64,000 nucleotides of DNA from an uncultured Candidatus Actinomarina sp. (GCA_902510055.1 CABWZY010000001.1:64212-128211), one strand, 5' to 3'; shown: positions 1 through 64,000, counted from the first letter of the stretch. The notes: generated by a model from the sequence alone, not told the origin. Numbers and translations: made by a program.

Positions 1-1
1 T

Positions 2-109
2 GGTGGGATTTTATTAATTGGTGTTGGAATAAATCTTTTAGGAATAAAAAAAATCCCAGTTGGGAATTATATTCTTAGTCTTTTTGTTCCTTTTATTTTG
101 ACATTGTAA
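2..109 (+). CDS. C-terminal fragment of a DUF554-like integral membrane protein (5' end lies outside the window)
   Basis: Frame 2 reads GGILLIGVGINLLGIKKIPVGNYILSLFVPFILTL then a stop. It is hydrophobic and resembles the C-terminus of the YdfK/YqgA family. Recognised by eye only. Confidence 0.4.
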   Translation, partial: GGILLIGVGINLLGIKKIPVGNYILSLFVPFILTL

Positions 110-752
110 AAACTCTTGTTGCTCCCTCTACTCCATCAAAAATTTCAATTACTTTTTGAGATTCTTCCTCGAAATTAGAGCTAACCTTTTCTGGGTTTCT
201 TATGTTGAATGCTCTATTTTTAAAATCTATCTCAACAGGAACATAGGGTATGTCTAATTCTTTTGCTAAATAATAAAAACCGCTTCTAAATTTATAAGCA
301 ACTTCTGTTCCTGCTTCTGGCGCAATCAATAGAAGATAGTTATCAATTTTAGAAAACTCCTCAATAGCGCCTTTAATAGTGCCTCTTGAGTTAACTCTAT
401 AAACTGGTACTCCACCAAGCCTCATCAGTATTATTTTTTGCAACCAACCTAGAGGCCAGGGAATACCTAGTTTATCTAAGTTCTTTGAAAAAGTCACAAG
501 ACTTGGCAACCTAGTAAATATCCAGCGTGCACCAAAAAAAGTAACTTTTAAATCTAAAGCAAGAACAGCCAACAAGCCATACCAAGCATCTCTCATCGCT
601 GAATGTGGTGCCCCAATTAAAATCATTTTTTTTAAATTAGGAATAGTTCCCGTTATGTCCCATTTAAATAGTTTTAAAAGGAATCTACCTAAAGGGCCTA
701 AAATTATTCGTTTTCTCTTAGGGATATTCTCTGGAACTTCAATCATTTTCAA
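93..752 (-). CDS. Glycerolipid acyltransferase (PlsC-like 1-acyl-sn-glycerol-3-phosphate acyltransferase family)
   Basis: 219 aa ORF with an HX4D acyltransferase motif (HSAMRD) near the N-terminus. It overlaps the asd stop, which suggests an operon. Confidence 0.55.
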   Translation of the reverse strand: MKMIEVPENIPKRKRIILGPLGRFLLKLFKWDITGTIPNLKKMILIGAPHSAMRDAWYGLLAVLALDLKVTFFGARWIFTRLPSLVTFSKNLDKLGIPWPLGWLQKIILMRLGGVPVYRVNSRGTIKGAIEEFSKIDNYLLLIAPEAGTEVAYKFRSGFYYLAKELDIPYVPVEIDFKNRAFNIRNPEKVSSNFEEESQKVIEIFDGVEGATRVFTMSK

Positions 753-1728
753 CTACATAACTAGCAATCTGAACAGCATTTAATGCAGCTCCTTTTAATA
801 GATTGTCAGAAACCACCCAGAAATTCAAAATCCTATTATCAGATAAGCCTTTTCTCATACGTCCAACTAATACATATTTTTTTCCTTCGGCATCTAATGG
901 TGTTGGTAATACATCTTCCCAGTATTGAACTCCATTGAAGCTGTCTATTAAAGTGCTTGCCTCTTTAACTTCTACTTCTTTTTCAAAAGTTGCGGAACAA
1001 AATATTCCATGACCAGTTTTTACACCAACTCTTGCATTTGAAGGCTCTACAGTCAGTTCTGGTATATTTAAAATTTTTCTCGATTCATTTACAAATTTCA
1101 TCTCTTCATCTGAATATCCATTTTCAGTTAAGCTACCAGCTAAAGGTATTACATTTCTTGCTATAGGTCTTTGATAAAATCCTTCATCATAATTTGAATT
1201 AAGTTTTTCCCCTAAATGTTCTTCTTTCTCTAGCGAGTTTACAGCTTCACTGCCTGATCCGGACACAGCTTGGTATGCAACAGGCACAATATTCAATAAA
1301 TTATATTTATCATGCAAAGGTTTCAAAGCCATTACCAAACCCATAGTTGTGCAGTTAGGGTTTGATATTAATTTTGTTTCTTTAGAGATTGTATTTTCAT
1401 TTATTCCAAAAACAACTAGTGGAACTTCTTTCTCCATTCTAAAAGCGGAAGAATTATCAATAACATATGAACCTTTAGAGGTAAATATCTCAGCATAGCT
1501 TTTGGACCTTTCACCGCCTGCTGAAAATAAAGATATATCATAAGATTCTATATTATTTGCATTAAGCTCTCTGACTTCATATTCATTACCATTAACCTCT
1601 AGCTTTTTTCCTGCTGATTTGCTAGATGCGAACAAAGTATAACTTGCATCTTTTGGAAGAAATTCTTCACAAAGGTTGATAATCTGCCTTCCAACTAAAC
1701 CTGTTGCCCCAACTATTGCTATATTCAT
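739..1728 (-). CDS. asd: Aspartate-semialdehyde dehydrogenase
   Basis: N-terminal VGATGLVG Rossmann motif and the SNPNCTT active-site cysteine motif. Sits directly downstream of aspartate kinase. Confidence 0.93.
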   Translation of the reverse strand: MNIAIVGATGLVGRQIINLCEEFLPKDASYTLFASSKSAGKKLEVNGNEYEVRELNANNIESYDISLFSAGGERSKSYAEIFTSKGSYVIDNSSAFRMEKEVPLVVFGINENTISKETKLISNPNCTTMGLVMALKPLHDKYNLLNIVPVAYQAVSGSGSEAVNSLEKEEHLGEKLNSNYDEGFYQRPIARNVIPLAGSLTENGYSDEEMKFVNESRKILNIPELTVEPSNARVGVKTGHGIFCSATFEKEVEVKEASTLIDSFNGVQYWEDVLPTPLDAEGKKYVLVGRMRKGLSDNRILNFWVVSDNLLKGAALNAVQIASYVVEND

Positions 1729-2946
1729 TTACTCAGAAATAAATTCTTCATGAAGTGCCTCTATAGCTTTATTCATGTCATTTTTTGGAATCACGCAGGA
1801 AATCCTTATAGGAGATGTTGAAATCATTCCTATGTTTATCTTATTTTTACCTAATATTGAAAACATCTTTGAAGCTACACCAGATTCTGCCTTCATTCCA
1901 GCACCAATAATTGAAACTCTTGCAATATTTTCATCTGAATCAGTCCCTTCAGCATTTAAATCGTTTGAGAGATTGGAGAGAACCTCCATTACCTCTTCAC
2001 TTTGATCTGTAGGGGCAGTAAAACTTATATCTGTCTTTGAATCCTTAGAAACATTTTGAACAATCATGTCTACAATTATTCCACCTTCAGATAGGGGCCC
2101 AAAAACCTTCCCGGCAATACCAGGTTGATCAGGAACTCCAAAAAGAGTGAACTTCATTTCTTTATCATTATGAGTAACTCCCCTGACTATGGCTTCTTCC
2201 ATTATTTTTTCCTTTACTATTGTTCCCTCGCCGTTGTTAAATGTTGATTTAACAATTATTGGTACATTATACCTTCTACCAAATTCTACAGACCTAGCCA
2301 TCAATACTCTCGCTCCTGATGAAGCCATTTCTAACATCTCATCATAAGTTATTTCCTCTATGAGTTTTGCTTCTTTAATTATTCTTGGATCAGCTGTAAA
2401 GACTCCTTCAACATCAGTATAAATCTCACACCTTTCAGCATCTAATGAGGCTGCTAAAGCAACTGCTGTTGCGTCTGACCCTCCTCTACCTAGAGTCGTT
2501 ATTTCTCGAGTCTCTTTATTAACTCCTTGAAATCCTGCGACAATAACAATATTTCCATTTTCTATTCCTTCTTTGACTCTCTCTCCACTTATATTTTCAA
2601 TTTCTGCCATTCCGTGTCTGGACGTAGTTGTAATACCAGCTTGAGAACCAGTTAGTGAAAAAGATTCGTACCCTAAATTATTTAAGTGAATTGCAAGAAG
2701 AGACATTGTAATTCTTTCTCCAGCTGATAAAAGCATATCCATCTCTCTTGGTGAAGGTGTTTCGGAGAGTTCCTCTGCTAAGTCAATTAATTCATCTGTA
2801 CTTGAACCCATTGCTGAAACAACGACTACTACTTCGTTCCCGCCTTCTTTGCATTCTATAATTTTATTCGCGACAGTTTTGAGTGATTCAGGGTTTGAAA
2901 CACTTGTGCCACCAAATTTTTGTACTATTAAACTCACCTGAAACAT
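1729..2946 (-). CDS. lysC: Aspartate kinase
   Basis: Has the VQKFGGTSV kinase N-terminus and C-terminal ACT-like repeats. The stop abuts the asd start. Confidence 0.93.
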   Translation of the reverse strand: MFQVSLIVQKFGGTSVSNPESLKTVANKIIECKEGGNEVVVVVSAMGSSTDELIDLAEELSETPSPREMDMLLSAGERITMSLLAIHLNNLGYESFSLTGSQAGITTTSRHGMAEIENISGERVKEGIENGNIVIVAGFQGVNKETREITTLGRGGSDATAVALAASLDAERCEIYTDVEGVFTADPRIIKEAKLIEEITYDEMLEMASSGARVLMARSVEFGRRYNVPIIVKSTFNNGEGTIVKEKIMEEAIVRGVTHNDKEMKFTLFGVPDQPGIAGKVFGPLSEGGIIVDMIVQNVSKDSKTDISFTAPTDQSEEVMEVLSNLSNDLNAEGTDSDENIARVSIIGAGMKAESGVASKMFSILGKNKINIGMISTSPIRISCVIPKNDMNKAIEALHEEFISE

Positions 2947-2994
2947 TCTAATGAACTTATTAAAGATTTAACAGACCTAGTACTCTAGTTTGTA

Positions 2995-3873
2995 ATGGCT
3001 ATTGATTTACACATACATTCAATAAACTCTGATGGAACCGATTCGGTTGAAGAACTAGTAGATAAAGCTTTAGAAATGCAGCTAGAAGCTATTTCAATTA
3101 CAGATCATGAATATCTTACAATTCCTAAAAAAAGAGATGGTATTGAAATAATCCAAGGAATTGAAGTTAGTGCTAGCTGGGATGATCTTGAAAGTTTTAA
3201 TGTATTTGCAGGAGTACATTTGCTAATTTATTTTTTAGAGGAAGAGAGTTCTATAACAAAACACTTGGAGAAAATTAGAAATCTTAAGATTGAAAGAAAT
3301 GAAGATATATTAAAAAAACTAAATCAAGAAAATATAGAAATAGATCCATCGGAACTCAATAAGTTCGATACAAAAGTACCAGGTAGACCCCACATTGCAA
3401 AAATAATGTACGAAAAAGGATATGTTAATTCTATAAACGAAGCTTTTGTAAAATACTTAGGAAATGGAAAAGTAGGTGATTCCAGAATTCACCAAGAATC
3501 TATAGAGAAATTGATTGAATTATCAAGAGAATCAAAATGTTTAATATTTTTAGCACACCCTCATACTTTGATGAGTAATAAAAATTATTCAAATAATCAA
3601 AAATGGATAAACAATGATTTTATTACCTATATAGATAAGCTTGCTGAATTAGGTATTGATGGATTGGAAACAAATTATTCAAGTTACAATTCAGAAATTA
3701 CATCAAGCTTATCTACTGTTGCAAAAAACTTCAATCTTCTAGAGTCTGGTGGTACTGATTATCATGGTGAAAATAGACCAAATATTAATATCGGATTTGG
3801 TTATGAAAATAAACCATTAAAAACCCCTTATGAATTTTTATTTAAAATGAAAGAAAAACATGCAGGAATATAA
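2995..3873 (+). CDS. PHP-domain phosphoesterase (TrpH/YciV-like)
   Basis: Has the IDLHIHS..SDG metal-binding N-terminus and a GGTDYHG C-terminal motif, both typical of the PHP family. Confidence 0.8.
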   Translation: MAIDLHIHSINSDGTDSVEELVDKALEMQLEAISITDHEYLTIPKKRDGIEIIQGIEVSASWDDLESFNVFAGVHLLIYFLEEESSITKHLEKIRNLKIERNEDILKKLNQENIEIDPSELNKFDTKVPGRPHIAKIMYEKGYVNSINEAFVKYLGNGKVGDSRIHQESIEKLIELSRESKCLIFLAHPHTLMSNKNYSNNQKWINNDFITYIDKLAELGIDGLETNYSSYNSEITSSLSTVAKNFNLLESGGTDYHGENRPNINIGFGYENKPLKTPYEFLFKMKEKHAGI

Positions 3874-5356
3874 AAAACTCATAGGACCGATTTCTATAAT
3901 TTCTATAGCTTACTTAAGCAGCAGGCTGTTGGGATTCCTAAGAGAAATTCTTCTTGCAAAGTGGACTGGTGTATCTTCTGCTTCAGACACTCTTGACTTA
4001 GCCTTCATAATTCCAGATTTTTTATTTTACCTATCTGCAGGTGGTTATTTAGCAATAACTCTAATCCCAATCCTTTCAGACTTAAAACAAAAGAATAGTG
4101 GAGGTTTGAATGATTACTTCTTATCTCTTCTCTATGGTCTCTCTATTATTTTTATTTCTATATCAGCTATCTTTTTCCTGCTTAAAAGTGAGATAGGTTT
4201 AATTCTAGAAGTACAAAACTTGAACCTTTTTTCAAAACTATTTGCCCCAATAGTCTTTAGCCAGGCTTTCTTTTTTATTGGGGCAATACTTATGTCATAT
4301 CAATATTTTCATAATGACTTTAAATACCCCGCTTTAGCTCCTGTAATTTACAATTTTTCAATAATACTTTTCGGTTGGTTGAACTCTTCAACTCCAGAAT
4401 CAACAGTATATGGCTTTGCAGTAGGAGGGTTTATAGGGTCAGTTGTTGGACATTTTTTTATTCAACTAATAGGAGTTAAAAAAAGTGGTTTAACTTTTAA
4501 ACCTGTTACACCAAAGATCAGATATATTAAGGAATATCTAACTGTTTCTCTACCTTTAATCGTGGGACAATCAATTGCCGTAATGGATGAGCAGCTATTT
4601 AGGATTTTTGGTTCATTTTTAGGTGCTGGGTCTGTTGCTTCTTTTAGGTATGCAAGAAGAATTGCACTACTTCCAGTAGGTATAGTTGCTCAGGCCGTAG
4701 GTGTTGCTAGCTACCCAACCTTATCAAAAATGTTTGTAGAGAAAAAGTTTGATGAACTTAAAAATATAATCAGAACACAGCTCTCTTCATTGTTTCTATT
4801 TAATGTTGTTATGGTATTAATTCTTGTAATAAATTCAGAAGAAATCATAAGTATTGTTTACGAAAGAGGAAGATTTTCTAGTGCTGATGTAATGAGGGTT
4901 TCATCAATAATGAAGGTTGTGGCCTTAGGAGTAGTCCCTTGGTCTATTAATCAAATTGTAAATAGGTCTTATTACGTCCAAAAGCGTTACTGGTTCCCAG
5001 TGGGAGTTGGAACTATAGGAACTCTGGGAACAACTATTACACTCCTGCTAAGTAGTAACGCTAGTGAAATTAACTATTCAATAATTATTATTTCTTTTTT
5101 GTGGGCTTATGCAGCTTTTATGTTATTTTCACTCAAGATAGAAGGAGAGTCGATACTAGATACAGCTCTAATTTATGATATATTTTTATGTTTACTGTTA
5201 TCAGGGATTATTTATACAGCCTTAATTAACCTAAACCTAGATTTTGGAAATATTATTTATAACTTAGTTGTAACTTCAATTATTGTTATTATTTCATTTT
5301 TAGTGTCTATCAGTATCATTAGAATGAACTATGTTGAATTTAAAAGGAGAAGATAG
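3860..5356 (+). CDS. murJ: Lipid II flippase MurJ/MviN
   Basis: 498 aa polytopic protein. The N-terminal LSRLLGFLREILLAKWTG...D...AF.IPD pattern is characteristic of MurJ. Confidence 0.85.
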   Translation: MQEYKKLIGPISIISIAYLSSRLLGFLREILLAKWTGVSSASDTLDLAFIIPDFLFYLSAGGYLAITLIPILSDLKQKNSGGLNDYFLSLLYGLSIIFISISAIFFLLKSEIGLILEVQNLNLFSKLFAPIVFSQAFFFIGAILMSYQYFHNDFKYPALAPVIYNFSIILFGWLNSSTPESTVYGFAVGGFIGSVVGHFFIQLIGVKKSGLTFKPVTPKIRYIKEYLTVSLPLIVGQSIAVMDEQLFRIFGSFLGAGSVASFRYARRIALLPVGIVAQAVGVASYPTLSKMFVEKKFDELKNIIRTQLSSLFLFNVVMVLILVINSEEIISIVYERGRFSSADVMRVSSIMKVVALGVVPWSINQIVNRSYYVQKRYWFPVGVGTIGTLGTTITLLLSSNASEINYSIIIISFLWAYAAFMLFSLKIEGESILDTALIYDIFLCLLLSGIIYTALINLNLDFGNIIYNLVVTSIIVIISFLVSISIIRMNYVEFKRRR

Positions 5357-5697
5357 TGCAGAAATTTCCACTTAAAAAAGGGTTATCTGACGCTAAAGAT
5401 CTCCATGAGGAAATAGATGAATATATAGATGTTCTTATGGGACATATTAATCCACCTATTTCTGATGGAGTTGATACATTGTTTGAAGTTAGTAGTACCT
5501 ACTTAGCTAGAGCTAAAGAAATAGAAATTAAACTGCTTGAAAGAGAGAGGAACGGCTCTATTCAAACTGGTGATGAACTAAAAAAATTTAGAACTGGAGA
5601 ACTAAGAAGTTTTATAGAGTTATGTAAAAGCGCACAAAACCAAGGTTCCAGAAGAATCACTATAGCTTTAAGCGAACTAAACCTAAAGGATAGCTAA
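5356..5697 (+). CDS. Hypothetical protein (113 aa, charged, helical)
   Basis: The ORF is tightly coupled to the murJ stop and uses a GTG start. I recognise no motif. Confidence 0.4.
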   Translation: MQKFPLKKGLSDAKDLHEEIDEYIDVLMGHINPPISDGVDTLFEVSSTYLARAKEIEIKLLERERNGSIQTGDELKKFRTGELRSFIELCKSAQNQGSRRITIALSELNLKDS

Positions 5698-7214
5698 TTT
5701 AGATCTTCTACTTCGAATACTTCTTGGGCAGCATCCAAGCCTTTAGATTCTCCTACTTTAGATTTTTCACTTAATAATATTTTAATACTTACTTCTATTC
5801 CCATTCTTTTTTCAACTTCAGAAATTACTAAATCAAGTACTTCTTGTGACTTCTGAAGCTCCTGTAAAAGAAACTCATTGTCTTTATCAACAAATAAGTT
5901 GATAGTGTCATTGCTCTCTACTTCTGGTTTTACAGCAGTTAGATACGAAAATTTTCTTGAAGATAACTTCTCTCTTAATTCTTCTAAAATCTTTGGCCAA
6001 TATACATCGAAATTTTCAAGTGACTCTGTATTTGTTTTTTTTATATTTTTTTTTGGCTTTTCTACCTTTACATTTTCTTCTTTGACTTCCAATACAGGGT
6101 TTTCTTCTTTTTTAGGCTGTACAGCTCCAGTTAATTTACCTTCCAATAAATCAACTCTATATCCTATTGATTTAACATCCGAACCTAGCTCTGGTTTTAT
6201 TATTTTCATAATAAATAATTCCAACTTTAGGTGGGCAGAAGATGTTATTGAAATAACACTATTTATTTCATCTATCAAGTCGAGAATTCTAACTAACTGT
6301 TTTGCAGATATTTTCTTATTAGCTTCTTCAAGAAGCTTTTTTAAATTTGGTGTAAGTGAACTTAATTTATTGTCATCAGGTAAGTATTTAAGATAAAATA
6401 GGTTTCTAAAAAATTCTGATACAGAGTCAACAATATCATTTGGTTGTAAGCCTTTTGAGTATGCTTCTCTTATTACACTAAGGACAGCTCCAGTATCTTG
6501 TGTTTCTACAGCGTTGATTATTGTTGCAAAATCTTTACTACTTAACTGACCGAGTAAGCTAAACAGTTCGTCTGTAGATGCTTTTTCACCAAATGTATTA
6601 TATGCTTGTTCGAAGAGGTTTATTGCATCCCTGAGGGAACCATCTGATGAATTTGCAATCATTTTTATTATTTCACCATCTAGAGTTATTTTTTCTTTTT
6701 TTCCTATTTGTTTTAGGGTTTTAATAATTTCATCTTCTGTGATTTTTTTAAAGACTATCTGCGTAGTTCTGCTTTTTATTGTTTCCAAAACTCTTTCTGG
6801 TTCAGTGGTAGCGAGTATAAAGATTATATGTTCTGGTGGTTCTTCTAACGTTTTAAGAAAAGCATTAGAAGCTGCATTCGAGAGCATGTGAACTTCGTCT
6901 AAAATAAATACTCTTTTCTTTCCGGGGCTGCTAGCAATAAAATTTACACTTTCATTCATCTCTCTTATGTCATCGACTTTATTATGTGATGCTGCATCTA
7001 TCTCTGATATGTCAAATATTGGATCGCAACCTAACTGCAATGCAATAATTCTTGCTAAAGATGTTTTACCTACTCCTCTAGGCCCTGAAAATAGATACGC
7101 ATGACCTAGGTTTTCCTTCTCAATTTGATTGCTAATTAAAGAAACTGCTTCTTCTTGACCAACTAGTTCTGATAGCTTTATTGGTCTATATTTTCTATAA
7201 AATGCTTGTTTCAT
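5694..7214 (-). CDS. dnaX: DNA polymerase III subunit gamma/tau
   Basis: Starts YRKYRP, has a GPRGVGKTS Walker A motif, an ILDEVHML Walker B motif and an SRT sensor motif. Confidence 0.95.
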   Translation of the reverse strand: MKQAFYRKYRPIKLSELVGQEEAVSLISNQIEKENLGHAYLFSGPRGVGKTSLARIIALQLGCDPIFDISEIDAASHNKVDDIREMNESVNFIASSPGKKRVFILDEVHMLSNAASNAFLKTLEEPPEHIIFILATTEPERVLETIKSRTTQIVFKKITEDEIIKTLKQIGKKEKITLDGEIIKMIANSSDGSLRDAINLFEQAYNTFGEKASTDELFSLLGQLSSKDFATIINAVETQDTGAVLSVIREAYSKGLQPNDIVDSVSEFFRNLFYLKYLPDDNKLSSLTPNLKKLLEEANKKISAKQLVRILDLIDEINSVISITSSAHLKLELFIMKIIKPELGSDVKSIGYRVDLLEGKLTGAVQPKKEENPVLEVKEENVKVEKPKKNIKKTNTESLENFDVYWPKILEELREKLSSRKFSYLTAVKPEVESNDTINLFVDKDNEFLLQELQKSQEVLDLVISEVEKRMGIEVSIKILLSEKSKVGESKGLDAAQEVFEVEDLN

Positions 7215-7273
7215 ATTATTAAATGGTAATAGGTTCCTTCTCTATAGTGCACCTAAGAATTAAACTTAGTCAA

Positions 7274-7819
7274 ATGAGAATAGGAGTAGATTTAGATGGG
7301 GTCGTTGCAAACTTCACTAAAGGCTGGACAAAATATTACGAAGAAGAGTTCGGCAAAAAAATCTTAGAAGAGGATATTACAGGCTGGGGTTTATCAACAC
7401 CCTTAACCCACTTTAAGGAAGATTTAGATTTTTGGGAATGGGCAAAAGATATTAATGGTTCATCCATCTTTAGAAACTTAGAAGTTTATAAAGATTCTGT
7501 TGAAACATTAAATGAGCTTTCTAAATCCGGACACGAAATTGTTATCCTTTCCTCTAAACCCTGGTGGTCAATTCATGATACTTTAATCTGGCTAGGAGAA
7601 AATAAAATTCCAACTAAAGAAATACACTTTATTGAAGATAAGTGGACTGTTGATTGTGAAGTGTATATAGATGATGCGCCTTATCAATTAGAAAATTTCA
7701 AAGAAAAAGCTCCTGAGAAAAAAATAATTAGATACGTTAGGAGTTACAATAAACCACTCGATGGTGTTTTTGATATCCATCATTGGAGTGAATTAATCCC
7801 TTTATTAAATAGCTTTTAG
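7274..7819 (+). CDS. HAD-superfamily 5'(3')-deoxyribonucleotidase-like phosphatase
   Basis: MRIGVDLDGVVANF is a HAD motif I (DxDG) right at the N-terminus. I prefer this internal ATG to the track start at 7223, which lies only 8 nt from the divergent dnaX start. Confidence 0.6.
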   Translation: MRIGVDLDGVVANFTKGWTKYYEEEFGKKILEEDITGWGLSTPLTHFKEDLDFWEWAKDINGSSIFRNLEVYKDSVETLNELSKSGHEIVILSSKPWWSIHDTLIWLGENKIPTKEIHFIEDKWTVDCEVYIDDAPYQLENFKEKAPEKKIIRYVRSYNKPLDGVFDIHHWSELIPLLNSF

Positions 7820-7835
7820 TGTTTAAGGTAAAAAT

Positions 7836-8813
7836 GTGAATGATTCATTTATATTAAGAGACCGTAACTGGAGAGAAGCTAACGAAAGAGTTACTTTATC
7901 TTCTAATGCAACTTTTGCTAATAACTCAAAAGGAAGAGAAATAAATGAAGAACCTGATTTATTTAGAACTGTCTTCGAAAGAGATAGGGATAGAATTATT
8001 CATTCAAAAGCATTTCGTAGATTAAAACACAAAACTCAAGTTTTTATCAACCCTGATGGTGATCATTTTATTACAAGAATGTCACACACACTACAGGTAA
8101 CTCAAATTGGAAGATCTATAGCAAGAACTCTTGGGCTTAATCCTGACCTTACGGAAGCAATATGTTTAGGTCATGACGTAGGACACTCTCCTTTTGGTCA
8201 TACAGGAGAAGATGCACTAGCGGAGATACTCGAAGATGGATGGAGTCACTCTGAAAACTCTGTAAAAATATTTAAACAAATAGAGCCTTTAAATCTTTCT
8301 TATGAAACTTTAAATGGAATAAAATTCCACCCTTGGAAATATGAAGAATCACCGGAAACACCTGAGGGTATGGTCTGCAGGTTCTCTGACAGGATTGCCT
8401 ATTTAACACATGATGTAGAGGATGCAATTAGAGCAGATATTTTAAATAAAAATGATATACCTAAAAAAATAACTAAGATATTGGGTTCTCCGGGAAAACA
8501 GTGGATAAATAATTTAATTTCAGGAGTTTTTAAAGCTTCTACTAATACAGGAATAGATATGGATAGTGAAATTTTAGAATGCATGAATGAATTAAGAGAT
8601 TTCATGTTTGAAAAAGTTTATTTGAGAGAAGAAACAATTAAAGAAAGGGGTGAAGCTAAAGAAGTCGTTGAGAAACTTGTTTCAAGTTTTGAGAAAAATC
8701 CAGATTTACTACCTGAACAATACAGGACTGATCAAACAGACTTGGAAAATGCCGTTGACTATGTAGCAGGTATGACCGACAGGTTTGCTTTAAAAGAGTT
8801 TAGCAAATTATAA
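7836..8813 (+). CDS. dgt: dGTP triphosphohydrolase-like HD-domain protein
   Basis: Has the RDRDRIIHSKAFRRLKHKTQVF signature and an HD motif (GHDVGHSPFGH). Confidence 0.85.
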   Translation: MNDSFILRDRNWREANERVTLSSNATFANNSKGREINEEPDLFRTVFERDRDRIIHSKAFRRLKHKTQVFINPDGDHFITRMSHTLQVTQIGRSIARTLGLNPDLTEAICLGHDVGHSPFGHTGEDALAEILEDGWSHSENSVKIFKQIEPLNLSYETLNGIKFHPWKYEESPETPEGMVCRFSDRIAYLTHDVEDAIRADILNKNDIPKKITKILGSPGKQWINNLISGVFKASTNTGIDMDSEILECMNELRDFMFEKVYLREETIKERGEAKEVVEKLVSSFEKNPDLLPEQYRTDQTDLENAVDYVAGMTDRFALKEFSKL

Positions 8814-9629
8814 TTACTTACCCTTAAACTTAGGTTCTCTCTTTTCCATCAAGGCAAAAATACCCTCTTTTAAGTCTTCAGAAACTAGGAAAGAAGTGCT
8901 CCACATTCTTACTAAGTCTAAAGATTGATCTGCAGTTAGTTCTTCTCCTTTATCAAGAATCATTTTTACTCCATTAACAACTAACGGCGAATTCGAAGCT
9001 ATCTCTTTAGCAAGGTCCATTGCTCCTTTTATTAACTCTTCATGTGTGTCATAAATATGATTTACAAATCCAATTTCCTTTGCATATTCTGCATCAAAAG
9101 TTCTTCCAGTATAAGCAAGCTCTCTCAGCAAACCTTTAGATATAATTTTTGGCATCCTCTGTAAGGCTCCTACGTCTGCGACTAAGCCTAGTTTCGATTC
9201 ACCAATTGAAAATTCAGCATCTTTTGCTGAAAGTCTAATATCACAGGATGCAACTAAATTCGTTGCACCTCCAATGCTATAACCTTGGATAGCAGCAATT
9301 GTTGGCTTTTTCGTTTTTGCAACAGTAGTAAACGCATCTTGGAATTTTTTTGTTATTTCCATTATCTCTAATCTTTCTTCTGCGTTAGTTCTTAAGTCTT
9401 CATTTAAATCAAAAGCTTCTACAAGTAAATTTATGTCTATACCAGCAGAAAATGTATCTCCTTTGGCTGCCAAAATAATTACCCTCACATCCTCGTTGTC
9501 ATCTAATTCTTTAACTAGCTTTGGTAAACCAAACCATAATTCATCATTTAAAGCATTTTTTTTCTCTGGACGATTTAGCCAAATAATTCCTATATTGTCT
9601 TTTACTTCTGAAAATATTTTTTTATTCAT
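8814..9629 (-). CDS. Enoyl-CoA hydratase/isomerase (crotonase) family protein
   Basis: Has the crotonase pattern LNRPEKKNAL, with GDTFSAGID and GYSIGGA oxyanion-hole segments. Confidence 0.85.
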   Translation of the reverse strand: MNKKIFSEVKDNIGIIWLNRPEKKNALNDELWFGLPKLVKELDDNEDVRVIILAAKGDTFSAGIDINLLVEAFDLNEDLRTNAEERLEIMEITKKFQDAFTTVAKTKKPTIAAIQGYSIGGATNLVASCDIRLSAKDAEFSIGESKLGLVADVGALQRMPKIISKGLLRELAYTGRTFDAEYAKEIGFVNHIYDTHEELIKGAMDLAKEIASNSPLVVNGVKMILDKGEELTADQSLDLVRMWSTSFLVSEDLKEGIFALMEKREPKFKGK

Positions 9630-9663
9630 GATTACCTAAATTCTATCTTACTAAAATAACAAA

Positions 9664-10323
9664 ATGGATGTTTTTGAAGCTCTTTATACAACGAGAGCAA
9701 TGCGAAGGGTTAAAGAAGACCCTATACCTGATGAAATAATTAAAACTATGGTCGATGCTGCAATAAGAGCACCTAGCGGATCTAATAGACAAGGTTGGAA
9801 ATTCCTTGTTGTCACTGATCAAGAGACAAGAAAACAATTAGGCGATATATATAGGGAAACCTGGGAATATTATATGAAAGAATTCTATGGAGGAAAACCC
9901 GATCTTGGTGCCTCAGAGGTTGGGGATGATAAAAAAGCTAATCAGGTTATACGAATAAGTAAGTCTGCAGGATGGTTAGCAGAAAATTTTCATAAAGTTC
10001 CTGCACATTTTCTTGTTTTTTCCAGAAATGATCCAACTGGTTCATCAATATTTCCAGCTATATGGAATTTAATGTTAGCTGGGAGAGCACATGGTATAGG
10101 TACTTGTTTAACAACCGTCATGTCTTTTAAACAAAAAGAAGCTTTTGAAATACTTGAAGTTCCTGAAGATAAAGGCTGGACTCTTAATGCCGTTATAACT
10201 GCAGGATATCCATTAGGTAAATGGGGAGTAGCTGAAAGAAATCCTGTTGATGAAGTTACATATTTGAATAAATGGGGAAATTCACCAGACTGGAATCTTG
10301 AAGAACCTATTTGGAGCTACTAG
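9664..10323 (+). CDS. Nitroreductase family protein
   Basis: Has the TTRAMRR..DPIPDE and RAPSGSNRQGWKF motifs typical of the nitroreductase fold. Confidence 0.8.
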   Translation: MDVFEALYTTRAMRRVKEDPIPDEIIKTMVDAAIRAPSGSNRQGWKFLVVTDQETRKQLGDIYRETWEYYMKEFYGGKPDLGASEVGDDKKANQVIRISKSAGWLAENFHKVPAHFLVFSRNDPTGSSIFPAIWNLMLAGRAHGIGTCLTTVMSFKQKEAFEILEVPEDKGWTLNAVITAGYPLGKWGVAERNPVDEVTYLNKWGNSPDWNLEEPIWSY

Positions 10324-10332
10324 TAATAAAAG

Positions 10333-10406
10333 CGCGCCCGGAGGGAGTCGAACCCCCAACCTTCTGATCCGTAATCAGATGCTCTATCCAGTTAAGCTAC
10401 AGGCGC
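10333..10406 (-). tRNA. tRNA-Arg (anticodon ACG)
   Basis: I folded the reverse complement by hand. The acceptor pairs GCGCCTG with CGGGCGC, the anticodon loop is TTACGGA, and the T-loop is GGTTCGACTCC. No CCA is encoded. Confidence 0.9.
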
Positions 10407-10407
10407 T

Positions 10408-10499
<92 letters not shown>

Positions 10500-10506
10500 A
10501 AGTTTG

Positions 10507-10592
10507 CGGAGGGAGTGGGATTCGAACCCACGGTATGGAATACATACAATAGTTTTCAAGACTATCGCCTTCGTCCGCTCGGCCATCCCTCC
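10507..10592 (-). tRNA. tRNA-Ser (anticodon TGA)
   Basis: The reverse complement begins GGAGGGATGGCCGAGCGG. The anticodon stem-loop is ATAGT-CTTGAAA-ACTAT, with a long variable arm and a GGTTCGAATCC T-loop. No CCA is encoded. Confidence 0.9.
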
Positions 10593-10611
10593 TAAAAGGT
10601 ATTATTTTTTG

Positions 10612-10700
10612 CGGAGGGAGAGGGATTCGAACCCTCGAAGGGGATAAACCCTTACACGCTTTCCAAGCGTGCGCACTAGGCCAGACTATGCGATCCCTCC
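10612..10700 (-). tRNA. tRNA-Ser (anticodon GGA)
   Basis: The reverse complement begins GGAGGGATCGCATAGTCTGG. The anticodon stem-loop is CACGC-TTGGAAA-GCGTG, with a long variable arm and a GGTTCGAATCC T-loop. No CCA is encoded. Confidence 0.9.
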
Positions 10701-10727
10701 GAAAAAAAATCTTAGACTCTATTTTAG

Positions 10728-11186
10728 TTATCTCTTACTGTCAAAGAAAGAGGATAATATATCTTCAGATTCATGCGTAAGAATATTATCTTTTATCTCA
10801 ACAAAATGATTTAATCTTGGGTCTTGGGGTATGTTATATAATGAAAAAGCTGCACCGGCCTTTTCGTTTTGAGCTCCATATATTAATTTTTTAACTCTCG
10901 ATAAGGAAATAGCACCAGCACACATAGCATCTGGTTCTAAAGTTACTGCTATTGTTGTCTCTTCAAGTCTCCAAGTGCCTAAGATTTGTGAAGCTTCTTC
11001 TAAAACTAGTATCTCCGCATGAGAAATTGGGTTTTGGTCTAATTCTCTTCTATTGTGATTTGCACAAATTAAATTATCGTTTTTATCAAATATTGCTGCA
11101 CCTACTGGAACTTCATCAATATCAAGAGCTTTTCTTGCTTCATCAAGAGCTACTCTCATCTTGTCTTCATCTGATATATATTTCAT
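10728..11186 (-). CDS. tadA: tRNA-specific adenosine deaminase (TadA family) with an atypical zinc motif
   Basis: Has the CDA-fold HAE motif (SHAEILVLE) and TLEPDAMCAGA where TadA normally has TLEPCxMCAGA. It lies next to tRNA-Arg(ACG), the TadA substrate. Confidence 0.8.
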   Translation of the reverse strand: MKYISDEDKMRVALDEARKALDIDEVPVGAAIFDKNDNLICANHNRRELDQNPISHAEILVLEEASQILGTWRLEETTIAVTLEPDAMCAGAISLSRVKKLIYGAQNEKAGAAFSLYNIPQDPRLNHFVEIKDNILTHESEDILSSFFDSKR

Positions 11187-11223
11187 TTTTTAACTTTTCC
11201 TATGTTGATGTTAATATAACCAA

Positions 11224-11775
11224 ATGCTCGAATTTGGTATTTTTGCATTTGTTACTTCTATAACTCCTGGACCGAATAACTCTATGCTTATGGCATCTGG
11301 TATAAGATTTGGAAGAAAAGCATCTCTTCCTCATTTTTTTGGGATTTGGCTTGGGTTTAACTTTTTATTTTTTCTTGGTGGTAATTTATTAACATTTGTT
11401 CCAGATGTTGTACTTGATAATTTCAAATATGTTGGGTATGCAGTTATAACTTTTATAGCGTATAAAGTAGCAACAACAAAAACTTCTGATAAAGAGATTT
11501 CTGAAAACGAGAAGCCTTTTACTTTTTTTCAAGCTGCTTTATTTCAATGGGTTAATCCAAAGGGTGTTGTTATGGCTGTTTCTGGACTAACTGCTTTTGA
11601 TATATCTCACCTTCAAGCAAATCTAATTTATTTAATTGTTGGGGGGCCTTGTGTTATCACTTGGCTATTTCTTGGAGAGAATTTACAAAAATTCTTAATG
11701 CAAAATAAAAAAATTGAAAGAGTCGTTTATATCATCCTTGGCGTGAGTATGATTGCAAGCTTATTGTTAGCTTAG
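11224..11775 (+). CDS. LysE/RhtB family amino-acid exporter
   Basis: 183 aa, about 6 TM segments, with an N-terminal SITPGPNN motif typical of the LysE family. Confidence 0.8.
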   Translation: MLEFGIFAFVTSITPGPNNSMLMASGIRFGRKASLPHFFGIWLGFNFLFFLGGNLLTFVPDVVLDNFKYVGYAVITFIAYKVATTKTSDKEISENEKPFTFFQAALFQWVNPKGVVMAVSGLTAFDISHLQANLIYLIVGGPCVITWLFLGENLQKFLMQNKKIERVVYIILGVSMIASLLLA

Positions 11776-13017
11776 TTTTTTTACACCTGTTAACTTAGAA
11801 AGTTCATCTGAGAACTCTACAGAACCATCTTCTTGTTGATTATTTTCAATTAACGCTATCAAGATTCTTCCAACTGCCAATGCTGTTCCATTCAAGGTGT
11901 GAATTAATGATGTATCCTTGTCTTTTTTTGTCCTAATATTTAACCTTCTAGCTTGATAGTCCGTTGTGTTAGAACAAGAAGTTACTTCCCTATAGTTATT
12001 TTGGCTAGGCATCCAAGCTTCTATATCATATTTTTTTGCCGCAGAAGCTCCTAAATCTCCTGAACAGACATCTACAACCCTATATGGTATTTCTAAATCG
12101 TTTAATATCTCTTCTTCAACAGATAAAAGATATTCGTGCTCTTCTTTTGATTTCTCTGGATCACAAAAAGAAAACATTTCCACTTTATCAAACTGATGAA
12201 CTCGAAATATTCCTGTTGTGTCTTTACCATAAGTTCCTGCTTCTCTTCTAAAACATGTTGAAAAACCAGCATATCTTAATGGTAATGAATCAAGTTCTAG
12301 TATTTCATCACCGTGTAAGGCAGCTAAAGATACCTCTGATGTACCGACCAGGTATAGTTCGTCATTTTGTATTTTATATACCTGCTCTGCATCATCAGGA
12401 AAAAATCCTGTACCATATAGTGCATTTTCTCTAACTAAAACTGGAGGAACTGTTGGAAGAAAGCCTTTATCAGAAAGCTTATTCATAACATAAGAAACTA
12501 AGTTGAATTCAATCTTTACTAAGTCACCAAAAATGTATGAAAAGCGTGAACCAGAAACTTCTGCAGCTTTTTCAACGTTAATTAGACCTAATGTCTCTCC
12601 AATCTCTAAATGATCCCTTGGGTTCTTAAATTCTTTAACCTCTCCAATTTTTTTAATTTCTTTATTGTCTTCATCTGTGAAACCAACAGGAGAAGAAGCA
12701 TCAATAATATTTGGTATTTTTATCCATAGGTCTAAAAATTTTTCTTCTTCTTCTTCTGCTTTTTCTGATAAACTCTTGAAATTATTACTTAACTCTGCTG
12801 CTTTTTTTAAAAGTTCCTCTTTTTCATTTTTATCAGCTTTTGCAATCTCTTTTCCTAATTTATTCTGCTCAGCTCTTATCTGCTCAGCTTCAAATTTCGC
12901 TTTTCTCCTGTTTTCATCAAGATCTATTAAGAGACTCACATCAATAGAGATATCTCTCTTCTTCAAATTTTCATTAAATTCCTCAAGATTATTTTTTAAT
13001 ATTTGTGTATCTAACAT
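11767..13017 (-). CDS. serS: Seryl-tRNA synthetase
   Basis: Has an N-terminal coiled-coil arm and class II motifs (FRRE, GTGFFPD, the TLNGTALAVGR C-terminal region). Confidence 0.95.
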   Translation of the reverse strand: MLDTQILKNNLEEFNENLKKRDISIDVSLLIDLDENRRKAKFEAEQIRAEQNKLGKEIAKADKNEKEELLKKAAELSNNFKSLSEKAEEEEEKFLDLWIKIPNIIDASSPVGFTDEDNKEIKKIGEVKEFKNPRDHLEIGETLGLINVEKAAEVSGSRFSYIFGDLVKIEFNLVSYVMNKLSDKGFLPTVPPVLVRENALYGTGFFPDDAEQVYKIQNDELYLVGTSEVSLAALHGDEILELDSLPLRYAGFSTCFRREAGTYGKDTTGIFRVHQFDKVEMFSFCDPEKSKEEHEYLLSVEEEILNDLEIPYRVVDVCSGDLGASAAKKYDIEAWMPSQNNYREVTSCSNTTDYQARRLNIRTKKDKDTSLIHTLNGTALAVGRILIALIENNQQEDGSVEFSDELSKLTGVKKLS

Positions 13018-13021
13018 TTAA

Positions 13022-14011
13022 CTACCCCTCTGGTGGAATAAAACCAGTAACTTTAAATAAATTATCATCAAGTTCTTCTTCGTTTTCTATCTCTTCAATT
13101 TTAATAAACCATTCGTGTAAAACACCGGGTTCAATATCTATTGGGTCCGTAAAGTAACTTCTGCTTTCTAATGGTTTAATTGAGTTAATTTTAGCTCTTT
13201 TCTCATAGATTGACTCTCCATATTCATCAGAAACTAAAATTAATATAACAATCTCAAATTCCTCAACATTTCCCTCATTTGCAATAACAACTTGGATGGC
13301 TGTAGGCTCATTCAGTAAAACATTGTGGCCATCCTCAGTTAAAGTAATTCGACTTGGAAGGAAATCCACTCCTGTTATAGCAAGATCTTTTCTTAAAAAT
13401 AGCCCTGTTGAGCTCTGTCTAGCTCGCTGTACTATTATCTCTGCAAACTTATAAGCACCTGACTCTAGCTCTGTGTATTCAACAGGGTAAAATTCTGGTA
13501 AGAAGATATTGTCTGCTACGCTTTTTTCAGAAATAAGACTAATAAAATCTTTATATGCTTTATCTCCTATAGCAAGATCTACAATGCTCTCTGCTATAGA
13601 CTCATCGATCTCTTGTGAGTATTTGCTGTCAATTAATGTAATCATAGAAACTTGGAATGTTTCCAAACCTTTTAACCATGAAGTAACTGATATTTCTAAC
13701 AAGTCTCTCTCTTTGCTTGAGAATGAAGTCTCCAGATTAAATACTAGGTTGTAAGCCTCCTGTGCATTATTCACAACCTGATTTAATGTACTTTCAAATT
13801 CTTCTCTATTGATTTCATCAAAATCTAATATTGAAGAAAAGTTTTCTGAAGCTTGCTTGTGAAGGTTCGAAACAACTGCAGCATCTTCGAGAAAAGAATT
13901 TAAGTTTGAGGAATAAGTGTAATTTTGATAAAACTGAATACCAAAAATACCTAATAAAACACTCAGGATAACTGTCATAAATCTTCTAAAGAATTTATTA
14001 AAATTTTTCAT
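13022..14011 (-). CDS. Hypothetical N-terminally membrane-anchored protein
   Basis: Has a single N-terminal TM segment (VILSVLLGIFGIQFY). The C-terminal third looks like a beta-sandwich (CARDB-like) by eye. No catalytic motif seen. Confidence 0.5.
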   Translation of the reverse strand: MKNFNKFFRRFMTVILSVLLGIFGIQFYQNYTYSSNLNSFLEDAAVVSNLHKQASENFSSILDFDEINREEFESTLNQVVNNAQEAYNLVFNLETSFSSKERDLLEISVTSWLKGLETFQVSMITLIDSKYSQEIDESIAESIVDLAIGDKAYKDFISLISEKSVADNIFLPEFYPVEYTELESGAYKFAEIIVQRARQSSTGLFLRKDLAITGVDFLPSRITLTEDGHNVLLNEPTAIQVVIANEGNVEEFEIVILILVSDEYGESIYEKRAKINSIKPLESRSYFTDPIDIEPGVLHEWFIKIEEIENEEELDDNLFKVTGFIPPEG

Positions 14012-14092
14012 AATTTAATACTATTTTCTATTTTTTTCTACTTTATATAGTCTAAGAAAACAAATGTATTTCACAACTAAGATTACTAATGA

Positions 14093-14752
14093 ATGAATAA
14101 TTTAAAGATTATATGCTCTGTTAGGAGTGAATGTGGTCCCAACAGAGAAAGAAATGAAGATTCTATCTTTCCAGACAAATCTGGAAGCAAAAATTTGCCA
14201 TTTAAGGCTGCAGTGTGTGATGGGCTAGGTGGTCATGTAAAAGGAGAGATTGCAAGTAAAATTGCTACAGATTCAATGGGCACTGAAGAAAATGATATTT
14301 CTAAAATAATTAATGATGCGAACATTGCTATTGCTAACTATCAAAAAGATAACTTAGGTTCTAATGGTATGGGGACCACAATGACAGCCCTAATTGTTGA
14401 TACTAATGGCTTGATGCAAGTAGGACATGTTGGGGATAGTAGGTGCTATGTTCTTTCAAATAGAATTATGGTAAAACTTACAGAAGACCAAAATGTACCT
14501 GGCTATCAGAATGTTCTGGAGCAAGCTCTTGGGACTAAAGATAAATTAGATATTCAAAAAATAGATTTTCAATTAAGTGTGGGGGACGTTGTTTTTCTTT
14601 GTACAGATGGTCTTTACAATGAGTTTGGAGAAGAGTATCTAAAGAAAAAACTACAAGAAGGTGTAGGGGCGGACGCTCTAGTTGGAGAAGCTTTGCTACA
14701 AAAACCAAAAGATAATGTATCAGCAATTGTTCTAAACGTGGTATCAAAATGA
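14093..14752 (+). CDS. PP2C-family Ser/Thr protein phosphatase (short, soluble)
   Basis: Has a DGLGGH motif, a GDSRCYV motif and a C-terminal CTDGL motif. It overlaps the kinase start by 4 nt. Confidence 0.75.
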   Translation: MNNLKIICSVRSECGPNRERNEDSIFPDKSGSKNLPFKAAVCDGLGGHVKGEIASKIATDSMGTEENDISKIINDANIAIANYQKDNLGSNGMGTTMTALIVDTNGLMQVGHVGDSRCYVLSNRIMVKLTEDQNVPGYQNVLEQALGTKDKLDIQKIDFQLSVGDVVFLCTDGLYNEFGEEYLKKKLQEGVGADALVGEALLQKPKDNVSAIVLNVVSK

Positions 14753-16518
14753 AAATTGGTCAAATAATTAAAGAAAGATATAAAGTTATTGAGCTACTTG
14801 GAGAAGGTGGTATGGCTTTTGTTTACAAAGCAAAAGATATGCAGCTGGAAAGAATGGTTGCAATAAAAACACTTAAACCGAATTATGTAGAGCAAACCAC
14901 ATTTGTTGAAAGATTTAAGAGAGAGGCTCAAACTGCAGCTAACTTAAACCATCCAAATATTGTACAAATTTTTGACTGGGGCATAGAAGAAGAGCCTTAT
15001 TTTGTTATGGAGTATATTGAAGGAAATACACTTACTTCAATTATCTCAAATAAAAAAACTATAAGTTTAAGTGACGTTCTTTTTATAGGGGCTCAAGTTG
15101 CTAATGGTTTAGAAGCAGCGCACACACAAGGCCTTGTTCATAGAGATATAAAACCTGGCAATATAATGATTACTCCTGGAGGGAAAGTAAAAGTAACTGA
15201 TTTTGGAATAGTCTCTATACAGGATGAGGAAAGCGATATTACTAAAACTGGTTCAATATTAGGAACAGCAAGCTATATCTCTCCTGAGCAAGCGCAGGGG
15301 AAAGCTGTATCTGTTGGTTCAGACCTCTATTCACTAGGCACTGTTCTCTATGAACTTCTTACCGGAAACCCTCCTTTTGTGGCTGAATCTCCAATTGCAA
15401 CAGCAACAAAACATCTTACTGAAAAACCAGATAAACCATCGAAATATAGGAAAGACCTGCCCAAAGGAATTGAAAATGCAATATTAAAGTTACTCCACAA
15501 AACCCCGAAAGATAGGTTTAAAAGCGCTGAAGATTTAAGAGCTGTTCTTCTTCAACAGCGAAACCAGCTGGAAATGGCTCAAACCCAAGAAAGTCTCATT
15601 GATCTTACAAACCCAACTATTAAATATAAATTTACTCTTCCTGCATTAGTCATTTCAATTGGTTTAGTTCTAGGAACTTTCTGGACTTTATCTAAAATAT
15701 TTGAAGGCCTTCCTGTGGACGGAGGAGCTCCTACTCTAATTGAGATACCAGACCTTACTGGGAGTGATCAAGCAGAAGCACTGTCTGATCTACAAGCTCT
15801 TGGGTTTAAAGTTGGTATAGAAAATTCAGCTCATCCAAATGTTCCTCCAGGTGCCGTCGTTAGAACCCAACCAACAGCGAACACAGTAACAAATCCCGAT
15901 ACACTAGTAACAATTATTGTTTCTGTTGGTCCTGAAGCATTTCCTATACCTTATGTTCTAGATCTCGAAACAGCTAGAGCAATTTATATAATTGAACAAA
16001 GTGGATTCACTGTAGGCCAGAAACTTGAAGTTAATGATGATGTTATTCCTAGAGGTTTTGTTATTTCTCAAAATCCAATAGCTGGTACAAAAATGAGTCC
16101 TGATTCTACCGTTGATCTTGTGGTCTCAAAAGGGCCTAGCCTGATCGAAGTAAGTGATCTTTCAAGAAAATCTTTAGTTGACGCAATACAGATTTTAGAA
16201 ACATTAGGTCTAGAGTACGAGTTCATTGAAGAGTATTCACCTGACGTCTCAGTCGGTCTTGTCTCTCATACTGAACCAGAAGCTGGCGAAATAGTAACTC
16301 CAGATCAAATAGTTACAGTAATTGTCTCTCTTGGTATAAAAATAGAAGTTCCTGAAGTTGATGGTTTAACATACCAAGAAGCCTTAGATCTTTTAGAAGA
16401 AGCTGGGCTATTAGCCACTGTGGTTGGTGATTCAAATGGAAGAATAGTGAAACAGATTCCTCGGAAAGGTGAATTTATTGATCCTGAAACACCTGTAGAG
16501 TTAACTTTTGAAGACTGA
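14749..16518 (+). CDS. pknB: Ser/Thr protein kinase with extracellular PASTA repeats (PknB-like)
   Basis: Has Hanks kinase motifs (GEGGMAFVYKA, HRDIKPGN, DFG, SPEQ), one TM segment and then about four PASTA-like repeats. Confidence 0.9.
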   Translation: MKIGQIIKERYKVIELLGEGGMAFVYKAKDMQLERMVAIKTLKPNYVEQTTFVERFKREAQTAANLNHPNIVQIFDWGIEEEPYFVMEYIEGNTLTSIISNKKTISLSDVLFIGAQVANGLEAAHTQGLVHRDIKPGNIMITPGGKVKVTDFGIVSIQDEESDITKTGSILGTASYISPEQAQGKAVSVGSDLYSLGTVLYELLTGNPPFVAESPIATATKHLTEKPDKPSKYRKDLPKGIENAILKLLHKTPKDRFKSAEDLRAVLLQQRNQLEMAQTQESLIDLTNPTIKYKFTLPALVISIGLVLGTFWTLSKIFEGLPVDGGAPTLIEIPDLTGSDQAEALSDLQALGFKVGIENSAHPNVPPGAVVRTQPTANTVTNPDTLVTIIVSVGPEAFPIPYVLDLETARAIYIIEQSGFTVGQKLEVNDDVIPRGFVISQNPIAGTKMSPDSTVDLVVSKGPSLIEVSDLSRKSLVDAIQILETLGLEYEFIEEYSPDVSVGLVSHTEPEAGEIVTPDQIVTVIVSLGIKIEVPEVDGLTYQEALDLLEEAGLLATVVGDSNGRIVKQIPRKGEFIDPETPVELTFED

Positions 16519-17341
16519 AATTTCTCTTTTTAAAAAGCATCTAAGAAGTTGGTATAAAAAAAATAAAAGGAACTTCTCTTGGAGAGAAACTGAAGATCCT
16601 TGGAAAATATATTTAATTGAAATTCTATCTCAGCAAACACAATTAGTTAGAGCAGATAAATATTATAAAAAATTTATTTCAAAATATCCTAATCCGAAAA
16701 AAATGTCTAAGGCTTCTAGGCGCAGCTTATTGAAACTTTGGTCTGGGCTTGGTTACAATAATAGAGCTGTAAGGCTGTATGAATCATCAAAAGTATTGAG
16801 CGAAAAAACTTTCGATGATCTTTATCCAAACTTTGAACAACTCCCTGGTGTTGGTAAGTATACAAATTCTGCTTTGCTTTCTTTTGCTTATGGAGAGAAA
16901 ATAATAACAATCGATACAAACGTAAAAAGAATACTTGGCAGATATTTTAAGCAAGACAACGTTGCTGATTTTATTAAGAGAAATGAGCAAGAATTATTAA
17001 GCTACTTTCCTTCAAGAGACTTTAATCAAGCACTTATGGATTTAGGTTCTTCAATCTGTACTAACAGAAGTCCTAAGTGTGCTTTCTGTCCTTTAGAAAA
17101 TAAATGTATGAAATATATCATTCAAGTAGACAAACAGCAGGAGCCTTTTAAAAATTCTAATAGAGAAAAAAGAGGACAAATCGTAAGCATATTAATTGAA
17201 GCAAAAAAAGTAAACTACTCTACTTTGGCAAAGAAAATAAATATTGAAGAAAATAACTTAGATAAACTAATCAAAGGCCTTGAAAGAGATGGAATAGTCT
17301 GTATCTCAAAGAATAATTTGATTGAAATTAAAAGTAATTAG
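16508..17341 (+). CDS. HhH-GPD base-excision glycosylase (MutY/Nth family) with a 4Fe-4S loop and a C-terminal winged-helix-like tail
   Basis: Has an HhH motif (LPGVGKYT), the cluster motif C-x6-C-x2-C-x5-C (CTNRSPKCAFCPLENKC), and a C-terminal 60 aa that look like a wHTH rather than a MutT-like domain. Confidence 0.7.
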   Translation: MKTEISLFKKHLRSWYKKNKRNFSWRETEDPWKIYLIEILSQQTQLVRADKYYKKFISKYPNPKKMSKASRRSLLKLWSGLGYNNRAVRLYESSKVLSEKTFDDLYPNFEQLPGVGKYTNSALLSFAYGEKIITIDTNVKRILGRYFKQDNVADFIKRNEQELLSYFPSRDFNQALMDLGSSICTNRSPKCAFCPLENKCMKYIIQVDKQQEPFKNSNREKRGQIVSILIEAKKVNYSTLAKKINIEENNLDKLIKGLERDGIVCISKNNLIEIKSN

Positions 17342-17355
17342 TTTACAATTTGCAT

Positions 17356-17610
17356 ATGCCTGTTTCAAAAAAAAGAGTTAAAAGCTCTCAACCAACTCAA
17401 TCTAAGAAAATGTCTTCTCTAGTTGATGGAGATAAAGGCCCTTCTTCAAAGAAATACATAATAACCATGACTATGTTAATGGTTCTTGGGGTTTTAATGA
17501 TTGTACTTAACTACCTAACTGTTCTTCCTGGTTCTGTCTCAAAGTGGTATTTATGGAGTGGGTTAGGACTTATTGGAATTGGTTTCATAATGACTACAGA
17601 GTATCGCTAA
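17356..17610 (+). CDS. crgA: Cell-division protein CrgA
   Basis: Has a basic MPVSKKRVK N-terminus and two TM helices, is about 84 aa, and sits next to pknB as in other Actinobacteria. Confidence 0.75.
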   Translation: MPVSKKRVKSSQPTQSKKMSSLVDGDKGPSSKKYIITMTMLMVLGVLMIVLNYLTVLPGSVSKWYLWSGLGLIGIGFIMTTEYR

Positions 17611-17628
17611 TTACTAATCCTTTTTTGG

Positions 17629-17862
17629 TCAATCCTCTATTGGTGTCATTTCTTCCTTACAGTGCTTAGGTGGATCATTTACTACTACTGATTGAAGGTT
17701 GACTGTAAGTTCTGTTCCACAAGCATTACACATAAATGATTGTGATGTTTCTAAAACGTCTGTTGGGTCAATTTCAGGAGGGGTGTTTGCTAAAGAACCA
17801 ATTGAATTTTTTAGAAATCTAAAAATAATAAAACCAATGAATAAAGCAATTAATATTTCCAT
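17629..17862 (-). CDS. Hypothetical small membrane protein (N-terminal TM plus a CxxC...HC segment)
   Basis: 77 aa ORF with one TM helix and CNAC ... HC motifs. Its start abuts the stop of the upstream small ORF. Confidence 0.4.
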   Translation of the reverse strand: MEILIALFIGFIIFRFLKNSIGSLANTPPEIDPTDVLETSQSFMCNACGTELTVNLQSVVVNDPPKHCKEEMTPIED

Positions 17863-18057
17863 TTAAAAAGAAATATATCTGTAGATAGAAATAAGTATCG
17901 CAATAACTATCCAGGCTGTAGCAATACCTTTAGTTCCCATTGCTTTTTTAGATGCTGATATACGCTTTCTTTTTCTATTTTGAATTGTCTCTTCAAGTGA
18001 GTTTTTTAACTCTGAAAGTTCTTCGTCATTTAGGTTTTCAAAATCTTTATTTTCCAT
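17863..18057 (-). CDS. Hypothetical small tail-anchored membrane protein
   Basis: I trimmed the track ORF to the internal Met (MENKDF...), because the upstream part overlaps tRNA-Ala. It has an acidic/basic helix followed by a C-terminal TM segment. Confidence 0.35.
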   Translation of the reverse strand: MENKDFENLNDEELSELKNSLEETIQNRKRKRISASKKAMGTKGIATAWIVIAILISIYRYISF

Positions 18058-18077
18058 ATATTTAGAATACCCTATCG

Positions 18078-18150
18078 TGGAGATGATGGGACTTGAACCC
18101 ACGACCCCCTGCTTGCAAAGCAGGTGCTCTTCCAACTGAGCTACATCCCC
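18078..18150 (-). tRNA. tRNA-Ala (anticodon TGC)
   Basis: The reverse complement begins GGGGATGTAGCTCAGTTGG. The anticodon loop is TTGCAAG and the G3:U70 alanine identity pair is present. No CCA is encoded. Confidence 0.9.
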
Positions 18151-18239
18151 TCGCTTTTTATATTATGCCTTGTATTCCAGTGTAAATGAAAAAATTTTAG
18201 AAATATTTTATTTTCGTTACTAATGTATATATGACGTAA

Positions 18240-18314
18240 GGGCCTATAGCTCAGCCTGGTTAGAGCGCATCCCTGATAAGGATGAGGTCGTTAGTTCAAA
18301 TCTAACTAGGCCCA
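18240..18314 (+). tRNA. tRNA-Ile (anticodon GAT)
   Basis: Begins GGGCCTATAGCTCAGCCTGG. The anticodon stem-loop is CATCC-CTGATAA-GGATG and the T-loop is GTTCAAATC. No CCA is encoded. Confidence 0.9.
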
Positions 18315-18339
18315 CTGACTTTTTGTTATAATTGACATT

Positions 18340-19455
18340 ATGAAAAGAATATCAATATTCTTAGCTTCTCTAATAATTATTGCTTCATGTGGTGGAAGTG
18401 AGGTCTCTGAAGAGCCTATTCCTACTACTGTTCAAGATACAACCACCACTACGCAACAAGAAACTACTACTGTTCAAGATACAACCACCACTACGCAACA
18501 AGAAACTACTACTACTACTTTGGCAAAAACTGAAGAAAGCCATGAGCAGTGTAAAAAAGGAGATACTAGCGATAAGTGCATGGAGCAGTATAAGCAATTT
18601 TGTGAAGCAAATCCAAATGATGAACAATGTGAAGACTATGACCAATCTAAAATGTCAGAAGGTGATGGGACACAAGGAATGGGTAACATGCCCGGAAGTG
18701 GTTCTATGCCCGCTAGCGATGATCCTCCTTTGCTTAAAAATTTACTAATAGCTAACTGGGGTCCTTATGATCCATCTACAGGAGTATCAGGTGATTTTGA
18801 ATTTAGATCAGACTTACAATTAGTATTTTTTGATGAATTTGGAAGAGTCCACTCAGCAGGTACCCCAGGTGCTTATGACAATCCAACATTTGAATATAAA
18901 GTTCCAAGAGATACATTAGTTTATATACCTATTGATGGTGTTATTGACTTTTTTCAATGGCAGCCAACCTCAAGCTATAAGCAAGATGACTGGGAACTGA
19001 TGATTAAACCTTCAATGAGTAGCGATTGGGCAATCGTAATTGACCATGTTGTAAGTTTAAATTGTGACAGATCAAGTCGTGCTGTTTGCCAAGACCCTCT
19101 TACTGTTAACGGTGCAGAAATATATAGCGGTATGCAGGTTAACGCGGGAGATTTATTAGGGTATGTTGGCAACTATGAAGATGGAGAAGGAGGAAGTGTT
19201 TTCGGTAGAACAGAAATTACTATTGGAAAGTATGTAAGAGCAGGTAATCAACAAGATTTTAACAATTTTTGTCCAACAAACTATTTAGATCCAGGCGTAA
19301 AAGATTCACTGCTGGCTTCAGTAACTGCAATTATGGCTTCTTATGAATCCTGGCTTGGAGATTCTAGTTTTTATGATGAATCTAATATGGTTGCACCGGG
19401 ATGTTGGTATAGCGAGATTTTTGAATCTAATGGAAAGACAACCCCTACAAAGTAA
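18340..19455 (+). CDS. Secreted lipoprotein with a Thr-rich repeat linker and a Cys-rich segment
   Basis: Has a signal peptide with a lipobox (IIIASC), a duplicated VQDTTTTTQQETTT unit, then a Cys/acidic stretch and a roughly 250 aa globular domain of unknown family. Confidence 0.6.
   Translation: MKRISIFLASLIIIASCGGSEVSEEPIPTTVQDTTTTTQQETTTVQDTTTTTQQETTTTTLAKTEESHEQCKKGDTSDKCMEQYKQFCEANPNDEQCEDYDQSKMSEGDGTQGMGNMPGSGSMPASDDPPLLKNLLIANWGPYDPSTGVSGDFEFRSDLQLVFFDEFGRVHSAGTPGAYDNPTFEYKVPRDTLVYIPIDGVIDFFQWQPTSSYKQDDWELMIKPSMSSDWAIVIDHVVSLNCDRSSRAVCQDPLTVNGAEIYSGMQVNAGDLLGYVGNYEDGEGGSVFGRTEITIGKYVRAGNQQDFNNFCPTNYLDPGVKDSLLASVTAIMASYESWLGDSSFYDESNMVAPGCWYSEIFESNGKTTPTK
18424..18507 (+). repeat. Perfect 42-bp tandem duplication inside the lipoprotein gene
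   Basis: The unit actactgttcaagatacaaccaccactacgcaacaagaaact occurs twice back to back. Confidence 0.9.
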
Positions 19456-19478
19456 AATCTTAATATGAGGTTTAAATC

Positions 19479-19937
19479 ATGAGCTTAAGAGATACAATTA
19501 GGATGTCTAAAGAGGAAATTACTAGTTTTCTTCAAAATCAAATTTCTTTACAAATAGGAACAATAAATAAAGACGGGAGCCCTCATCTAACAACAATGTG
19601 GTATCTCTATGATGGTGATAGCTTTATTTTTCATACTTATACAAAATCACAAAAAATTATTAACTTACAAAGAGATTCGAGGATTACTGTTTTAACAGAA
19701 ACTGGTAGTCAGTATTCCGACTTACAAGGAATAATTGTTTATGGAGAAGCAGATATTATAAATGGTAAAGATAGTCCAGAAGAAGTTGTTAAATATATGG
19801 ATATAGTTGGCAATAAGTATATTAAAGGTGAGGATAGTGCACAATATTTAGAAGGTATGAAGCTCCAGGCCCCAAAAAGATCAGTTGTTATTATTAAGCC
19901 TTCAAAGTTTATCTCTTGGGACCATACTAAAATTTAA
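19479..19937 (+). CDS. Pyridoxamine 5'-phosphate oxidase family (PPOX-class) flavin/deazaflavin-binding protein
   Basis: 152 aa with the GTINKDGSPHLTTMWY motif of the split-barrel PPOX fold. Confidence 0.7.
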   Translation: MSLRDTIRMSKEEITSFLQNQISLQIGTINKDGSPHLTTMWYLYDGDSFIFHTYTKSQKIINLQRDSRITVLTETGSQYSDLQGIIVYGEADIINGKDSPEEVVKYMDIVGNKYIKGEDSAQYLEGMKLQAPKRSVVIIKPSKFISWDHTKI

Positions 19938-19941
19938 CTTT

Positions 19942-20196
19942 ATGGATTTTTCTATATTCGGATACTTAGCAGCAGTATGTACAGCTATCTCTTTCTTACC
20001 TCAGGCTATAAAAACAGTTCAAACAAAAAAAACTGAAGGACTTTCTCTAATGACTTATGTATTTTTATTCTTTGGCTCTCTTTTTTGGTTCATCTATGGA
20101 ATTTACAGTAAAGATGTTCCCCTAGTTGCAACAAATACTTTAACAACCGGTTTTACCTTCTTCATTGTCTTTATTATTTTAAAAAATAGAAATTAG
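19942..20196 (+). CDS. SemiSWEET (PQ-loop/MtN3 half-transporter)
   Basis: 84 aa with three TM helices. FLPQ..K....T.G.S and WF.YGI..D.P...N motifs match bacterial SemiSWEETs. I chose the internal ATG just after the PPOX stop. Confidence 0.8.
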   Translation: MDFSIFGYLAAVCTAISFLPQAIKTVQTKKTEGLSLMTYVFLFFGSLFWFIYGIYSKDVPLVATNTLTTGFTFFIVFIILKNRN

Positions 20197-20204
20197 TTAA
20201 TAAT

Positions 20205-20348
20205 TTATTTGTTTCCCTGGTTTAATTTATAAGGGTTTGGTGACGGTGGGCAGCCTGGAGGACAGTATGGTTGAATATCTCGAGATTCTCCACTCCCAGA
20301 ACAAGACGTCAATAAAAGTAGTGATAGAAGTAGACTTCCTTTTTTCAT
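20205..20348 (-). CDS. Small Cys/Pro-rich lipoprotein (47 aa, below the ORF-track cutoff)
   Basis: Hand translation gives MKKGSLLLSLLLLTSCSGSGESRDIQPYCPPGCPPSPNPYKLNQGNK. It has a lipobox (LLTSC). Its ATG overlaps the upstream TAA (TAATG). The stretch is locally GC-rich in an AT-rich genome. Confidence 0.5.
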   Translation of the reverse strand: MKKGSLLLSLLLLTSCSGSGESRDIQPYCPPGCPPSPNPYKLNQGNK

Positions 20349-20761
20349 TATTGTTTATTTAAATCTAAATATTCTTTCAAACCTTCTAAATCATCAACAA
20401 TTTTTTTACCAAATTCGAATAATCCCCATGTAAAGTTATTTATTGGTTTAACATTATTTGCGTTTACTCCTATTAGTTCTTTACCTTTTGCATATGAGTA
20501 GCCTACCTCAGCAGCAGTTCCGGAGTCTACATCCCTACCTGTTAATAAAGCTACAACTATATCCGCAGAGTCTAAATATTCCATATCTACATCAAATACT
20601 TTCACTCTTTTTTCTAAAGTAAACTCACCAGTAATAAGACCGGCGTCTCTATGAGGTAAAAAAACATCATATGAATAACTTTCAAGAATCTCTGCTATTT
20701 TTTCTAAATAACTTCTTTCATGGTCATCAAATAATGGTCCTGCTACGTAAACTTTTTTCAT
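20348..20761 (-). CDS. Nucleoside 2-deoxyribosyltransferase-like protein
   Basis: Has a VYVAGPLF N-terminal motif and DSGTAAEVGYSYAKGK, the pattern of the NDT/Rcl family. Confidence 0.7.
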   Translation of the reverse strand: MKKVYVAGPLFDDHERSYLEKIAEILESYSYDVFLPHRDAGLITGEFTLEKRVKVFDVDMEYLDSADIVVALLTGRDVDSGTAAEVGYSYAKGKELIGVNANNVKPINNFTWGLFEFGKKIVDDLEGLKEYLDLNKQ

Positions 20762-21477
20762 ACTTCCATTCTATTTAATAGTTCTTTAATCTGCCTAAGA
20801 CTTTTGTAATTTAACACCTCTTCTGTCATTGAGTTGATACTCTCTAAAATTCTTATATCCCAAACTTCAGCTAAAGGTAATACATCAACTTTAATAAAAA
20901 ATATACTTGTTAAGTTGTCTATTGGTGCTGTTGTCTGTGTTTCAACTCTAAAATATAAATTTTCAAAGATACTGGCTTCTGTTTTTTCAAAATCTGGGTA
21001 CTCGCTTAAGTTTTTGCTTGTAGTTATTGTCCAAACCCACCTCTTTATGCTTTGTTTAGTCATATAATCTGAAAGCTTGTCGCTTGCTCTTATCAACTGT
21101 TCGCTATCAGCAATTGGTTCATGAATAGCTGAAAGGTGTTTCCCAAGCTTCTCTTTCGGTACCCAACCACTCGGAAAACAAACTGAAACTAACTCCATCT
21201 TTCCTTTATGCATAATTGCAAAATCTTCTTCAAGTCTTGTTGTTGTTTCTATTAAAGATAAGGTGTTGTCTAAATTACAAAATTTTAGAAATTTTTCTCT
21301 TAAATGTTCTTCTTTTGAAATTTTTGTTTCACCATATAATTTTTCACCATATAAATCTAATTGCTTCTGTTTTTCTGCCAAATATCTTTCACTAGGATTC
21401 TGATTGTAAGCAGGTCCTTCAAGTCTTGTCATAGATGGGTTATTTGTAAAAGGGGTTTTAACATAATCAATATTCAT
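20758..21477 (-). CDS. DUF3445-like protein (heme-dependent oxidative N-demethylase-like family)
   Basis: The pattern VCFPSGWVPKEKLGKHLSAIHEPI ... RWVWTI resembles the DUF3445 core (cFPs.W...K.G..l..IH.P; R.nW). It overlaps the next gene by 4 nt. Recognised by eye only. Confidence 0.45.
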   Translation of the reverse strand: MNIDYVKTPFTNNPSMTRLEGPAYNQNPSERYLAEKQKQLDLYGEKLYGETKISKEEHLREKFLKFCNLDNTLSLIETTTRLEEDFAIMHKGKMELVSVCFPSGWVPKEKLGKHLSAIHEPIADSEQLIRASDKLSDYMTKQSIKRWVWTITTSKNLSEYPDFEKTEASIFENLYFRVETQTTAPIDNLTSIFFIKVDVLPLAEVWDIRILESINSMTEEVLNYKSLRQIKELLNRMEV

Positions 21478-21508
21478 TAATATTAATTTTATAGAGAAAA
21501 GAGAAAAA

Positions 21509-22249
21509 TTGGGAAATACTGGAGTTTTGTTATTACACGGCTTATTTGAACATAAAGGTAGACAAAAAATAAATGCGGAATGGTTTGAAAAATTAAATAT
21601 TCAACCACACTTAATCGACCTGCCTGGACACGGTAGAGAGACAAACAATAAGGGCGATATAGGTTCCTGGGAAGAAAATAGCTCAGCTGTTGTTAGTGGG
21701 TTTAAAAATATTCAAAATGTCGAGAAAAAAATACTTTTTGGTCATTCTTATGGTGGTCTTGTTGCTGCAGATGCTGTATTAAAAGAAGTAGTAAAGCCTG
21801 ACTACTTAATACTCTCAGCCCCTCTTTTCCAAGACAATTATCCTAAATTTATTAGAAATCTTTCAAGTCCAATGGCAAAAATCGCACCAAAATTTAGATC
21901 TCCTTCTCCTGTAACAAAAAAGAATATTTCAACAGATAAAAGTGTTGCTGAAGATTACTTTAAAGACCCTTTAGTTTTCCGAAGCCTTACCTTTAGATTG
22001 GGATATGCAATAACTCAAGCTCAGGATTTTGTAAATGACAATATAGAAAAGTTGAGCATTCCAACAATTGTTCTTCATGGAAAAGGAGATTCCATAGTTC
22101 CTATTACTGGTTGTAACAAAATCTCTAAATTAAATAATGTTACTTTTATTGAAGTTGAAAATTCAAAACATGAAATTTTGAATCAAGACACAAGACCTTT
22201 CGTCTTAAGTGAAATACACCAGTGGTTAAAAGAAAATAAAATTATTTAG
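21509..22249 (+). CDS. Alpha/beta hydrolase (lysophospholipase/monoacylglycerol lipase-like)
   Basis: Has an LLHG oxyanion region, a GHSYGG nucleophile elbow and a C-terminal H.. motif. Confidence 0.8.
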   Translation: MGNTGVLLLHGLFEHKGRQKINAEWFEKLNIQPHLIDLPGHGRETNNKGDIGSWEENSSAVVSGFKNIQNVEKKILFGHSYGGLVAADAVLKEVVKPDYLILSAPLFQDNYPKFIRNLSSPMAKIAPKFRSPSPVTKKNISTDKSVAEDYFKDPLVFRSLTFRLGYAITQAQDFVNDNIEKLSIPTIVLHGKGDSIVPITGCNKISKLNNVTFIEVENSKHEILNQDTRPFVLSEIHQWLKENKII

Positions 22250-22302
22250 TAAGCTTTTTGCAAATCTGTTGCAATAAGAACCATCGCTTTTATAATTTAG
22301 TT

Positions 22303-23229
22303 ATGCATGTACCTGATGGATTTATCAATGCTCCAGTTTCGATTGGATCAGGAATTGTTAGTTTTGTTACTTTATGGGCTTATATTAGAAGTGCTAAAAG
22401 TTTGGTTGCAGATAAATTAATAGCTTTAACAGGTATGATGTCTGCTTTAATTTTTGTTCTTCAAATGATAAATTTTCCAATAGCGGCTGGCACTAGTGGC
22501 CATTTACTTGGAGGTGCTTTGGCTGTAATAGTTTTAGGTCCTAATCTAGGAATTATTTGTATCTCAATTGTGGTTGTTATTCAATCCTTACTGTTTGCTG
22601 ATGGCGGATTAAGTGCTTTAGGAATAAATGTTCTCAATATGGCAATAATCACTTCTCTAGTTGGCTGGTTAACAATTTCTTTATGGAAAAAATTATTTGG
22701 AGAAGCCAATGTTTCTATACTTTCAGGATCTATTGTTGCTGGAGTTTTATCAGTTATATTTTCTTCAATAGCTTTTGTATTTGAATATGCTCTTGGTGGG
22801 ACTGTCTCAGTTCCTTTAGGTAAAGTCTTAATTGCAATGCTGTCATCTCATCTTCTAATTGGACTAGGTGAAGGAGTTATAACAGCACTAATTGTTTCTT
22901 TACTATTAAGAGTAAGATCTGACTTGGTCTATATAAAAACTGATGAAAATACAAAAAATAATAAATCTACTTTTTATGGATTGTTTCTATTTTTATTACT
23001 TTGCCTTACTTTAGTAACCCCATATGCCTCGTCATCTCCTGATGGATTGGAATCTGTTGCTAATGATTTTGGATTTTCTGAGAGTACTGGAATAGTTTTA
23101 TTATTAGAAGATTACGGTATATCAAGTTTAAATAACAACTTCTTATCAACAGCACTCAGTGCTGTACTTGGAGTAGTTGTAATCATAGGCTTTAGTAATA
23201 TTGTTTTAAAATACCGAAAAAAGATTTAA
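22303..23229 (+). CDS. cbiM: CbiM/NikM-type ECF metal-transport component fused to a PDGLE (CbiN-like) domain
   Basis: Has the MHVPDGF N-terminus characteristic of CbiM/NikM, multiple TM segments, and a C-terminal SSPDGLESV (PDGLE) motif plus a final TM. I used the internal ATG. Confidence 0.8.
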   Translation: MHVPDGFINAPVSIGSGIVSFVTLWAYIRSAKSLVADKLIALTGMMSALIFVLQMINFPIAAGTSGHLLGGALAVIVLGPNLGIICISIVVVIQSLLFADGGLSALGINVLNMAIITSLVGWLTISLWKKLFGEANVSILSGSIVAGVLSVIFSSIAFVFEYALGGTVSVPLGKVLIAMLSSHLLIGLGEGVITALIVSLLLRVRSDLVYIKTDENTKNNKSTFYGLFLFLLLCLTLVTPYASSSPDGLESVANDFGFSESTGIVLLLEDYGISSLNNNFLSTALSAVLGVVVIIGFSNIVLKYRKKI

Positions 23230-23433
23230 AAGTGGGAAAAAATAATTAATTTTTTTTTGATTTCATAAATATTTTTATATATCTTTAAATTAACTTTTTG
23301 TGAAGAAAATCTTTATAGATGATCATTACAAGAAGGGTTAGAGATAACCCTTGAAACAAGTTAATTCAGGAAACTGAAGAAGCGGAGTATTCAAGGGTTT
23401 TCTCATTTTATGGAGTATTAAACTTAGCTGTAT

Positions 23434-24012
23434 ATGAAAAGCTATTCTTCGTTAAAAAATTTAAACAAAGCATGTATTAAATGTAATTCTTGTGGGCTTT
23501 CAAAAACTAGAAAAAATGTGGTTGTTGGAAAAGGCAATGAAGCAGCACATATTGTAATAATTGGAGAGGCCCCTGGTGAACAAGAAGATATTACTGGCCA
23601 ACCTTTCGTTGGGAGAGCTGGCAAAATGCTAGATACGGTACTCTCATCTGTTGATATAGATCCTCTGAAAGATTGCTATATAACAAATATTGTAAAATGC
23701 AGACCTCCTAATAATCGAAAACCAAGCTCTAGTGAATCTGAGGCTTGTATGCCGTGGTTAACTGAACAAATTAATTTATTGAGGCCTAAAATTATTATCC
23801 TTGCTGGGTCAACAGCCGTTCAATCTTTTCTTGGAATCAAAGAACCTATATCAAAAATAAGAGGCAAATGGATTGAGAAAGATAATATAAAATATATGCC
23901 TATTTTCCACCCTTCTTACTTGCTTAGAAATCCTTCAAAAGAAAAAGGGAAACCAAAATGGCTAACTTGGCAGGATTTACAAAAAGTTAAAAAAGAATTA
24001 AATTCTATTTAA
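23434..24012 (+). CDS. Uracil-DNA glycosylase, family 4
   Basis: Has a C-x2-C cluster N-terminus, the GEAPGEQEDITGQPFVGRAGKMLD motif and a HPSYLLRNP C-terminal motif. Confidence 0.85.
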   Translation: MKSYSSLKNLNKACIKCNSCGLSKTRKNVVVGKGNEAAHIVIIGEAPGEQEDITGQPFVGRAGKMLDTVLSSVDIDPLKDCYITNIVKCRPPNNRKPSSSESEACMPWLTEQINLLRPKIIILAGSTAVQSFLGIKEPISKIRGKWIEKDNIKYMPIFHPSYLLRNPSKEKGKPKWLTWQDLQKVKKELNSI

Positions 24013-24923
24013 GTAGTAAATTCTTCTTTAGTGCTTATAACTAATGATATAAATATAAATATTCCAGAAATAATAATATTTCTATTAAATACTTCGTTAA
24101 GAAAAACTACTCCTGCTGTAACTCCTATTATCGGTACTAGATAATCAACGGTTGCTACCAACAATGCGCTGACTCTTTGAATCAACCAAGTAAATGACAT
24201 AAAAGCTCCTAAGTTAAAAACAACTAAAATTAATAATCTTAGTTTCTGACTGAAGTCAAGAGGTTCTATCCCAACACCTGAAATCAAAAATGCAGCCAGT
24301 GAAAGTACGAATACTAAGGGGTACTGGTATGTTAACCAACTAGTTACTTTATATTTTGGGGCATATTTTCTATTTAGAACAGTAGCAAAAGCAATACCTT
24401 GAACTCCAACGAAAGCTAGGGATCCTCCTAGAAAAATATCTCCTTGATTTAGTAAACCTGTTTCTCTTGATATAAATAAATATGCAATACCTGAAAAGCC
24501 TGTTGCTATAGCAATATACTTAGAAGTCGAAATTTTTTCTTCCTTGAGTAATATTTTTAACCACATAACAGTAAAAACTGGTGCTGAGCTGATCATTAGA
24601 GTTACTAAGCCAGAAGAAATATATTGAAGAGAGAAAATAAATGACCAACCTACAATAAAGATTGAGAAAAAGCCTGTGAAAGAGGCTTCTTTTAGTTGTT
24701 TTATGTTAATTTTTTCTCTATTAAAAACTAAATAATAAGTAAAAAGTAGAGATCCTATTATAGAAACCCTTGCTGTTACAAGAAATATTTCATTTACTCC
24801 TTCTATCAAGAGGCTTCTTGAAATAACATTACTAGAAGCCCACATGAACGCAGCTGCAAATAGGCAAGTAACTGTTTTAAAGATTGATGGTTTCTCTAAT
24901 AGAATTGTTTTTGGGTTGCCCAT
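24009..24923 (-). CDS. EamA/DMT-family transporter
   Basis: About 10 TM segments, 304 aa, with duplicated EamA-like halves. Confidence 0.7.
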   Translation of the reverse strand: MGNPKTILLEKPSIFKTVTCLFAAAFMWASSNVISRSLLIEGVNEIFLVTARVSIIGSLLFTYYLVFNREKINIKQLKEASFTGFFSIFIVGWSFIFSLQYISSGLVTLMISSAPVFTVMWLKILLKEEKISTSKYIAIATGFSGIAYLFISRETGLLNQGDIFLGGSLAFVGVQGIAFATVLNRKYAPKYKVTSWLTYQYPLVFVLSLAAFLISGVGIEPLDFSQKLRLLILVVFNLGAFMSFTWLIQRVSALLVATVDYLVPIIGVTAGVVFLNEVFNRNIIISGIFIFISLVISTKEEFTT

Positions 24924-24974
24924 TTTGTTAGCCTAACATTAATAGAAAGTAACCAAAATGGTTCCAGCTTTGGT

Positions 24975-25075
24975 ACAATATTTAAAACGGGAGCAAAGGC
25001 TGAGAGGGTTTTAAAACCGACCGTAAGAACCTGTTGGATAATTCCAACGAAGGGAAGTCAGTACTTTATTCCTAA
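24975..25075 (+). promoter_or_regulatory. TPP (THI-box) riboswitch
   Basis: The sequence ACGGGAGCAAAGGCTGAGAGGG...ACCGACCGTAAGAACCTGTTGGATAATTCCAACGAAGGGAA matches the conserved GCUGAGA, ACCUG and CG(U/A)AGGGAA elements. It lies in the 5' UTR of the symporter gene. Confidence 0.8.
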
Positions 25076-25101
25076 ATAGTTATAAGGGAAAAGTTGTAGA
25101 A

Positions 25102-26466
25102 ATGAATTCACTTCTAGCCTATGTAGTAATTTTATTAATTTTGATTTTGGTTTATATCAGAACTACAAAAATAAAGTCCACACAAAAAGAATACTTTGTA
25201 TTAAATAAGTCAGAAAATGTTTTGGGAATCTCTTTGAGTTTCTATGCAAGCGGAATGGGTTTATGGATTCTTACTTCGCCTGCTGAAGTTGCTTGGTGGG
25301 GTCTAGGTTATGATGTAATTGGTTATGCGATATCTGCTGCAACACCTTTTTTATTGTTATATTTTCTTGGCCCAAAAATTGCAAAATTAACACCCGATGG
25401 AGCTACTCTTCCACAATTTATTCAGATTAGATACGGAAGGAAAGCTCAAATAATAGTCTCTTTGATTGCAATAATCTATATGAGTGCTTTTTTAGTTGCT
25501 GAATTTGCTTCTATAAATTTTCTTTTTCCAACAATTGCAAATGTTTCAGGTTTAAGGGTAATGATTTTTGTTGGTGTATTTACTTATACATATCTAAAAA
25601 AATCTGGTTTTAAAGCATCATATGTAACAGATAAGTTACAAGGTGTTGCAATCGTCGTTTTGCTTATAGTTTTGTTTAGTCTTTGGTTTAGCCAGAACAG
25701 CTTTTCAGAAATTATTAGTTACTCAAAACAAGCTGGTCTGACTACTTTTAAAACATTTAGTTTAAAATCTGCACTTGCAGTTATTTTAGCTGTTACAGCT
25801 GCTGAAATATTTTCTCAAGGGTATTGGCAAAGAACTTTTTCAGCAAAAAACGAAACCACTATAAAAAAGGCATCTCTAATTTCTGCAACCGGTGCGTTTA
25901 TAACAATTCTACTTCTTGGGGTTGCTGGCGATGTTGGTGCTGGTAAAGGCCTTGAAAACCCAACCCTTAGCTTTATTGGTCAGCTCGACCTAAATATATT
26001 TTCATCAATTTTGCTACTATCACTTTGTACTCTATTGGTTACATCTAGTATTGATACTCTAGAAAATGCAATATCTTCAACAATTTCTTTGGACCTTATT
26101 CGAAAAGGACCAAAAGAAGCTCAGTATATAACTTTAGCTATTATTCATTTTGCAATATTTGCTTCACTCTATGTAAATAATATATTTTCAGTTTTTCTTT
26201 TAGCTGATCTTCTCGCTGTTTGTTTAGTTTTCCCTGCCTTCTATAAAATAAAAAGCAAAACCAAAGATCTCTTTCTTTTAATCCCTTTTGTTTTTTCCTT
26301 GTTTACTGTTTTTATTTATAGATATATGTTCATAGATTTATCGATGAACCCGGGGGGTGTTTTCATACCAACAGACCTATATGGTTTAGCTGATTTAAAT
26401 ACATTTCTTATCGGTTTCTTAAGTTCTACATTTGCCACACTTGCATACAATAAATTTTCAAAATAG
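25102..26466 (+). CDS. Sodium:solute symporter family transporter under TPP-riboswitch control (ThiV-like thiamine-precursor transporter)
   Basis: 454 aa with about 12-13 TM segments and an SSS-like layout. The function is inferred from the upstream THI-box. Confidence 0.6.
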   Translation: MNSLLAYVVILLILILVYIRTTKIKSTQKEYFVLNKSENVLGISLSFYASGMGLWILTSPAEVAWWGLGYDVIGYAISAATPFLLLYFLGPKIAKLTPDGATLPQFIQIRYGRKAQIIVSLIAIIYMSAFLVAEFASINFLFPTIANVSGLRVMIFVGVFTYTYLKKSGFKASYVTDKLQGVAIVVLLIVLFSLWFSQNSFSEIISYSKQAGLTTFKTFSLKSALAVILAVTAAEIFSQGYWQRTFSAKNETTIKKASLISATGAFITILLLGVAGDVGAGKGLENPTLSFIGQLDLNIFSSILLLSLCTLLVTSSIDTLENAISSTISLDLIRKGPKEAQYITLAIIHFAIFASLYVNNIFSVFLLADLLAVCLVFPAFYKIKSKTKDLFLLIPFVFSLFTVFIYRYMFIDLSMNPGGVFIPTDLYGLADLNTFLIGFLSSTFATLAYNKFSK

Positions 26467-26494
26467 ACTTACTTGATAGCTATTAGGAATAATT

Positions 26495-28357
26495 TTGAAA
26501 CCAAATAATTTAAAAGATTACAGAACGCTATCCAGTCTTTCAGCTAATAGTGAAGATCTCATTGTGCAAAGTACAAAAATGGATTTTGAAGAAAATAGTT
26601 ACAACAATGAACTTTGGAAATATTCAAAAAATACATGGAAAAAACTTAAAGGCTCAAAAGGGAAAAATTTTTCTATGCCGCAATATTCTAACAATAGAAA
26701 ATTAACCTCTTATGTTAAATCAGAGAAAAAAGGAAAGAAAGAAGTACTAAATTCTCTTTGTGTTCAGAGTGGAAGTTCAATAAAGGTAGTATTTGAAACA
26801 AAAGATACTATTCAAAGTTATTTCTGGGACTCTAAGGATAAGTTTATTTTTATAACTACTAAAGAGTGGAGCAAATCTTTCAAAAGTATTGAAGATAAAG
26901 AAATGGAGCCTCTTTATCTTGAAAATATTCCTTTCAGGTTTGATACTCGAGGCATTATTTATAACAAAAGAAATCACGTATATAAAGTAAATGTTCTATC
27001 TCAAAAGAATCAAAAAATTATTGATGGAGATAAAGAAAATTTAATATCGATAGGTTCTGTTGTTGAAAGTGGAAATTCAATTTACTTTACTGCGAGTTCT
27101 TACAATGAATCCGGTTCAATGTTAGATGAAAAAATAATAAAAAAGACTGGAAATAATCTTAAAACTATTCACTCAAAAGGAATGTGGGCTAAGTTATTTA
27201 TATTTAAAGACGAACTTTATGGAATCGGTTTAAATAACAGGTTTAACTGGCCGACAAATACCAGTATCCATCAAATAAAAGACACTGGTAAAAGCAAAAT
27301 TCTTTATCCAGATCTTGATAGACCAATAACAAATGTGAAGTGCGTAGATAATTTTATGTATATTTTATATGAAGATTCTGGGAAGCAGCTTCTTTCAAGG
27401 GGTGATGGTGTAGGTTTAGAAAAATTAATTGATGAACAAATAACTATCTCTGATTATGAAATAGAGTCAGGAAAAATCTCGGTAATTGCGAATTCTTTTT
27501 CAAAACAAGATGAAGTATTTGAACTTGAAGATGGAAAATTGAATAAAACCTCTAAAACAAACTCAAGCTTTCATAAAAAGGCTAAATCCTTTAATTGTGT
27601 TTATAAAAGAATAGATACAGGAAAGTCAAAAATTGATACTTGGGGAATTTATGTTGGGAAAGATAAGCCTACATTATTGAATATACATGGGGGACCAGCT
27701 GCTCAATATGGTTTCACATATTTTGATGAATTTCAAACCTATGCAGAAGCTGGGTTCAACGTAATAGCCTGCAACCCAAGAGGCTCTTCAGGAAGAGGTC
27801 ATAAGTTTTTAAGAGATGTTTGTGGAAATAAATGGGGAGTTAATGACACACATGATGTAATTACTGCTTTCAAGCAAATGGTGAAAGAACTAAAAATTGA
27901 TAATAAAAACTATGGAATAATGGGTGGTTCCTATGGAGGCTTCATGACTGGCTGGATAATTAGCCACTATCCAAAAATGTTTAAGTCTTCTGTTGTTGAG
28001 AGAGCTCTTTTAAATTGGGAAACAATGGTCGGTACCTCTGATATTGGGATAAGTTTTCCTGAAATGTATTTACTAGATGAATTTGATAAAAATATAAATC
28101 TATATAGAAAGAAAAGCCCAATTACTTACGCAAATAATATAGTATCTCCAACTTTGATTATTCATTCTGAAAATGATTATCGATGCCCAATTGAGCAAGG
28201 AGAACAATTGTTTTCTAACCTAAAAAGAAGAAATATTAAATCGGCAATGATGAGATTTCCCGCTGAAAGCCACGAGCTCTCAAGGTCAGGGAAGCCTATT
28301 CATAGAAAACAAAGATTTGAAGCAATAATTGATTGGCATAAAAAACACCTCACTTAA
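26495..28357 (+). CDS. S9-family serine peptidase (acylaminoacyl/prolyl oligopeptidase-like)
   Basis: Has an N-terminal beta-propeller-like region and a C-terminal GGSYGG nucleophile, with D and H later in the chain (ENDYRCP, ESHEL). Confidence 0.8.
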   Translation: MKPNNLKDYRTLSSLSANSEDLIVQSTKMDFEENSYNNELWKYSKNTWKKLKGSKGKNFSMPQYSNNRKLTSYVKSEKKGKKEVLNSLCVQSGSSIKVVFETKDTIQSYFWDSKDKFIFITTKEWSKSFKSIEDKEMEPLYLENIPFRFDTRGIIYNKRNHVYKVNVLSQKNQKIIDGDKENLISIGSVVESGNSIYFTASSYNESGSMLDEKIIKKTGNNLKTIHSKGMWAKLFIFKDELYGIGLNNRFNWPTNTSIHQIKDTGKSKILYPDLDRPITNVKCVDNFMYILYEDSGKQLLSRGDGVGLEKLIDEQITISDYEIESGKISVIANSFSKQDEVFELEDGKLNKTSKTNSSFHKKAKSFNCVYKRIDTGKSKIDTWGIYVGKDKPTLLNIHGGPAAQYGFTYFDEFQTYAEAGFNVIACNPRGSSGRGHKFLRDVCGNKWGVNDTHDVITAFKQMVKELKIDNKNYGIMGGSYGGFMTGWIISHYPKMFKSSVVERALLNWETMVGTSDIGISFPEMYLLDEFDKNINLYRKKSPITYANNIVSPTLIIHSENDYRCPIEQGEQLFSNLKRRNIKSAMMRFPAESHELSRSGKPIHRKQRFEAIIDWHKKHLT

Positions 28358-28405
28358 GACCTTTTAACCTGATTCTTTTCTAGCTAAAGTAGTATCGGAG
28401 CACTC

Positions 28406-29776
28406 ATGAATTCAGAGATATTACAACCAACAAATGGTGATGAATTAAGAAAACTTGCACGTAAAAGTCCAGAAGATGCACTTATATTTCTTAATGAAAA
28501 CTTAAGCCTTTGGAATGAAATAGCATTCTTAGATCCGTTCGATTCTGCCGATACATTAGAAGAGTTTGAGCCTAAAGATGCAAGCTACTTAATTGAAGAA
28601 CTACCTATTGATGTTTCAATTAAAATATTTGAATCACTACGTCCAAGAGCAATTATTGAAATTGTAGAAAACCTTCAAGAATTAAGCATTGAAAAGATAT
28701 TTAAAGAAATGGACACAGAAGATGTTGTTGATGTGTTTGAAAGAAGCACCGTTGATGAGGCTGAGGATTTATTAGAAGTATTAGACAAATCAACTAAGTT
28801 AGATATTAATCGTAGATTGGCTTACCCAAAAGATTCAGTTGGCAGACTTATGTCTGAAGAGGTTGGAAAAATCTCTACCGGATTAACAGTAAAAGAAGCT
28901 CTTGTGGAGCTCAAAACACTTCATGAAAATGTTGAAGATTTAATTTATGTTTACTCTGTAGATGCTGAAAATAAATTATCTGGGGTTTTATCTTTTAGAG
29001 AAATAGTTTTTGCAGATGAAAATGAACTAATTGATAATATTATGATTCAAAACCCAACGTTTATAAACCCTTCTTTAGATCAGGAAGAAGCAGCAAGACT
29101 TATTAGACAATATGAACTTCTAGCTCTGCCTGTTGTTGACAAAAATAACAAATTAATTGGACAGGCAACAGTAAGTACTGCTTTGGATGTTATTCAAACA
29201 GAGCTTGCTGAAGACTTTTCTCAATCATTTGGAGCGGGTGCTGAAGAAACTATATTTACACCTTTAAAACGCTCTGTAAGAATGAGGCTTCCGTGGATTG
29301 CCGTAAATTTGGCCCTTGCTTTTATAGTCTCAATATTGATTTCTCAATTTGAAGAAACTATTGCTAGAGATGCTTTACTAGCAGCATTAATGCCTGTCGT
29401 TGCTTTGGTAGGGGGTAACTCTGGTGCACAATCTTTGGCTATAGTAATTAGAGCTTTGGCAAGAAATGATGTTTCAGATGCTAGAACTTTTGAAGTTATA
29501 GGTAAACAATCTTTAATTGGGCTTGTAAATGGTCTACTTATCGGAACGATGTCCTTTTTATTATTAAGCATTACGGGACTTTCTACTTATGCTCTTGCTC
29601 TTAGTATTGCGGTTTTTGGAAATATATTGATTGGCAATCTTTTTGGCGCTTCTATTCCATTAATACTTAAAAAACTAAAATTTGATCCTGCTTTAGCTTC
29701 AAATATATTCTTAACTTTAATTACTGATATTGTTGGTTTTGCAGGGTTCTTAGGTATTGCTCTTATATTGATTTAA
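28406..29776 (+). CDS. mgtE: Magnesium transporter MgtE
   Basis: Has the N-domain, tandem CBS domains, and a C-terminal TM domain with a GNSGAQS motif. Confidence 0.9.
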   Translation: MNSEILQPTNGDELRKLARKSPEDALIFLNENLSLWNEIAFLDPFDSADTLEEFEPKDASYLIEELPIDVSIKIFESLRPRAIIEIVENLQELSIEKIFKEMDTEDVVDVFERSTVDEAEDLLEVLDKSTKLDINRRLAYPKDSVGRLMSEEVGKISTGLTVKEALVELKTLHENVEDLIYVYSVDAENKLSGVLSFREIVFADENELIDNIMIQNPTFINPSLDQEEAARLIRQYELLALPVVDKNNKLIGQATVSTALDVIQTELAEDFSQSFGAGAEETIFTPLKRSVRMRLPWIAVNLALAFIVSILISQFEETIARDALLAALMPVVALVGGNSGAQSLAIVIRALARNDVSDARTFEVIGKQSLIGLVNGLLIGTMSFLLLSITGLSTYALALSIAVFGNILIGNLFGASIPLILKKLKFDPALASNIFLTLITDIVGFAGFLGIALILI

Positions 29777-31014
29777 TCAACATCTCTATAAATAAGCCTT
29801 GTTCCTCTTTTGTTCAAAAAGTATGCAAAAATCCATTCAATCGCTACGAGTATTTTTGACCTATATCCAATCAAATAAATTAAATGAATTAAGCTCCAAA
29901 ACATCCATGCTACAAAGCCTGCCATCTCAAATTTTCCAACAACTCCTACTGCTTTAAATCTCCCAATTGTTGCCATCATGCCTTTATCTGAATATTTAAA
30001 TGGTTTCCTATTTGATGGGTTTATATTGTTTTTTATATTATTTGCAACATATCTTCCTTGTTGAATAGCAACAGGAGCTATTCCTGGTAGAGACTCTCCT
30101 CTTTCAGATCTAAAATTAGCTGCATCTCCAATAACATAAACATCTTCATCTTCTTTTATTGAACAATCTATATTTACTAGTGCTCTTCCTTCTGAGTCTA
30201 TTTCTGTTTCTAATTCTTTTATTAAGGGGCTTGCTTCATTCCCTGCTGCCCAAATAATATTATCTGCCTCTATTGTGTCTTTGTCTGTAGTTACACACAT
30301 TTCTTCTATATTTACAACTCTCTCTTTTATTCTTATTTTGACTCCAAAATCTGTTAAATATTTATAAGATTTCTGAGAAAGGCTTTCACTATATGTTGGG
30401 AGTATTCTCTCACCAGCTTCAAGCAGATATATATTTGCATCTGAACTATTAAAATTTCTAAATTCTTTGGTCATGTTTTTATATGCAATCTCTGAAATTG
30501 AGCCCGCTAACTCTACCCCTGTTGGGCCCCCTCCTATAATTACAAAATTAAGATACTTCTTTCTAGTATTTTCATCTTTTTCATTTTCCGCTTTTTCAAA
30601 TGCTTTTAATATTTTCTCTCGTATATCAAGAGCATCATTTATTACTTTTAACCCTTTAGAAAATTTTGCCCATTCGTTATTACCAAAATATGAATAACTA
30701 GATCCGGAACTAATAATTAACTTATCATAACTAACAACCTCTTTACTATCTAAAATAATTTCTTTATTCTCTCTGTTTATTCCTATTACCTCTGCAAGAA
30801 TTGTTTTTACATTTTTATCATTTTTAAATAAATTTCTTAGTGGAACCGTTATGTCTGCGGGAGAAAGTACTGCAGTTGCTACTTGGTATAAAAGGGGTTG
30901 GAACAGGTGATGGTTTGTTCTATCAATTAATATAAATTCATTTTTACTTTTACGAGCCTTTTGAAGAAAGCTTAAGCCTCCAAAACCACCTCCTATAATT
31001 ACAATTTTTGCCAT
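29773..31014 (-). CDS. ndh: Type II NADH dehydrogenase (NDH-2)
   Basis: Has two dinucleotide-binding motifs (IVIIGGGFGG and IIGGGPTGVE) and a C-terminal membrane-anchoring helix. Confidence 0.85.
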   Translation of the reverse strand: MAKIVIIGGGFGGLSFLQKARKSKNEFILIDRTNHHLFQPLLYQVATAVLSPADITVPLRNLFKNDKNVKTILAEVIGINRENKEIILDSKEVVSYDKLIISSGSSYSYFGNNEWAKFSKGLKVINDALDIREKILKAFEKAENEKDENTRKKYLNFVIIGGGPTGVELAGSISEIAYKNMTKEFRNFNSSDANIYLLEAGERILPTYSESLSQKSYKYLTDFGVKIRIKERVVNIEEMCVTTDKDTIEADNIIWAAGNEASPLIKELETEIDSEGRALVNIDCSIKEDEDVYVIGDAANFRSERGESLPGIAPVAIQQGRYVANNIKNNINPSNRKPFKYSDKGMMATIGRFKAVGVVGKFEMAGFVAWMFWSLIHLIYLIGYRSKILVAIEWIFAYFLNKRGTRLIYRDVD

Positions 31015-31046
31015 TTAATTAAATTATAATCTTGAAAAAAGATTGT

Positions 31047-31547
31047 TTAATGATCTCTAGATCTTGATGATTTGGTCATTGTTTTTTCTAATTTTCCATT
31101 CTTAAAGGTAAATGACTCAATACCGTCTACTAAATGTTTTCCTTGCTGGGATTTCTGTGAAATAACCTGTAAAATCATTCCTTCAAATGGTGAGATTAAT
31201 GTTATTGAGTGTTGTTTAAAATGCTTGGATGATTGATCTCTCCTAATAACATCACTAATCATGTGTTGAGATTCCCATGACCAGTCATCATCGGCAACTA
31301 CAAATTTGCATATATGTTTGGTTTGAGATTTATCTATCCTTGCTCCCGGGCAAACTATCAAAGACCCCTCTACCCATGGATTTAACCCTACTCCATCCAT
31401 TTTTGGGAAACCAACATTAAAAGCAGAGTCAATAATTTCATCAGTATCCCCTTTTTCTAGGTTCCTTTGTTTTATTACTTCTGATATAGAATTCTGTAAT
31501 TCAAACAATTCTTGATCTTTTAAGCTTTCGAGTTCTGTTTTATCCAT
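31047..31547 (-). CDS. Hypothetical protein (166 aa); last gene of the ABC/lipoprotein operon
   Basis: No signal peptide and no motif I recognise. It lies 39 nt downstream of the lipoprotein gene on the same strand. Confidence 0.4.
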   Translation of the reverse strand: MDKTELESLKDQELFELQNSISEVIKQRNLEKGDTDEIIDSAFNVGFPKMDGVGLNPWVEGSLIVCPGARIDKSQTKHICKFVVADDDWSWESQHMISDVIRRDQSSKHFKQHSITLISPFEGMILQVISQKSQQGKHLVDGIESFTFKNGKLEKTMTKSSRSRDH

Positions 31548-31586
31548 ACTTTAAATTAAAACAGGTAACTAAGACATTTTCTCACT

Positions 31587-32087
31587 TTAATCATCTAAGT
31601 TTTCAAGAGGATTTTCTGGTTGGCATACCTCAAATGCCTCCTGAACCTGGTCTGACGACCAATCAACATCCGCATCTCTAAATGCAAAGAAGCCAAATTC
31701 ACCTGGTGTTGGATCTGGAAAATCTATTCCCTGCTCTCTCATACATTGAGAAAATTCAAGAGAAGCATCTATTAAGGCTGCTTCTACTTCTGGATCTAAA
31801 TCAAACTGTTCGGGGAGTGCTTTTCTTAAAATGTCTTCACAGTTAGTAAAGGCCTCCTCGAAAGCTTCTTCGTTCTCGATATTAAGTTCATTAAATTCAG
31901 GATTACCATCAATATCAAATGTAGGGTCTGGAAAATCAACTCCCTCTTCTCTCATACACTGAGCAAATTCGAGTACTCCTTCTTCAAAAGTTATTTCTTC
32001 TTCTACTACTGTTGTTTCCGTTGTTGCTTCAATCGTTGCTACTCCTTTAGTTTCTTCACCACCTATTGTGCAAAAACTAATAAACAA
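31587..32087 (-). CDS. Acidic protein with two QCMRExG-x-DFPDP modules (paralog C); the N-terminus is probably longer
   Basis: Contains EFAQCMREEGVDFPDPT...C and EFSQCMREQGIDFPDPT...C. The only canonical start (TTG) leaves just 5 residues before the lipobox-like Cys. Confidence 0.6.
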   Translation of the reverse strand: MFISFCTIGGEETKGVATIEATTETTVVEEEITFEEGVLEFAQCMREEGVDFPDPTFDIDGNPEFNELNIENEEAFEEAFTNCEDILRKALPEQFDLDPEVEAALIDASLEFSQCMREQGIDFPDPTPGEFGFFAFRDADVDWSSDQVQEAFEVCQPENPLENLDD

Positions 32088-32104
32088 TAAAAATATAAGT
32101 CTTT

Positions 32105-33286
32105 TTATTTCCTCACCGCCTCTGCTGGTTGTATTTTTGATGCCTTTATAGCAGGGTAAACTCCTGATAAAGCCCCAATTAATAACGCCAATAAAATTGC
32201 TCCCAGAACTTGAAGTAGTGGTATTGAAAATACAATATTTGTGTACTTAGTGTAACCAAGAGTAATACCAGCACCCAATAATACCCCGACCAATCCTCCA
32301 ACTCCTGAGAGTAAGATACTTTCAAGTAAAAATTGATATCTTATTTCTTTTCTAGTTGCACCAATAGATCTTCTTACTCCAATTTCCATTCTTCTTTCAA
32401 GCACAGACATAATCATAACATTAGCAATTGCCACACCTCCGACCAGTAGAGCAACAGACCCGAGGCCTAGTAATAGATTTGTAAAAGCTACCTCTGCTGC
32501 TTCTTGTGCCTCAAGTGCGTCAGATGGTCTAGAGACACTAACTTGATCAGGGTTTTCTGGGTTCATTGAGGGTGCTAGAACTTCAACAACATCTTCTATA
32601 TACGTTGGGTTGGATCGTACATAAATTGTTGTAGGTTCCTCATCAATATTAAATAAGGTTTTGGCAACACCGTACCCAATAAATACTGACCGATCCAAAT
32701 CAGGATGTATCTTTAATTCATCTAGTATCCCAATAACACCGAACCATTCATTTTCAATTAAAATCCTTGTTGGCTGCGCAAGACTTGTTATACCAAGCCT
32801 AGATGCTGTAACGCTCCCCAGTACAGTTACTGGAATGTCCCCAAGTCCACTCTTTATAAAACGCCCTTCAGAAAGGTTACCTCCTACAACATCTAGCAAT
32901 TCTGGACTTGTAACAACAGTAGAAATACCTCCTCCTTCAAATTCAGATATAAAATCTGTTCTTCTGACTAATAAATCTGTTTGTGTTGTTGATGTAACTT
33001 CTTGAACTGGTCCTATTCTTTCGACCATTCCAAGAACCCCGTCAGGCAGTTTTTCTTGTGTGCCAAAAAAGCCAGCTTGAGGTGAGGCTTTGATCAAATT
33101 TGTTCCTAAAGATTCTAAAGTTGCTAATAAGTCAGCTCTTCCGGATGCAGAAATTCCTGTAACAGCAACTATGGCTGCTATTCCAATACCAATACCTATA
33201 GATGTTAGAGTAGCCCTTCCTCTTCTTGCTTTAACTCCATAAAGCGCAACCATGAACAAATCTACAATTTTAAGTTTTTGCTTCAT
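32105..33286 (-). CDS. MacB/FtsX-type ABC transporter permease
   Basis: 393 aa with TM1, a large extracytoplasmic domain and three C-terminal TM segments (FtsX-like). It is adjacent to the ATPase. Confidence 0.85.
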   Translation of the reverse strand: MKQKLKIVDLFMVALYGVKARRGRATLTSIGIGIGIAAIVAVTGISASGRADLLATLESLGTNLIKASPQAGFFGTQEKLPDGVLGMVERIGPVQEVTSTTQTDLLVRRTDFISEFEGGGISTVVTSPELLDVVGGNLSEGRFIKSGLGDIPVTVLGSVTASRLGITSLAQPTRILIENEWFGVIGILDELKIHPDLDRSVFIGYGVAKTLFNIDEEPTTIYVRSNPTYIEDVVEVLAPSMNPENPDQVSVSRPSDALEAQEAAEVAFTNLLLGLGSVALLVGGVAIANVMIMSVLERRMEIGVRRSIGATRKEIRYQFLLESILLSGVGGLVGVLLGAGITLGYTKYTNIVFSIPLLQVLGAILLALLIGALSGVYPAIKASKIQPAEAVRK

Positions 33287-33967
33287 TTATGCGACTATCT
33301 TTCCATCTACTAATTTCACAACTTTCTTAAACTTTTTAGCGTGATCTAGATTATGGGTAATCATAATTACTGTTTTTCCTTGTTTGTTCAGATCTTTAAG
33401 GATCTTTAATATGTTGTCTCCTGATTTCTTATCAAGATTTCCTGTTGGTTCGTCTGCAAGCACAAAAGCGGGGTTCTGTACCAAAGCTCTTGCTATAGCT
33501 ACTCTTTGTTGTTCTCCTCCGGATAATTCTTTTGGTAGGTGTCCTAACCTTTCTACCAATCCAACCTCTTCTAAAACTTTTGCTGCTCTTTTTAATCTTT
33601 CTTCTCTCTTGATCCCTTGATAAAGTAATCCCTCTGCAACATTCTCCTGTGCTGTTAACCCAGGCAAGAGAAAAAAACTTTGAAAGATAAATCCTATTTT
33701 CTCTCCTCTAAACTTTGATAACTCATCATCTGATAAAGTTGAAATATCTTGACCTTCTATCTCTATGTCTCCTTCGGTTGTAGAATCTAGCAAGCCGATC
33801 ATATTTAATAAAGTTGATTTTCCACTACCTGATTGCCCTACTATGGAAACCAAATCTCCTTCTTTAATATCAAGGGAAATCTTGTCTACTGCCTTTACTG
33901 GCGGAGGTCCTTTGTAAACTTTTGAAATGTTATTTAACGATATTACTGTTTTCGTTTTTGATTTCAT
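33287..33967 (-). CDS. ABC transporter ATP-binding protein (MacB/LolD-type)
   Basis: Has Walker A GQSGSGKST, the signature LSGGEQQRVAIARAL and Walker B VLADEPTGNLD. Confidence 0.9.
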   Translation of the reverse strand: MKSKTKTVISLNNISKVYKGPPPVKAVDKISLDIKEGDLVSIVGQSGSGKSTLLNMIGLLDSTTEGDIEIEGQDISTLSDDELSKFRGEKIGFIFQSFFLLPGLTAQENVAEGLLYQGIKREERLKRAAKVLEEVGLVERLGHLPKELSGGEQQRVAIARALVQNPAFVLADEPTGNLDKKSGDNILKILKDLNKQGKTVIMITHNLDHAKKFKKVVKLVDGKIVA

Positions 33968-35535
33968 CTTGGTACGATTACTAGTTGTCCTTCACTAATG
34001 TTTCCAATTATCTCAACATAGCCATCTGTAAATACTCCTATTTCTACTCCCACATATGTTGTGTCTACTCCAGGTTCTCCACTAAATACTTCGCTTTCTG
34101 GTTCTCCATTGTAAATTTCAACAGCATAACCTCCTTCAGCAAGAGCAATTAACGCATTGACTGGAACGTAAAGAACACCTTGTGATACTTCTGTTGTTAT
34201 AAATACTTTTACCGGTGCTTGGTCATATACATCTATTTCTTCAGGCTTTAGAACATCTAACTTAACTTGAATAAAATTTCCTGCTTGTGTTTCTGTTACT
34301 ACTTGATCTATAAATTTAATACTTGTGTCTGTTCTTTCATCTGTTGGGAGCTCTATTTCAACACTTTCACCTAATGTAACAGTATCCTGATCTGCAGCTG
34401 GAAGCCAAAATAAAACCTCTATTCCGACAGAAGAAGAATTATAAATCTGTCCATTAATTGTAACTGCACCGCCAACTTTGTTTATATAGGAACCAACAAT
34501 TAAAGGTGTCGTTGAGGCATAGGCATTTGTTGGACTAAATGTTTCAGATTTTGCTGTTAGTTCTAAGTCTTCAAGTTCTTCTTTTGCCTTAGCAAGTTCT
34601 GCTCCCTGGTCAACTCCCTCGTTGTAAGCTTCTAAAGCGTCATCATAAGCTTTTTGAGCTGTTTCTATTGCTAATGCCTCTGATGCATCAATTCCAGACT
34701 CTTTACCTTCTTCCATGTCTCTGATTCTTTTTTGCTCTTCTATTAAATCCTCATAATTTTTTATCTCATCATTTCTAGTATCTTCAGATTTTGCACTAGT
34801 TTTTGGATTTGTTAAATCTTTTAGTAGAGTGATCTGTTTCTCATATTCTTTTACTAAGTTATCTGATGTTTTCCATGCTGTGCTTTCTTCAGTTGCGTTT
34901 TCATTAGCATCATCTAATTTTTTCTTTTTATCATTTACTTGGGCAAGCGTTGTTCCTCCTGATGAAATAGTGTCTTCAATTGCCTCTATTGCGTTTTTTT
35001 TGGCATTAATTGCTACCTGCTCAGAAGGGGTTATCGCAGATTTAGTTTCAATTTTATAATCTATATAAAGCTTATTTAGCATGGATGAAGTAACTTCATC
35101 AAATTTTTCATCGGCTACAAAGTCTTCTTCTGCATACCCCAGTGAAATTAGGCCTTCTTCAACCTGTTTAATATCTGGTCCATCATCTGAGGTCAAATCA
35201 AGAGTTCTATAAAAAGGAGTGGAACCTTCTAGAAGGATGACTGGTTTATTATCTACAGCATAAAGCACTTGGCCATAATTAATAACTGTTCCTTCTTCTG
35301 GTAGGTAGGTTATAACTCCAGTAATTGAAGAATTCAATACTGCCTTGTCAACCTGACTTAGGGTACCGTTATATTCTTCTTTTTTTGCCAAATCTCCTTT
35401 AGAGATTTTAACAGTAGTTAACTCAAGAGTTTTCTCAGTAGACAAGGAGGATGTATTTTGAGAACCAAAATAAAATGAAGCCGCAGCTACGGTAATAATG
35501 ACTAACCATATAGTTATGTTTTTTCTTGAAATCAT
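33964..35535 (-). CDS. Membrane-fusion/periplasmic-adaptor-like protein with a peptidoglycan-binding-like insert and a long coiled coil
   Basis: Has an N-terminal TM segment, a barrel-sandwich-like segment, a PG_binding_1-like stretch (IKQVEEGLISLGY), a long acidic coiled coil and a beta-rich C-terminus. It overlaps the ATPase gene by 4 nt. Confidence 0.7.
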   Translation of the reverse strand: MISRKNITIWLVIITVAAASFYFGSQNTSSLSTEKTLELTTVKISKGDLAKKEEYNGTLSQVDKAVLNSSITGVITYLPEEGTVINYGQVLYAVDNKPVILLEGSTPFYRTLDLTSDDGPDIKQVEEGLISLGYAEEDFVADEKFDEVTSSMLNKLYIDYKIETKSAITPSEQVAINAKKNAIEAIEDTISSGGTTLAQVNDKKKKLDDANENATEESTAWKTSDNLVKEYEKQITLLKDLTNPKTSAKSEDTRNDEIKNYEDLIEEQKRIRDMEEGKESGIDASEALAIETAQKAYDDALEAYNEGVDQGAELAKAKEELEDLELTAKSETFSPTNAYASTTPLIVGSYINKVGGAVTINGQIYNSSSVGIEVLFWLPAADQDTVTLGESVEIELPTDERTDTSIKFIDQVVTETQAGNFIQVKLDVLKPEEIDVYDQAPVKVFITTEVSQGVLYVPVNALIALAEGGYAVEIYNGEPESEVFSGEPGVDTTYVGVEIGVFTDGYVEIIGNISEGQLVIVPR

Positions 35536-35568
35536 ATTTACTAATTTTACCCTTACTAGTAGATTACC

Positions 35569-36102
35569 TTATTTGTCTATTCTTGAGGCTGTTCTTTCTG
35601 GACTACACTCTTCTAGATACTCTTTAATTGTTTCTCTGTTTTCCCCTGCTTCACTTAAGTTAAGCTTTGGATTGTCTTGTGTGGGGTCTGATACGTCCAA
35701 ACCTTTGTCTCTTAAGCATTGGGCTAGTTCTAAACTTTCATCAAATTTTCTTGCTTGTTCTTCTGGGTTGACAGACTCTCTATCTGGCCATAATTCATTT
35801 TCTTGTATACAGTTCTCTACGTCCTCCATTATTTCCTTTGCTTCTTCTCTCCCTTTTTCTTTCCCTTCTTCACTTCTATTCATTTGTTGTAACATAGATT
35901 TTAAATCTTCAATATCAAAAGGTGTCTGGAGGTCGTATCCTTTAGTTTTTAAACATTCAGTAAGAACTAGTGGATAATCTTCCTCCGTAATAACTTCTGT
36001 TTCTTGAGCCTCAGTGTTTAGATCGCTTAAAGTCGCTACACCTTGGTCTTTATTGGCTGAACATGCAACAAGAAATACTAAAAGAAATAATATTTTTCTC
36101 AT
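35569..36102 (-). CDS. Acidic lipoprotein with two C-x(n)-C modules (paralog B)
   Basis: Has the lipobox LVAC, then LTECLKTKGYDL...C and LAQCLRDKGLDVSDPT...C. Confidence 0.65.
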   Translation of the reverse strand: MRKILFLLVFLVACSANKDQGVATLSDLNTEAQETEVITEEDYPLVLTECLKTKGYDLQTPFDIEDLKSMLQQMNRSEEGKEKGREEAKEIMEDVENCIQENELWPDRESVNPEEQARKFDESLELAQCLRDKGLDVSDPTQDNPKLNLSEAGENRETIKEYLEECSPERTASRIDK

Positions 36103-36114
36103 ATAGCGAATACT

Positions 36115-36699
36115 TTAATCGTTTTCTTCCCTGAGGTCTTCTGGAACTTCGTATCCATTTTCTGTTATGCATTCCCTTACCATGGCCCTTAGGTCTTTTG
36201 CTGATATTACACCTGTTACAACGTACTGTGGCAGAGTGTCTCTTAAGCCATTTTCACTTGTTGGATCTGGCACATCTAAACCTTTTTCTCTTATGCATTG
36301 TGCTATCTCTAACTCTGCATCTAGTAACTCTGCTTGCTGTTCTGGGGTTGCCTGATCTCTAGCGTCAAGTGGAATATCATATTCATCTGCACATTTTTCT
36401 ATTAACGAATAAAACTCTTCTCTTTCTTCTTGATTCATTTCTACAAAAATAGGAGTTAGTATTCTTCTTAAATCACCAGGGTTTTTTGGATCTTCAAGTT
36501 CATAATTATTATCTCTAATACATTGTGCAAGCAATAATTCTGAATCAGCCCATGAACGCTCTTCTGAGGTAACAATTGTTGTTGTAGTAGAATCTATACC
36601 CTCTAAGGAGAGTACTCCTTGTTCTTCATTCTTACTAAAAAAAGAACAGGAAGAAATTAAAAGAAGAACAATTAAGAACAGAGGGGTTCTTCTGTTCAT
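36115..36699 (-). CDS. Acidic lipoprotein with QC-x-R-x-x-G-x-D-x-PDP modules (paralog A)
   Basis: Has the lipobox LISSC, then LAQCIRDNNYELEDP...C, IAQCIREKGLDVPDPT...C and a partial third module ECITENGYEVPED. Confidence 0.65.
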   Translation of the reverse strand: MNRRTPLFLIVLLLISSCSFFSKNEEQGVLSLEGIDSTTTTIVTSEERSWADSELLLAQCIRDNNYELEDPKNPGDLRRILTPIFVEMNQEEREEFYSLIEKCADEYDIPLDARDQATPEQQAELLDAELEIAQCIREKGLDVPDPTSENGLRDTLPQYVVTGVISAKDLRAMVRECITENGYEVPEDLREEND

Positions 36700-36702
36700 T
36701 TT

Positions 36703-37137
36703 TTAAGCTACTCCTAGCTTTTTCTTAAGATCATCAGTGATTGTTGTCGGTTTACTTGTTTTCATATCCGTATAAACATGAACTACTTCAGAAGAACTAG
36801 CTAGCTCCCCAGTGTTTTTCATAAAAATACCCATTATCCACGTCATGCTTGTGTTCCCGACCTCTTTTATTTTTAAACCAATCTCTATTTCGTCATCAAA
36901 ATATAAGGGCTTGTTGTATTGAACAACAACTTGGACTGTATGGAAGTCTTTGTTTGTAGTTCTGATTTCTTTTTCATAGTCATAATCTAAATCTCTAAAA
37001 TACTCAACGACTGCTTGATCATAAAAAGCAAGATAGTTAGCATTATGCATTATTCCTTGTGGGTCAAGCTCGTAATATCTGATTCTCGTTTCCCAAAAAA
37101 CTTTAAAATCAGATTTTTTTAACTCTATCTTTGACAT
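36703..37137 (-). CDS. Acyl-CoA thioesterase (4HBT/YbgC hot-dog fold)
   Basis: 144 aa with the R.YYELDPQGIMHNANY N-terminal pattern of hot-dog thioesterases. Confidence 0.75.
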   Translation of the reverse strand: MSKIELKKSDFKVFWETRIRYYELDPQGIMHNANYLAFYDQAVVEYFRDLDYDYEKEIRTTNKDFHTVQVVVQYNKPLYFDDEIEIGLKIKEVGNTSMTWIMGIFMKNTGELASSSEVVHVYTDMKTSKPTTITDDLKKKLGVA

Positions 37138-37139
37138 GA

Positions 37140-38342
37140 TTATACAAATATCTGAGTTTTTGGTTCAATACCTCCGGTTAGGGGCATTGCATATTCAAAA
37201 AACTCATTGGTAACATAAGGTTTATTCTCAGCAAGAAATTCTTTTGGCATTGCTTTTGTATTTTTAGCTACTTTTTCAAGACTGACAAGATCTACATCAC
37301 AATGATACTTATCAGAAAATTGTCTTTTTAATATAATGGATCCAGTGTCTTCTGTTTCGGAGACAACAGCAGCATGCTGACCTACTCTTTCTGCTTCTTC
37401 TGCGTCAATCTCTGAAATATCTGCTAAAAAAGATCTTTGAAGATAACCAAAAGTATCTGCTCTCACTCTTGCTCCGTCTATATTCTCTGAAATAATGTTT
37501 GTTAAAGTGTCGCCTAACGCGCCTGATCCTGAAAGTTGAATATTTCCATGGCTATCTCTTTTTCCAGCTAACCCCGATCCAGTTTCATCTGCATATGTTT
37601 GAAGGAAATACTCTCCGTCTTTATTATGAACTCCTTCTGAAACAGCAACGACGCATCTGCCCAATGATTCATATACTTCTTTAACTTCTTTTATGAATGT
37701 GTCTATATTAAATATTTTTTCAGGAACATAAACTAAGTGGGGCCCATCCTCCTCTGTTGCTTTTCCTAGGGTGCTTGCTGCTGTTAGCCATCCTGCGTGT
37801 CTTCCCATTAAAACATTTATTTTTATTCCATTTAAACTTCTATTGTCTGAGTCGTCTCCTTGAAATGCGTGTGCTACAAACCTCGCAGCAGAACCATATC
37901 CAGGGCAATGGTCAGTCTCTAATAAATCATTGTCTATTGTTTTGGGTATATGAAATGCTTTCATTTCATAACCTATGCTTTTTGCTCCTTCTGCTACTAA
38001 ATGTGCTGTTTCTGCTGAGTCATTTCCGCCAATATAATAAAAACTTCTTATATTTTGCCTTTCAAATATAGATATAAGCTGCTCGATATCATTATCTGTT
38101 GGTTTTTTTCTAACTGAACCAAGAGCTGCGGCTGGGGTTTTTGCAATTCCATATAGTTGTGATTCAGAAAGATTGGATAAATCAACAAAATCTTCACCCA
38201 ACATTCCAGCAAGGCCGTGTCTAGCTCCTAATATTTCATCAAAATCTCTAGTTGTGGCTTCTTTTATAAAGCCAACAAGAGATTTATTAATTACTGCTGT
38301 AGGTCCTCCAGACTGACCAATTACAGCTTTTCCTGCTGACAC
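37140..38342 (-). CDS. 6-phosphofructokinase (PFK-A family, PPi-dependent-like subgroup)
   Basis: Has QSGGPTAVIN, GGNDS, PKTIDND and MGR motifs. Phosphoryl-donor specificity cannot be decided from sequence alone. Confidence 0.85.
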   Translation of the reverse strand: MSAGKAVIGQSGGPTAVINKSLVGFIKEATTRDFDEILGARHGLAGMLGEDFVDLSNLSESQLYGIAKTPAAALGSVRKKPTDNDIEQLISIFERQNIRSFYYIGGNDSAETAHLVAEGAKSIGYEMKAFHIPKTIDNDLLETDHCPGYGSAARFVAHAFQGDDSDNRSLNGIKINVLMGRHAGWLTAASTLGKATEEDGPHLVYVPEKIFNIDTFIKEVKEVYESLGRCVVAVSEGVHNKDGEYFLQTYADETGSGLAGKRDSHGNIQLSGSGALGDTLTNIISENIDGARVRADTFGYLQRSFLADISEIDAEEAERVGQHAAVVSETEDTGSIILKRQFSDKYHCDVDLVSLEKVAKNTKAMPKEFLAENKPYVTNEFFEYAMPLTGGIEPKTQIFV

Positions 38343-38346
38343 TTAT

Positions 38347-39255
38347 TCAACTCCCGTTTTGATATACAGAGAGAAATCCAAGGTACGATTTAGCAATTTC
38401 ATCAACTGCTTCATCCCTAGATTTGTCTCCTTCGTGAAAACCTTTAAGTGCATTCCAAAATATAGACCTTCCTATAGCAAACCCTTTATATCCTTCTACA
38501 GACGACCCGGCTCTCAACCATTCATTAACTTTTTCGTCGCTTGCGCCTCTACCTAAAACTACTGCAATAACATTGCCCCTGTCTCCACTTTTTATTGCTG
38601 CGGCTACTTTTTCACAGTCTTCAGCTGTATCTAGACCTTCGATTTTCCAGATATCAGGATCTGCTCCTCTTTCTCTCATCTCTTCGACCACTTTAACTGC
38701 TAACTTTGGTCTAATTTCTGAATCATATCGAGCTTGATCGTTTTCTACAGATGCAAGCTGCTCTTCGGTGGCTGGCACAAGAAACTCTAAAAGAAACTTT
38801 TTATCATTTTTAGTTAGCCAGTCAGACAGTTCTTTTATCCGACCTCCTTGGGTTACCCTAACCTCTTCTTCATCATCAGGGTTCCAACGAACAAGAATTT
38901 TTACAAAATCAGCATCTATCTCGTTAATCTTTTCTCCAAATTTTTCACCATATTCGAAATCGAAAACTTTTTGTCCTGATTTTTCGACTGGTGCAGCAAA
39001 TTTAATTTTCATTTCTTTTGCTTTTTGTTGGACCTCTAGACCAAAAGTTTCATCAACTAATATTGCTGGATCCCCACCAGCTATTCCAGATTCCTTAGCT
39101 TTCAAGAAACCATCGAATATAATTTGCTTCATTTCGCTAACTTTATTTGCTTCATCCTTAGTTGGCTCTCTACCTTCTACTCCTAAGATGCCCTTCGTAA
39201 TGGTCCCCCTGTGGTCAAAAGCTAATATATATAAATCTTCCGAATAGCCTTTCAT
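38347..39255 (-). CDS. TIM-barrel aldolase-like protein (DUF2090/Cgl0159-like)
   Basis: Begins LYILAFDHRGT, is 302 aa and lies adjacent to PFK. Family assignment is by eye only. Confidence 0.45.
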   Translation of the reverse strand: MKGYSEDLYILAFDHRGTITKGILGVEGREPTKDEANKVSEMKQIIFDGFLKAKESGIAGGDPAILVDETFGLEVQQKAKEMKIKFAAPVEKSGQKVFDFEYGEKFGEKINEIDADFVKILVRWNPDDEEEVRVTQGGRIKELSDWLTKNDKKFLLEFLVPATEEQLASVENDQARYDSEIRPKLAVKVVEEMRERGADPDIWKIEGLDTAEDCEKVAAAIKSGDRGNVIAVVLGRGASDEKVNEWLRAGSSVEGYKGFAIGRSIFWNALKGFHEGDKSRDEAVDEIAKSYLGFLSVYQNGS

Positions 39256-39263
39256 TTTTATCC

Positions 39264-40229
39264 TTAAACTGTTTCCTTTTGTTGTCTAGTTCTTGAGTAG
39301 ACAAATAAACCTATCAAGATAAACAGTACTAGATAAAGTAAATTATTTTGCAACGCTAAAGAATTTTGCATTTCCTGAGAGTATTCGTTCAAATAAATCA
39401 ATGGTGGAGCTTCTTGAAATTTTCCAATTTCTGACAAGGTGTTAAGTAAATCAACTGTGCTTACTCCCCAATTGTTTGCAAGGTTTTCATCTAAAAAGTA
39501 GACACTACCCATTTGAACTGCTGTAATTTCTTCCCATCCATTTCTTGTTGAAAGATCCTTATTCAAATAATCAGAATGTCCGACCACAATCAAATTTGGG
39601 TTTGAAATAATTACCTCTTCTTCTGAAAATTCAGGATAACCGCTTCCAAATGGGTCTTCTTTTAGGTTGGCTACATTTTCTATTCCTAAAAGGTTGTAAA
39701 TTTGTCCAATAAAAGAGTTCTCATTAATTGTGTATATACCGTAAGTGAATCCAATTTCATGAAATACTTTTATATTATCTTCTGAAAAGTTTTCGATAAT
39801 TTCTTCAACGTCACTTTTCATTGAAGATACTAGGTCTGATGATTGATCTACTTTGTTGATTAAATTTCCTATTTCTTCAATTTGAGAATAAACCTCTTGA
39901 AAGTTTCTTGCCGGTGGGAGAAGAACATAATTTATTTCTAAGCTTTCTAGGCTTTCAATAATTCCATTAAAATCAAAAGCTACAATAACCAGATCTGGAT
40001 TTAATTTCACCAAGTCTTCTGCTTTAACAGTAAATGCATCTATTCTTTCAATAGGTGTCTCTGTTTTAGAAAAAGAATCTACACCAACTAAAAGCCTTTC
40101 AGCTCCTAAAACCTGTATAACTTGCGTATGAGTAGTTGATAAAGAAATGATTCTTTTTTCTCTGTTCGACTCTTGGGAACCTCCACACGTTGCAATCAGG
40201 GTGGCAAGAATTAACAATTTAAATTTCAT
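39264..40229 (-). CDS. BtuF/FhuD-type (cluster A-II) substrate-binding lipoprotein with an extra C-terminal TM anchor
   Basis: Has the lipobox LIATC and the RIISLSTTHTQVIQVLGAERLLVGVD pattern of the PF01497 family. It sits downstream of a cobalamin riboswitch. I chose the ATG preceded by AAAGGAAG. Confidence 0.7.
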   Translation of the reverse strand: MKFKLLILATLIATCGGSQESNREKRIISLSTTHTQVIQVLGAERLLVGVDSFSKTETPIERIDAFTVKAEDLVKLNPDLVIVAFDFNGIIESLESLEINYVLLPPARNFQEVYSQIEEIGNLINKVDQSSDLVSSMKSDVEEIIENFSEDNIKVFHEIGFTYGIYTINENSFIGQIYNLLGIENVANLKEDPFGSGYPEFSEEEVIISNPNLIVVGHSDYLNKDLSTRNGWEEITAVQMGSVYFLDENLANNWGVSTVDLLNTLSEIGKFQEAPPLIYLNEYSQEMQNSLALQNNLLYLVLFILIGLFVYSRTRQQKETV

Positions 40230-40249
40230 ATCTTCCTTTCTTACCACGA

Positions 40250-40390
40250 GAAAAAGTTTGAAACTCCATTCCTTCTCTCGAGAATTGTTGTTGTAAAAGC
40301 AAAAAGTCGACCTGACTTATCTTTCGAATCACAGTTGCGGGACAGTGTTAGGTTTTCACTAACTTCGCTTCTTTGCTTTATTCTTTAAAA
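40250..40390 (-). promoter_or_regulatory. Cobalamin (B12) riboswitch
   Basis: The minus strand reads AGTGAAAACCTAACACTGTCCCGCAACTGTGA...AAGTCAGGTCGAC. This matches the GUGAAA..CC / CACUG.CCCGCAACUGU core and a B12-box-like AGUCAGG. Confidence 0.7.
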
Positions 40391-40403
40391 AAAGTGTAGC
40401 AAA

Positions 40404-41003
40404 TTATTTAGAATCTTCTTCTTCGTTTGGAATATTTTTAAATGATTCTGAGAGTGTTTGCTCTTCAATGTCTCTTGGCACATCTGGCCTTGGCATCTCC
40501 GGGTAAACAACTTCTTCCTCTTTTTTTGTTTGAGATCTAAGGTTTTTTACTGTTTTAGATAAGGTCATTAAGACAGTCTCTTTGTTTTCATCTTTTTCTT
40601 TTTTTCGTTTCTTATCTTTTACTAAGGGTGTTTCTCCGTAAGACTCTTCCAGAACAACAACTTCTATTCCTCCAACCAGGTCTGAAACTAAATTATAGAA
40701 AAAAGCTCCTACTGTTGCGAGGGCTGTCTGTGTTAGTAAATATACGACTGCTAAAAATACAACCGATGAAAAGAGTGCTTCTATGTTTCCAACTAGTGAA
40801 GCATTGTCATCTAATAATGCCAACCTTCTTGCTATGTCCTCTAATCCCTGAGGAACTCCTGCATTAATTAATAAAACCCAAAGAATACTAAAGCCTAAAA
40901 CAATAGTTAGGGCAACAATAAAATTTAATACGAAGGTAACCTTCAATACTGTCCAGGGATCTACTTTTCTTATTATTCTTCTTACTCTATTTACTTTTAC
41001 CAT
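40404..41003 (-). CDS. DUF3566-like membrane protein conserved downstream of gyrA in Actinobacteria
   Basis: The N-terminal part has TM helices (IRKVDPWTVLKV...) and the tail is charged. Its position matches the Rv0007-type gene. Confidence 0.6.
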   Translation of the reverse strand: MVKVNRVRRIIRKVDPWTVLKVTFVLNFIVALTIVLGFSILWVLLINAGVPQGLEDIARRLALLDDNASLVGNIEALFSSVVFLAVVYLLTQTALATVGAFFYNLVSDLVGGIEVVVLEESYGETPLVKDKKRKKEKDENKETVLMTLSKTVKNLRSQTKKEEEVVYPEMPRPDVPRDIEEQTLSESFKNIPNEEEDSK

Positions 41004-41008
41004 TTTGC

Positions 41009-43477
41009 TTATTCTTCACTTTTTATAGGTATAAATGCTGAAATCTCTTCTTCTTTAGAGAGTTTCATTACTTTAACGCCTTGGGCTGCTCTGCTCATTT
41101 GTTTTATTTGCTTCACTGCACATCTTATAGCAGTTCCTCCTGTACTCATAAGCATAACCTCTGTGTCTTCATCAACTGATCTTGCTCCAACTAAATCACC
41201 TTTAGTTTCGGTTACTTTTAGGGCTTTAACGCCCATTCCTCCTCTTCCTGCTCTTCTAAATTCCTCTAATTTTGTTCTCTTTCCATAGCCCTTTGCTGTA
41301 ATAAATAATAAGGTTTCCTCTCTTGATGTTGAAGCTCCTACTACCTTGTCTCCTTCTCTAAGTTTTATTCCCCTAACGCCCATTGCTGTTCTTCCTTGGG
41401 GTTTTAGATTGTTTTCATCAAACCTTATTGCTTGTCCTTTCTTTGATACAAGAATTACATCTTCTTTTCCGGAGGTTGTTTTCACAGAAACGACCCGATC
41501 TTCGTCTTTAAGCTTTATTGCTTGTAAAGACTTATAGTTTGAATCAAAATCTTTAAACGCAGATTTTTTAACTGTTCCTTTTTCTGTCATAATTAACAAA
41601 AATTTCTCTGTTTCGTAATCTCTCGTGTCTATTATTGCCTGGACCTTTTCGTCTTGACCCATCGAAAGGACGTTGTGTATAAGAGAACCCTTTGCTGTTC
41701 TTGTTGTCTTTGGAAGCTCGTGTGCTTTTGCTCTGTATACTTTTCCTTGATCTGTAAAAAATAATAAGTATGAGTGAACGGATGTTGATAAAAGATGTTC
41801 TATCACATCTTCGTCTGAAGAAGCTGCCTTAACCCCTTTTCCTCCTCTTCCTTGTTTTTTGTATGATGTAGAGGGTACCGATTTTACATACCCACCTGAA
41901 GAAACTGAAACAATTATCTCTTCATCTTCAATTAGGTCTTCTATCTTTACCTCTCCTACGTCTGCTACTAGTCTTGATCTTCTTTCGTCTCCAAATTTTT
42001 CCGTTATTGCCTCAAGCTCCTCAACCAATATCTTATTTTGTTTTGCTCTACTTTTGAGAATCCCCCCAAGATCTTTTATTGTTTCTTTCAACTCTTTCTT
42101 TTCTTCTTCTAGCTTTTCTCTTTCAAGCGCTGTTAACCTTCTTAACGGCATATCTAATATATGTGAGGCTTGTATTTGAGAAAATTTAAATTTCTTCATT
42201 AATGATTTTCTTGCTACATCAACATCTTTCGATGCTTTAATAGTTTTTATAATTTGGTCAATTTTATTTAGAGCAAGTAAAAGTCCTTCTACTATATGGA
42301 GTCTTGATTTTGCTTTTTCTAATCTGTATTTTGTTCTTCTTTGAATAACGTCTATTTGGTGCTTTATGTAGAACCCTATAAGTTCTGGTACGGAAAGAAC
42401 CTTTGGAACCCCATCAACAAGAGCTACAGAGTTTACAGCAAAAGAGTCTTGTAGTTGTGTTTGTTTAAATAGTTGATTTAATACAACCTGAGGTACTGCG
42501 TCTCTTTTTAATTCAACAACAAGCCGTGTCCCGTTTCTGTCGCTGCTCTCGTTCCTAAGGTCTGATACCCCTGCTAGTTTTTTATCCTGTACTAATGCTG
42601 CAATCTTTTCCATTATTCTGTCTATTGATGCTTGGTACGGAAGCTCTTTTACAACAATTGCTGACCTTCCTTTTCCTAATTCTTCTACATCAGCAACTGC
42701 TCTTAACTTTATAGAACCTCTTCCTTTTAATATCGCATCTTTTATCGTCGGTGTTTCTACTATTAAACCACCTGTTGGAAAATCTGGTCCCTTAATTATC
42801 TTCAAGTAATCTCTTGGTTTTGGATCTTTTGTTTTTAATGTAAACTTAACCGCCTCAGTTATTTCTTGTAAATTATAGGGTGGCATGTTTGTAGCCATTG
42901 CAACAGCTATTCCTTCTGCGCCGTTTATGAGTAGGTTTGGAAACCTTCCTGGAAGGACCTTTGGTTCACTTGTTTCTCCAGAATAGTTTGGCTCAAAATC
43001 AACAGTTTCCTCATCAATTCCATCAAGTAGTTGTGATGCCAGTAATGACATCCTTGATTCTGTATATCTCATTGCAGCTGGTGGGTCGTCTGGAGTTCCA
43101 AAGTTTCCCTGTGGTTCAATAAGTGGATATCTTGTGCTGAAGTGTTGTCCTAGTCTTACAAGAGTTCCGTATATCGCATCATTTCCGTGTGGGTGATAAT
43201 TACCCATAACATCTCCCACAACCTTCGAACACTTTCTAAATGGGCCTGTTGGTCTAACGCCAGTCTCATACATTGAATAAAGGATTCTTCTTTGAACGGG
43301 TTTCAATCCATCCTTTACGTCGGGAAGGGCTCTTGAAACAATAACAGACATTGCATAGTCTAGAAATGATTTAGAAATTTCGTCTTCTACAGCTATTGCT
43401 CCATTTTGAACTGCTGGTTTCTTTGCTGCTGGTTTCTTTGCTGCTGGTTTCTTTGCTGCTGGTTTCTTTGCTGGCAT
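41009..43477 (-). CDS. gyrA: DNA gyrase subunit A with an N-terminal (PAAKK)n extension
   Basis: Has YAMSVIVSRALPDVKDGLKPVQRR, the active-site region AAMRYTE and C-terminal beta-pinwheel repeats. Confidence 0.97.
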   Translation of the reverse strand: MPAKKPAAKKPAAKKPAAKKPAVQNGAIAVEDEISKSFLDYAMSVIVSRALPDVKDGLKPVQRRILYSMYETGVRPTGPFRKCSKVVGDVMGNYHPHGNDAIYGTLVRLGQHFSTRYPLIEPQGNFGTPDDPPAAMRYTESRMSLLASQLLDGIDEETVDFEPNYSGETSEPKVLPGRFPNLLINGAEGIAVAMATNMPPYNLQEITEAVKFTLKTKDPKPRDYLKIIKGPDFPTGGLIVETPTIKDAILKGRGSIKLRAVADVEELGKGRSAIVVKELPYQASIDRIMEKIAALVQDKKLAGVSDLRNESSDRNGTRLVVELKRDAVPQVVLNQLFKQTQLQDSFAVNSVALVDGVPKVLSVPELIGFYIKHQIDVIQRRTKYRLEKAKSRLHIVEGLLLALNKIDQIIKTIKASKDVDVARKSLMKKFKFSQIQASHILDMPLRRLTALEREKLEEEKKELKETIKDLGGILKSRAKQNKILVEELEAITEKFGDERRSRLVADVGEVKIEDLIEDEEIIVSVSSGGYVKSVPSTSYKKQGRGGKGVKAASSDEDVIEHLLSTSVHSYLLFFTDQGKVYRAKAHELPKTTRTAKGSLIHNVLSMGQDEKVQAIIDTRDYETEKFLLIMTEKGTVKKSAFKDFDSNYKSLQAIKLKDEDRVVSVKTTSGKEDVILVSKKGQAIRFDENNLKPQGRTAMGVRGIKLREGDKVVGASTSREETLLFITAKGYGKRTKLEEFRRAGRGGMGVKALKVTETKGDLVGARSVDEDTEVMLMSTGGTAIRCAVKQIKQMSRAAQGVKVMKLSKEEEISAFIPIKSEE
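43411..43470 (-). repeat. Four perfect 15-bp tandem repeats encoding PAAKK at the gyrA 5' end
   Basis: The + strand unit ctgctggtttctttg occurs four times head to tail, immediately before the gyrA start codon. Confidence 0.95.
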
Positions 43478-45399
43478 TATACGTCCAAAAACCTTACATC
43501 TTTTGCATTTTGTTCAATAAATGTTTTTCTCTTTGATACATCATTACCCATAAGAACTTCAAACATGTTTGCTGCTTTAGCTTCTGCTGCTTTTCCATCA
43601 GCAATGCTCACCTGTATAAGGGTTCTTGTTTCTGGATTCATTGCTGTGTCCCATAGTTCACCGGCATTCATCTCTCCCAGACCTTTGAAACGGCTTATAT
43701 CAAATTTTTTATTTTTGTTTTCTTTCTTGAATTTTTCTAAAGCTTCGTCGTCTTTAAGATAGTTTATTGACCCGGAAGATTTTGCTCTATATAGGGGTGG
43801 TTCTGATATCCAGACTTTTCCTTCTTTTATCAGTCCCGGCATAAATTTAAAAAAGAATGTTAATAAAAGTGTTCTTATGTGGGCACCATCAACATCAGCG
43901 TCTGTAAGAAGAATTACTTTGTCGTATCTTGATTCTTCTCCGTTGTATTCGTTATTAATGCCTGTGCCAATAGCTTTTATTAAAGAACTTATTTCTGTGT
44001 TTTGTAATGCCCTGTTTTCTGTAACTTTTTGTACATTAATAATCTTTCCACGTATTGGTAAAACTGCTTGGGTTCTAGATTCTCGTGCTTGTTTTGCTGG
44101 TCCTGCAGCCGAGTCTCCCTCAACAATTAAAAGCTCGCTTTCACTTGGGTCTGTAGAGGAACAGTCGGCAAGCTTACCAGGAAGGCCCGAAGTTTCTAAA
44201 ATGCTTTTTCTTTTTGTAAGCTCTCTTGCCTTTTTAGCACTCATTCTTGCTTTTGCTGCAACGGCGCATCTTTCTACAATGGCTCTCCCTTCTTTTGTGT
44301 TTTTTGATAGCCATTTTGGTAACTCTTTATTTACTAATACCTGTACTTTTGATTTCATTTCTGTGTTGCCAAGCTTTGTTTTTGTTTGACCTTCAAACTG
44401 TGGTTCTTTTACTCTGACAGAAATTACTCCCGTTATTCCTTCTCTAATGTCATCACCTGTTAATGAAATATCAGAGTGAAGGTTTCTCGATTTCGCAAAA
44501 TCATTAATTGCTTTTGTTATAGCTGTTCTAAGTCCTTCTTCGTGTGTTCCTCCCTCAAGTGTGTGAATGTTGTTTGCAAAGCTTTTAATGTTTACATCGT
44601 CTTCGTTTTTCCACTGAAGGGCAACCTCTATTTCTGAATCTTTACTTTGGTCTGAAAATGATATTGTTTTTTCATGAAGCACTTCGAATCCATCATTTAA
44701 GTAATAGACAAAATCAATTAGCCCTCCTTTATACAAGAACTTGTCTTTGGTTGCTGGTTTCACCCTGTTGTCTACTAGAACAATTTTTAACCCTTTATTT
44801 AAAAATGCTGTTTGTCTTAGTCTTTCTGATACAACATTGTATTCAAAAGTTTGTGTCTCTTCAAAAATTTCTGGATCTGCTAAAAAGTTAATTTTCGTAC
44901 CTGTCTTTTTTGTTGCCTTTCCTTTTTTAATTTTTGACACTGGCTTACCTAAATCAAAATTTTGATTCCAAACAAAACCATCTCTCTGGACTTCAGCTTT
45001 AACATAAACTGAAAGTGCATTAACAACTGAAATTCCGACACCATGAAGTCCTCCACTAACGCTGTATGCTTCTGATTCAAATTTTCCTCCAGCATGTAGT
45101 GTTGTTAAAACTGTTGTAAGTGCGGATTCTTTCGTTTTTGGTCTGGGCTTTACTGGTATACCGCTGCCATTGTCTGTAACAGTAACTGATCCGTTCTTTT
45201 CAAGACGGACCTCAATTGAGTTGCAACGCCCCGCCATTGCTTCATCAACAGAATTGTCTACAACCTCCCAAACTAAATGATGTAAACCATTGGGTCCTGT
45301 TGATCCTATATACATGGCCGGCCTTTTTCGAACGGCCTCAAGTCCTTCCAAGACTTTTATGTCTTTAGAATCATAAGTTTTTGAATCTTTTTTTGGCAC
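43477..45399 (-). CDS. gyrB: DNA gyrase subunit B
   Basis: Has the GHKL ATPase motifs (LEAVRKRPAMYIG, GLHHLVWEVVDNSVDE), a Toprim EGDSAG motif and PL.GK.LNV-type motifs. Its stop overlaps the gyrA ATG (TAATG). Confidence 0.97.
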   Translation of the reverse strand: MPKKDSKTYDSKDIKVLEGLEAVRKRPAMYIGSTGPNGLHHLVWEVVDNSVDEAMAGRCNSIEVRLEKNGSVTVTDNGSGIPVKPRPKTKESALTTVLTTLHAGGKFESEAYSVSGGLHGVGISVVNALSVYVKAEVQRDGFVWNQNFDLGKPVSKIKKGKATKKTGTKINFLADPEIFEETQTFEYNVVSERLRQTAFLNKGLKIVLVDNRVKPATKDKFLYKGGLIDFVYYLNDGFEVLHEKTISFSDQSKDSEIEVALQWKNEDDVNIKSFANNIHTLEGGTHEEGLRTAITKAINDFAKSRNLHSDISLTGDDIREGITGVISVRVKEPQFEGQTKTKLGNTEMKSKVQVLVNKELPKWLSKNTKEGRAIVERCAVAAKARMSAKKARELTKRKSILETSGLPGKLADCSSTDPSESELLIVEGDSAAGPAKQARESRTQAVLPIRGKIINVQKVTENRALQNTEISSLIKAIGTGINNEYNGEESRYDKVILLTDADVDGAHIRTLLLTFFFKFMPGLIKEGKVWISEPPLYRAKSSGSINYLKDDEALEKFKKENKNKKFDISRFKGLGEMNAGELWDTAMNPETRTLIQVSIADGKAAEAKAANMFEVLMGNDVSKRKTFIEQNAKDVRFLDV

Positions 45400-45474
45400 G
45401 GATCTCCTAAGATACGTTTCTTTTTTTATTGTTAACAGCCCTAGCTGAACTCTTATTTTAGCGGAAATCCGTTG

Positions 45475-45762
45475 TTATTGTTGGCTATTTTGGATTTGAA
45501 CGTCCAGTGTATTTAGCTTTATTTTTGTTTTTTTTTCAATATCTATTAATATCTTTTGTTCCTCAAGCTTAATTAAATCCATTGCTCTTTTTGATGTTGT
45601 ATATAGTGTTGCTGTAGTCCCTATTACTGGTCCTGGAGTGGTTTCTTTAGACCATAAAAAGTTGTTTTTATCAAAATAGTTTTTTACTTTTTTAGACTCG
45701 GAAAAGCTTATCCCTAGAAGGTTCTTTTCGACATTAATTTTTTCAGGTTCTTTTTTTTTCAC
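45475..45762 (-). CDS. Small hypothetical protein in the position of the actinobacterial DUF721/DciA-like gene
   Basis: 95 aa with a GTG start overlapping the dnaN stop (GTGA). Sequence similarity to DUF721 is weak by eye; the call is mostly positional. Confidence 0.35.
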   Translation of the reverse strand: MKKKEPEKINVEKNLLGISFSESKKVKNYFDKNNFLWSKETTPGPVIGTTATLYTTSKRAMDLIKLEEQKILIDIEKKTKIKLNTLDVQIQNSQQ

Positions 45763-46874
45763 TGGTTTGTTCTTACGGGCATTAGTAAATATTTATAGTT
45801 TTCTACCTCTCCTTGAATAACAACGGGTTTTTCGTTTCCTGAAAACCTGATATAAACTGTGTCGCCGTCTAAAACCTCTATTCCCTGCATAAAATAGTTT
45901 GGGTTAAAAGACATTTTAAAACCAGAAACGTCTTCAACGTTAACTCCTAGGGTTTTTATAGAAACCTCTTCGTTCCCTCCGCCAATATCTTTGTTAACTG
46001 TTGTTATTTTGAGTGTGTCTTTGTTTTCCAAAATAATTTGGACTGGAATGAAGCCTTCCGCAACAACGGTTGCCCTGTCTAGCGACTGCAATAGTTCTGT
46101 TTTTTTGACCTCTATTGAAAATAGGTTTTCTTTTGGAAACAGGTTGTCATATTCTGGAAACGTTCCTTCTAGTTTTCTTAAGGATGCGGAAAATTTATCA
46201 TTATAAAAATGAAGTTCTCTTTCGTTAGAATTAATTTTTATAGGTTCGTCTGTGTTTTCAAAAACCCTTGCTGCTTCGTTTAGTGCTCTATATGAAATAA
46301 TTCCTATATCTTTTATTGGGATTTCTGACAAGCTGTGTGTTGCCAGTCTATAGCTGTCTGTTGCCACTAGTTCTGTTTTGTTGTTTTTGTTGTTAAAGTA
46401 AACACCTGTTAAGACGGGTCTTCCTCCTTCTGGTGAGCTTGCTATTCCTACTTTTTTTATTGACTCAAATAGTTCTGTTGTCTCAACTTCTTCTGTGTTG
46501 TCGTTGTCGTTTTCTTCAAGCAGCGCTTCTGGGTATGTTTTTTCGTCTAGTTTTCTTAGTTCAAAGTCCATCTTCTTAATCTCTACTTTTAGTTCAGACC
46601 CTATGTCTGAAAACGTGGCTTCTCCTGTGGGTAGTTTTCTAACGATCTCTGATAAAACCCTTGCGTTTACTAAGGTTTCTCCCTCCACTTCTGTTTTAAC
46701 CTCTGTTCTTGCTTTTAAAATAACATCTAAATCTGAACCAATAACTTCAAGGAGGTTTTCTTTTGTTCTAAGATATAGACCCTGTAGAGAGGGTGTTGTC
46801 GGCCGCGGATCCACAACCTTTGATACTGTTGAAATAACTTCTTTTAGGTCCATTGTTTTTATTTTGAATTTCAA
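45759..46874 (-). CDS. dnaN: DNA polymerase III beta sliding clamp
   Basis: 371 aa, three-domain clamp pattern, a C-terminal LMPVR motif, and a position after dnaA. Confidence 0.95.
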   Translation of the reverse strand: MKFKIKTMDLKEVISTVSKVVDPRPTTPSLQGLYLRTKENLLEVIGSDLDVILKARTEVKTEVEGETLVNARVLSEIVRKLPTGEATFSDIGSELKVEIKKMDFELRKLDEKTYPEALLEENDNDNTEEVETTELFESIKKVGIASSPEGGRPVLTGVYFNNKNNKTELVATDSYRLATHSLSEIPIKDIGIISYRALNEAARVFENTDEPIKINSNERELHFYNDKFSASLRKLEGTFPEYDNLFPKENLFSIEVKKTELLQSLDRATVVAEGFIPVQIILENKDTLKITTVNKDIGGGNEEVSIKTLGVNVEDVSGFKMSFNPNYFMQGIEVLDGDTVYIRFSGNEKPVVIQGEVENYKYLLMPVRTNQ

Positions 46875-46990
46875 TTTAATTCCTTATATATTTAATAATA
46901 ATAAAGATGTTGAAAATGTTTAAAACGAAGAAATATAAAGGTTTTAAAAAGAAAGGGGTGTTCAAAACTTTAAACATAAAAAACCTGCAA

Positions 46991-48304
46991 TTAAGAAACA
47001 CCCACAAAGTTTATTTTATTGTCGAAAATGTTTACTTCTTTTAACAACAAAGTAGAGTCCTTGGACCGTCTTAAACAAGACAAGATTGTTGAGTGAGATC
47101 GCCCACCCAGAAAAAGACCAACCTGAGAAAGAGAAAGATCGGTGTGTTTTCTAATTAAAGCAACACAAAGGTTTCGAGCGTCGGCCACGTTAGAGCTTCT
47201 GTTTTTCGAAACTATTAATTTTCTATCTATTTGGTATACATCAGAAACATAGTCCAAAATAAAATCAGGAGTCAAGTAAGGAACAACATTCTTTTTTGAC
47301 TCACCAACCAGGCTCTTAATGTAGTCAGAATTACCAACACCTGTTTGTTTGTTTATAACTAGATTATTAACTATTCCATTTATGTCTCTAAAGCTATTAA
47401 TTTCTAAATTAACAAGCTCGGTAACTTCTTTTTTTGTTAACAAAGTATCTTCGAAACTATCGTTTTTTAGTCTTAAAACCTCCTCAAACATTTTTTTATC
47501 TGGTTTACTAATGTCTGTAACCAAACCGTTTAATATTCTTGAGATAAGCCTCTCCGGAAAACCCAAAAGGTTTTGAGGTTTTTGATCAGAAACCAAAACA
47601 ACAGCTTTTTCGTTGTTTAAAAAATAATTTATTGTATGAAAAAGTTCTTCCGAGACACCTTTTTTACCAATAAAAAACTGGATGTCATCAATTAATAAAA
47701 CGTCGACAGACCTGATTTTATTTTTAAACAAATCAATATCTTGGTTCTTTATACCGCTTACGTAAGACTCTAGAAAAGATTCAGAATCTATGTAATAAGA
47801 CGAAACACAAGACTGTTCCATTGTTTTTAAAAGGTGGGTCTTACCAACGCCGGGTTCACCATGAACAAAAAGCGGATTAAACCTTTGACCCGGATCTAAG
47901 ACAACATTTTTAGCGGCTGTTACGGCTAAGTTGTTAGAAACACCAACCAAAAGACTATCAAAAACAGAAAGATCAGCCAAAATCTTTTCTTCAACAGGTT
48001 CTTCTTCAATTGTTTTTTCTTCAAAAAGAGGAACCTGTGGCACCTTTAAATTAATTTCTTTCTTAAGCTTCTTATCTAACACAAAAACACAATCATCGGA
48101 ACCAGAAACGTCTTTGTAAACACTTTTAATTTTTTTATAGAGTTTTTTTTCAATGGAGCTTTTTACAAATTCAGAATTCACGAATAAATTAAGCTCATTT
48201 TCTTGGTTTGTACGAAAATCAACCTGTTCCAACCAATATTTATCTGTTTTTGAAAGGGGCTCTTCGAGTATCTTTTGTTTAAAATCTATAAGTTTTTGAT
48301 TCAT
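46991..48304 (-). CDS. dnaA: Chromosomal replication initiator DnaA
   Basis: Has Walker A GEPGVGKTHL, Walker B LLIDDIQF and a C-terminal domain IV HTH (GGRSHSTILS). Confidence 0.95.
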   Translation of the reverse strand: MNQKLIDFKQKILEEPLSKTDKYWLEQVDFRTNQENELNLFVNSEFVKSSIEKKLYKKIKSVYKDVSGSDDCVFVLDKKLKKEINLKVPQVPLFEEKTIEEEPVEEKILADLSVFDSLLVGVSNNLAVTAAKNVVLDPGQRFNPLFVHGEPGVGKTHLLKTMEQSCVSSYYIDSESFLESYVSGIKNQDIDLFKNKIRSVDVLLIDDIQFFIGKKGVSEELFHTINYFLNNEKAVVLVSDQKPQNLLGFPERLISRILNGLVTDISKPDKKMFEEVLRLKNDSFEDTLLTKKEVTELVNLEINSFRDINGIVNNLVINKQTGVGNSDYIKSLVGESKKNVVPYLTPDFILDYVSDVYQIDRKLIVSKNRSSNVADARNLCVALIRKHTDLSLSQVGLFLGGRSHSTILSCLRRSKDSTLLLKEVNIFDNKINFVGVS

Positions 48305-48576
48305 GTCTATAGTAATTTAATTTATTAGTTAAAAAAAACATAGAGTGTTAAAAACAAACTAAACAAAAGGAAAAAAGAAGCTGACTATAAAAAAGCCTAA
48401 GTTGTTTAACTTTTTTCATAAATAGTCAATAAAAACAAGTACAAAAACAATAGATTACAAAAGCTAGTTAATATAATTTTCGCGAAGCTTGTTTGTTTTT
48501 CGCGAACACCTAAATAAAAAATTTAATTACTTTGTTTAATTAATTATTTCATTTATTGTGATTAGACAGGTAAAAA
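48305..48576. other. Divergent dnaA/rpmH control region; candidate oriC segment
   Basis: This 272-bp tract is very AT-rich, with A-tracts, a recurring AAAAACAA motif and two TTCGCGAA palindromes. I found no perfect TTATCCACA DnaA box by eye. Confidence 0.35.
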
Positions 48577-48711
48577 ATGAAAAGAACTTATCAACCTAGT
48601 AATAGAAAAAGAAGCAGAAAACACGGTTTTAGAAAAAGAATGCGTACCAGAGCAGGACGTGAAATCCTAAAAAGACGAAGAAGCAAAGGTCGCAAGGTTA
48701 TTTCTGCATAA
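48577..48711 (+). CDS. rpmH: 50S ribosomal protein L34
   Basis: Hand translation gives [44 protein letters not shown]. It is below the ORF-track cutoff. Confidence 0.92.
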
Positions 48712-48715
48712 TTAG

Positions 48716-49033
48716 TTGGTAAATTTTACTACTTTAAAAAATAGCAATCATTTTTTGAGCCTGAAAAAAGAAGAAAATTGTTTAACTGAGCAAGGTTTAA
48801 GAGTATACATAGAAGACAGTGATGAAAAGGTGTCGAGACTAGGAATAAGCATTCCTAAATCTGAAGCAAACGCAGTTAAGCGAAATAAGTTTAGAAGAAA
48901 GATTAAAGAGGTAGTTAGAGGTTTAGAAGCAAAAAATAATTTTGATATTTATATTATTGGAACAAAAAAAGGAACCAAGCTTAAATATAAAGAATTAAGC
49001 AGAATTATTGCATCTCATCCAAAATTAAAATAG
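48716..49033 (+). CDS. rnpA: Ribonuclease P protein component
   Basis: A basic 105 aa protein with an RLGISIPKSEANAVKRNKFRRKIKE motif, directly after rpmH. Confidence 0.8.
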   Translation: MVNFTTLKNSNHFLSLKKEENCLTEQGLRVYIEDSDEKVSRLGISIPKSEANAVKRNKFRRKIKEVVRGLEAKNNFDIYIIGTKKGTKLKYKELSRIIASHPKLK

Positions 49034-49035
49034 AA

Positions 49036-49248
49036 GTGAAGATTACGAGTTTAATATTTTTAATATTTAGATCCTTGTTGGGTTTTTTTGGGCTAGGACA
49101 AGGAAACTGTATGTATTACCCAACTTGCTCTTCTGTTATAACAGAAGAAGTAAACGAAAAAGGCCTTATTAAAGCTATTCCACGGGTTTTATATAGAATT
49201 TATATCTGTAATCCAATATATAGAAAAATTGGTAAAAATTGGCAATAA
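49036..49248 (+). CDS. yidD: Membrane protein insertion efficiency factor YidD
   Basis: 70 aa with a C.YYPTCS motif, located between rnpA and yidC. Confidence 0.75.
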   Translation: MKITSLIFLIFRSLLGFFGLGQGNCMYYPTCSSVITEEVNEKGLIKAIPRVLYRIYICNPIYRKIGKNWQ

Positions 49249-50063
49249 TAGAACCATTCGCTTTAGCTATAGGTTTTTTACTTTCCTATATTTACGACTT
49301 TGTAGTTTCTTACGGCTTATCAATAGTTATATTGACAATAATAATTAATATTATAATTTTTCCGCTAACCCTAAGACAAACAAGGTCTACAAAGAGAATG
49401 CAAGATGCACAAGCCGATATAAAAAAAGTACAAAAACAATACAAAGACGATAAAGAAGAGTTAAATAAAAAAATAGCAGAGCTTTATAAAGAAAAAGGAA
49501 TAAACCCGCTTGGTTGTGTTGTTCCACTATTAGTTCAAATGCCTATTTGGTTTGCTCTTTTTAGAGTTCTAAGAGAACCACTTTTATTCATACCAAAAGA
49601 AGCAAATCTTTACTCACAACTTGGAGATCACTCAAGTGTTTTATTCTTTAATATGGACTTACAGATTCCAGCATCTGCAATAACAGCTTGGATTGATAGA
49701 GCTCCATACATTGTTTTAATACTTTTAGTGGTGGGTACGGCTTTAATCCAACAAAATCAACTAACCAAGAAACAGGGAAAGTCCAACAACCAACAACAAC
49801 AGCAAATGCAGATGATAGGAAAGGTTATGCCAATATTTTTTGGTTTTATTTCATGGACCCTTCCAGCTGGTTTGGTTGTTTACTTTTTAACAGGAAATAT
49901 TTTCAGAATTGGACAACAAGCACTAATTGTTAAGCTTGAAGAAAACCAACCTGACAAAAACACTAAAGAAGTTGAGAAAAACAAAGAAAAAGATAATGAA
50001 AACGGAGAGGGACCGGTTAATGATGACTCTCGTAAAAAAAGAAAAAAAAGAAGGAGAAAATAA
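49239..50063 (+). CDS. yidC: Membrane protein insertase YidC (short Gram-positive type)
   Basis: Has the conserved R in TM1 (PLTLRQTRS), the GINPLGCV.P.L.QMPI motif and a basic C-terminal tail. Confidence 0.85.
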   Translation: MAIIEPFALAIGFLLSYIYDFVVSYGLSIVILTIIINIIIFPLTLRQTRSTKRMQDAQADIKKVQKQYKDDKEELNKKIAELYKEKGINPLGCVVPLLVQMPIWFALFRVLREPLLFIPKEANLYSQLGDHSSVLFFNMDLQIPASAITAWIDRAPYIVLILLVVGTALIQQNQLTKKQGKSNNQQQQQMQMIGKVMPIFFGFISWTLPAGLVVYFLTGNIFRIGQQALIVKLEENQPDKNTKEVEKNKEKDNENGEGPVNDDSRKKRKKRRRK

Positions 50064-50815
50064 TGTCTAATAAATGGGTAGAAGTTGAAGCAAAGACCAT
50101 TGATGACGCAATAAAAGCTGGCTTAAAAGAATTAGAACTAGATGATGCGACCGAAGCAGACATAAGTATATTAAGAGAACCAGAAGGAGGAGTTTTTGGT
50201 GTTGGAGGAACAAAAGCTTTAGTTAGAATTTCAGTAAGAAACGGCTTTAAAAATCAAAACGGAAGAAATTATAAACAGAGAAATAGAAATGACAGACCAA
50301 GAAACCGAAGAGAAAAATTTGAACCAAAAAAACCAAGAGTTGAAGCAGACCCAAAAAAACAACTAGAGGTTTCAATCTCCTTTTTAGAGGGACTTATTAA
50401 ATCTTTTGGTTTAGAAGGCGCAGTTGAAGGAGAAACAGAAGATAGAAACCTTCTTGTTAAGGTTACCGGGGAACAAACAGAGGCTCTTGTTGGTGAAAAA
50501 GGAAACATCATTCGTTCACTGCACGAGCTTACAAGAACTGTTATTCAAAGAAAAACAGGTGCAGGAACAAGGCTTAGATTAGATGTTGCAGACTATGCTC
50601 TTAAAAGAAAAGAAGCTTTAACAATTTATGCAGAAAGACTAACAAAACAAATTCTTGAGGACAAACAAGAGGTTATGTTAGAACCAATGAATTCAGTTGA
50701 TAGAAAAACACTGCACGATGCTGTTTCTGAAATAGATACAATAAAATCATACTCAGAAGGAAGAGAGCCTTACAGGTCTGTGGTTTTTGCACCAAGCGAA
50801 CAAGAAGAAGAATGA
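50063..50815 (+). CDS. Jag/KhpB-like RNA-binding protein (Jag_N, KH, R3H)
   Basis: Its position after yidC fits the family. It has a C-terminal R3H-like MNSVDRKTLHDAV motif and a basic linker. Confidence 0.8.
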   Translation: MSNKWVEVEAKTIDDAIKAGLKELELDDATEADISILREPEGGVFGVGGTKALVRISVRNGFKNQNGRNYKQRNRNDRPRNRREKFEPKKPRVEADPKKQLEVSISFLEGLIKSFGLEGAVEGETEDRNLLVKVTGEQTEALVGEKGNIIRSLHELTRTVIQRKTGAGTRLRLDVADYALKRKEALTIYAERLTKQILEDKQEVMLEPMNSVDRKTLHDAVSEIDTIKSYSEGREPYRSVVFAPSEQEEE

Positions 50816-51417
50816 CCTATAATCCCCAAATTCCAGCGTGGGGAGAACAATACCTAGAAGAAAACAAGGAAAAACTTGTAAAATATCACGAATGGCTTTC
50901 TATTACGGGCATTAAAACTGGTTTAATTAGTCCAAAAAAAGATCAATATATTTGGGACGAGTTCGTTGTTCACTCATTATATTTTTATAAAATAATTGAA
51001 GATCTAGGTCTAAAAAAGTCCAGTGTTTTTGATATAGGAACGGGTGGAGGAATTCCAGGAGTACCTATAGCTATTGCAAGCAAAAGAAAATTAACCTTAA
51101 TAGATAATAAAAAAAGCAGAATATTTGAACTAGAGAGGTTAATAAAACTACTAGAAATGGAAGAACTTTTGGCAGAAGAAAGAGATGCCATAGAACTATT
51201 AAATAAGGAAGAAAACGCTATTTTTACACTTAGGTGTTATTTATCAACCCCTAGTTTGATTAAAGAAGCCACAAAAACACTAAAGAAAAATACATACCTT
51301 ATATCTTCTAATGAAAAAAATAGACTAAAAACAAATGAAAAGTTTCACGTGAAACAAGAAAAATTTTTTATTAATAAAAACGATTATCGATTTATTGATG
51401 TTATAACAAGTATGTGA
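50812..51417 (+). CDS. rsmG: 16S rRNA (guanine527-N7)-methyltransferase RsmG
   Basis: Has the SAM motif DIGTGGGIPG(V)P, is 201 aa and lies upstream of parAB. Confidence 0.8.
   Translation: MTYNPQIPAWGEQYLEENKEKLVKYHEWLSITGIKTGLISPKKDQYIWDEFVVHSLYFYKIIEDLGLKKSSVFDIGTGGGIPGVPIAIASKRKLTLIDNKKSRIFELERLIKLLEMEELLAEERDAIELLNKEENAIFTLRCYLSTPSLIKEATKTLKKNTYLISSNEKNRLKTNEKFHVKQEKFFINKNDYRFIDVITSM
51341..51356. promoter_or_regulatory. parS centromere-like site
   Basis: AGTTTCACGTGAAACA matches 15 of 16 positions of the TGTTTCACGTGAAACA consensus, with a perfect 14-bp palindrome core. It lies in the 3' end of rsmG just upstream of parA. Confidence 0.8.
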
Positions 51418-52184
51418 AAATAATATCAATAATTTGTCAAAAAGGCGGAGTAGGAAAAACAACTACAGTTGTTAATTTATCTAGCATTTTTTCAAAGAAT
51501 GGTTACAAAACACTAATTATTGATCTAGACCCACAAGGCAATGTTTCCACATATTTGAATTTTGATAAAAACACAAACGAAGTTACAAATAGTATCGAGC
51601 TATTAGAGGGGGTAAAAGAGCTATACCCAGGAGAATTGAATGAAAATCTTTCAATTATTCCTTCAAATAAAAAAATAGTGAGATACAACGAAGAAAAGAT
51701 TATTGGAGGATCAAGAATTAGGAAATTGAAACAAGCTGGAATTTTTAATAATTTTGACTTTGTTTTTATAGACACACCACCAACCATGAGCTCTTTAGTA
51801 CAGGAAGGAATTGCCGCATCAGATTATTACTTGATACCAACAAAGCCAGAATTTTTAGCCATTGAAGGAGTAGCACAAGCTATGAATTTTGCTAAAACGA
51901 CATTGAAAAATATACCTAATATTAATCCTATATTTTTAGGAGTTTTATTAAACCAGGTTGAAATAAAAAGGTCTAGCTTCAACGAATTTTTAACTGAATT
52001 AGAATACTTACTTGGAGATAGATTATTAAAAACAAAAATTTCTCACTTAACAGAGATTGCAGACAGCCCTTTTTATGGAAAAACTGTGATAGATTTTAGT
52101 GAGGAGAGTAAAGCAAAAATAGAATTTAATAAATTAGCAGAAGAAATAATAGAAAGAGTTGGAATAAATGAAAAGATCTCTTAG
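51414..52184 (+). CDS. parA: Chromosome partitioning ATPase ParA/Soj
   Basis: Has the deviant Walker A QKGGVGKTT, plus DLDPQGN and IDTPP motifs. Confidence 0.9.
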   Translation: MKIISIICQKGGVGKTTTVVNLSSIFSKNGYKTLIIDLDPQGNVSTYLNFDKNTNEVTNSIELLEGVKELYPGELNENLSIIPSNKKIVRYNEEKIIGGSRIRKLKQAGIFNNFDFVFIDTPPTMSSLVQEGIAASDYYLIPTKPEFLAIEGVAQAMNFAKTTLKNIPNINPIFLGVLLNQVEIKRSSFNEFLTELEYLLGDRLLKTKISHLTEIADSPFYGKTVIDFSEESKAKIEFNKLAEEIIERVGINEKIS

Positions 52185-52968
52185 TTCATTAATAACAGAT
52201 ACAAACGTTAGAGAGTTTAAGGCTGTAGAAATAGACATATCGTCAATAAAGAAAAGCGAGACACAAGCGCGTACGAATTTTGATAAAGAAAAGCTATCAG
52301 AATTGAGTCAGTCAATAGTAAAGAACGGAATTTTACAACCATTAATAGTTCAAGAAGTAGGATCTGGTGAATACAGACTCATTGCGGGGGAAAGAAGACT
52401 AAGAGCCTCAAGAGAAGCAGGATTAAAATCAGTCCCTTGTTTAATTAAAGATGTAAGCTCTAGAGATGCTGCAGTAATTGGTTTAGTTGAGAACGTACAA
52501 AGAAAACAACTTAACACAACAGAAGAAGCAGCCGGATATAAAAAGCTTATTGAAGAATATAATTTAGAAACTAAAGACATAGCAATTTTAGTTGGGAAAA
52601 GTAGATCATACGTATCAAACCTACTTAGATTATCAAAACTAAGTAGCAGGGTTTACAAAGCCCTTCAAGAAGAAGTAGTAACAATGGGGCAAGTTAAGCC
52701 AATAATTAATTTAGAAGAACAAAAACAAGACGAGCTCCTTGCTGAAATCTTAAATTTAAAACTATCTAGTAGGCAAGTAGAAGAAAGAGTAAGAAGCATC
52801 ACAACCTTTAATAAAGAAACCTCTGAAGAACTACTACACTACAAAAATTTTTTTGAAGACAAAACAGGATCAAAAGCAGATATTAAAAAGAACAATAAAA
52901 AATTTAAGGTAACGCTAAATTTTCCAACCGAAGATGCATTAAGGTCTTTTATAAATAGATTTAAGTAG
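52168..52968 (+). CDS. parB: Chromosome partitioning protein ParB/Spo0J
   Basis: Has the GERRLRA arginine patch, an LQPL(I)V motif and an HTH region. Confidence 0.9.
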   Translation: MKRSLSSLITDTNVREFKAVEIDISSIKKSETQARTNFDKEKLSELSQSIVKNGILQPLIVQEVGSGEYRLIAGERRLRASREAGLKSVPCLIKDVSSRDAAVIGLVENVQRKQLNTTEEAAGYKKLIEEYNLETKDIAILVGKSRSYVSNLLRLSKLSSRVYKALQEEVVTMGQVKPIINLEEQKQDELLAEILNLKLSSRQVEERVRSITTFNKETSEELLHYKNFFEDKTGSKADIKKNNKKFKVTLNFPTEDALRSFINRFK

Positions 52969-53929
52969 ACAATGATTCATTTAAACTATCTAAAAGATAA
53001 GTAAGAATTTCTTCTAGTTCATTAATTTGGTAAAATTTACCATTTATTATAATTGAAACAGATTTTGTATTTTTTAAAAGACTTGAAGCTCTTCCTACAA
53101 TAGGGATATTAAATCTATCTTGGATAGACTCACTTAGCTTTTTACCAATAATGCTTTCAGAAAAACTTCCTTTGAAGTATTCGATCAAACTTTCATCAGA
53201 ACTCTTAAAAGAAACAAAAAGGGCTGGTTGTTTATTATTTACGTAATTTATAATATTTTCTTCTTCTATTTTCTCACCGGCCTCAGAGGCAAAAGAAGCA
53301 AGAATATTTTTTTCTAAACATAGGTTTCTTGTTTTTTCATAAATAGCAACTTGGTCTTTATAGCTTCCAAAGTTTGGAAAATTAAAAGAAACAGAATATC
53401 CAATGCTTCCTGTCATAAAACCAGGTGAAATTGTTTTAATTGCTTCGTTTAGTGAAGTATCAAAGCCAGGTCTTATAAGCTTTCTAATTTCTTCAACAGT
53501 ATTTAAACCCACAGTTCCATCTACATCAAGACCCCTATTTTCTTGGAACTTAACTACAGAAGATACAACTTCATTTGTAAAGATCCCATTAATAGGTTCT
53601 GAGTAAAAACCTAGCCTAGATAAAAGTTCTTGGAGCTCTTCAATATCTGCTCCATAAAGGGCTGGATTTGCTTTTGTTAAAATCCTATCTCCAAGCTTGT
53701 ATCCGTAATTCACCAACTCCATCCAAAGTTCCTCCTTTGTTGAGAGGTTTTCAATACTTCTATCTTCTAAAAATAAAGAAAGAATAGATTTAATTTCAGC
53801 TTTTTCTTCTGTTGATGAATACCCAACATAATTTAACCTTTCTTTAAGATCTTGTAATTCAACCTCTGAAAGTTCGTCTACAAAAGAGAGAGATTCTAGA
53901 TTAATGGTCAAGCCACCTCTCGGCATCAA
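52961..53929 (-). CDS. CwlM-like protein (peptidoglycan-binding domain plus a degenerate amidase_3-like C-terminal domain)
   Basis: Has a PG_binding_1 pattern (IEELQELLSRLGFY...VVKFQENRGLDVDGTVG). Its position after trxB matches mycobacterial cwlM. I did not recognise catalytic residues. Confidence 0.45.
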   Translation of the reverse strand: MMPRGGLTINLESLSFVDELSEVELQDLKERLNYVGYSSTEEKAEIKSILSLFLEDRSIENLSTKEELWMELVNYGYKLGDRILTKANPALYGADIEELQELLSRLGFYSEPINGIFTNEVVSSVVKFQENRGLDVDGTVGLNTVEEIRKLIRPGFDTSLNEAIKTISPGFMTGSIGYSVSFNFPNFGSYKDQVAIYEKTRNLCLEKNILASFASEAGEKIEEENIINYVNNKQPALFVSFKSSDESLIEYFKGSFSESIIGKKLSESIQDRFNIPIVGRASSLLKNTKSVSIIINGKFYQINELEEILTYLLDSLNESLST

Positions 53930-54815
53930 TTGCCGCCTGACATCCGGTACCTGCAGCGGTTACTGCCTGTCTATAAACTGAATCAGCAACATCTCCAGCT
54001 GCAAAGATTCCCGGTACAGAAGTACTGGTATCAGTTGTGAAACCTGTTTTTATGTATCCTTTTTCATCTAGGTCGACTAAACCATCTAAGAAAGATACAT
54101 TTGGCGTGTGACCAATAGCCATAAACACTCCATCTATATTTAACTTTGAAGAAGAACCATTTAGGGTGTCTTTAAGAGATACAGATTCTACACTTTGATT
54201 TCCATGAATTTCAATTAATTCTTTATTCCAAAGCACCTCAATTTTTTCATTATTTAAAACCCTGTCTTGCATGATTTTGCTAGCTCTAAAAGAGTCCCTT
54301 CTGTGCACAATGTACACTTTTGTTGCAAATTTTGTTAAGAAAAGAGCTTCCTCCATAGCTGAATCACCACCACCAACTACAATTACTTCTTTTTCTTTAA
54401 AAAAGAAACCATCACAAGTAGCACATGCGGAAACACCGTGGCCTTGAAGTTCTTTCTCTCCTTTTACATTAAGCCATTTAGCAGAGGCCCCGGAGGAGAT
54501 AATTACTGATTTAAATTCATAAGTATCTTTTCCACTTTCAAGTTTAAATCCACCATCAATTTTTTCTATTTTATTAATTGTTTCGGTTTTAATTTGGGTT
54601 CCAAACCTTTCAGCCTGTTGTTTAAATATCTGCATCAAATCAGGTCCCATTATCCCAGAATCAAAACCAGGATAATTTTCGACGTCTGTTGTTAACATAA
54701 GCTGACCACCAGATTCTAGACCTTCAAAAAGGACAGGTCCTAAGCTTGCTCTTGAAGCATAAATGCCAGCAGTATAACCAGCAGGACCTGAACCAATGAT
54801 TGCTAAATTATGCAT
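53901..54815 (-). CDS. trxB: Thioredoxin-disulfide reductase
   Basis: Has GSGPAGYTAG FAD and GGGDSA NADPH motifs, and a CATCDG redox centre. Confidence 0.95.
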   Translation of the reverse strand: MHNLAIIGSGPAGYTAGIYASRASLGPVLFEGLESGGQLMLTTDVENYPGFDSGIMGPDLMQIFKQQAERFGTQIKTETINKIEKIDGGFKLESGKDTYEFKSVIISSGASAKWLNVKGEKELQGHGVSACATCDGFFFKEKEVIVVGGGDSAMEEALFLTKFATKVYIVHRRDSFRASKIMQDRVLNNEKIEVLWNKELIEIHGNQSVESVSLKDTLNGSSSKLNIDGVFMAIGHTPNVSFLDGLVDLDEKGYIKTGFTTDTSTSVPGIFAAGDVADSVYRQAVTAAGTGCQAAIDAERWLDH

Positions 54816-55110
54816 TTCTCTTCTTTCTATAATTGTTTAAAGATAAAAATAAAAAAACTAAACCAAGTGCAGCTAAAGCGAAACCAGTTGGATTAACTCC
54901 AAGCAACACACCAAGTCCTTGCATTATTTTAATTACTCCCATAAATAAAAAAACCAGAGATGTTAATAAAAGAACAACAAGCAATAAACCAAGACTGGCA
55001 AACCCCGTAAAACGCTGAATAGGCCTGACAATAAGTTCTTTTATTGTTTTTATTAGACCATCTACCGATTCTACAAAACTATCTTCTTCCATATTGCTAT
55101 GATAAGCCAA
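54808..55110 (-). CDS. Small two-TM membrane protein (possibly Holin-X/DUF1469-like)
   Basis: 100 aa with two long hydrophobic helices and a basic C-terminus. It overlaps the trxB start by 8 nt. Confidence 0.4.
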   Translation of the reverse strand: MAYHSNMEEDSFVESVDGLIKTIKELIVRPIQRFTGFASLGLLLVVLLLTSLVFLFMGVIKIMQGLGVLLGVNPTGFALAALGLVFLFLSLNNYRKKRNA

Positions 55111-55131
55111 TTAAGTTTATTAAGGAACTCT

Positions 55132-55854
55132 TTAAGTTTCGTTTTGAATAAAAGAACTCATTATGATTAGTTTTCTTTTAGAAACACTGAAAGAGTATTT
55201 TGTATAGAGACCTAAAGCAGCCTCATTATTTTCTTGTGTGTTTAGTTTCATCTTTTTATAATTTTTTGATTTGGCAAACAATAAAATATATTGGAGTAAT
55301 TCTTTACCTAAACCTTGATTTTGAAATGATTTATCAATACCAAACCTTTGAAGGTAAGTAAAGCCACGAGTCTCACCAAGAATTGCATACCCTCTCAATG
55401 CACTACCTGAAAAGATCTTAAACAAATAATTGTTATTACAACTCTTCATTGTTTCAATAAAATTTGAATAAGAATTCTTCCAATATGGGTCAAAGATATT
55501 ACCATCTATTTTTAATAAACTTTCTATGTCTGACAAGTTAAATATTTTATGCTCTATTGGTTTGTCATTATTTTGGCTAGTTTTTTTAATATTCTTAAGA
55601 TTTGATTCACAAATAAGCAAACTATGTTTTTCAACCCACCCAGATTCCAACCATTTTTTTGCTTCGTTTTGATTAATCATTGAAGAGTTAAAAGACAACC
55701 CCAATTCTTTTGATTGTTTATTTATATTTTTGAGAAGATGCTTACCTCCAAGAATCTTCTCAAAATAAATACAGTCAACAAAAGCATTCCACTTTCTTGT
55801 ATAAAAAGAACCGTTTATTTTAAGATTTAATCTTTTTTCATTTGTTAAATACAT
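55132..55854 (-). CDS. GNAT-family N-acetyltransferase
   Basis: Has a C-terminal acetyl-CoA motif, RFGIDKSFQNQGLGKELL. Confidence 0.65.
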   Translation of the reverse strand: MYLTNEKRLNLKINGSFYTRKWNAFVDCIYFEKILGGKHLLKNINKQSKELGLSFNSSMINQNEAKKWLESGWVEKHSLLICESNLKNIKKTSQNNDKPIEHKIFNLSDIESLLKIDGNIFDPYWKNSYSNFIETMKSCNNNYLFKIFSGSALRGYAILGETRGFTYLQRFGIDKSFQNQGLGKELLQYILLFAKSKNYKKMKLNTQENNEAALGLYTKYSFSVSKRKLIIMSSFIQNET

Positions 55855-56266
55855 ATTTTAAAATTTTTTTATCTTCATCATAAGTTAACAAATCAAGAGC
55901 CTTTTTTTCTGAAACAATAGCTATTTCCTCAATTTCGTGATCTGGTTCTTTTACAAACTCCTTTATAACCATCATTTCATAAAACCAAACTGTTTTTTGA
56001 ATGGTTTCCCCATATTCAATCGAGTATCTTGATTCAGCTACAGGTTTTTCATCAAGACATTTAACCTGAAATCCTGTTTCTTCAAAAACTTCTCTTTCAG
56101 CAGCCTCAAGAGGTGTTTCGCCTTCTTCTAAATGACCTTTTGGAAAACCCCAAAATCCAGAGCTGTAATTTTTTTCATATTCTTTTCTTAGGCGATTTTT
56201 TACTATAAGGACCTTATTGTTTATTAAAACTATCCCACCTGCTGCAAAATCTACTTTAGAATTCAT
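55838..56266 (-). CDS. NUDIX hydrolase
   Basis: Has the Nudix box GHLEEGETPLEAAEREVFEETG. Confidence 0.85.
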   Translation of the reverse strand: MNSKVDFAAGGIVLINNKVLIVKNRLRKEYEKNYSSGFWGFPKGHLEEGETPLEAAEREVFEETGFQVKCLDEKPVAESRYSIEYGETIQKTVWFYEMMVIKEFVKEPDHEIEEIAIVSEKKALDLLTYDEDKKILKYVFNK

Positions 56267-56302
56267 CCTTTATTCTTCCAATTCTTCTTCTAAGCTAACA
56301 AT

Positions 56303-57676
56303 ATGGTACCAACAACATTAATAAAAACTTTAGATGAAAAACCTTTTTTGAAACAGGTTGCATCTTCCTATGCAGAAGCTGGCTTTGAAATATATCTTGT
56401 TGGAGGAGCTGTTAGAGACGGAATCTTAGGAATAGAGACAAATGATTTTGACTTCACAACAAACGCAAGCCCAGAGGAATCTTTAAAGTTACTTCATAAA
56501 AACGGTTATAAAACAACAGAAATAGGAAAAGCTTTTGGAACAGTAGAAACACGAATTGAAGAATATTCTCTTCACATAACAACATATAGAGAAGATACAT
56601 ATGATAAAGATTCAAGAAAACCCGAAATTAAAACATCTAAAGATCTAGATACAGACCTAAGCAGGAGAGACTTTACAGTTAATGCTATTGCATATGACAT
56701 AAATATAAATAAAATTATCGATCCATATAGTGGAATGAAAGATCTTTCAAAAGGAATAATAAGAACACCAGACAGCCCTCATATTTCCTTTTCGGACGAT
56801 CCATTAAGAATGCTTAGAGCTTGTAGGTTTATAAGCACACATGGGTTTACACCAAACAATGATATTTTTGAAGCGATTTCAAAAAACCTTGAGAGAATAG
56901 AAATAGTAAGCATTGAAAGAATAAGAGATGAGATTACCAAACTACTTACAGGAGAAAATCCATCATTAGGATTAAAAGCTTTTGTAGAGAGCGGCCTAAG
57001 TCAGTTAATAATGCCTGAGTTAAATGAATTAAAAATTGAAGTGGACCCTGAACATCACCACAAAGACGTATATGAACATACAATGGTTGTTGTAGACAGA
57101 GTTTCTCCAACGCTTATTTCTAGAATGTCAGCACTTCTTCACGATATAGGAAAACCAAAAACTAAAGGAATTGAAAACGGGAAGGTGCATTTTAGGCATC
57201 ATGAGGTTGTTGGTTCGAAAATGAGTAAAGGAATTATGAAGAGGCTTAAATACGATAAAAATACGATAAACAACGTAGCTCTCTTGGTAGAAAACCACCT
57301 TAGACCACACACCTTCAAGATGGGCTGGACAGATTCAGCAGTAAGAAGATACATAATTGACGCAGGAGATCTAATGATTGAGTTAAATGAACTAGTCAGG
57401 GCAGATATTACAACAAAGAATAAAGAAAAATATGAAGAGATAAACAAGTATTTAGACGAGATGGAAGAAAGAATAAAAGAAGTAAATGAAAAAGAAGAGT
57501 TATCTAAATTGAGACCACCTATTTCTGGTAATGAGATAATGGAAATGTTTAGCTTAGAACCAGGCCCTGATGTTGGAAAGATTATGAAAGCCCTGTATGA
57601 GCAAAGAATCAATGATGGAGAGGTTTCTAAAGAAGAAGCAACTAAGTTAGCTGAAGAAGTTTATAAGAAATTATAA
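56303..57676 (+). CDS. cca: CCA-adding tRNA nucleotidyltransferase with HD domain
   Basis: Has a GGAVRD motif, DFD..T, an RRDFT.NA motif, and later an HD domain (LLHDIGKP). Confidence 0.85.
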   Translation: MVPTTLIKTLDEKPFLKQVASSYAEAGFEIYLVGGAVRDGILGIETNDFDFTTNASPEESLKLLHKNGYKTTEIGKAFGTVETRIEEYSLHITTYREDTYDKDSRKPEIKTSKDLDTDLSRRDFTVNAIAYDININKIIDPYSGMKDLSKGIIRTPDSPHISFSDDPLRMLRACRFISTHGFTPNNDIFEAISKNLERIEIVSIERIRDEITKLLTGENPSLGLKAFVESGLSQLIMPELNELKIEVDPEHHHKDVYEHTMVVVDRVSPTLISRMSALLHDIGKPKTKGIENGKVHFRHHEVVGSKMSKGIMKRLKYDKNTINNVALLVENHLRPHTFKMGWTDSAVRRYIIDAGDLMIELNELVRADITTKNKEKYEEINKYLDEMEERIKEVNEKEELSKLRPPISGNEIMEMFSLEPGPDVGKIMKALYEQRINDGEVSKEEATKLAEEVYKKL

Positions 57677-57739
57677 AAAAACTACTTTATTAATTTCAAT
57701 ATAGTAAAGTTGCCTAGTCTAAAAAATATAAGGAGAAAC

Positions 57740-57937
57740 ATGCCTAAGGGCAAAGTTAAATGGTTTAACCAAACTAAAGGATACGGATTCATAGCTCCAG
57801 ACGAAGGAGATAAGGATGTATTCGTACACATAACTGCGGTTAGAGACTCTGGAATGCAAAATCTTGAAGAAGATCAAGAAGTAGAGTTCGAAATTGTAGA
57901 AAAAGATGGTAAAGCCTCAGCTGAAAACCTAAAGTAA
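57740..57937 (+). CDS. Cold-shock protein (CspA family)
   Basis: [18 protein letters not shown] carries RNP1 and VFVHITA carries RNP2. I used the internal ATG, giving 65 aa. Confidence 0.9.
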
Positions 57938-58007
57938 GGTTCTAATTACTTAGATCTAAAATACTACTAGCAATTTTCACTACATATACATTATTCTTAA
58001 TCAAAGA

Positions 58008-59429
58008 ATGAACATATCACGAAAAAATAGAGAGCGATTAGCTAATGAGATAGTTAATGGTGCTGTATTGATACATGGAAACAATTCCATGTATAGAAAT
58101 AATGATGTCGCATATCCTTTTAGGCAAGATTCAAATTTTCATTACTTAACAGAATGGCCCGAGCCCGATGCACATGCTGTAATTGTCATAGAGGACAGTA
58201 AGCCAGAGTTATATTTATTCGTTCAAGATAGAAACTTAGAAATGGAAACATGGGACGGAAAAAGAATTGGACAAAAAGGAGCAGTTGATAAATATAATGC
58301 AAAAGCAGCATTTTCGAATACTGACTACCCAAAGAAACTTTCTGAACTGTTAAAAGGTGTAGAAAATATTTATTGTGATTATTCCAGTACAAAATTTCAA
58401 AAATATGACCAAAAAGCTCTTAGTTTTGCAGTTCCTTATGATCAGAGAGGTTTAGATTTTAGTAAAGCAACCTTGCATGCATTATCTCCAATACTTTCTG
58501 AGCTTAGACTAGTAAAGGATAAAGAAGAGATTGACTTACTAACAAAAGCATGCGATATAACTGTAGAAGGACATAAGGTTGCTATGAAAATTACTAAAGC
58601 TGGAATGTTTGAATACCAAGTAGCAGCAGAGATGGAAAAAACATTTTACGACCTAGGAGCAGAGAGGCTCGGATACCCATCAATAGTTGCGTCAGGAGAC
58701 AATGCTTGTATTCTTCACTACTCAACAAACAGAGAGAGAATTTCAGAGAATTCTTTGCTTCTAATTGATGCAGCAGGAGAATATGGAATGTTCTCATCTG
58801 ACGTAACAAGAACTTTTCCAGTTAGTGGAAAGTTCTCTTCAGAACAAAAGGATGTATATATAGAAGTATTAAAAGCTCAAAGCTTAGGAATTGAAAGTGT
58901 TACAACAGAAAATACAATGCAAGACATCCACCAAATTACTGTTAAGTCTATTTCGGAGTCTTTAGTTAACTTAGGCCTTGTTCCAATGGGTATTGACGAA
59001 ACAACTTCTATGATGCACTATTTTGAATATTTTATGCATGGTACAGGTCACTGGCTTGGTTTAGACGTACATGATGCAGGAAGCACTGAAAAGGATGAAG
59101 AGCCAAGAAAATTGGAACCAGGGATGGTTACAACAATTGAACCAGGAATTTATATAAGACCAAATAAACCAGTTATTGAGTTTCCATTACTTGAAAGAGA
59201 TCCAGTAAAAATTAAGGACAGAAGAAAAGAAATCGGGATGGAAGAAGCAACAAAGCTTGAGCAAGAAGAAATAAAAAATGCTAAAACAGTAAAACACGAA
59301 GTTCCAAAAAACTTATTAGGAATAGGAGTAAGAATTGAAGATGATATCGTATGTACAGAAAAAGAACCTATTAACTTAACAAAAGGGGTTCCTACATCAG
59401 TAGAAGAAATAGAAGCAATCTGTAGCTAA
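58008..59429 (+). CDS. pepP: Xaa-Pro aminopeptidase (M24B)
   Basis: Has an N-terminal AMP_N pattern (YPFRQDSNFHYLT) and the metal ligands D...D...HGTGHWLG...E...E. Confidence 0.85.
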   Translation: MNISRKNRERLANEIVNGAVLIHGNNSMYRNNDVAYPFRQDSNFHYLTEWPEPDAHAVIVIEDSKPELYLFVQDRNLEMETWDGKRIGQKGAVDKYNAKAAFSNTDYPKKLSELLKGVENIYCDYSSTKFQKYDQKALSFAVPYDQRGLDFSKATLHALSPILSELRLVKDKEEIDLLTKACDITVEGHKVAMKITKAGMFEYQVAAEMEKTFYDLGAERLGYPSIVASGDNACILHYSTNRERISENSLLLIDAAGEYGMFSSDVTRTFPVSGKFSSEQKDVYIEVLKAQSLGIESVTTENTMQDIHQITVKSISESLVNLGLVPMGIDETTSMMHYFEYFMHGTGHWLGLDVHDAGSTEKDEEPRKLEPGMVTTIEPGIYIRPNKPVIEFPLLERDPVKIKDRRKEIGMEEATKLEQEEIKNAKTVKHEVPKNLLGIGVRIEDDIVCTEKEPINLTKGVPTSVEEIEAICS

Positions 59430-59432
59430 ATA

Positions 59433-60197
59433 ATGGTTTCGCCAAGATTTGTTTATTCTTTATATGAATCACGCCTTCAAAAAAGGCTACCAAAAGAAGA
59501 TCTTCCAAATCATATTGGATTAATACACGATGGGCACAGAAGGTATGCTCGGAGGGAAAACCTTCTAAGTTATGAGGTTTCGTACAAGATAGGAATGGTT
59601 AGGTTCAAAGAATGTCTTTCTTGGTGTGATGAACTAGGCATCAGTTATGTTACTAGTTGGTTGTTATCAAGAGAAAATTTATTACGGTCAGAAGAGGAGC
59701 TTGAAGCATACTTTATAGTTTTAAATGAGCTTTTCGAAGAACTTATTATTGACGATCTTGTTGATAATTTTAAAATTCAATTTATTGGAAGTACAGATCT
59801 CCTTCCTGGTTATTTAAAAGAAACTATAACCAGGCTTCAAGAGGTAAGAGGGGGTGGAGAAAAAACCCTAACAATCGCTCTTGGGTATGGAGGAAGGCAG
59901 GAAATTATTGATGCAATAAAGAGTCTTGTTATTGAAAACAAAGGAAAAGACCCTGAAGGTTTGGTTGAAGAGATTAATGATGAACAGATTAGAGAACATC
60001 TTTATTTACCTGATGCGCCTGATGTTGATTTAGTAATTAGAACTAGTGGCGAATCAAGACTTTCAGGATTTTTACTTTGGCAAAGCACATATTCAGAATT
60101 TGTTTTCCAGGATGTTTATTGGCCGGAGTTTAGAAAGATTGATTTTCTTAGATGTCTGAGAGAATATACACAAAGAGAAAGAAGATTTGGGAAATAA
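59433..60197 (+). CDS. cis-Prenyltransferase (UPP synthase family), divergent P-loop
   Basis: Has the UPPS fold motifs, but reads HIGLIHDGHRRYA where the consensus is H.AIIMDGN.RWA. It also has C-terminal RTSGE.RLS.FLLWQ and R.FG motifs. Confidence 0.8.
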   Translation: MVSPRFVYSLYESRLQKRLPKEDLPNHIGLIHDGHRRYARRENLLSYEVSYKIGMVRFKECLSWCDELGISYVTSWLLSRENLLRSEEELEAYFIVLNELFEELIIDDLVDNFKIQFIGSTDLLPGYLKETITRLQEVRGGGEKTLTIALGYGGRQEIIDAIKSLVIENKGKDPEGLVEEINDEQIREHLYLPDAPDVDLVIRTSGESRLSGFLLWQSTYSEFVFQDVYWPEFRKIDFLRCLREYTQRERRFGK

Positions 60198-60237
60198 TTA
60201 GTAAACATTCCTTGTGGTTTGTTTACTATTGATAGAT

Positions 60238-61506
60238 ATGAATATCATAGAGACTCTTAATCAGCTAAATTTTACTTCTTTATTTTTGATTTTCATCATA
60301 TCAAAACTACTTATTGAAACTTATTTAAAAATAAGAAATATTAATTCAATCAATAGAAACAAAGAAAAGATCCCAGAAAGATTTATAGAAGTAGTTACTG
60401 AGGAAGAATATAAAAAATCTATTAATTACAACATTGAAAGAATTAGATTTTCAGTCTTAGTTTCAGTATTCGGAGTTGGTGTGCTGTTGTTTTTTACTAT
60501 CGGTGGAATGTTGAATAATTTAACGCTATTTGTTCAAGGAATAACTGGTTCAAATATAGTAGGAGCTATATTACTGGGTCTTTTACTCATTATTATTAGT
60601 GAAATTATTGAAATACCTCTCGCAATATATTCAACATTTTACATTGAGGAGAAATATGGATTTAACAAGACAACCACAAAAACATTCGTAACTGATTTGC
60701 TTAAAAATCTTTTAATACAGAGTATTTTTGCTTCAATACTTTATGCTGTTGTAATTTCAATAATTGAAAACCTTGGAAACAACTGGTGGATCTATGCTTT
60801 TGCTGCTGTGTTTTCCCTCCAGTTAATAATCTTTTATATTTATCCAGTCTTAATCCTTCCACTTTTTAACAAATTTGAACCTCTTGAAGATGAGAAATTC
60901 AAGAAACCTATAGAGAGACTATTAGAAGAGATTCGCTTCAAGGCCAAAGGTTTGTTTGTAATGGATGGGAGTCTTAGGAGTTCACACGGCAATGCTTTCT
61001 TTACTGGTTTTGGAAACAATAAGAGAATAGTTTTTTATGATACTTTATTAGAAACTATTACGCCTGATGAAATGGAGTCCATCCTTGGTCACGAATTAGG
61101 ACATTACAAACTTGGACATATTAGAAAGACATTAATAAGTTCTATATTTTTTGGTTTTGCTGGTTTTTATTTTCTTGGCCAAGTTTTTCAGTCTGAAAAC
61201 TTTTTTTACGGACACGGTCTTGATGAATTAACAATATATTCAAAGTTTCTTTTATTTTATTTAGTAGTAGGCTCTTACACTTTCTTTACCAAACCAATTA
61301 CTTCATATATTTCAAGACAAAGAGAATTTGCAGCTGATGATTTCTCAATTCAATACACAAAAGGTGAGAGCATGATTTCCGGACTTCTTAAGCTTAGTAA
61401 AGATAATGCTTCAAACTTGACACCAGACCCTCTTTACAGTTCTTATTATTACTCACATCCACCAATAGCAGAACGAGTAAAGAGTTTAGAAACCAAATTA
61501 AATTAA
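60238..61506 (+). CDS. M48-family zinc metalloprotease, Ste24/CAAX-protease-like architecture
   Basis: Has about 7 TM segments, an HELGH zinc motif (ILGHELGHYKLGH) and a downstream E ligand region. I chose the internal ATG. Confidence 0.8.
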   Translation: MNIIETLNQLNFTSLFLIFIISKLLIETYLKIRNINSINRNKEKIPERFIEVVTEEEYKKSINYNIERIRFSVLVSVFGVGVLLFFTIGGMLNNLTLFVQGITGSNIVGAILLGLLLIIISEIIEIPLAIYSTFYIEEKYGFNKTTTKTFVTDLLKNLLIQSIFASILYAVVISIIENLGNNWWIYAFAAVFSLQLIIFYIYPVLILPLFNKFEPLEDEKFKKPIERLLEEIRFKAKGLFVMDGSLRSSHGNAFFTGFGNNKRIVFYDTLLETITPDEMESILGHELGHYKLGHIRKTLISSIFFGFAGFYFLGQVFQSENFFYGHGLDELTIYSKFLLFYLVVGSYTFFTKPITSYISRQREFAADDFSIQYTKGESMISGLLKLSKDNASNLTPDPLYSSYYYSHPPIAERVKSLETKLN

Positions 61507-61536
61507 AAATTTAGCACCTGTACGAACAATATTATT

Positions 61537-62778
61537 TTAAGGAACACTTAAAACAAACAGTGCCTGAAGAGTTAGAGCAACAGTTATAAATAGAAATATA
61601 TATTGTGTTTTATCACTTTTTTCATGACCAAAAAGCTTAACTGATAAATCATGAGCTAAAACAACGCTTAACATATGACCAAGCAAGGTAATAATTACTT
61701 GAATAGTCCAGAGTGCAACTGGAGATAAGAAATATACAACTGTTACATCATCTATTCCAAACAAATTAGCACCAGTTCCTATTGGGTCGTTGAGTCTGTA
61801 AAAAAAAGTTTGAGATTCAAAAAGTAATAAACTCAAATAATGAGTGACATGATAAGCAAAAGCAATTGGCAACATTGTATGAGCAAATGTTAAAGAGACT
61901 TCATTCAGTGAATAATCTGAGTTTGAAACTTTTATTGCGAAATAACAAGCAAAACGATAAAACGCAATTAAAAGTAAGTTTATACCTATAAAAGCAAGTG
62001 TTGAAAAAATTAGATCATAAACTCTTGTTCCAAACTGGTTATACCAAAACACCGTTCCCCTAAGCCCGTCGTAAGTAACCGTACCTATCATTAAAAGAAT
62101 AAAATATTCCATTCCTTTCAGTTTTGAAAGATTTGAAATATTTTGTAATAAATTTTTAAACACAGGTCTAGAATTAACAATTTTTAATTTGCTATACAGA
62201 TGGTGAAGCAACAAAAGAGGGTCTATTTCTATAGATGTTTTATTAAGAAATAATTTAAACCCATTCACTACAACAAAAAGCAAGAAGAAAACTATACCAA
62301 TATGAAATGGATTACCAGGTTTCCTCCATACAAGCTCAAACCAAGTAAGGCTTATAAATAAACCGCAAGCCACATACACAGAATTCGGTTTATTATCATT
62401 TGATAAAAATATATTTAAAGGATTAAATTTTGCATATAAGTCTCCAAACAAAAGACCCAAAACCGGGACACCAATCCATAAAAATATCCAGAGTATAAAA
62501 GGAGCCATTGAGGTTGTAGGCTCTTCGTTTCCAATTAGGCCAGGAGCAATAAGAAGGAATAAAATTATGAAGCCAAATAACTTACCATAGACACTTTGGT
62601 TATTACTAAAGAACCTCTCTTCAGAGGTTAAAATTGACTCTTTCCAAGAAATTTTTAGAAATACAAACGTTAAAACTATTACCCATGCAGAAACATTTAA
62701 TACAGTTTCAAAAGGTATAGGTAAATCCCCAACACTTCCAATGCCGTGATTTAATTTTGTTGATATAAGGTTTCTCAC
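61537..62778 (-). CDS. Polytopic membrane protein of unknown function
   Basis: 413 aa with about 10-11 TM segments and an N-terminal HGIGSVGDLPIP motif. I can name no family. Confidence 0.45.
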   Translation of the reverse strand: MRNLISTKLNHGIGSVGDLPIPFETVLNVSAWVIVLTFVFLKISWKESILTSEERFFSNNQSVYGKLFGFIILFLLIAPGLIGNEEPTTSMAPFILWIFLWIGVPVLGLLFGDLYAKFNPLNIFLSNDNKPNSVYVACGLFISLTWFELVWRKPGNPFHIGIVFFLLFVVVNGFKLFLNKTSIEIDPLLLLHHLYSKLKIVNSRPVFKNLLQNISNLSKLKGMEYFILLMIGTVTYDGLRGTVFWYNQFGTRVYDLIFSTLAFIGINLLLIAFYRFACYFAIKVSNSDYSLNEVSLTFAHTMLPIAFAYHVTHYLSLLLFESQTFFYRLNDPIGTGANLFGIDDVTVVYFLSPVALWTIQVIITLLGHMLSVVLAHDLSVKLFGHEKSDKTQYIFLFITVALTLQALFVLSVP

Positions 62779-62835
62779 TTTTTCCTTTTTATATACTAAT
62801 GATTAATTATAATTCAATTAAAGGAAGGAAAAATT

Positions 62836-63012
62836 ATGTGCGTAGTATGTAATGCAGCAATAGAATATAACGACTCAGCTTTATTGGCTGTAAGTACTGA
62901 TAGTAATGAATCTTTCACTATTCCAATAGTAAGAGGGCTTATAGAGAACCACAGTTTTGAAACTATTCAATCTCTATTAATCAAAGCTTCTTTAGTTGGA
63001 ATTATTTTTTAA
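62836..63012 (+). CDS. Small hypothetical protein (58 aa, N-terminal CxxC), below the ORF-track cutoff
   Basis: The ATG is preceded by a strong AAAGGAAGGA Shine-Dalgarno 8 nt upstream and a TATAAT-like hexamer. The sequence reads MCVVCNAAIEYNDS... Confidence 0.45.
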   Translation: MCVVCNAAIEYNDSALLAVSTDSNESFTIPIVRGLIENHSFETIQSLLIKASLVGIIF

Positions 63013-63437
63013 TCTACACACTTACTACAAAGACCTAAAAGTTCTAAAGTATGATCTTTAATTTCGAAGTTAAATGCTTTTTCAATCTTAACTACTTCAG
63101 TATCTAGATTTTTTTCAAATTTCTTACTTAAGTTTATATCTATAATATCGCCACACCTTGTACAGAAGAGATGATGATGGTGGCTTCCATCATGATCAGC
63201 AACTTCAAAAACTGTAATACTGTCTGTAGTAGTAAACTCCTTTATAATCTCAACACTTTTTAAATCATTTAATGCCCTGTATAAAGTTGACAAAGCAACC
63301 CTACCTTCAAGTTGTTTTTGAAGTTTTTCTATAGATATTGGATTTTTATTATTTAAAATCTCTTCAATAATTAGCACTCGAGGGCTTGTAATAGATATAT
63401 TCTTTTCAATTAGTATTTCTGTAGCGCTCTTTTTCAT
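63009..63437 (-). CDS. zur: Fur-family metalloregulator (Zur-like)
   Basis: Has a winged-helix N-domain, an HHHHLFCTRCG motif and a C-terminal CSKC (structural Zn site). It is divergent from a ZIP zinc importer. Confidence 0.85.
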   Translation of the reverse strand: MKKSATEILIEKNISITSPRVLIIEEILNNKNPISIEKLQKQLEGRVALSTLYRALNDLKSVEIIKEFTTTDSITVFEVADHDGSHHHHLFCTRCGDIIDINLSKKFEKNLDTEVVKIEKAFNFEIKDHTLELLGLCSKCVD

Positions 63438-63463
63438 AAATATATTATAGACAGAGTGGGAAA

Positions 63464-63492
63464 AAATAAATGAGAATTATTCTCATTTATTT
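63464..63492. promoter_or_regulatory. Fur/Zur-box-like perfect inverted repeat (14-1-14)
   Basis: AAATAAATGAGAAT-T-ATTCTCATTTATTT lies between the divergent zur and ZIP genes. Confidence 0.75.
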
Positions 63493-63624
63493 TTATATCA
63501 TGTTAAGATTTTGAAAATGGATATTTTAATGTTCGCAATTATAGGATCAATACCTTTATGTTCATGTCACATAGGGTATGTATGTTATTGCGAGATAAAA
63601 AAATGAAAGAAGGTAGTTAAAAAT

Positions 63625-64000
63625 ATGTCAGATTTTGTAGTTGTAGTTTTAGCAAGTATTGCTGCTGGTTTACTTTCGCTATCAGTTGCTTTGTTTTTAT
63701 TAGGTAGTGAACGCTTTTCATCAAAGTTAATTAAATATGGAACACCTTTTGCTGCAGGTGTATTATTAATGATTGCATATAGGGATCTTTTACCTGAAGC
63801 AATTGCAGATGGAGGTTCAGAAGTTCTTGATGCAACTTTAGTTGCAATTATTGTATTTTTTCTAATTGAAAAAGGGTTTAAGTCATTTCACCACCATCAT
63901 GAAGAAGACAAGAACAAACAAAACGACACTACCCAGGGGTGGTTGTTTGTTATTGGAGATGTTTTCCACAACCTTATTGATGGTATTTCTCTAGGAGGAG
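63625..64000 (+). CDS. ZIP-family zinc transporter (ZupT-like); the 3' end lies outside the window
   Basis: Has TM helices, a His-rich loop (FHHHHEED) and a GDVFHNLIDGISLG motif. Confidence 0.85.
   Translation, partial: MSDFVVVVLASIAAGLLSLSVALFLLGSERFSSKLIKYGTPFAAGVLLMIAYRDLLPEAIADGGSEVLDATLVAIIVFFLIEKGFKSFHHHHEEDKNKQNDTTQGWLFVIGDVFHNLIDGISLGG

Follow-up and report, generated by a model that had tools for sequence, protein, structure and literature searches.

The window, the whole 64-kb stretch of DNA that was analysed, from a tiny marine actinobacterium of the Candidatus Actinomarinales, carries on its minus strand seven ORFs encoding, in order, lipoprotein A, lipoprotein B, an adaptor, an ABC ATPase, a permease with MacB_PCD and FtsX domains, protein C and a 166-aa orphan. 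All seven co-directional ORFs were confirmed at the coordinates proposed in the first-pass annotation (Table 1). Successive intergenic gaps, from A through the orphan, are 12, 33, -4, 0, 17 and 39 nt, such that the ATPase gene overlaps the adaptor gene by 4 nt and the permease gene directly abuts the ATPase gene upstream of it. As the thioesterase gene upstream of A lies only 3 nt away and the genome is streamlined throughout, tight packing at this location is not evidence for an operon. Promoter and terminator scans of the region gave no excess over shuffled sequence.

Table 1 Features of the pump locus and of the modules in proteins A, B and C. Positions are those of the window.
Feature	Position	Strand	Evidence or sequence
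Lipoprotein A, 194 aa	36115..36699	-	family HMM match 2e-31
A module 1, aa 46-108	36376..36564	-	degenerate AQCIRDNNYELEDP ... EKC
A module 2, aa 121-182	36154..36339	-	canonical AQCIREKGLDVPDP ... REC
Lipoprotein B, 177 aa	35569..36102	-	family HMM match 2.6e-27
B module 1, aa 36-103	35794..35997	-	degenerate TECLKTKGYDLQTP ... ENC
B module 2, aa 115-171	35590..35760	-	canonical AQCLRDKGLDVSDP ... EEC
Adaptor (putative membrane-fusion protein), 523 aa	33964..35535	-	TIGR01730 RND_mfp 8.6e-10, below family cut-off
Helical (coiled-coil-like) adaptor insertion, aa 170-329, ~160 aa	34549..35028	-	absent from high-GC orthologs
ABC ATPase, 226 aa, MacB/LolD/FtsE type	33287..33967	-	Pfam ABC_tran 2.9e-36
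MacB-type (type VII ABC) permease, 393 aa	32105..33286	-	MacB_PCD + FtsX
Lipoprotein C, 166 or 173 aa by start codon	31587..32108	-	family HMM match 5.9e-50
C module 1, aa 30-88	31824..32000	-	EFAQCMREEGVDFPDP ... TNC; predicted helix, beta-hairpin, helix
C module 2, aa 101-160	31608..31787	-	EFSQCMREQGIDFPDP ... EVC

The assignment of the pump as MacB-type was upheld. The top NCBIfam matches of the ATPase were LolD (1.5e-69) and the MacB NBD (7.5e-69), with DarD and FtsE also found, all below the equivalog cut-offs. The permease contains a MacB_PCD domain at aa 26-227 (PF12704, 7.9e-15; 56.1 bits, cut-off 27) and, C-terminal to it, the 4-TM FtsX domain (PF02687, 6.3e-20; 71.9 bits, cut-off 25.5). 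Among PDB sequences it matched MacB best (5GKO, 3e-26, aligned over aa 7-391), and MacB 5LIL and Spr0695 5XU1 were matched as well. A LolCDE identity was not supported, as LolCE (TIGR02212) scored only 42.5 bits against a cut-off of 362, and neither was FtsEX, FtsX_actino (NF038346) reaching 31 bits against 250 with a full MacB_PCD domain present. Nor is the permease, with 393 aa, MacB_PCD at its N-terminus and only one FtsX domain, of the BceAB type, which has 10 TM helices and a large ECD between TM7 and TM8. Together, permease and ATPase would work as a type VII (mechanotransmission) ABC machine, expelling an extracytoplasmic substrate at the expense of ATP.

Four parts can be distinguished in the adaptor: a TM helix at the N-terminus (aa 4-23), a degenerate PG_binding_1-like region at about aa 117-160, the helical insertion and, at the C-terminus, putative MFP beta domains. 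Its C-terminal part matched RND_mfp weakly (38 bits against a cut-off of 94.9), and neither a Pfam HlyD match nor a PDB sequence match was found; the assignment is backed by gene position and by orthology to the adaptors at 76 of the 80 loci described below. The AF2 model is poor overall and over the beta domains, with helices at aa 170-329 modelled at pLDDT 62-89. No Pfam match to PG_binding_1 (PF01471) was obtained for the window adaptor at E<=1. The peptidoglycan-binding-like insert noted earlier is recognised only by orthology, because aa 41-155 share 42% identity with an Amycolatopsis adaptor in which the aligned stretch matches PG_binding_1 (2.5e-9); among orthologous adaptors the domain was found at 2.5e-9 (L040) and 4.8e-8 (P0218), and the C-terminal half of the window region has diverged from them. 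The long coiled coil also noted corresponds to the predicted helical region, an Actinomarinales-specific insertion and not a general feature, the median adaptor length elsewhere being 358 aa versus 523 aa in the window.

A, B and C are paralogs along their full length, 35-37% identical, with net charges of -25, -21 and -40, respectively. Each has exactly five Cys residues, one in the lipobox plus two pairs, and all five positions align among the three proteins. In A, a linker of some 40 aa separates the lipobox (LISSC18) from the two modules, with Cys60/103 and Cys135/177, and in B the lipobox (LVAC14) precedes modules with Cys50/98 and Cys129/166; both proteins have a lipobox-type signal peptide and are predicted to be lipidated. 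Both modules (Cys44/83 and Cys115/155) are canonical in C, the copy nearest the phylum-wide consensus, and the AF2 model of C reaches pLDDT 88-95 across them. When the 64 kb were translated in all six frames, the strict motif C[MILV][RK]xxGxDx[PS]DP turned up four times, always within A, B or C. First-module motifs are degenerate in A (CIRDNNYELEDP) and in B (CLKTKGYDLQTP); counting these as degenerate copies, every protein has exactly two modules, and the earlier "two or more" is narrowed to that number. Profiles of module 1 and module 2 from 105 family members aligned with an hhalign probability of 99.8% (E 3.6e-30), so that the internal duplication is real and the description of A, B and C as paralogous acidic lipoproteins with a duplicated two-Cys module is sustained. 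As the Cys pairs are invariant, one disulfide per module seems likely.

The start of C requires comment. From the listed TTG (32087) the protein has 166 aa and an N-terminus, MFISFC, that is too short as a signal peptide, and with this start it would remain cytoplasmic. In frame and upstream of the TTG lies the coding sequence for a full signal peptide (IKRLIFLLFISFC), with no canonical start codon preceding it in the window. Its frame begins at an ATA (32108-32106) overlapping the TAA stop of the permease gene and gives 173 aa; C has a lipobox only if translation begins there. In the window and in loci L001-4 alike, the frame opens on an [A/G]TAA that overlaps the stop of the permease gene, and P0005 reads MKRIIFLLLISFC.

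The three proteins are members of a large lipoprotein family of Actinomycetota that has no name and is here called Mod. A profile search for it returned 3,097 clusters (50% identity) at E<=1e-3, 808 of them at E<=1e-10. After a lipobox signal peptide, the architecture continues with an acidic, disordered tether of some 40 aa and a tandem pair of helix-hairpin-helix modules, which are about 60 aa long and have one invariant Cys pair each. Nearly all members have about 200 aa and five Cys at constant spacing (medians: C1-C2 43, C2-C3 31, C3-C4 42), and the median net charge is -31. The lipobox pattern was found in about 100 of 150 representatives; in P0145, P0157 and P0196 an N-terminal TM helix replaces it, and P0001, P0270 and P0271 are three-module variants. 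The module consensus is strongly conserved over three Actinomycetota classes. No conserved ligand-binding motif was found in Mod, and the Met and His of CMR(D/E)HG are missing from the window copies.

The module fits no named family, as the first-pass annotation had proposed. Pfam gave only sub-threshold noise for the window proteins, 10 distant members and all 127 members of the family alignment; NCBIfam and PHROGs gave no match to the module; PDB profile searches reached E 0.048 and 0.26 at best, and Foldseek 2.3 against PDB and 0.5 against BFVD. A function is therefore not transferable from a known structure. The sub-threshold Pfam matches included CX9C (13/127 members) and E3_binding (2/127), centred on (F)AxCMRxxG(I/V)D. 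CHCH/CX9C and E3_binding domains are small helix-loop-helix units, but the matches fall below gathering scores, neither fold was recovered by Foldseek, and the Mod module differs in its single Cys pair about 40 residues apart and in its cellular context.

Gene neighbourhoods were examined in both directions. At 80 Mod-seeded genome loci from the classes Acidimicrobiia, Thermoleophilia and Actinomycetes, the genes directly downstream of Mod on the same strand were the adaptor (76/80), the ATPase (74/80) and the permease (72/80), and the full order of lipoprotein, PG-binding adaptor, ATPase and permease was present at 72 loci; the misses are contig ends, except L077. Conversely, at 80 adaptor-seeded metagenome loci Mod lay directly upstream of the adaptor in all 62 testable cases and the permease downstream in all 36. 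This linkage, strongly conserved over classes with 33-70% GC, bears out the claim that A, B and C are not chance neighbours of the pump. Mod is the first gene of a fixed phylum-wide cassette (Mod, PG_binding_1 membrane-fusion protein, ATPase, MacB_PCD/FtsX permease) and, being tied to these MacB-type pump genes across the phylum, this uncatalogued lipoprotein is very probably a dedicated component of the pump. A possible 4-nt stop/start overlap from Mod to adaptor was seen at 54 of 76 loci, suggesting that the two are usually translationally coupled. The 166-aa orphan had been listed with the system; having no homolog at the 80 other Mod loci and evolving far more slowly (95% identity versus 42-86%), it is not to be counted as a member and is probably unrelated to the pump.

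The bracketing of the pump by three copies is a trait of Actinomarinales: the window has two fast-changing copies upstream and a conserved one after the permease, whereas elsewhere Mod is almost always a single copy upstream of the adaptor. An OmpR-type RR and an HK (HAMP, HisKA, HATPase) adjoin the cassette at about 75 of the 80 genome loci, and an RR or HK was found at 29 of 30 metagenome loci. No two-component system (RR/HK) was found anywhere in the 64-kb window, nor at loci L001-3, yet 3-4 Mod copies are retained in these; the order has been described as poor in paralogs, with no two-component system identifiable in it (PMC7771536). That Mod is kept and multiplied there ties it to the pump and not to the sensor.

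Mod is proposed, with moderate confidence, to serve a MacAB-like pump of the Gram-positive kind as an accessory subunit tethered to the membrane. As with MacAB, YknXYZ and SpMacAB, the substrate of this pump would be met outside the cytoplasmic membrane and driven through adaptors that are assembled and anchored in the peptidoglycan. Held at the membrane surface by its tether, Mod would take part as an extracytoplasmic subunit in stoichiometric amounts and dock onto the adaptor or the MacB periplasmic domain, and the docked protein may capture or present substrate, or else gate or assemble the adaptor. In view of the acidic family median charge, a cationic substrate is plausible, and the Actinomarinales paralogs may be alternative specificity or assembly subunits for one pump. 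Gram-positive MacB pumps are described as acting from outside the membrane on disulfide-containing peptides, with adaptors working without an outer membrane, and they can include an extra accessory protein, YknW (PMC5985334).

The earlier suggestion left open whether the lipoproteins are cargo, substrate-capture partners or envelope partners; the evidence leans to a dedicated subunit over a Lol-like cargo. Taken by itself, gene linkage fits a cargo role for Mod just as well, as a strict linkage is no less expected of a dedicated cargo, and the pump might extract, release or export the lipoprotein, or disulfide-stapled peptides derived from it, toward the wall or medium. MacB-family pumps handle small disulfide-bonded peptides from the outer side of the membrane (PMC5985334), with parallels in the export of enterotoxin STII by MacAB and in YknXYZ and AS-48EFGH with disulfide or cyclic peptides; module number varies from 2 to 3, and Actinomarinales have several Mod paralogs per pump. 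This reading is nevertheless rather unlikely, as the consensus is conserved over three classes, unlike that of toxins or bacteriocins, one copy per operon is coupled to the adaptor, TM-anchored members would not be releasable through acyl-chain extraction, and the cassette has no conserved processing site or peptidase gene.

Mod could instead be a co-sensor lipoprotein for the adjacent histidine kinase, informing the two-component system in control of the pump about the state of the envelope, analogous to LpqB/MtrB and CseA/CseC. The frequent RR and HK neighbours agree with this, and the extracytoplasmic loop of the kinase is short (about 60 aa), which makes an accessory sensor plausible. We consider it improbable, given the copies retained beside the pump in Actinomarinales, a lineage without identifiable RR/HK (PMC7771536), and given that Mod is co-directional and coupled with the adaptor and usually divergent from the two-component genes.

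Less probable still is a Lol-like lipoprotein sorter or an FtsEX-like regulator of wall hydrolases in place of an efflux pump. LolCDE-LolA is likewise a type VII ABC transporter and has a genetic association with lipoproteins, LolD is the best NCBIfam match of the ATPase, and the long helical region and peptidoglycan-related domain of the Actinomarinales adaptor recall FtsX coiled-coil partners. However, LolD, LolC/E and FtsX scores are all far under their family cut-offs, the permease has a full MacB_PCD domain, the adaptor C-terminus matches RND_mfp (weakly, sub-cut-off) with no hydrolase domain present, TM-anchored Mod variants exist, and the host is monoderm, an outer membrane being unlikely in Actinomarinales (PMC7771536). 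Finally, the chance placement of unrelated small secreted proteins beside a pump in a streamlined genome, with which the tight packing and the featureless promoter and terminator scans would agree, is effectively refuted by the linkage in both directions and has a negligible probability.

As an accessory subunit, Mod finds a counterpart in the Bacillus YknWXYZ system, which shares a monoderm host and separate MacB-type permease and ATPase, and whose TM-anchored, peptidoglycan-binding MFP would correspond to the putative MFP adaptor of the Mod cassette. It also has, as a fourth component, an accessory envelope protein that is co-transcribed and believed to work on the adaptor, and its substrate, a disulfide-containing peptide, is handled from the outer side of the membrane (PMC5985334). 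YknW, however, is a polytopic membrane protein with no sequence relationship to the acidic two-module lipoprotein Mod, and the Mod-cassette adaptor differs in carrying a PG_binding_1 domain, its high-GC orthologs lacking a long hairpin. MacAB-TolC of E. coli and others and SpMacAB of S. pneumoniae (Spr0693-0695) have in common with the window system the MacB_PCD plus FtsX permease, the TM-anchored adaptor and the NBD type. The window NBD is a separate polypeptide, as in Gram-positive systems and unlike E. coli MacB; an outer-membrane factor is not to be expected, PDB sequences gave no match to the adaptor, and a near-obligate lipoprotein gene is added. LanI (with LanFEG) and CusF (with CusCBA) are small extracytoplasmic proteins that bind a noxious ligand at the membrane surface and cooperate with an exporter of the same sensor-controlled operon, LanI being lipid-tethered. 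The analogy to Mod would be functional only, as their folds are beta-rich and unrelated to that of Mod, the transporter classes differ and Mod has no ligand-binding motif.

Apparent Mod-adaptor fusions were seen only in P0218 (= L022) and L069, both Nanopore MAGs. Each retains the adaptor's own Met and TM helix, a topology impossible for a true fusion, and they are probably artefacts arising from stop-loss or an indel.

The pump genes of the window and the three paralogous acidic lipoprotein genes that flank them, A, B and C, are arranged as listed in the table, with intergenic distances of 12, 33, -4, 0, 17 and 39 nt from A through to the last ORF. The transporter engine is an ordinary MacB-type one, its permease and ATPase showing the membership features tested, and the nearest solved relatives of the permease by sequence were MacB (5GKO and 5LIL) and the pneumococcal Spr0695. 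The adaptor was assigned as a putative MFP from orthology together with a weak match to RND_mfp (TIGR01730, 8.6e-10, under the cut-off). The features that define LolCDE, FtsEX and BceAB were each tested for and not found, and these identities were rejected.

Features of the pump locus in the window
Feature	Position	Strand	Product or match
Lipoprotein A	36699-36115	minus	194 aa
Lipoprotein B	36102-35569	minus	177 aa
Adaptor	35535-33964	minus	523 aa; N-terminal TM helix
ABC ATPase	33967-33287	minus	ABC_tran, 2.9e-36
Permease	33286-32105	minus	MacB_PCD, 7.9e-15; FtsX, 6.3e-20
Lipoprotein C	32087-31587	minus	166 aa
Orphan ORF	31547-31047	minus	166 aa

A promoter and terminator scan of the region gave nothing beyond the level in shuffled sequence. 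A 4HBT thioesterase gene (36703-37137, minus) ends 3 nt ahead of lipoprotein A, and a PFK gene and a DUF2090/DeoC gene are packed tightly upstream on the same strand. This order is common to five comparison loci (L001-L004 and L087); in two further loci, L085 and L086, an Acyl_transf_3 gene or a two-component system intervenes upstream of the lipoproteins. The transcription unit may therefore reach upstream of A in the window.

The start of lipoprotein C proved atypical. The sequence for an in-frame signal peptide precedes the listed TTG/GTG start (window 32108-32085, minus; 7983-8003 in L001-L004), and no canonical start codon stands ahead of it: the window has ATA at this point, the relatives GTA. 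This ATA/GTA overlaps the TAA stop of the permease as [A/G]TAA, which is the AT-rich counterpart of the usual ATGA overlap, while family member P0005 has ATG at the position of the window's ATA (MKRIIFLLLISFC). From this arrangement, translation of C would seem either to start at a near-cognate codon or to be coupled to that of the permease through termination-reinitiation. Automated gene calls shorten C or extend it wrongly, with products of 166-168 aa versus 209 aa.

A, B and C had been described in the first-pass annotation as paralogs built from a duplicated two-cysteine module, and this was confirmed. Their net charges are -25, -21 and -40, respectively, each contains five cysteines, all in register across a mutual identity of 35-37% over the full length, and the four occurrences of the strict module motif in the whole window are confined to the three genes. 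Of the claim that each protein holds two or more modules, the duplication stood, the number being exactly two in each, with the first modules of A and B degenerate. Profiles of module 1 and module 2, built from 105 family members, aligned with a probability of 99.8% (E 3.6e-30, 61 columns), and on sequence grounds the module is a true repeat; variants with three modules also occur (P0001, P0270 and P0271).

A search with an A+B+C profile against 1.84 billion representatives returned 3,097 clusters at E<=1e-3 and 808 at E<=1e-10, and this family is here designated Mod. Among the matches listed, nearly all are about 200 aa long and carry a lipobox, followed by a tether (median 42 residues from the lipobox Cys to the first module Cys) and four further cysteines at constant spacing; the median net charge is -31. 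A few members (P0145, P0157 and P0196) have an N-terminal TM anchor in place of the lipobox. Source annotations of Mod members read 'hypothetical protein', and the module, which the first-pass annotation could not assign to a named family, fitted none in the resources searched. Pfam gave sub-threshold noise only for the window proteins, for 10 distant members and for all 127 members of one alignment (13 CX9C and 2 E3_binding matches in the last). CX9C and E3_binding were rejected as the identity of the module, their recurrent weak matches staying below threshold and the fold search giving them no backing. No match was obtained in NCBIfam or PHROGs, and the best hit of the PDB sequence profile searches had an E of 0.048. 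The AlphaFold2 model of C, with pLDDT 88-95 across the modules, shows two helices separated by a short hairpin or loop in each module, with the two cysteines on these flanking helices, and Foldseek retrieved no similar fold for it from the PDB (best E 2.3, TM 0.2) or from BFVD. The invariant cysteine pairs and the modular repeat point to one disulfide per module.

The linkage of Mod to the pump was examined in both directions. In the forward test, the lipoprotein was used as seed to collect 80 loci from GTDB species genomes, spanning Acidimicrobiia, Thermoleophilia (Solirubrobacter, Conexibacter, Patulibacter), Actinomycetes (Amycolatopsis, Nonomuraea, Actinomadura, Planomonospora, Microbispora, Dactylosporangium, Umezawaea and others) and a few MAGs labelled as other phyla. 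Directly downstream of Mod on the same strand, an adaptor homolog was present in 76 of the 80, the ATPase in 74 and the permease in 72; loci without the full downstream set are contig ends, L077 excepted. A potential 4-nt stop/start overlap joins Mod and adaptor in 54 of 76 loci. All-against-all clustering of the flanking ORFs at the 80 loci revealed no conserved neighbour besides the four core genes and a two-component system, the other clusters reflecting within-genus synteny. This system, an OmpR-type response regulator (RR) and a HAMP/HisKA/HATPase kinase (HK), lies by the cassette in about 75 of the 80 loci, mostly in divergent orientation, and its best NCBIfam similarities were to VanR-O and to CztS/SilS/CopS-like proteins, all under the cut-offs. 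In the reverse test, in which high-GC adaptors served as seeds in metagenome loci, Mod was directly upstream of the adaptor in all 62 loci with enough sequence, the permease was downstream in 36 of 36, and an RR or HK was present in 29 of 30. The association is thus reciprocal and close to obligate, and the conserved linkage to MacB-type pumps proposed from the window alone clearly holds in related genomes. Mod is shown to belong to a MacB-type ABC/adaptor cassette as a dedicated component that is inherited with it and in most cases coupled to it in translation.

Genuine Mod-adaptor fusions would be strong support, and two apparent ones were found, P0218 (L022, 7809-9512) and L069 (6636-9317), both in Nanopore-derived MAGs. 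They were rejected as Rosetta-stone fusions: L069 is visibly frame-shifted, and in P0218 the modules are followed by the start Met and TM helix of the adaptor itself, an impossible topology. Both are probably stop-loss, indel or assembly artefacts and were therefore discounted.

The names attached to adaptors 63-86% identical to that of the window assign it to Ca. Actinomarinales / Ca. Actinomarina, in keeping with its GC content of 30-37% and its many close homologs from marine (TARA) samples. This order has been described as having very few paralogs and no identifiable two-component systems, and as probably lacking an outer membrane (PMC7771536); no RR or HK gene was found within the 64 kb. 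Mod is present in three copies in the window and in four in each of the related loci L001-L004, L085 and L086. C, encoded after the permease, scores as the copy nearest the phylum consensus (family HMM E 5.9e-50; A, 2e-31; B, 2.6e-27). When the window is compared with the L003 lineage, identity is 82-86% for the neighbouring genes, 81% for C and 68% for the adaptor, whereas A and B reach only 42-44% with their best counterparts and the upstream copies differ in number and order. Thus, variation at this otherwise conserved locus is concentrated in the lipoprotein genes upstream. Identity to the close relative L087 is 86-95% for everything.

The adaptor is also distinctive, its length being 514-574 aa within the order versus a median of 358 aa elsewhere. 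The extra residues, at about 170-329 in the window protein, form an order-specific insertion that is predicted to be helical (pLDDT 62-89); the model, with a mean pLDDT of 49, was built from a shallow alignment (62-96% identity), and its helical region 110-330 alone is usable, the rest being unreliable. A peptidoglycan-binding-like insert had been noted in this protein. The proposal stands by orthology, as residues 41-155 share 42% identity with the Amycolatopsis orientalis adaptor, whose corresponding stretch matches PG_binding_1 at 2.5e-9, while the window's own stretch falls below Pfam significance.

Some upstream regions contain additional genes. In L086 (ENA ERZ27289252 k141_216248), a divergent HK and an OmpR-type RR are retained upstream of the cassette at 652-2595. 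The contig is Actinomarina-like, with an adaptor 63% identical to that of the window, and contrasts with the description of the order as totally without identifiable two-component systems (PMC7771536). A 146-aa multi-TM protein with no family match is encoded among the upstream lipoprotein genes of L085 (3274-3714) and L086 (3269-3709), and L086 additionally encodes a 159-aa secreted, His-rich, helical protein; both may be further lineage-specific accessories.

From these data we infer that Mod is an extracytoplasmic, membrane-tethered subunit of the pump rather than its cargo or a sensor accessory, one copy per operon being coupled to the adaptor. Mod would dock on the adaptor or on the MacB periplasmic domain. 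Its role there would be the capture or presentation of a substrate, possibly a cationic one, or else control over how the adaptor assembles, and the exit path would be supplied by the peptidoglycan-anchored adaptor. This docking model is the most economical account and has about an even chance of being correct. That Mod is instead exported by the pump as cargo is rather unlikely, because its sequence is strongly conserved across classes, unlike that of secreted toxins. A role as co-sensor for the kinase encoded beside most cassettes is distinctly improbable, since in two-component-free Actinomarinales Mod stays with the pump and multiplies. A Lol- or FtsEX-like system is very improbable, as a Lol-like extractor could not release the TM-anchored variants, and the probability that Mod and the pump are chance neighbours is negligible given the reciprocal linkage.

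A wider reading built on the docking model is more tentative, and we regard it as possible but doubtful. In it, a monoderm 'tripartite' pump universal in Actinomycetota would be defined by Mod as its third component: lipid-tethered, disulfide-stapled and highly acidic, Mod would sit on the peptidoglycan-anchored adaptor and choose the compounds that the MacB engine clears from around the wall. Actinomarinales, the smallest free-living cells, with a genome of ~1.1 Mb and without two-component systems, would then diversify the specificity of a single exporter by swapping and multiplying the Mod paralogs upstream of an otherwise conserved pump, much as several substrate-binding proteins can serve one ABC importer, but on the export side. 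Retention of the cassette and multiplication of Mod in one of the most reduced free-living genomes argue for a basic envelope function and not a niche resistance trait.

Type VII ABC transporters use mechanotransmission to act on substrates located outside the membrane. In Gram-positive bacteria, YknXYZ, AS-48EFGH and SpMacAB protect against peptides, and their adaptors are believed to clear the space that separates the membrane from the wall (PMC5985334). It is a recognised puzzle why bacteria that have no outer membrane carry adaptor-containing MacB-type pumps (PMC5985334). The Bacillus system has an extra accessory protein, YknW (PMC5985334), and YknWXYZ is the closest known system in logic, although Mod and YknW are unrelated in sequence and in kind. 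A literature search that included the MacB review (PMC5985334) found no description of the Mod family or of actinobacterial PG-binding MFP/MacB cassettes, and adaptor-containing MacB pumps of actinobacteria appear uncharacterised. The class of system is already known, while its third component is previously unrecognised, phylum-wide and without detectable fold relatives or a database family. What is defined here is a fixed, phylum-wide cassette of a two-component system, Mod, a PG-binding adaptor and a MacB ABC transporter, including a protein family of thousands with no Pfam, NCBIfam or PDB entry. The cassette offers a solid, testable lead on the role of adaptor-containing MacB pumps in monoderms, although with an inferred mechanism and within biology of a familiar kind. 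As the carriers include genetically tractable antibiotic producers (Amycolatopsis, Nonomuraea, Actinomadura, Planomonospora, Microbispora), the role of Mod is directly testable. At a minimum, the family merits a domain entry of its own, and the 'hypothetical protein' labels should be corrected.

The orphan ORF downstream of C had been counted as the seventh gene of the operon, and this did not hold. No homolog was found at the 80 other loci, and its evolutionary rate is very different, the protein being 95% identical between the window and L003 or L087 where its neighbours are 82-94% identical (82-86% for L003); it was therefore rejected as a member of the system. It has no signal peptide and no match in Pfam, NCBIfam or PHROGs, is presumably cytoplasmic and appears specific to Actinomarinales. 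Its conservation marks it as a protein under strong constraint whose position downstream of the system is incidental.

Elsewhere in the window, an AdoCbl (B12) riboswitch (RF01482; 40262-40394, minus) scored 59.1 bits, the gathering score being 50, and synteny with L087 places it upstream of a gene for a Peripla_BP_2 (BtuF-like) binding protein. Two groups of tRNA genes were also detected, a divergent tRNA-Ala(TGC)/tRNA-Ile(GAT) pair at 18077-18315, with no rRNA gene detected beside it, and a tight run of tRNA-Arg and three tRNA-Ser at 10332-10700. In Actinomarinales, tRNA-Ile has been reported as a recombination hot spot adjoining ABC transporters (PMC7771536).
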